This document shows positions 1-26,574 of a stretch of 26,574 nt of DNA, piece by piece. Source of the DNA: Trichoplax adhaerens (lineage: Eukaryota; Animalia; Placozoa); NCBI RefSeq assembly GCF_000150275.1, contig NW_002060975.1:417041-443614 (forward strand), in the 5' to 3' direction. The notes under the pieces were generated by a model. It was not told the DNA's origin, did no database searches, and saw only the letters and a list, made by a program, of their open reading frames with translations. Numbering within the stretch: the stretch's first letter is position 1; the number at the start of each line of letters is the position of its first letter. The position numbers and the translations under genes are program-made.

Positions 1-1
1 T

Positions 2-7
2 TTTATT
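2..7 (-). terminator. Candidate polyadenylation signal of the prepropeptide gene
   Basis: AATAAA on the minus strand about 230 nt after the stop codon. The hexamer is common by chance in AT-rich DNA. Confidence 0.35.
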
Positions 8-235
8 TGATATTGCAATTATACACTACTTCGTCTAGCCATGAACTAGCAGTAATACTTTACGGATCATTCAGTTTTAAACTACTGTTAACAAGATGCG
101 ATAAAATAGCATTTAAATATTCTACATTCTTAGTTTAGCAAAATATAGACAGTATACGATTCTTATCTGTCTTGGTTGCTCTCTAATTTTAGGAAAATGG
201 ACCTTATAAACTAGTTTAATTCTGTAGTGAATATT

Positions 236-364
236 TTATCGTTTTTTGCCATAGACGAAAATCTGTCGACGACGATAAAAATGGAAGATGATGGGACGTC
301 GAGGTTTCGGAGCAGGGGCTGGAGCACGACGACGACGGCGGCGGCGACGGCGCCAAAAGGCCTG
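236..364 (-). CDS. Secreted prepropeptide, coding exon 2 (cationic Arg/Pro-rich C-terminal peptide with G-KKR amidation/cleavage signal)
   Basis: After acceptor ctatag|cag| the phase-0 frame reads (Q)AFWRRRRRRRRRAPAPAPKPRRPIIFHFYRRRQIFVYGKKR* with TAA at 238..236. It is a GC-rich island in AT-rich DNA and is in frame with the upstream donor. Too short and ATG-less to appear in the ORF track. Confidence 0.82.
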   Translation of the reverse strand, partial: QAFWRRRRRRRRRAPAPAPKPRRPIIFHFYRRRQIFVYGKKR

Positions 365-894
365 CTATAGTAAATTTCAAGTTGAAAAGAGTTTTAGTAT
401 TTAGATAGATATATTTAAAAAATTTTTAATTTTATGGAATATTTGCATTAAAAGACTACTCATTTTCACAATTAACAGCGCAAAGTTAACTTGTGAGAAG
501 GAGCTGATTTTAGGATAAGATTGCTTGTAGAAATGTGTTATTAAATGACTTTGAATCCTCAATTATCATTATAGATTATCCTAACTATGAAATGTAAAAT
601 ACTACCAAATTATGCCGTAACTATGATAAGCTTACTGATAATTATAGACAGTAGCTTCTATATGTATTATTATTATAAATTGCAAGGTATCTTATGATGA
701 AATTGCTTTAGTAATGCACGATAAATTTACTTTGAATCATATAGTATCATAGTAGATCATACTACCTATGTAATATAGAATGTCACCGAATAATGCCTTA
801 ATTATGATAGATGTACTGATAATGATAGATAACAGTCTCGTCTGCATGGTAGTATTATTAAAAGCTACGATGTATAATTATCCTAAATACTCAC

Positions 895-1164
895 GGTGCT
901 TTTCTCGGTTAGACCATTCTCAAATTCTGAATCGAATCCTTTATCCATGTCATAAGACTCATCTATTTCTCCAAGTTCGTTGTATGCATCTTTGTCGGCA
1001 ATTTCGTACGGGTCTAGTTTATGGACATCCTTTTCAGCAATATCGTAATAGCCTGGTCCATGCCCACCCTTATTGTCATTATCGAGCTTAGAATTGTCAT
1101 CTTCAGTGGCGTAAGCAAATGTAAAGAGAAATAGACACGCAATGAGAGCCAATTTAGTATTCAT
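895..1164 (-). CDS. Secreted prepropeptide, coding exon 1 (signal peptide + acidic propiece, 90 aa); full CDS join(236..364,895..1164), 132 aa
   Basis: ATG at 1164 (context gaaaATG). MNTKLALIACLFLFTFAYA has the shape of a 19-aa signal peptide ending A-Y-A. It is followed by 71 aa containing 22 D/E and 7 K. The exon ends at a canonical phase-0 donor ACC|GTGAGT (intron 894..365). An upstream acceptor ctatacag| starts the exon at 1182. Confidence 0.88.
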
Positions 1165-1358
1165 TTTCTTGCAATGATCCTTCTGTATAGTCAATGAAAT
1201 AAAGATTAATCTTTAGTACTGGATAGACTGTAGTATTCGAATTGAAATTGAAATGATGAATATACGGCATCTTCGAATATAGTATAGATTGAATGATTAA
1301 TACATATTATTGCGACTATAACCTTGATTTTTAAAAAACGCTTAATGTTAATACGTAC

Positions 1359-1512
1359 CTCAACAACTTTTAATTTTCTAAATTAATTCTTGAGATAAAT
1401 TCTGCGATCCTTCCTGAATTTCCAAAGTAAAGCAATAGACAATATTTTAAGGAAGCTTAGTGTTCGATTTCCAGTGGTTAAGATTTTGAGCTGCAAGATA
1501 GCTGTTTATATA
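1359..1512 (-). promoter_or_regulatory. Putative TATA box and non-coding first exon of the prepropeptide gene
   Basis: Minus strand TATATAAA at 1512..1505 implies a start near 1475-1480. Donor GAG|GTACGT at 1359/1358 can pair with the acceptor ending at 1183, giving a 5'UTR intron 1358..1183. Confidence 0.5.
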
Positions 1513-4500
1513 TCCTAGCTTTAACAAAAGGAACGTCTTACTTTTATAAATGATTGATAAATATTCGAGCGAAATTAAAATAAAGTCATAGTTCTAATCA
1601 ATCTGAGAGTGTTTGCATTGTAATTTCCTCAGTATCGATATCTTTAATTTCGATAATTCAGGAAAATTTCAACTAAAAAACATCGTTTTTATTTGTTCAC
1701 ACGCTTATTATTATCTTCAATTTTATATGCTTTATTGTAAAAATAGTGCATTTTGGATAACGAAAAGGTAATAAAGAGGAAGGTAACAATTCTTTGTGTT
1801 TTAAATCAGGGAAATGAAAGTATTAACGACGGGTTGAAGTTACATAATAAATGGAGTATTAAGATAATATTTTCAATGGGTTGTTACAAATTAGTCTGAT
1901 CTCAATAAAATTTCTCTTAAGATTGTTATTTAAAGTACTAAGATGGAATAATGACAGTTTTACATACATGATGCTGATTGTGAACATTTCTAATAGCATA
2001 CGATTACCAGATGCCTTAGGCAACATGTAGTTCCATATCAATAAACAAAGAAAATTGACGTTGTTTACTTTATAAGAGCCTTGTGGACAGGGTAATTAGA
2101 ATTTGAGTTGAAATTAATATAAACATTACATATATATTACTAACTATACTGTATATAGGAACATATACACTAATCTTTATAATTCAAGTGTTTAACTTGC
2201 TATCTATATTCTGAGATAATAATGGAATAAATTAATCATGGCTACAATTACATTCAGTATATCGTGATGATATCACAAGGAAAAAATAATCCTAATTCAA
2301 AACTTGTTTATTGAAGTTTCATTCATATATTTTTCATTTACTTTAGCCAAATTAATTAGTTATAGGATAGTCATCAATGATACCAAAGTCTGCCGCTATT
2401 GAAATTATTAAAGTCTGTTTAAATTATGACTAATAAGGTAACATGAATACTCAATAAACGATCTATTGAAATCAAATGAACGGCGGAAGGAGTTAGTTTG
2501 CTACATGAAAAATATGACTCTAACCCGGACTTACCTTTAAATTTTCCTTATGTTTATAGAATTCATTTTATCACCAGTGTTGATGCTCTTATCTAGGGTA
2601 ATCGAAATATTATAATTTGGATAGTTGCACTGCGAAAGCTAATCTACCAATTCAGCTAGAATGTACACAGATAATCGGTAAAACTTATTCTTGATTATTT
2701 AAATATTAATTAATACAGTAGCTCGTTTTAATTAGGCTACGACATATAAGTACTTTAGTTCATTTGTTATAGCACAATTTAGTATAAGACAGAATAACTT
2801 CCGGTTCAAACAGNTCAACAAAATATTCTAGCTCATATACTGTAATTAATTAGATTTGTATTCATTCACCATTTTTAACGCCAAGACAGCGATAAGACTA
2901 TATTTATTTGATTTGTTTAACACTAGCGATCTTATAAATGATTATTAAATAGCAGTAACTCTAAAATTATTGTAATTTCTATTCTCAGTAAAATTATGCC
3001 ATTATCATTAAGCTAGATAACAGGAGATTACTTTCGACTCTTCACTTGCTTTCTTACTTTCTCCAATATTAAATGCCGACTCATTCTTAGTGAGTAAAAT
3101 GCTATGACTTCTTTGTCTGGCCGTTAATGCAAATTTTACGTGCCGATTCTCATCATTATCCAAAAAAAAAATTTTTTGTCCAGTACAAATCATAGAATAG
3201 CATTGGTGTAGCAAACTCCTAAAACTAAATTTGGTTTCCACGCATGTTTTATTATAATAATTATCATAGTGCTAAGTAAATGGAAACTCTTTTCCAAATA
3301 GAGCAATAGTTGCAATTTTCTTACGGACGAAATTCACTTTCCAATATCAGATCCTAAGTTAACTTAATAGCTGAATGAACACATTGCAATTTAACAGAGC
3401 TTTAATGGGCTGCATGAGACTCCGTATAATTAGACTTCTCTTGTTTATTCATCCACTAAGGATCCATCAAAATATTGCATTTAGAACTCTACTAAAGCCT
3501 AATCCTTGCAATAGTTATGAATGTTATTATTATAAATCTAAATTTGACGTGATTAGAAGAATTAAACATCGCAAAGAACTAAATATCTAGAGTCTACGTT
3601 CAGGTATGTCCTCCCGACATCTACAGTACGACTCTAAATACGGACAATCTCTTATCATCAGAAGAAATAGTAACACAACTAGTTGCTCTTAGACACAACT
3701 GAACTCCAACTTTATTGAAAAATTCTGTCAATTTATAGTATATTTAGGTAAGTGATCTTAAGGAAACTATGTTGCAGCAAAGTACTGTAACTTTACGGAG
3801 TATCAGTGATGTAAACTGATAGAAAACCATCGCCAATAATTACAAGTACGTGTTACAGTTCAAAGAACTAGCTTATGATTGAGGTTGCAACATATGCTAA
3901 GCAAATTAATTTCTGTAAGTTTACAAAAAGTTTTAGTTCTTAATGTATATTTTGAAGATACTTTATAATAAAGACGGAAGCCGTTTTAGAACCTTGGAAA
4001 TTAGGAATTTCGGATTGAAGAGTATCGCTCTTCTTAGGACTGCTGATAGTTTTGTTCGTATATCTATTGACGCCGTTATTATCGTGCAATATATTTACTA
4101 GTCACCTTTAAACTTTTTCCGGGGAAATTAGCCCAGCTTCTGTACGATAGACAACTTTTATAGTACTGATCATTCCATTGCTTTTACGAATTTTCATTAA
4201 TAGATTAGCTAATCTCGATATCAATTATTAAGTAAAAACTACCTGTAATAGAGAACGATTACATTGTATTTCAAAGATATAATGATTAAAAGCAATAAAC
4301 TACAATCTTATGCAAAGCTTTTTAGCCATTAAACCATTTACAGAATCTTATATCTTAGTCTACAAATTACCATCGTAAACATAAAATATCTACAATTATG
4401 CCTTCCGGGTAAAAAGTAAATATATCTTAACGTCATGTTAAACTATTTTACGTCCTGATTATTTTTTACCGATATAAATTACCATAACTAAGCTTACTGA

Positions 4501-5002
4501 CTGGTCCGATTAGTTCATGCAAACCTTAAATACAGAAAGCGGATGTTATAACTATCTGTAATGTTTAGTTTCCGTTTTGGGGATTATAGGTAATGGTACC
4601 CCCCACTATTAATGTGAACACTAAATCTAATATTAAAATTACAGCAGTGACTATTTCTAATTAGAAGTTGGATATGCCTCTGCCCGAGACAAAATTTATA
4701 AAGTATGTTTGACGAAAATTTTTCTTTACTTTCTATAATCAAATACAAGGAGATTTATGATTGCATTTTACTAAGCCACTAATGTTATCACTAGCATAGT
4801 AATAATGTTATTGCTAGCGACTGTAGTTTGTTGATTTTGATGATTATATGTCACTATTTTAACTAAAATGTTTGACGCAATTTCTTATTAGTTAAAGTAA
4901 TACAGTACAATGCATGATATTCAATCGAATACTCCCAACTGCCATCAACTAAAATAATACGTAAATGGTCATTTCATAAAAATGAAAAGATGGTAACAAG
5001 AC

Positions 5003-5567
5003 ACGGTGTAACAGCCCAGACTAGCCTAGTTTATACCCCGGAGTATAATCTACGCTAGCCTTATTTATATCCCCCTAGGTCAAATTTACCCAATTCTACT
5101 TACAGATATATCTAATAAGCGAGAAAACAACATTATTGATCTGCTTTCACATCAAATAATCAAGTGCAGACCACAACAAACACAATTGCGAGAAATATTT
5201 TATAATCATAGCTTTATTTAGTGAGTTCTGGATAACGCAGCTTGGCAGAGTACGTTAGCATCTACTATGACTAGCGGACCTTAATCTAAGCGATAGAATT
5301 CTTACCAACTGTAGTTTCAGGAAGATTGCTAATAATGTCAATCCTAATTAGCTTCTAGATCTTGGCCGGTAATGGAATAGGATTGTGTGGAAGAATTTCA
5401 TTGCTGACTTTGCATTACTTTTGAAGCATTTGAACACTGAAGCATTTTGAACATGCTTTCACGTATTCTGCTACATCTTTCTGCATGTCCTTCTAGTAAC
5501 ATCGATGGGATATTTTATGAAGGGTTTTATCTCTGCCAAAGTGCTTACTTGCTCCTGGATTACATTC
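5003..5567 (-). mobile_element. Ginger1-like DNA transposon remnant (one terminus plus integrase fragment)
   Basis: ACGG|TGTAACAG at 5003..5014 looks like a TGT terminus with a CCGT/ACGG-type 4-bp target site. It is followed by two subterminal copies of CTAGCCT.(G/T)TTTATA(C/T)CCC (about 5021 and 5055), and lies 300 bp from the integrase fragment. The matching second terminus was not found in the window. Confidence 0.55.
5306..5567 (-). pseudogene. Degenerate Gypsy-like integrase fragment (H2C2 zinc-binding domain + start of the DDE core), Ginger/GIN-type transposase relic
   Basis: One minus frame reads ECNPGASKHFGRDKTLHKISHRCY*KDMQKDVAEYVKACSKCF...*...EILPHNPIPLPAKI*KLIRIDIISNLPETTVG. This matches the integrase pattern CH..GHFGRDKT..KI..RYYW..M..DV..YV..C..C ... 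PIP....W..IGIDIIG.LP.T..G. Stops at 5495, 5417 and 5357; two replace conserved Trp. A ~16-nt internal duplication lies near 5422-5455. Bounded by ttttag| and G|GTAAG. Confidence 0.85.
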
Positions 5568-5568
5568 T

Positions 5569-5900
5569 AAAAAGAGTCTGTCTGGAATTTTACAGCTTTC
5601 AATCCAGCTATAATAATGTAATACACTAAATTATCTGCTTCAAATTTTCTGAGATATTAGCCTTAGGCAAGACTTGTCGAAAATATCATATAACGTAGTA
5701 TAAGTTATAGTATAGTATAAAAACTGCATTAGTAATGGTACAGGATATAGCATTAAAAGAGTGAGTCTGAAATTTTACAGCCTTCAATCCTGTACAGTTA
5801 TAATAATGCAATGCGCTAAATTATTCGCTTCAAATTGTCTGAGATTATAGGCCTGAGGCAAGGCAAGGCATATCAGAAATACGACATAAGTTACTATAGT
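5569..5900. repeat. Diverged tandem duplication, period about 187 bp, 2 copies
   Basis: aaaagagt..gtctg.aattttacagc.ttcaatcc...taataatg.aat.c.ctaaattat..gcttcaaatt.tctgagat...gcct.aggcaag occurs at about 5569 and 5756. Confidence 0.85.
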
Positions 5901-6462
5901 AATATTGAACATAGTTCCATTGATAGGCAATAGAACCGGATTTAATATTGGAACTTTTTTAACTAATAATTGACTGCCAGACTTTATAAGCATACAAACA
6001 TCAGATACTGCATTTCACTCATGGGCTTATAGATTAGTAGATTCATATCAACAATATAACAGCTATGGCACTCTAATACTAGCCATCTATTTTATAGAAG
6101 ATGCGACTTTTTCTAGTTCTTCAATATTAGCGTCTTGATCCTGTTGTTCGACTTCATATACACTCATATACACTTGTGAGGTTGATAGATCAAGAATCTT
6201 CAAACCTTTCGAAAATTAAGGTTTATTGAAAAAAACCTTGTTTGCAAAGATACAACGTAGTCGATCAGCTGAGGATCACTAACGAGAAAGAAGCATTTTA
6301 TTGTACTAAACTACTCGCTTATATACTTTTCCGCCTTAACAATCTTAGCACCTTACTTACTACACACTTCATTATTAGCATCTTAAATACAGAATCATTT
6401 ACACCTTTCATGTGAAGCTCTAGTGTGAGCACTGTAGTAGTTCTCTTCAAAACGATACAGTT

Positions 6463-6504
6463 ACTAAGCTAGCTATATTCGTAACTAAGCTAGCTATATT
6501 CGTA
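6463..6504. repeat. Perfect 21-bp tandem duplication
   Basis: actaagctagctatattcgta occurs twice head to tail. Confidence 0.9.
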
Positions 6505-6820
6505 TTTAATACTTAAGCCTCTAACGAAATATCTAGTACACGTTGTATGAAAATAGTTTCAATAATTCTAGTTTGAATATTTATACCCCCAAACACTACA
6601 GCTACAAATCACTCTACCATTCCCTCACTTCTACATACGGGACATGCAATGGAATCTTCAACACTCTCAACTCATCATCAGGAGTGGAAAGGATTACTGC
6701 TTAGCAAATTCAATGAAAAAGGAATAATACTTGCGTGAAATGTAAAGCTAATCTTGTATCTTGTACCCAGTGCAATTTAACGAGAGTGTCAATCAACTAA
6801 GTTAATATTGCTTCCATAAT

Positions 6821-7650
6821 CAATGAAGATGATGGATGTGTATACTGTACAAATGGATAAAGTATACCCCCAATGTCAATAAAACCAATACCCAAAAATA
6901 AATAAACCAAAGCATAATTAAAAGTAGTCTATGTCTAGTCTATGGTCAATGCAATTGCTGAGTTAGTTTAATATCTATTACAAATCGTAGTCAAAGAGGG
7001 ACTTGAAAGAGAAAAGGAAAAACATCTGTAATAAAACATTGATAAAATAGGAGGAGAACATAAAGATCAACATAGGGATGGAGAAAATGGATTGCAAAAT
7101 TGCAGCCTATCTATCATTAAGCATCCCATCTAGTCTAAAGCAAATATTGATGACAGTCTTGTAATACTGTAGATGGCGATCTCTTCAGCTATTAATAAGC
7201 TAAATTAACATCACTTCTATCCATGAAGATGATGGATGTGTGTACTGTATATAAGATGGATAAAGTATACCCTAATGTCAGTAAAACCAATACCCAGAAA
7301 TAAATAAAGCGAAACACCATTGCATTCGTCCATGGGGCGAATGCAATGCTTGAGTTGGTTCAATTTCAATTATAAATGGTAGTGAAAGAGAGATTTGAAG
7401 AGAAAACGAAAGCATTTGTAAAAAGATTCAGGATTAAGATTGAGGTAAAATAGGATGAGAAAAAAATAGGGATAAAGAAAATGATTTGCGAAATTGCAGT
7501 CGATCATAAAGCAAACCCCCAAAAGTCAGTTTAACCAATACCCAAAAATAAATCAAAACAAAATTATTAGTATTGCAATCAATGCAATTGTGCAGCTAGT
7601 TCAATGTTTATTGCAAATTGCAGTGAAAGACGGACTTGAAAGAGAAACAA
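6821..7650. repeat. Old diverged tandem repeat, period about 400 bp, two copies plus a partial third
   Basis: atgaagatgatggatgtgt.tactgta at about 6823 and 7223. aaccaataccc.aaataaa, aatgcaat, and gtgaaaga..gacttgaa-like blocks recur at about 6883/7285/7533 onward. Confidence 0.8.
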
Positions 7651-9782
7651 TCTCAGCAAGTTCTTGGTCAAAAGAACATGAGAAGATAAAATAGTCTGCT
7701 AGCAAAGGCGATCATGACTGGAAGGGATATTGCAAAAAGAAAATCGTCTTACCTTGTTGTCCATGTTGTCTTCCACTTTTTCCCGACCCCAAAGGTGAGA
7801 TTGCCTGCTTTCATTCTCTTTCTCACCTTGCTATCCACAGTTTACAAAGTAAATTAGTGATTTCAATTAGAGCCAAGAAAAGTTGATGGCGAGCATGCAG
7901 TAAGCAGCGTGCCTGTGCCATACTTTCTCAGTCCAAGTGAGGTTACTCGGTTGATATCTTGCTTATAATATTGTCCGCTGTAGAGTCAATCCCTACTTCT
8001 ATAGGGTGACAAGCTATTTTGCACAGTAGCTTGCAGCGCCGACTCTCTACTTAGTCTTCATCTTCTTCTACTGCCTGCTAGAAGGCTTCTACACGTGAAA
8101 TGGCAGTCAACCATCAAACATCTTTTTTTCTCACTTTCTTTTTCCATACTACAGATTTCTCTCTCATACTTATTAATCTGTGCTTTTGACAGATATTGTT
8201 GGGTGTTAGCATTGTCATCTTGCTTAGCAGGTAAGTCTTTCAACCAGTTAAAGCAATCTTAATTAATCGATATCATTTTAAACGCAAACCCTAACATTAT
8301 TGCAATAATATAATCGTCTCTTTATCGCCATTATACCTATAGTTGACATTTTGGATATCCTGGATTATCCCTGCACGGTAATCATTTCTGGTGTTTACTA
8401 GCACTAGTCAATCGTTTCACACTTTGTACCATGTTGACTTTCATGCTGAAAAATAGTGATGAGTTAATAACTGGTTTGAAAATGGAATTGCTCAAGTACG
8501 GCCAAGTTTTGATTAAAATCATTACGTAATTTCATTTTGTAGTCGCTTCAATTAACGTTACTCAAGATCTTTACTAAATCAATTGCTGTCACTTATACAG
8601 TCCGTTTTCCTTATTCTAAATTCCAAATTTCGCCAACTTGCTAAAGTTCATAATCAATTGTAAAGATAAACACGAGTACCTGCATATCTAGTTGTCATTT
8701 CGATAGAATGTAGTTATTATTATGAAAGGTTTTTGTAGAACTGTAGACAAATATCGGTTATATAACATATATATATAAGCATATAAGCATGTTACAAAAT
8801 TTTTGATAGCAGACTCTACCCTAAATTACAATGACTTGATGGACATTACTCAAGGTATTAAAGTAGAATAAGTATTGCCAGTTTTAACTTATTACAGATC
8901 GTCAACTTCCCAAGGGGATGACCAAAAACACAAGGAATTACTAAACTATAATTGACTAGTACAATAGACGAGTGGATATTTTGGATGAACAAGATAGAGA
9001 AGCAAGAATGAGATAGAGATATTTATCTTTAGACTATTATTTACTCAATGGTCGCCTTGATTGTTTCATATTTCATGCCTAATGATTTCATTTTTCTAAA
9101 ATAGACTAACATAAATCAAAGGAATAAACTAACTGATAGACAACTCCCCAACCTATTACAATAAGAACATTACACTTAATATGCTTGGAGAATGGCTAAG
9201 AAAAGGCTGTGATTATTTTACAGAATGACCTATGCTAACGGCCTATGTGTATGTATATAGATTCATAGAAAGTCAACTGTCAGAATACAATCGCGATACT
9301 ATTGAAAGACTGAAAGATTTATAGTTCTTTTCTCTTAGGCTACAAATATATTGAATCTTTATTTAGACATAATGCATAATGATATTCTAGCCTATAGTGT
9401 ACTTGACTCTTGGACAGACATCTGACAAAGTAATTCAACATTATTGTAGTTATTAGCTTTATTTTATATCTGCACATAGAATAATATCAAACAGATATAC
9501 TACTGTTTAATAAGACTTGATCATTTTATGTCTTTCTGGGCGAAAACTTTAATATATCATTGATAACCATTTGTTCGATTTTAATTTTTTTCCTTTATCC
9601 AACTATTTTAACTCGTTGATAATTTGTGCTACAGTCCCCTCGCACACCTGATTCTTTCATATAGGTTATAAAATTCGACATTGACTTAAAAGGATTATTA
9701 ACAATCTCAGAATGGAAATGATAATAACGTAAACGTCAATTTACTCTCAAGTACAAAGTAGACGTTATTTGTATTTAGTCTG

Positions 9783-10112
9783 AAGCCGTATATGTTACCG
9801 TTTCCCTCATATACAAAGGCGGATATTAAACTCCATTCCGATAGCATGCTGTGTTTTCTTAAACGTGATTCTCGACCTATTCTATAACTAGATATTAGTG
9901 CAAAATTCTAAAGTCGTATATGTTACTATTTCCCTCATATACAAAGGCGGATATTAAACTCCATTCCGATAGCATGCTGTGTTTTCTTAAACGTGATTCT
10001 CGACCTATTCTATAACTAGATATTAGTGCAAAATTCTAAAGCCGTATATCTTACTATTTCATTCATATATGAAGGCGGATATTAAACTCCATTCCGATAG
10101 CATGCTGTGTTT
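9783..10112. repeat. 128-bp minisatellite, about 2.6 copies (truncated by the gap)
   Basis: Unit starts aag(c/t)cgtatat at 9783, 9911 and 10039. Confidence 0.92.
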
Positions 10113-10121
10113 CTAAACGGA

Positions 10122-10171
10122 NNNNNNNNNNNNNNNNNNNNNNNNNNNNNNNNNNNNNNNNNNNNNNNNNN
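10122..10171. other. Assembly gap (50 N)
   Basis: Run of 50 N. Isolated N bases also occur at 2814 and 26525. Confidence 0.99.
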
Positions 10172-10226
10172 TATAATGTATGTTCCACATAGACTATAAA
10201 CTTCACAGATTATTTAGATTTATTAG

Positions 10227-10456
10227 AGATAGAGAAGACCTGGACCAATCGCGAATCTCGTATATAATAACTAACTAAGAGAATTCAAAAATAAAATCGT
10301 CGGCTCAAAAGAGTTGTTATTACATTTCTTCTCGCGCGCGTCAGCATATATGCCAAAGAAATATATAAAACATTTCTAAGCCGACGGCTCTTTTTTTTTC
10401 TTTAAATGATTTTTTTTATATTATTATTTTCGCGGGGGTCCAGGTCTTCTCTATCT
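10227..10456. mobile_element. MITE-like element, 230 bp, 20-bp perfect inverted ends
   Basis: agatagagaagacctggacc (10227..10246) is the exact reverse complement of ggtccaggtcttctctatct (10437..10456). There is also an internal inverted pair cgtcggct/agccgacg, and no coding capacity. Confidence 0.75.
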
Positions 10457-11243
10457 TTTAACCACATCATATTACCCTGTTATTTATCTTTAGACTATTA
10501 TTTACTCAATGGTCGCCTTGATTGTTTCATATTTCATGCCTAATGATTTCATTTTTCTAAAATAGACTAACATAAATCAAAGGAATAAACTAACTGATAG
10601 ACAACTCCCCAACCTATTACAATAAGAACATTACACTTAATATGCTTGGAGAATGGCTAAGAAAAGGCTGTGATTATTTTACAGAATGACCTATGCTAAC
10701 GGCCTATGTGTATGTATATAGATTCATAGAAAGTCAACTGTCAGAATACAATCGCGATACTATTGAAAGACTGAAAGATTTATAGTTCTTTTCTCTTAGG
10801 CTACAAATATATTGAATCTTTATTTAGACATAATGCATAATGATATTCTAGCCTATAGTGTACTTGACTCTTGGACAGACATCTGACAAAGTAATTCAAC
10901 ATTATTGTAGTTATTAGCTTTATTTTATATCTGCACATAGAATAATATCAAACAGATATACTACTGTTTAATAAGACTTGATCATTTTATGTCTTTCTGG
11001 GCGAAAACTTTAATATATCATTGATAACCATTTGTTCGATTTTAATTTTTTTCCTTTATCCAACTATTTTAACTCGTTGATAATTTGTGCTACAGTCCCC
11101 TCGCACACCTGATTCTTTCATATAGGTTATAAAATTCGACATTGACTTAAAAGGATTATTAACAATCTCAGAATGGAAATGATAATAACGTAAACGTCAA
11201 TTTACTCTCAAGTACAAAGTAGACGTTATTTGTATTTAGTCTG

Positions 11244-11745
11244 AAGCCGTATATGTTACCGTTTCCCTCATATACAAAGGCGGATATTAAACTCCATTCC
11301 GATAGCATGCTGTGTTTTCTTAAACGTGATTCTCGACCTATTCTATAACTAGATATTAGTGCAAAATTCTAAAGTCGTATATGTTACTATTTCCCTCATA
11401 TACAAAGGCGGATATTAAACTCCATTCCGATAGCATGCTGTGTTTTCTTAAACGTGATTCTCGACCTATTCTATAACTAGATATTAGTGCAAAATTCTAA
11501 AGCCGTATATCTTACTATTTCATTCATATATGAAGGCGGATATTAAACTCCATTCCGATAGCATGCTGTGTTTTCTTAAACGTGATTCTCGACCTGTTCT
11601 ATAACTAGATATTAGAGCAAAATTCTAAAGCCGTATATCTTACTATTTCATTCATATATGAAGGCGGATATTAAACTCCATTCCGATAGTATGCTGCGTT
11701 TTCTTAAACATGATTCTCGACCTATTCTATAACTAAATATTGATA
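11244..11745. repeat. 128-bp minisatellite, about 4 copies
   Basis: Unit starts at 11244, 11372, 11500 and 11628. Confidence 0.93.
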
Positions 11746-12123
11746 TAAAATGGCTGACAATCTGACAAAGCTATAATAACAAATTTAAAAATCCTTAAGG
11801 AAACAATGTGCAGTATCACACATACCCGGTATTAATATAAAAATTTACAGTATTATAACAGCCCATGTAGACAAAGTATCACAAATGGGATCAATTTACA
11901 ACCATTTATCCTTGTTTTTGCTTGAAAAGCAAGAAGGTAAATGGTAAAGCAATTTAAGGTCGGTTAAATGAATATGCGATGTTGTTCAATAGGTCATTTT
12001 TCCTCAAATTCTAGAATTAGATGTCGAGATAGCTAACCATTAGAAATGAAAATTCCGATAGCTTAAGCACATAAGGATTTCTCCTTAAAATGCCGCGTCA
12101 TATCGCGTATAGTATATGATATT

Positions 12124-13117
12124 TAAGTATTTTAAACCTACCTATGTGCTAGCATTACTTTCCTCAAAAGCATAGAGGCAATTATGAAGCTATTGAAGGT
12201 TAATTCAACGCTATACTGTGTTTCCTAATACGTACCTCGCTCTATAAGTATCTTAAAGCTACCTATGTGCTAGCATTACTTTTCCCAAAAAGTATAGAGG
12301 CAATTATGAAGCTATAGAAGATTAATTCGATGCTATACCGTATTTCCTAATACGTGTCTCGCTCTATAAGTACTTTAAACCTACCTACCTATGTGCTAGC
12401 ATTACTTTCCTCAAAAAGCATAGAGGCAATTATGAAGCTATTGAAGATTAATTCAATGCTATACTGTGTTTTCTAATACGTACCTCGCTCTATCGCTCTA
12501 GAAGTATTTTAAATCTACCTATGTGCTAGCATTACTTTCCTCAAAAAGCATGGAGGCAATTATGAAGCTCTTGAAGATTAATTCAACGCTATACTGTGTT
12601 TCCTCATACATACCTCGCTCTATAAGTATCTTAAGCCTACCTATGTGCTAGCATTACTTTCCTCAAAAGCATAGAGGCAATTATGAAGCTCTTGAAGATT
12701 AATTCAACGCTATACTGTGTTTCCTCATACATACCTCGCTCTATAAGTATCTTAAACCTACCTATGTGCTAGCTTTACCTTCCCCAAAAAGCATTAGGGC
12801 GATTATGAAGCTATTGAAGATTAATTCAGTGCTATACTGTGTTTTCTAATACGTGTCTCGCTCTATAAGTACTTTAAACCTACCTATGTGCAAGCATTAC
12901 TTTCCTCAAAAAGCATAGAGGCAATTATGAAGCTCTTGAAGATTAATTCAACGCTATACTGTATTTCCTAATACATACCTCACTCTATAAGTATCTTAAA
13001 CCTACCTATGTGCAAGCATTACTTTCCTCAAAAAGCATTAGAGCGATTATGAAGCTATTGAAGATTAATGCAACGCTATACTGTGCTTCCTAATACGTGC
13101 CTTGCTCTATCGCTCTA
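12124..13117. repeat. ~122-bp minisatellite, 8 copies
   Basis: acctatgtgc(t/a)agc recurs at about 12140, 12261, 12387, 12517, 12639, 12760, 12882 and 13004. Units are mostly 121-122 bp with small indels. Confidence 0.95.
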
Positions 13118-13922
13118 TAGCAAATAATTAGACAGAAACGTTGCAAAATGGCTAACCAAATTGGAATGTTGGAAAGTGATAATCACTTGTATATCAAGAT
13201 TTACTTTACCATCTTGTTTATTGGACATCTTCCCATTGCTAACCTTACCAATGAGTAAAAGCATTCTCGATTGATTGACCAAGCTTCCATGACATGATCC
13301 AATGCCATGCAAATCCATAGTAGGTCTCCATGGCGATAATTTATGTGCATATTAAATCAATGGATATCCAGCAATATGGGAGTGATTGTAAGCGTCCTAG
13401 ACAATAACAATATTGAATGACTAGTTTACGACGCCATTTGAATTGCCATGCCGATTGGCATAGCCATTTCTTACTGAAATCATATCACAACTAGTCTTGA
13501 TATTAGTTAGACTATTCGATCGGCACTGATTGAAGATAGTCCTTACCTTCCTAGGATATTACTGGAGGATGCGCATGAATTGATGATTCTTCTAGGTAGT
13601 TTAAGTCTATTAGCTAGCCTCCATGCAGCTTCGGTGTTGCAAGGCCATTTTCTTTCTCAAGGCTTGTTGTTCAGCATTTCATGATCGTTTTCTCATTTTA
13701 TCCTTTTCTCCATAGGAAAACAACTTCATCCTTATTCAATTTAGCAGATCGAATCGATCGAATCCTTGTCATCGTGATATCGGTAGATAGGTCGATTGGA
13801 GATTAAAATTGGGTCAAGAACCCACTCCAAAATTGCAGGATTACACGTCGTCCTTGTTGGAAAGATCCAATTGCTAATCCAATCTCCATTTTCATCATTC
13901 TATTAGCCAATTGAAGTTGGAT

Positions 13923-14168
13923 GTAAGTAGGAATAAATTGACTTGGTTAACGAGGAATGGCATTTCGTTATTGGATCCCATTCGATGCATATCTTAATTG
14001 TCAGCATTAATTACTTTATACAGAAATTATTTTATCAAGGAAAAGCAAGCAAACACGCTATACAATAAACTGTTTTTAAATTGTGAATGTCCAGCAAGTT
14101 GCAATTGCTATCCACCTGAATTTTTTTTCTTTCCTTTTTTCTTTTTTGATTTGCAATTGTTGAATCAG
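13923..14168 (+). other. Possible 5'UTR intron of the filamin gene
   Basis: Donor-like GTAAGT at 13923, a long polypyrimidine tract at about 14121-14148, and CAG ending at 14168. An in-frame stop precedes the ATG at 14271, so the upstream part is non-coding. Confidence 0.45.
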
Positions 14169-14270
14169 TGGGTCATTAATTGATCTAATTATCCGTTGGC
14201 CTAGCGCGAGTGCTAGTGAGATAACTTTCCTATCGGACAAGCTGAAATTGATCCTGTTGTTGATAGTACC

Positions 14271-14691
14271 ATGGAGGAACAAGGCAAAGAGAAAATGGAC
14301 GATCGGCTATCTTCCATCGGTGATTCATCAGAAGCAATAACACTATCCGATGAAGAAAAATCGACACCGTCCTTGGATAGTCATACATCTAATGATGCTG
14401 CTTTACGTTTTTCTACAACCATGGCAGAACAAGCGCAAAAATGGGCTAAAATTCAACAGAAAACCTTTACCAATTGGTGTAATGATAACTTAAAAGAGTC
14501 CGGTACCACGGTCCAAGATTTAGCCAAGGATTTAGAAGATGGAATAGTTCTAATTAAATTAGTTGAAACGTTATCCGGTCGTAAAGTTGGTCGATATCAT
14601 CGTAAAGTCAAGAACAAGCCTCAAAAATTGGAAAATGTGGCTAAAGCGTTGAAAGCCATCGCTAACGATACAGTCCAATTAGTCAATATCG
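14271..14691 (+). CDS. Filamin-like actin-binding protein (Jitterbug/FLN-2-like), coding exon 1: N-terminal extension + most of CH1; full CDS 1253 aa
   Basis: accATGg start. WAKIQQKTFTNWCN...DLAKDLEDGIVLIKLVETLSG...QKLENVAKAL...LVNI is a filamin CH1 signature. Phase-1 donor G|GTAAGT at 14691/14692. Confidence 0.93.
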
Positions 14692-15619
14692 GTAAGTAGT
14701 TTTATCTTGTTGCTATCGATGACATCGGATAGAAATTTTCATTTCCTCTGCAAACAGAGACGCCATACTATGATTAAGATAGTTCAATCTCAAACTCTTT
14801 CCTTTTTGACATCATGGAGCTCATGATGGAGGACTTGATTGAAGGTTAAATCGATTGAGGACTCGGCATATTTCAATTTTACCCCTGTTTTATTGACTAG
14901 TCGATTTGAAATTGAATCGATCCATCGTTCCATTTTTTTTTTTTTCCCCCTCTTTTCCACTTAATATCCTATAAAACTGATTTAAATTGGACAATGATTT
15001 ATTTCTTCATACCTTGACTTCAAGATCGAATGGATTAACATCGATGCTTTTAGTTTAATATTTATAAGATTCTCATGCAATAGGCAAAAAATGATTGTAC
15101 CTTTAGCGATAGACTACAAGAGAAAAATGACCTCGATATGAATGTAGGAAGCCATGGACTACCGTGAGCGTAGAGTTTGTAAAAGTTCACTTCTTCAGCT
15201 ATTAATGCTGTCTAGTCGGGCAAATTAACTATTCTGATCCTACTGGTAAATTGCAATCGACTACCATCCTATTTTACAGTAAAAGAGAGCGAGAAAAGGG
15301 TCAGGGTTACTGCTAAACTGGTGCACATTTGATCGTCTCATTCAAGTCATCTCATTCATGATGTTGAAAAAAAAACGAGACTGTAAACTAATTTCTCGAG
15401 CATCATTACTTAATTAATTATCGTTACAACATCATATCCAAAAGTTTAAACTTGAGTTTGCCAACATTAGACGATATATATCTTCGTAGCCATTTTACTT
15501 TACTCAATTCCAACCGATTGCAGGCTTAAAGTGTTCGACGATGAGTGATTAGCACCATTTTGTGTTGAAATCATGGAGGGAGATTACTATTAGTTGGAAA
15601 ATGAACGACAGCTGGATAG

Positions 15620-15965
15620 CGTTGTGCACTGCAGTAGGCACTTGTAAGATTCGAAGAAATTCTCGTCCAAATCTTGGTTCTCGCTATTCCATCCAGGTTG
15701 ATGAAAGCACCCTAGACAGATCCATGCATCAATATTCAATGAAGTACTCTCCTCTTTCGCACAGAAATATTAGGCTAGGACTAATTAGCGCCATTTTATG
15801 TTCAAACCTTCTACTGAGATTGATTACTTTGATGAAGTAGAAGACTAGAGCGTTGTAGCAAAGGCTTGAAAGAGTTGGAAAAATTGTCCTACATGTCCCT
15901 GCTTATAGCTATTGCATCCATGTTCCTGAAAGGATCCTAGACAGATACACTAATCAATATGAAAT
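15620..15965. repeat. Old diverged duplication in filamin intron 1, period about 228 bp
   Basis: gctatt.catcca.gtt..tgaaag.a.cctagacagat.ca...atcaatat at about 15683 and 15908; agcgttgt lies upstream of each. Confidence 0.65.
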
Positions 15966-16721
15966 AGAAATCGAGAAAGATTGCTTTTATCGTTATAGCA
16001 AGGAATAGATGCGTCAAGATGATACCATCTTGCTTTGTACAAGAAGGGATAGCTTAGGATTTCATTTTAAATTAGTAAGAGCTCTAAATTGAATTGGATC
16101 TTTCTCCCAATTTTTATCCATCGTATTCGTTTAAACTGCTACGGTGCCTAAAGATAGTCTTTAGTTATAAGCAGACCATGATGAGTTTAATTATGCCTTG
16201 ACAGCTTGTATGCAAAAATCGATCGATTCCATCAACACAAGATTGATTCAGAATGAGCGATAGTTTAATATCATTGGAGTTGTTGCTTACCCAAATACCG
16301 ACCTATCATAACAGCACTACTCGCTAAAGGATTGAGAATTGGTTTAAGTACCCACGCAAGGCTGTTGATAGACCAACGATGAAAAAGATCGATGGAGGCT
16401 TATGGCATTACTTATCGGATTAACGATTAAGTTTTTAAGTCAAGAATTGATGACCAACGCTGGATTGGCTCAGTAGAAGGAGTGTCTTGAAATGAACGAT
16501 AGAACACCATGAAATACTCACAATATAACGGCAAAAACGATAGATAGAACCCTGATGGCAATTTCTGCCATGGTTTCATGGATTATGGACTCTTTCGATG
16601 GTCTAGATTTTATAGCATTTTCAGTAAACGTTCCATTTGCCTTTTCTTAAACGTTCACCGCCATGACAGCACTGAGAGTAGAGAATATGATGAAATATTG
16701 ACATTATCCTCAAGATCGACT

Positions 16722-17870
16722 TATGATGGAGTTTACATGATAACTGATGATTCGTTTAGAGTCGGCAAGATTGGAACAACATTAAAATTGATTCCTAGTA
16801 AGACGTCTAATAGAACTTCCGTCATTAAAGTAAAGTCGATAATGAAATATGGTATTTGCATTCGATTTTTAAACAGACCCATGATCACTAGATTTGGATA
16901 AAGTTTGACAGGATCATTTTGTCAGATCAATCACTTTATCATTAAGCTAGAGTGGGCAAGATTGGAATAAAATGAAAGACGTCTAATAGGACTACCGTCA
17001 TTAAATTAGAGTCTGTAATGAAATACTGGCATTCGATTTTTATACAGGCCCATGATTAATAGAATTGGATGGAGTTTTACATCATCATTTCGTTAGATCC
17101 ATGACTGTATGATTAGATTACAGTCGGCAAGACGATGGCTAGAATTGGATGGAGTTTTTACATTATCATTTCAGTAGATCCGGGACTGTATGATTACGTT
17201 AGAGTCGGTAAGACGATGGCTAGATTTGGATGGAGTTTTACATCATCATTTTAGCAGATCATTGACTGTATGATTAGGTTAGAGTCGGCAAGACGATGAC
17301 TAGAATTGGATGGAGTTTTACATCATCATTTAAGCAGATCATTAACTGTATGATTAGGTTAGAATCGGCAAGAACTAGACGAAAGTTTTACATTATCATT
17401 TCAGTAGATCATTGACTGTATGATTAAGTTAGAGTCGGCTAGACGATAACACAAATTGGATCGAGTTTTACATCATCATTTCGTTAGATCAATGACTGTA
17501 TGGTTAGATTAGAGTCTGCAAAACGATGACTAAAATTGGATAAAGTTTTACATGATCATTATAGTAGATCAATGACTGTATGATTAGGTTAGAGTCAGCA
17601 GGACGATGACTAGAATTGGATAAAGTTTTACATGATCATTTTAGTAGATCAATCGCAGTTTAATTAACTCAGAGTTGGCAAGATAGGATCAACATTGCAT
17701 TTCTTCCTTGTAAGGCGTCCAGCAGAACCACCTTAATTCAATTAGAGTCAATCATGAAATGCTCGCCTCTTGTATTATAGAAACCGATGATCATTAGAAT
17801 AGATGGAGTTATAGGGGTCCATTTTAGTAGATCAATCGTGATTGGGTGGATAGGAAATTGGCAAGATTTT
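16722..17870. repeat. Nested intronic repeat: 80-bp unit x8 (17060..~17690) inside diverged ~170-190-bp units
   Basis: taga(a/t)ttggat..agtttta-like starts at 17060, 17140, 17221, 17301, ~17371, 17451, 17531 and 17611. Longer units with the extra block gacgtctaatag.act.ccgtcattaaa.ta.agtc..taatgaaata flank the array. Confidence 0.92.
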
Positions 17871-18633
17871 AGTAATACTACGAGTGATTATTCGATATAT
17901 ATTTGAACGAGAATAAGATGGAGGGCCGCGAGCATCAGGTGTTATGGAGATCAACTTGGGATCAAGGCGTAGCAGCAGGACATTTTTTATCCTCGCTTTA
18001 ATTCTCCACTGTGTGATCTATTTAATCAGACTAGGCATTAACTCAACAGATTTAGACCCTAATATTTATTTTTCTCTCCTTGTTTATTTTAGCTCATCAT
18101 TTTTAATCTCTTCTGTAAGCTAATTGTCCACTAATTATAATATTATCAACTAATCAACATCGATATTTAACTTTGAGTAATACATTGGTATAGAGTTGTA
18201 AGTAATTGGGGTTAAAAATCGATCACGGCTTGACGTCCATTCAAATGAATATCAAAAAGAAGGCCAAGTAAATAGTAATAGTAGACGTATTATTCAAATA
18301 GGTTGGATAGAAAGTCGATCAATATCTATCACAGCATGATCTAGAACTAAGTCATCGATATATTGAAATTTAGATAGCACGATTGAACGATGGCAAGGTT
18401 GCAATTTTCTACATGGATAACAGGTGTTTTTACCGAGATGGAGAGTAGGAAATTCATCACTCGTTGACTATCTTCCATATCGATTCTATATCGATCTTCA
18501 AGCATAGATTATTCTTTCTTACAAACTTATCCCAACTACTCGTTTAACAACTTTGCTTTGATCATTACTATTGCTTAATAATAATATAGTAACGTAATTA
18601 ATGTCGATGCATTTTTACTCATTTGTCAAATAG

Positions 18634-19239
18634 GGAACGAAGATATCGTCAATGGCAACTTGAAACTAATTTTAGGCCTGATATGGAGACTAATTTTAAC
18701 CTACCAAATTAAAGTCAAGACCGATTCAAGCGACAAGCATAAAGCATCGGCGAAATCGTTAATGATGACATGGATTCAATCCATCATGCCAGCTTGTCGT
18801 GTCCGAAATTTAAATAAAGATTGGAATACAGGAATTCCACTATGCGCCCTTGTCGATCATATTCAACCAGGTGTCTGTCCTCAATGGACTAGCTTAGATT
18901 CTCGCAATCGATTAAACAATGCTCGATTGGGCATGAATATTGCCGAAGAGAAACTTGGTGTTCCACAAGTTTTATCCCCGGAAGATTTAATTAGCCCTGA
19001 ATTAGATGATCTTAGCATGCTAACCTATCTATCTTATTTTACATCAACACAAGAATCGCCTGGCTATCAAGAAGTATTAAAATTTGTAAATAGTCATCTT
19101 CCAGAAGAATTAAACGTTGGAAACTTTTCAACTGATTGGAAAGATGGCAAAGTCCTACATGAATTTGTCAATGCAATCTATCCCGGAGCTGCTCGACCAC
19201 CTCCACCCGAAGCGGTGCCGGAACAGTTAATTAATTTAG
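18634..19239 (+). CDS. Filamin-like, coding exon 2: end of CH1, CH2, start of a third CH domain
   Basis: Acceptor aaatag| restores VNIG-NEDIVNGNLKLILGLIWRLIL. Contains the motifs NLNKDWNTGIPLCALV and NFSTDWKDGKVL. Phase-1 donor G|GTAAGT at 19239/19240. Confidence 0.93.
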
Positions 19240-19399
19240 GTAAGTTTTTAGCATTCTTTACCGTCAGATATGGTAACCTTTACTATGCCGTAAATAAGGT
19301 ATAAGGAAGCTCTGAAGCGATGCTGTCGAGTTCTATCTAATCATCTTACTAACACTATTTTAAATATTGATCTTAACTGTCCTCACCGTTATCTTTTAG

Positions 19400-19579
19400 C
19401 CCTTACTGGAGCCGAACAGAAACTCGGTATTAAGCCATTATTCGCAGCGAGTAGTTTAATTAAAGCCGATGCTGTCGATGAATTCCCATTATTAACCTAT
19501 TTAACCATGTTTCGTAATTGTAAATCGATGGTTGATTATTTGAGAGAATGTACTGTTCAAGGTCCTGGAATAGTCAAAG
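19400..19579 (+). CDS. Filamin-like, coding exon 3 (180 nt, not in ORF track): end of CH3 and start of Ig repeat 1
   Basis: cttttag| ... G|GTAAGC, phase 1-1. Translates ALTGAEQKLGIKPLFAASSLIKADAVDEFPLLTYLTMFRNCKSMVDYLRECTVQGPGIVK. Confidence 0.88.
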
Positions 19580-19614
19580 GTAAGCACACTTGTTGTTTTT
19601 CTTCATGAAGGAAT

Positions 19615-19770
19615 TTGTACAGTTTAGATAGCAATTCTTGAAATGATATAAATTATCCATTTCAGCCACTAGTTATTTCGTTCGATTTTGTACAGTCTTG
19701 ATAGTAATTCTTGAAATTGCACAAATTAGAGTTATTAATTCTATTTAAACAGTTAGTTATTTCGTTAGAT
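19615..19770. repeat. Short diverged duplication in filamin intron 3
   Basis: ttgtacagt...gatag.aattcttgaaat..a.aaatta and tagttatttcgtt each occur twice. Confidence 0.7.
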
Positions 19771-19905
19771 AGGATGTGATTAAGGTTAAACTTATTCAGC
19801 AATATTCTAAAGGTGTAGTATAAATTGAACCAATAAAAGTTCAGAACTACCTAGCATACTAATTGCAACATACTACTCTTCTCTTAATTTCTATTGTAAA
19901 TGCAG

Positions 19906-22460
19906 GCTCAAAGAACAATTTTGCTGAATTCATAGTTAATTTAACCAGTGATTTAGATAGTAGAAATCTAGTCATCAATGCCTATTGCAAAAAAATACAA
20001 GCTCCTGTCAACTTGAATGACAATCGCAAGGGTAAAGTTTTCGCATCTTTCTTTCCAACCATTGCTGGCGATTGGACTATCGAAGTCCGCTATCGGGATA
20101 AACATTTGCCAGGCAGTCCATTTAACATCGTCGTGAGAGGAGAAAGTAAATCAGTTACAGCAGCAGGAGATGGACTTTCGCAAGCATGTGTTGGACGATC
20201 TGCTTGCTTTCTTGTCCATACGGTTGGTCATGGAGAATTAGCAGTAAAAGTACATGATCCTGATAGAAAATCGGTCGATTATATCGTATCACAGCGCGAT
20301 GGAGAACATCAAATTCAATATACCCCATCCAAGATTGGATTATATACCATTGCAGTGGAATGGGATCGTGCAGCCATTACTGGTAGCCCTTTTACAGCCA
20401 ATGTTTGTAATTTAGACAAGATTATGGTAGAAGGTGATGGAATTTATCAAGGGCACATCAATCTTCCATGTAAATTTACCATTAAGGTCCCTGAAGAGGT
20501 AGGCGATGGCGATCTTGTAGTCAGTGTCTATTCCGAGGCAGATCAACAATCTATTCCGGTCAGAATCGATCAAGAATTAATGAGCTATTACGTCACTTTT
20601 GTTCCAACAACCACATCCAATTATAATATTAACATTTCTTATGGTGGCTTTCCCATTTCTAAAGTACCGTATACATGTCGAATTGATCAACCTATTGATT
20701 CCAAGAAATGCTACTTTGATCTATTGCCTTCCAAGCGAGTTCTTACCGATCATGATATATGCTTAAGCGTCGATACAAGCCAATCTGGCCGAGCTACCTT
20801 AACTGCCTCTCTATTGGATTTAGAGGATGATAAAACAATCTTACCAGCTGATATAAGCAATGACAATTCAGACGGAAAGTATATCGTTAAATTTAATGGT
20901 AAATCGTTAAAACCCAGCCGATATCGAACAACAGTGCAGTGGGATCAATCGGATATACAAGGTTCACCATTTGAATTTACTGCTTTAAATTTCAAATCAT
21001 TACGTGTAGAATGCAAAAATAATTTAGATACTCCTCACCTGGCTAATGATGTTATTAATATCGTCTTATACGCTGATGAAGATTTTACTGCTACAGATTT
21101 TACCGCTGTAGCTAAATTATCACAATTAAGTACACCATTAACCATTGTGGGCAATGAAGAAGCTAAAAATGAATATCGAATTCAGTTTTGTCCGTCTAAA
21201 AGTGATGATTACCTGATTGAATTTCGTAGTCATGGGATAGAAATACCTGGTAGCCCTTTGATGTTTAAAGTCGTCGATCCAAGTAAAATTGTCCTAGATG
21301 AAATGATCGGTAAAGTAATTAACTGTAAAACAATTATTCCAATTCGTACGCAAGAAGCTGGTTCAGGTAAACTAGAAGTAATCATTCTAGATTCTTATCA
21401 TAATCCATGCGATTACAACTTAGACGAAGTTGGCCCTGTATGGATGGCAGTATTCTATCCTAAACATGTTGGCACCCATTATCTTAGTGTCAAGTATGCT
21501 GGCTATAATATCGTGGATAAAAAACCATTTGCTGTCGATTATCCAACAGATGCTAGCCAATGCAAAGCTAATGGCTCAGGCCTATCTTATGCTCTTGCTA
21601 ATCAAGAAAATTTCATTTCTGTCGATACTAGTCAAGCTGGCCAAGGTGAATTAAGGATCGATATGCATGGAGTGCATGAACAGCCTAAGCTCACTTTGAA
21701 AGAAGAAGGAGATCGAAATTTTATACTATCTTATCGCGCAAGTAAACCTGGCGCTTATTTATTAAATATTCGATGGGCTGATGATCATATACCTGGTAGT
21801 CCATTTAAAATTAATGTTGAACAAGGTGGTGCTAATAAAATCCAGACTTATGGCCAAGGTTTACGCGAAGGTAATTTAGGTGATCCTGTCCAATTTACAG
21901 TCAACACGATCGAAGCTGGTCCTGGTAAATTAAAAGTCCAGGTAGTTGGGCCACAGACCGATGCTGATTATGAGATTGTCGATCAAAAGGATGGTAGCTA
22001 TCTCATTCAATATTTTCCCAACGAAACTGGTAAACATAAAGTATTTGTTTCCTATAACGATCAGCCCATTCAAGGTAGTCCATTTACATCTCGTATTACG
22101 CGTCCACCCAATGCGGGTAAAGTAAGTGCAGAAGGACCTGGACTTTGTAGCGATATTCTGGATGGATTCAATGGCAATTTTGTTGTCGATACACGCACTG
22201 CTGGAGAAGGAATATTAAGAGTGCGCATTTATGGACCTAAAGGAGGCTTTGCAGTTTATATGTCACGTAATCCTGAAATGGAGCGTTTAATCGATGTCCG
22301 ATATAATCCTACGGAAATTGGCCATTATAAAATTGATATAAAATGGTCGGATGTTCATATCCCTGGTAGTCCATTCGATATTTGGATAGTAAGCTCACCA
22401 GAAGAATTGAAGAAAATTCAAATGTACGAAAACACTGAAGGTTGGGTTAAATATGTTTAA
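19906..22460 (+). CDS. Filamin-like, coding exon 4: about 9 filamin/ABP280 Ig-like repeats
   Basis: Acceptor tgcag| ends at 19905, in frame with the 865-aa ORF. Repeated G.GL...F.V.T..AG.G.L...Y.P...G.Y.I.V.W....I.GSPF motifs. Exon lengths 421+606+180+2555=3762 nt = 1253 aa + stop. Confidence 0.95.
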
Positions 22461-23590
22461 TTCAGCATAGTCGTTGCTGTTGGAAGTAAATATCAACCAA
22501 TATTTCAAGTTAAAAAGTTAATGAAGCGATGAGAAAAGATTGAAATAATCTTAACGTTTATTTCTTGAAATTATCACTTGAATAGATATCATTGCAAGTG
22601 CAATGATAATGTAATAACAACTACCTTAAATATTTTTAACATATCCATTATACTTATATATGGATATTAGTAAATTCAAATGCTTGTATTTCGTTGAAGA
22701 TGGATATTGTTACCAACCTTTGTCGGTAACAAGCATCCATTTATGTGATAATGAAGTTTGTCAATCTGCTTATCATGTACTATACTTGTGTATGGTTATT
22801 CTCGTTTTAAATTTCTTGAATGCAATGACTAAATGATATAAAATAGACTTGTATCAATCCTACGTTCAGAAAGAAAGAACGGCATTCCCATCTCCACTTT
22901 CTTTTTTTGCATTTCTTGGCAATTAGTAATAGTAGTGGTTAGAAAGCTTACTACAGCCAGAAATAGGTTAACAACTGTTGCACAGGACCATTATGCTTTG
23001 CTTAACATTCCCCCAAATATTTTATAAATAGAGATTTTGATGTAGCAAATCCACCCCGGTCACTGGCTACTTCTATAACGGAACCAATAATACCCAATAA
23101 TAACGTGTAAAAGCTAAAATCATTGTAAATGCCATTTTTTTTATTCAAAGTTAAATCATTTCACTACTATTACCACTGTGGAAGGAAATGTACCAATTCA
23201 ATCGATTCTTATTCAAGAAAATAGTATCCAACAGTAGAAAATAAGAAAATATATTATCGATTGTAACATGATGTAGTAGCTGTAGAGGGTGATTAAGTGA
23301 ACCCAATTAGTATTATTCAAGAACTCAATAGATACTTAGATTGATAGAGTTTATTACAAGTAAGGTAGATCGATTTTAAATGGCATGTTGTAATAGTTTG
23401 TTGGAATGAATTGATTAAATGCCTCATAATTCCAATCAATCAATCAATGTTTTAAAAATTATAAAGTCATCAATCTATCTGTTGAACTTTTAGTAATAGA
23501 CAATTCTTCTAGAGTAATTATCCTTGCTATGGATATAATGTTAGAAACAGATTAACTTTACCAAATAGATTTCAAAAAACACTTCATCTA

Positions 23591-24294
23591 AGGCTCACTT
23601 AGTATCTGATACACTACTATCTAGCATTCTACGAGGATATCAAATAGCTTTGTTGTTGCTAGCGTTAAATATCTACAGGATATAACATAAGTCAAGATAT
23701 GTTGTTTTATTCGTTGGATATGCTAGCCTAGGTTTTGAATCAATTACTTTTAAATAGACGATATGGTCCAGTTTATATATATGCTTTCTAGCACGATGAG
23801 TAATACGATGATCTTATAAAGTATCTTGGAATAGTGTTATTAAATATATAGAGCAGTCTGATACTGTGGTAGTAGAATAGCTGAGCAAGTTATACTTGTA
23901 GTGCAATAATCCAGTTAATATGTACAATGTAACATGGTAGATATTACGATAATCTTTTAAAATATCTTGAATAGTAATATTAACTAAATAGAGCAGTCTG
24001 CTACTGTTGTATTAGACTAGCTGAGTAAGCTATACTGCAATCGAGATGACGAAAAGTCTAATTGTTTAATAAAACGTTTGTATATTACATAGAAATTGTA
24101 GGCTCATTTAATGTCTGATACTGTACATTAGGATCTAGCATTTGACGTGGATATTAATTAACTTTGTTGTTGCAAGCGTTAAATATCTCCAGGATATATG
24201 ATATAGGTCAGAATATATTACTGTATTAGTTCAATGTGTTAGCCTAAGCTTAAAATCAATTATAATCCTTTTCAATAGACGATTTGCTACAGTT
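23591..24294. repeat. Diverged duplications in A-B-B-A order (all direct orientation)
   Basis: A: 23591..~23773 and 24100..~24294 (ctttgttgttgc.agcgttaaatatct.caggatata). B: ~23801..23897 and ~23942..24036 (atagagcagtctg.tactgt.gta.taga.tagctgag.aag.tatact). Confidence 0.8.
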
Positions 24295-25952
24295 AAGCAT
24301 AAATTAGGATGATAACAGGATACACTAGCAATAATTAATTATCCTATCTTAGCGGACATGAAAGTGATTAGAGTACAACAGGTGTTCTTATCGAATCGTC
24401 TATAACGCTATTGTACTTGACTCTATAATCTATTATTTATTTATATTTTATTATTTAAGATGATTTAATCATTATTATCGTATAATGTAATTAAAACCCA
24501 CGTAAGCACGACATATGTCTTAATCAACAGCTACAAGGAAATACTTTAAATGTAATAGGTATGGTATGAAATTAAAGCTTCATTGAAAATATTTGCAAAA
24601 GCTTGCTGATAGTTAGCGGAAAACGCCACAAATAGTAAATAAAAAAATTTGGATCACTTATTCAATTTCTAAAAAGCAAGATGATTTACTATCGGCTTCA
24701 CTTGTTTAGGGAAATTATTTATAAATGCCATCCTTAGCACTTCCTTTTAGCTGAATAAAATTGTTTGCGTTTTCGTTTCCAGTCGCCCTCTAACCATTTC
24801 GGTAGCTACCTGCTAATCTAACAATAAGCATGAGTTCGTAACGTCTATCTCATATACCCAAGATTCTGACTGATGTCTATTTTCAGTCATTATATTATTT
24901 ATAAAGCGTACGTCTTGTGGAAAGAGTTGCTCTATTGGCTAAAATGAGTATTGATGAGCATAACTATTTCATTGCATTACTAAAAAGTAAAGCAGAAAAA
25001 TTGATGCCTCAGGCTAGCAATCGAAATAAACTTAGACTCTATTCCATTTCTGCTCATTAACATGAGATATTTCTTGTAAATAGTACTAGATACCATGTTA
25101 TTGCCTCATACGAACTTAGAAAAACGGATACTAAATTAATGCAACCCTTTCAGCAATTCAGTAATGTAATGTACGCCTGCTGCGGGTATCATTAGCCGGT
25201 TGAAGACTAGTCTCTAGTCTCTACAGCATTGCAGTGTGTTTAACCTAGATTTCTGGGTTTAGTTCAGTGGTTTCTGTTATAAGTCTTTTGTAACAATGAT
25301 ACTCGATAGAGCCTGAGATAGCTGCTGCATGCTATGTTGTATTAGAGTGCCTGCATAGTTTATTATGTCATAATTAGGGAAAGATCCTTCAGGCTATTCA
25401 TAGCTGAAAATAGATCATGCATATGCATATTGTAATAAGGCGATGTGAGCAAACTTAAATGCGGTAAAGGGCGAAGAAATTATAGAGATTCGTAATAATA
25501 AATATACAAAACCTAAGCCATCGACGGTTGATGTTCTCGTTTTAAAGTAACGACGGTAGAAAACTGAAAGTAATTATCCTTGATGTGTGAAACTTGACTA
25601 GATAATTTTTGGATCATATTAATTGGGAGATACACAAGTCAGTTTTAATGAACTGGCATGAATAATAATTGGCTTAGATAACGGAAACAGGTGATTAAGC
25701 AGTTTGCTGTTTCGATTATAATCATACTATGCATCGATAAAGTTAATTTTTAATGATTATCACCATAACGATACGTTGAAGATCGTCGATTTATTTCTGG
25801 CTAAAATGTAGGTATAATAGTTAATACAGTCTATTACTTATATATGCTCATGCAATATCATAAATTAGTGAAGTAATACAAGAAATAATTTATCTTAACG
25901 TGAAAATCAGACAATAAAATTATCTACTACGCTTGCAATTTATAGTTCTGTA

Positions 25953-26572
25953 GATTGACTAGTCAAAAATAAAAAGGAACAACTGGTAAGATCGGCGAAT
26001 TTATAATTATACATAATGAAGATAATCAAGAATGGCTGCTGCCATTAAAATTGGCGGGCGTTGTAACATATATATAACACGTGATTGTAGATGCTTTAGC
26101 CAATCGCATTAGCGTACATGAGTCTTTAGTTTGTATCGTATTGCGTAGATATAAAAGCTGTTAACTATCCTAAGGCCGCTTGAGGTAGAATAAATTAACT
26201 CTTAAAAATATCTAGCTAACGGAGCTACATCACTATTATCCTATTTACTAATCTCCCTGGCACGTATCAGAAATATTACAGGATTGACTAGTCAAAAATA
26301 AAAGGAACAACTGGTAAGATCGGCGAATTTATAATTATACATAATGAAGATAAGCAAGGATGGCTACTGCCATTAAAGAATCGTATATAGCTTTTTCTTC
26401 TTTTACCTCTCTGGAAAATTGGCGGGCGTTGTAATATATTTAACACGTGATTGTAGATGCTTTAGCCAATCGTATTAGCGTACATGAGTCATTAGTTTGT
26501 ATCGTATTGCGTAGATATAAAAGCNTGTTAACTATCCTACGGCCGCTTGAGGTAGAACTCTTAAAAATATCT
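25953..26572. repeat. Recent tandem duplication, period about 329 bp, running to the window end
   Basis: gattgactagtcaaaaataaaa starts at 25953 and 26282 with high identity. Copy 2 has a ~40-bp extra segment near 26378-26418 and a short deletion near 26558. Confidence 0.92.
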
Positions 26573-26574
26573 GC

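What the first reader, a model, noticed from the sequence alone, without database searches (positions are those of the whole stretch)
236..1164. Hidden spliced precursor of a nona-arginine, Pro-rich, C-amidated cationic peptide (candidate new host-defence or cell-penetrating peptide family)
Seen: splicing ACC|GTGAGT (894) to TAG/CAG (365/362) turns the unremarkable 103-aa ORF into a 132-aa protein. It comprises a 19-aa signal peptide, a 71-aa acidic spacer, and QAFWRRRRRRRRRAPAPAPKPRRPIIFHFYRRRQIFVY-GKKR. Established: the layout signal + anionic propiece + cationic C-terminal peptide ending in Gly is that of Hydra arminins and many AMP precursors. Gly followed by basic residues is the carboxypeptidase/PAM amidation signal. 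R9 is a classic cell-penetrating motif, and Pro/Arg-rich AMPs such as Bac7 and PR-39 act inside cells. Inference: the gene encodes a stored, processed secretory effector combining an R9 uptake module, a PAPAP linker and an aromatic amphipathic tail. I do not recognise the mature sequence as any named peptide.
Basis: partly seen in the sequence, partly recalled or inferred. Interest (0 to 1): 0.85.

Follow-up and report, generated by a model that had tools for sequence, protein, structure and literature searches.

The report
Known Trichoplax arginine-rich peptide gene AMP4
The spliced gene is real and highly expressed, but it is the already annotated Trichoplax adhaerens gene TRIADDRAFT_64402, which a 2025 paper named AMP4 and proposed as an arminin-like antimicrobial peptide precursor, so the finding is correct but not new.

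Summary
On the minus strand, ATG 1164 to ACC 895 joins across a GT..AG intron (894-365) to 364-239, with a stop at 238-236, giving 90 + 42 = 132 aa. RNA contigs from two studies carry exactly this junction, at 7- to 28-fold the depth of the intron contig. A second intron (1358-1183) lies in the 5' UTR.

The gene is not hidden. Both exons are 100% identical to TRIADDRAFT_64402 (XP_002118077.1, 132 aa), which sits on the same 450,750-base scaffold. Mayorova et al. (PLoS One 2025) call it AMP4. They describe it as an arminin-like secretory peptide with an amidation signal, and FISH places it in ventral gland cells 15-30 um from the rim.

- The gene has about 7 near-identical copies (98-99.6%).
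- It belongs to a placozoan family of at least 25 loci. Members share a conserved signal peptide, an acidic propiece, a phase-0 intron and a tail that begins with Trp and an oligo-Arg run.
- That family includes AMP3 and the trichoplaxin-2 precursor. A synthetic C-terminal fragment of trichoplaxin-2 is antibacterial.
- No homology to Hydra arminins was detected.

The scan had already found this family on other DNA of this genome. Function and processing of AMP4 itself remain untested. Novelty: already known. Interest: low.

The parts
1359..1465 (-). Exon 1, non-coding 5' UTR. The 3' end at 1359 is exact. The 5' end is approximate, near 1460, with low-depth contigs reaching 1600.
   Evidence: the joint 1182->1359 (skips 176, GT..AG on the minus strand) is seen in X8 and in 6 contigs of X14. 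X14 depth falls about 50-fold between bins 1405-1458 and 1459-1512.
1183..1358 (-). Intron 1, inside the 5' UTR (GTACGT...ACAG).
895..1182 (-). Exon 2: 18 nt of 5' UTR plus coding codons 1-90 (ATG at 1164).
   Evidence: It is 100% identical to residues 1-90 of TRIADDRAFT_64402.
1108..1164 (-). Signal peptide, codons 1-19, with a hydrophobic core and Ala-x-Ala before the predicted cut.
   Evidence: hydropathy and the -3/-1 rule; SignalP was not available. M1, N2, K4, I8, A9 and L11 are invariant across six paralogs.
895..1107 (-). Anionic propiece, codons 20-90. It has 13 Asp, 9 Glu and 7 Lys, net charge -15, and no Cys.
365..894 (-). Intron 2, phase 0 (GTGAGT...TATAG), 26% GC. It contains the in-frame stop at 885-883 that ends the unspliced ORF.
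251..364 (-). Predicted cationic peptide, codons 91-128. It has 14 Arg, 1 Lys, 5 Pro and 8 aromatic/His residues, with net charge +15.
326..352 (-). Run of nine Arg codons (CGY). Its length varies among copies: R8 after an R>G change in the C1378 copy, R8 in the C1411 copy, R10 in Trichoplax sp. H2.
239..250 (-). Gly-Lys-Lys-Arg at the very C-terminus. This is an amidation signal that needs only carboxypeptidase trimming plus PHM/PAL.
   Evidence: The genome holds PHM-type copper monooxygenase domains. A C-terminal Gly plus basic residues recurs in paralogs.
236..238 (-). Stop codon TAA.
55..235 (-). 3' UTR. The end is approximate.
   Evidence: X14 depth drops from about 21,000 (bin 55-108) to 375 (bin 1-54).

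Best explanation
Window 55-1465 (minus strand) is one copy of the Trichoplax adhaerens gene TRIADDRAFT_64402, published as AMP4. It is a three-exon gene whose 132-aa product is a prepropeptide.

Shown here:
- The protein has a family-conserved signal peptide, a Cys-free propiece of charge -15, and a C-terminal exon encoding a +15 Trp/Arg9/Pro/aromatic tail that ends in Gly-Lys-Lys-Arg.
- The phase-0 intron falls exactly between propiece and tail, as in its paralogs.

Taken from the paper: the mRNA is confined to a narrow ring of ciliated gland cells in the ventral epithelium, 15-30 um from the rim.

Inferred mechanism: the precursor enters the secretory pathway and the acidic propiece neutralises the tail during storage. 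Carboxypeptidase and PHM/PAL convert the ...Tyr-Gly-Lys-Lys-Arg end to Tyr-amide. The released cationic peptide is secreted onto the feeding surface. There it binds anionic microbial or algal envelopes and acts as a membrane-active or cell-entering host-defence peptide.

The identity and gene model are near certain (about 0.98). The confidence given below is for the defence-peptide function.
For: - Identity: both exons are 100% identical to P0005 = TRIADDRAFT_64402. That gene's contig length of 450,750 equals the length of the window's scaffold C1382.
- Splicing and expression.
- Published description and FISH: PMC12013895 and PMC11452194.
- Charge-matched propiece and tail.
- Family: a profile of six first coding exons finds 35 places in this genome. 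Among 1.84 billion representative proteins it finds only 16, and all the named ones are placozoan. These include AMP3 = TRIADDRAFT_60631, whose tail starts Trp-Trp-Arg9.
- Paralog gene models share the phase-0 junction and a Trp + oligo-Arg start.
- Experimental support by paralogy: the gene at C1378, about 35.7-36.2 kb (L034), has a last exon that is Trp-Trp, 13 Arg, and then the published trichoplaxin-2 20-mer. That synthetic 20-mer amide has MICs of 0.25-2 uM (PMC7436000).
- Basic triplets alternate with 3-4 hydrophobic residues in the L026 paralog. This argues that basic runs are part of the product rather than cleavage sites.
- Amidating-enzyme and convertase domains are present in the genome.
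Against: - No activity test, peptidomic detection or granule localisation exists for AMP4 itself.
- No fragment of the precursor was found in the stored part of the mass-spectrometry table of Najle et al. 2023. That file was cut when stored, so this is weak evidence.
- There is no recognisable cleavage site at the propiece/tail junction (..Glu-Lys-Ser-Thr|Gln..).
- The Arg9, Arg-Arg and Arg-Arg-Arg runs are themselves good convertase sites.
- The cells expressing it were classed as 'peptidergic' or 'epithelial unknown' in single-cell atlases.
- The AlphaFold model is uninformative, with mean pLDDT 60 and pTM 0.19.
- The tested trichoplaxin-2 fragment excludes the poly-Arg part and differs in sequence from the AMP4 tail.
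Confidence: 0.6

Rival explanations
1. AMP4 is a signalling-peptide precursor. Convertases cut after the Arg9, Arg-Arg and Arg-Arg-Arg runs and the basic residues are trimmed. The last piece then becomes a five-residue pyroGlu...Tyr-amide peptide (from Gln-Ile-Phe-Val-Tyr-Gly-Lys-Lys-Arg) that acts on receptors of neighbouring cells. The Arg-rich stretch is only a spacer.
For: - The grammar 'basic site, Gln, four residues, Gly, basic site' is the same as in the placozoan FFNPamide precursor.
- The expressing metacells were classed as 'peptidergic' by others.
- Convertase P-domains and PHM domains exist in the genome.
- In the C1378 copy and in Trichoplax sp. H2, an extra Gly precedes the Arg run. 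This creates a second potential amidation site.
Against: - There is only one copy of the motif, whereas known placozoan neuropeptide precursors carry many.
- The motif is absent from paralog tails, while the Trp + oligo-Arg start and the overall cationic/aromatic make-up are conserved.
- The same rule would chop the L026 paralog into tri- and tetrapeptides.
- The propiece charge exactly balances the whole tail.
- No such peptide appears in the literature strings searched or in the stored MS table.
Confidence: 0.15
2. The cationic tail is secreted intact, but its job is not to kill bacteria. It may serve external digestion or prey capture by permeabilising or agglutinating algae. Alternatively it may condense with polyanions (its own propiece, mucus) as a granule-packing or adhesive material at the rim.
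For: - Expression is in a ring of ventral gland cells next to the feeding epithelium.
- Transcript abundance is extreme.
- The charges of -15 and +15 match exactly and the tail is rich in Arg and aromatic residues, which favours complex coacervation (inference).
- Synthetic Trp/oligo-Arg peptides are both antimicrobial and cell-penetrating (e.g. PMC4053608).
Against: - There is no direct evidence.
- A paralog fragment is a potent antibacterial in vitro.
- Co-expression with an intelectin points to defence.
Confidence: 0.2
3. The locus is a non-functional duplicate or an assembly artefact, and the protein is not made from this copy.
For: - There are seven near-identical copies, several on tiny scaffolds.
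- One copy has a premature TAG (C1378) and one has a 678-base deletion (C1411).
- About 70% of X14 transcript depth carries the base found in the other copies at position 1122, not the base of this copy.
Against: - This copy has an intact ORF and intact splice sites.
- About 30% of X14 depth and all of X8 carry this copy's base at 1122.
- X8 and X5 contigs match the window with 2-6 differences per 1-1.6 kb.
Confidence: 0.03

Closest known systems
TRIADDRAFT_64402 / 'AMP4' of Trichoplax adhaerens (Srivastava et al. 2008 annotation; Mayorova et al., PLoS One 2025, PMC12013895)
   Same: It is the same gene. The 132-aa protein is identical over both exons and sits on the same 450,750-base scaffold. 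The paper already states the arminin-like layout and the C-terminal amidation signal, and it gives the cell type.
   Different: Nothing differs in sequence. The paper does not report the copy number, the homology with AMP3 and trichoplaxin-2, the conserved intron position, or processing alternatives.
Placozoan Trp/poly-Arg secreted peptide family: AMP3 (TRIADDRAFT_60631), TRIADDRAFT_64292, TRIADDRAFT_56105 and the trichoplaxin-2 precursor (EST GR418172, Juretic et al. 2020, PMC7436000)
   Same: All share a homologous signal peptide and acidic first coding exon, a phase-0 intron, a tail that begins with Trp(-Trp) and 5-13 Arg, and usually a C-terminal Gly plus basic residues.
   Different: Downstream of the Arg run the tails are unrelated in sequence. 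AMP4 alone has the Ala-Pro repeat and the two Ile/Phe/Tyr blocks. Per the paper, AMP4 is expressed in a different cell population from AMP1-3 and has no ortholog in Hoilungia or Cladtertia.
Hydra arminins (Augustin et al. 2009)
   Same: The layout is shared: signal peptide, anionic N-terminal propiece, cationic C-terminal peptide ending in Gly, very high expression in a digestive or absorptive epithelium, and taxon-restricted multigene families.
   Different: No sequence homology was detected. The profile search returned only placozoan proteins and there was no Pfam match. Arminins lack a Trp + oligo-Arg head (from general knowledge, not tested here). The resemblance is best read as convergent precursor design.
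Pro/Arg-rich mammalian cathelicidin peptides (Bac7, PR-39)
   Same: Both are cationic, contain Arg and Pro, have an anionic pro-region, and may act inside cells.
   Different: There is no cathelin domain and the propiece is Cys-free. Pro is only 5 of 38 residues, and there are no repeated Pro-Arg-Pro units.
Synthetic oligo-arginine and Trp/Arg peptides (R9 cell-penetrating peptide; Trp-Trp-Arg5-type tags, CWR11)
   Same: A Trp next to a run of Arg is the motif that engineers use for membrane binding, cell entry and antibacterial coatings (papers listed).
   Different: Those peptides are designed. Here the motif is natural, genetically encoded, charge-masked by a propiece and conserved across a gene family.

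Membership tests
TRIADDRAFT_64402 (AMP4) itself | Identical protein sequence and the same scaffold | tested here: met
   Identity is 90/90 and 42/42 to P0005. P0005 is named TRIADDRAFT_64402 on a contig of 450,750 bases, and C1382 is 450,750 bases long.
TRIADDRAFT_64402 (AMP4) itself | Expression in ventral rim gland cells together with Ta 63786 and an intelectin | not testable with these tools
   This is taken from PMC12013895. Only bulk RNA contigs were available here.
Placozoan Trp/poly-Arg secreted peptide family (AMP3, trichoplaxin-2 precursor and others) | Conserved signal peptide (Met-Asn-x-Lys-...-Ile-Ala-x-Leu) followed by an acidic propiece on one exon | tested here: met
   Alignment A1 has six invariant columns. 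The profile hits AMP3, 64292, 56105 and 61933 with E from 1e-12 to 4e-18. Pairwise BLASTP E-values are 1e-7 and 5e-9.
Placozoan Trp/poly-Arg secreted peptide family (AMP3, trichoplaxin-2 precursor and others) | Phase-0 intron exactly between the propiece and the cationic tail | tested here: met
   The window has it. L019, L026 and L030 have GT..AG models with phase 0.
Placozoan Trp/poly-Arg secreted peptide family (AMP3, trichoplaxin-2 precursor and others) | Tail starts with Trp and a run of at least 5 Arg, and ends with Gly plus Lys/Arg | tested here: met
   The window has Trp + Arg9 and ends Gly-Lys-Lys-Arg. The same pattern occurs in AMP3, L026, L030 and L034. TRIADDRAFT_56105 lacks the terminal Gly.
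Hydra arminins | Signal peptide + anionic propiece + cationic C-terminal peptide with terminal Gly | tested here: met
Hydra arminins | Detectable sequence homology to Hydra arminin precursors | tested here: not met
   The HMM of the signal/propiece exon against 1.84 billion representatives gave 16 hits at E <= 1e-3, and none was named as cnidarian. No Pfam family scored above cut-off. Caveats: arminin sequences were not compared directly, because none was returned by a tool, and seven of the 16 hits have no source name on record (four unnamed metagenome or run contigs, three not looked up).
Hydra arminins | Processed C-terminal peptide shown to be bactericidal | not testable with these tools
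   There is no assay for AMP4. Only a paralog fragment, trichoplaxin-2, has been tested.
Cathelicidin-type Pro/Arg-rich peptides (Bac7, PR-39) | Cathelin-like pro-domain with four Cys | tested here: not met
   There is no Pfam hit and the propiece has no Cys.
Cathelicidin-type Pro/Arg-rich peptides (Bac7, PR-39) | High Pro content with repeated Pro-Arg-Pro units | tested here: not met
   Pro is 5 of 38 residues, in one Ala-Pro stretch.
Placozoan/cnidarian amidated neuropeptide precursors | Several copies of a short peptide, each flanked by basic or acidic processing sites | tested here: not met
   Only one candidate unit (Gln...Tyr-Gly-Lys-Lys-Arg) is present. Known precursors carry 3 to more than 40 units.
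Placozoan/cnidarian amidated neuropeptide precursors | Gly + basic amidation signal, and Gln after a basic site for pyroGlu | tested here: met
   (basic runs at residues 95-103, 112-113, 121-123 and 130-132).
Placozoan/cnidarian amidated neuropeptide precursors | The short peptide is conserved among paralogs or orthologs | tested here: not met
   It is invariant only among the 98-99% identical copies and in H2. It is absent from all divergent paralogs.

The most novel reading that the evidence does not exclude
In the rim gland cells the precursor may not be used as one long antibiotic. Instead it may be cut at its arginine runs, yielding a short pyroGlu...Tyr-amide signalling peptide (and, in the Gly-containing alleles, a second amidated end). 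A gene family born as defence peptides would then have been co-opted for cell-to-cell signalling in an animal without neurons. Alternatively, the intact Trp/Arg9 peptide could be a natural cell-penetrating feeding effector against algal prey.
Probability: 0.15. Interest if true: 0.5.

Novelty: already known. Interest (0 to 1): 0.2.

Why it matters
As a discovery it adds little. The gene has been annotated since 2008, is named AMP4, was localised by FISH in 2025, and other windows of this scan had already met its family.

It still has some value as a target:
- It is one of the most abundant transcripts of a specific placozoan gland cell.
- It is a natural, genetically encoded Trp + nona-arginine peptide with a charge-matched propiece.
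- Neither its processing nor its activity has been measured.

The family-level facts gathered here give a firmer basis for choosing peptides to synthesise. These facts are the shared signal exon, the conserved intron phase, the conserved Trp/oligo-Arg head, and an antibacterial fragment from a paralog. They also give a basis for re-annotating mis-modelled members such as 64292, 56105 and 62241.

Tried and rejected
The placement of TRIADDRAFT_64402 therefore rests on sequence identity plus equal contig length.
- The joined 132-aa model was not typed or built. The exons were searched by reference, and the identical database protein P0005 was used by id.
- Pfam gave nothing above cut-off, only composition-driven hits at E 0.01-0.3.
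- The ESM Atlas gave no usable look-alike.
- AlphaFold2 on the single sequence gave mean pLDDT 60 and pTM 0.19, with only the signal helix and a weak helix over residues 87-101. This is uninformative and consistent with disorder. No fold search was run on it.
- Literature string searches for pieces of the tail found no paper.
- The YYamide peptide of Varoqueaux et al. is unrelated.
- The stored parts of the Najle 2023 supplementary tables hold no fragment or gene id of this precursor. The files were cut when stored, so this is not evidence of absence.
- A search for further family members in the window and in the 10 kb to its left found none.
- The alternative CAG acceptor at 362 has no contig support.
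- A direct comparison with Hydra arminin sequences was left out, because no tool returned one and typing from memory is unreliable.

Full report
**What is in the sequence.**
- An ATG at 1164 opens 90 codons that end ...AGC ACC at 895, followed by GTGAGT.
- The intron ends ...TATAG at 365.
- The next exon reads 42 codons (364-239) and a TAA (238-236).
- The intron is phase 0, so the joined product is 132 aa.
- The unspliced reading stops at 885-883.
- The first 19 residues form a hydrophobic core with Ala at -3 and -1.
- Residues 20-90 carry 13 Asp, 9 Glu and 7 Lys (net -15, pI 4.1, no Cys).
- Residues 91-128 carry 14 Arg and 1 Lys (net +15), 5 Pro and 8 aromatic/His residues. They are followed by Gly-Lys-Lys-Arg.
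- The second coding exon is 56% GC, against 26% for the intron.

**Is it spliced and expressed?** Yes. Of 22 public runs listed, 20 hold the stretch. I laid four of them on window 1-1600.
- The joint 364->895 (530 bases skipped, GT..AG on the minus strand) is in X13 at depth 148.5, against 21.5 for the intron-containing contig. X13 is a declared RNA-Seq library.
- The same joint is in X14 at 5136 against 181.
- A second intron (1358-1183) lies in the 5' UTR, shown by the joint 1182->1359 in X8 and X14. The gene therefore has three exons, spanning roughly 1465 to 55.
- X14 depth over the coding exon reaches several hundred thousand, so this is a very abundant transcript.
- One X8 contig has intron 1 removed but intron 2 retained. 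A minor unspliced-at-intron-2 RNA therefore exists. It would encode only the signal and propiece.
- Only the TAG acceptor is used.

**What organism and what gene.** The window is G000:C1382:417041-443614 in a genome of 105.6 Mb and 1414 contigs with about 30% GC.
- The first coding exon finds one 90%-identity cluster in 5.8 billion proteins.
- Its members are TrispH2_007441 of Trichoplax sp. H2, and TRIADDRAFT_64402, 64427, 62560 and 62241 of Trichoplax adhaerens.
- TRIADDRAFT_64402 (XP_002118077.1, 'expressed protein', 132 aa) is 90/90 and 42/42 identical to the two exons.
- It lies on a contig of 450,750 bases, which is the length of C1382.
- The 'hidden' spliced precursor is therefore the standard 2008 gene model.

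**What is published.** Mayorova et al. [quoted passage not shown]
- Their FISH places it in ciliated cells of the ventral epithelium, about 15-30 um from the rim, in the position of Type 1 gland cells.
- It is co-expressed with the secreted protein Ta 63786.
- The metacells also express an intelectin, and had been classed as 'peptidergic' or 'epithelial unknown'.
- A nearly identical gene exists in H2. No ortholog was found in Hoilungia H13 or Cladtertia H23.
- No activity or processing data are given.

**Copies.** The own-genome search finds the gene on seven further scaffolds at 98-99.6% identity, in exons and introns alike.

| Scaffold | State of the copy |
|---|---|
| C1150 | Intact |
| C1375 | Intact, with Ile>Leu in the signal and Ile>Thr in the tail |
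| C1291 | Cut by the contig end |
| C1272 | Similarity ends inside the signal |
| C1238 | Interrupted by an assembly gap of Ns |
| C1378 | Premature TAG at codon 26, plus Phe>Leu and Arg>Gly changes that give Leu-Trp-Gly + Arg8 |
| C1411 | 678-base deletion joining codon 20 to the intron, plus one Arg codon fewer |

- H2 has the Gly form with Arg10.
- Part of this redundancy may be haplotigs, but seven exceeds two alleles.
- At position 1122 about 70% of X14 depth carries the base of the other copies, which gives Ala15 instead of Thr15. Several copies are therefore expressed.

**Family.** Ten kb from the C1411 copy lies a divergent paralog, TRIADDRAFT_56105. Its signal and propiece are 46% identical over 46 residues, and its last exon begins Phe-Trp-Trp-Arg7.
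- Searching with that paralog, and then with a six-sequence profile (A1), finds 35 places in the genome at E <= 0.01, mostly in tandem clusters.
- Where I modelled the paralogs, the phase-0 intron sits at the same propiece/tail boundary, and the tail begins Trp(-Trp/Ser) plus 5-13 Arg.
- Against 1.84 billion representatives the profile gives only 16 hits. The named ones are all placozoan.
- One is TRIADDRAFT_60631, the paper's AMP3, whose tail starts Trp-Trp-Arg9.
At C1378, about 35.7-36.2 kb, a family member ends in Trp-Trp, 13 Arg, and then the exact 20 residues published as trichoplaxin-2.
- The synthetic amide of that 20-mer has MICs of 0.25-2 uM. Its precursor is described as signal + acidic propeptide + 13 Arg (PMC7436000).
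- AMP4 is thus a member of a placozoan-restricted family with at least 25 loci. Other windows of this scan had already met this family.

**Mechanism.** Several points are shown.
- The product is secreted: it has a signal peptide that is conserved family-wide.
- The propiece and tail are charge-matched.
- The amidation signal sits at the extreme C-terminus, so it needs no endoprotease.
- PHM-type monooxygenase and convertase P-domains are encoded in the genome.

Inferred: storage as a neutral pro-form, release of the cationic amidated peptide onto the ventral surface, and membrane-active or cell-entering action on microbes.

The main uncertainty is processing.
- The junction has no dibasic site.
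- The Arg9, Arg-Arg and Arg-Arg-Arg runs could themselves be cut. That would leave a pyroGlu pentapeptide amide, built like known placozoan neuropeptides.
- I rate this lower for four reasons. The motif is single. It is not conserved in paralogs, while the Trp/oligo-Arg head is. The same rule would shred paralogs such as L026, whose tail alternates Arg triplets with 3-4 hydrophobic residues. And the propiece charge balances the whole tail.
- A non-antibiotic role (prey lysis, adhesion, granule condensation) cannot be excluded.

**Comparison with known kinds.** It works like an arminin-type or defensin-type precursor with an anionic propiece masking a cationic peptide. It is not a detectable homolog of Hydra arminins and it lacks a cathelin domain. 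Its Trp + oligo-Arg head matches designs used in synthetic antimicrobial and cell-penetrating peptides.

**Verdict.**
- Observation: confirmed.
- Interpretation: right in outline but already published.
- Novelty: already known.
- Interest: low (0.2).
- Residual value lies in the untested biochemistry.

Noticed in passing
window 14271-22460 (+): Large exons encode two calponin-homology domains and at least seven filamin/ABP280 repeats. This is an ordinary filamin-like gene and the nearest identifiable neighbour of AMP4.
   Followed up: partly
window 253-1415 (run X8, record 14): An RNA contig has the 5' UTR intron removed but intron 2 retained. It would end at the stop at 885-883 and encode only the signal peptide plus acidic propiece.
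   Followed up: no
L030 = G000:C1399:1379058-1382255 (gene at locus 1501-2006): The annotated model of TRIADDRAFT_64292 (P0006, 121 aa) reads on in a wrong frame after the propiece. A GT..AG model with a phase-0 intron gives a 105-aa precursor instead, with a tail of Trp-Trp + 13 Arg ending in Gly-Lys. It is the tandem neighbour of AMP3 (TRIADDRAFT_60631).
   Followed up: partly
L010/L019 = G000:C1411:8140861-8144091: The annotated model of TRIADDRAFT_56105 (P0007, 213 aa) carries about 100 extra N-terminal residues. The family signal peptide starts at its Met103, right after a probable 5' UTR acceptor, so the real product is probably 111 aa. Its tail has no terminal Gly.
   Followed up: partly
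G000:C1378:45254-46693 (L004/L017): This copy of AMP4 has AAG>TAG at codon 26. The public model TRIADDRAFT_62241 (160 aa) avoids the stop with an unrelated N-terminus that lacks a signal peptide. The stop-causing base at 1089 is not seen at 10% or more in the RNA runs laid.
   Followed up: partly
G000:C1411:8152547-8153031 (L008/L018): This copy has a 678-base deletion that removes most of the propiece exon and most of intron 2. There is no N run at the junction. It is either a decayed copy or a mis-assembly.
   Followed up: no
G000:C1411:2806091-2910315: About nine to ten tandem genes carry the Cu2_monooxygen (PHM/DBH-type) domain within 105 kb. This is an unusually large cluster of candidate peptide-amidating enzymes.
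   Followed up: no
window 3515-3760: A dispersed repeat of about 150-230 bases matches at more than 25 places on many scaffolds at 70-82% identity.
   Followed up: no
L020 and L029 = G000:C1411:7399396-7411226: Two tandem family members appear to carry several mini-exons. Each encodes Lys-(Ser/Trp)-Trp, 4-6 Arg, Tyr/Phe residues and Gly-Lys, so they look like multi-unit versions of the family. No gene model was built.
   Followed up: no
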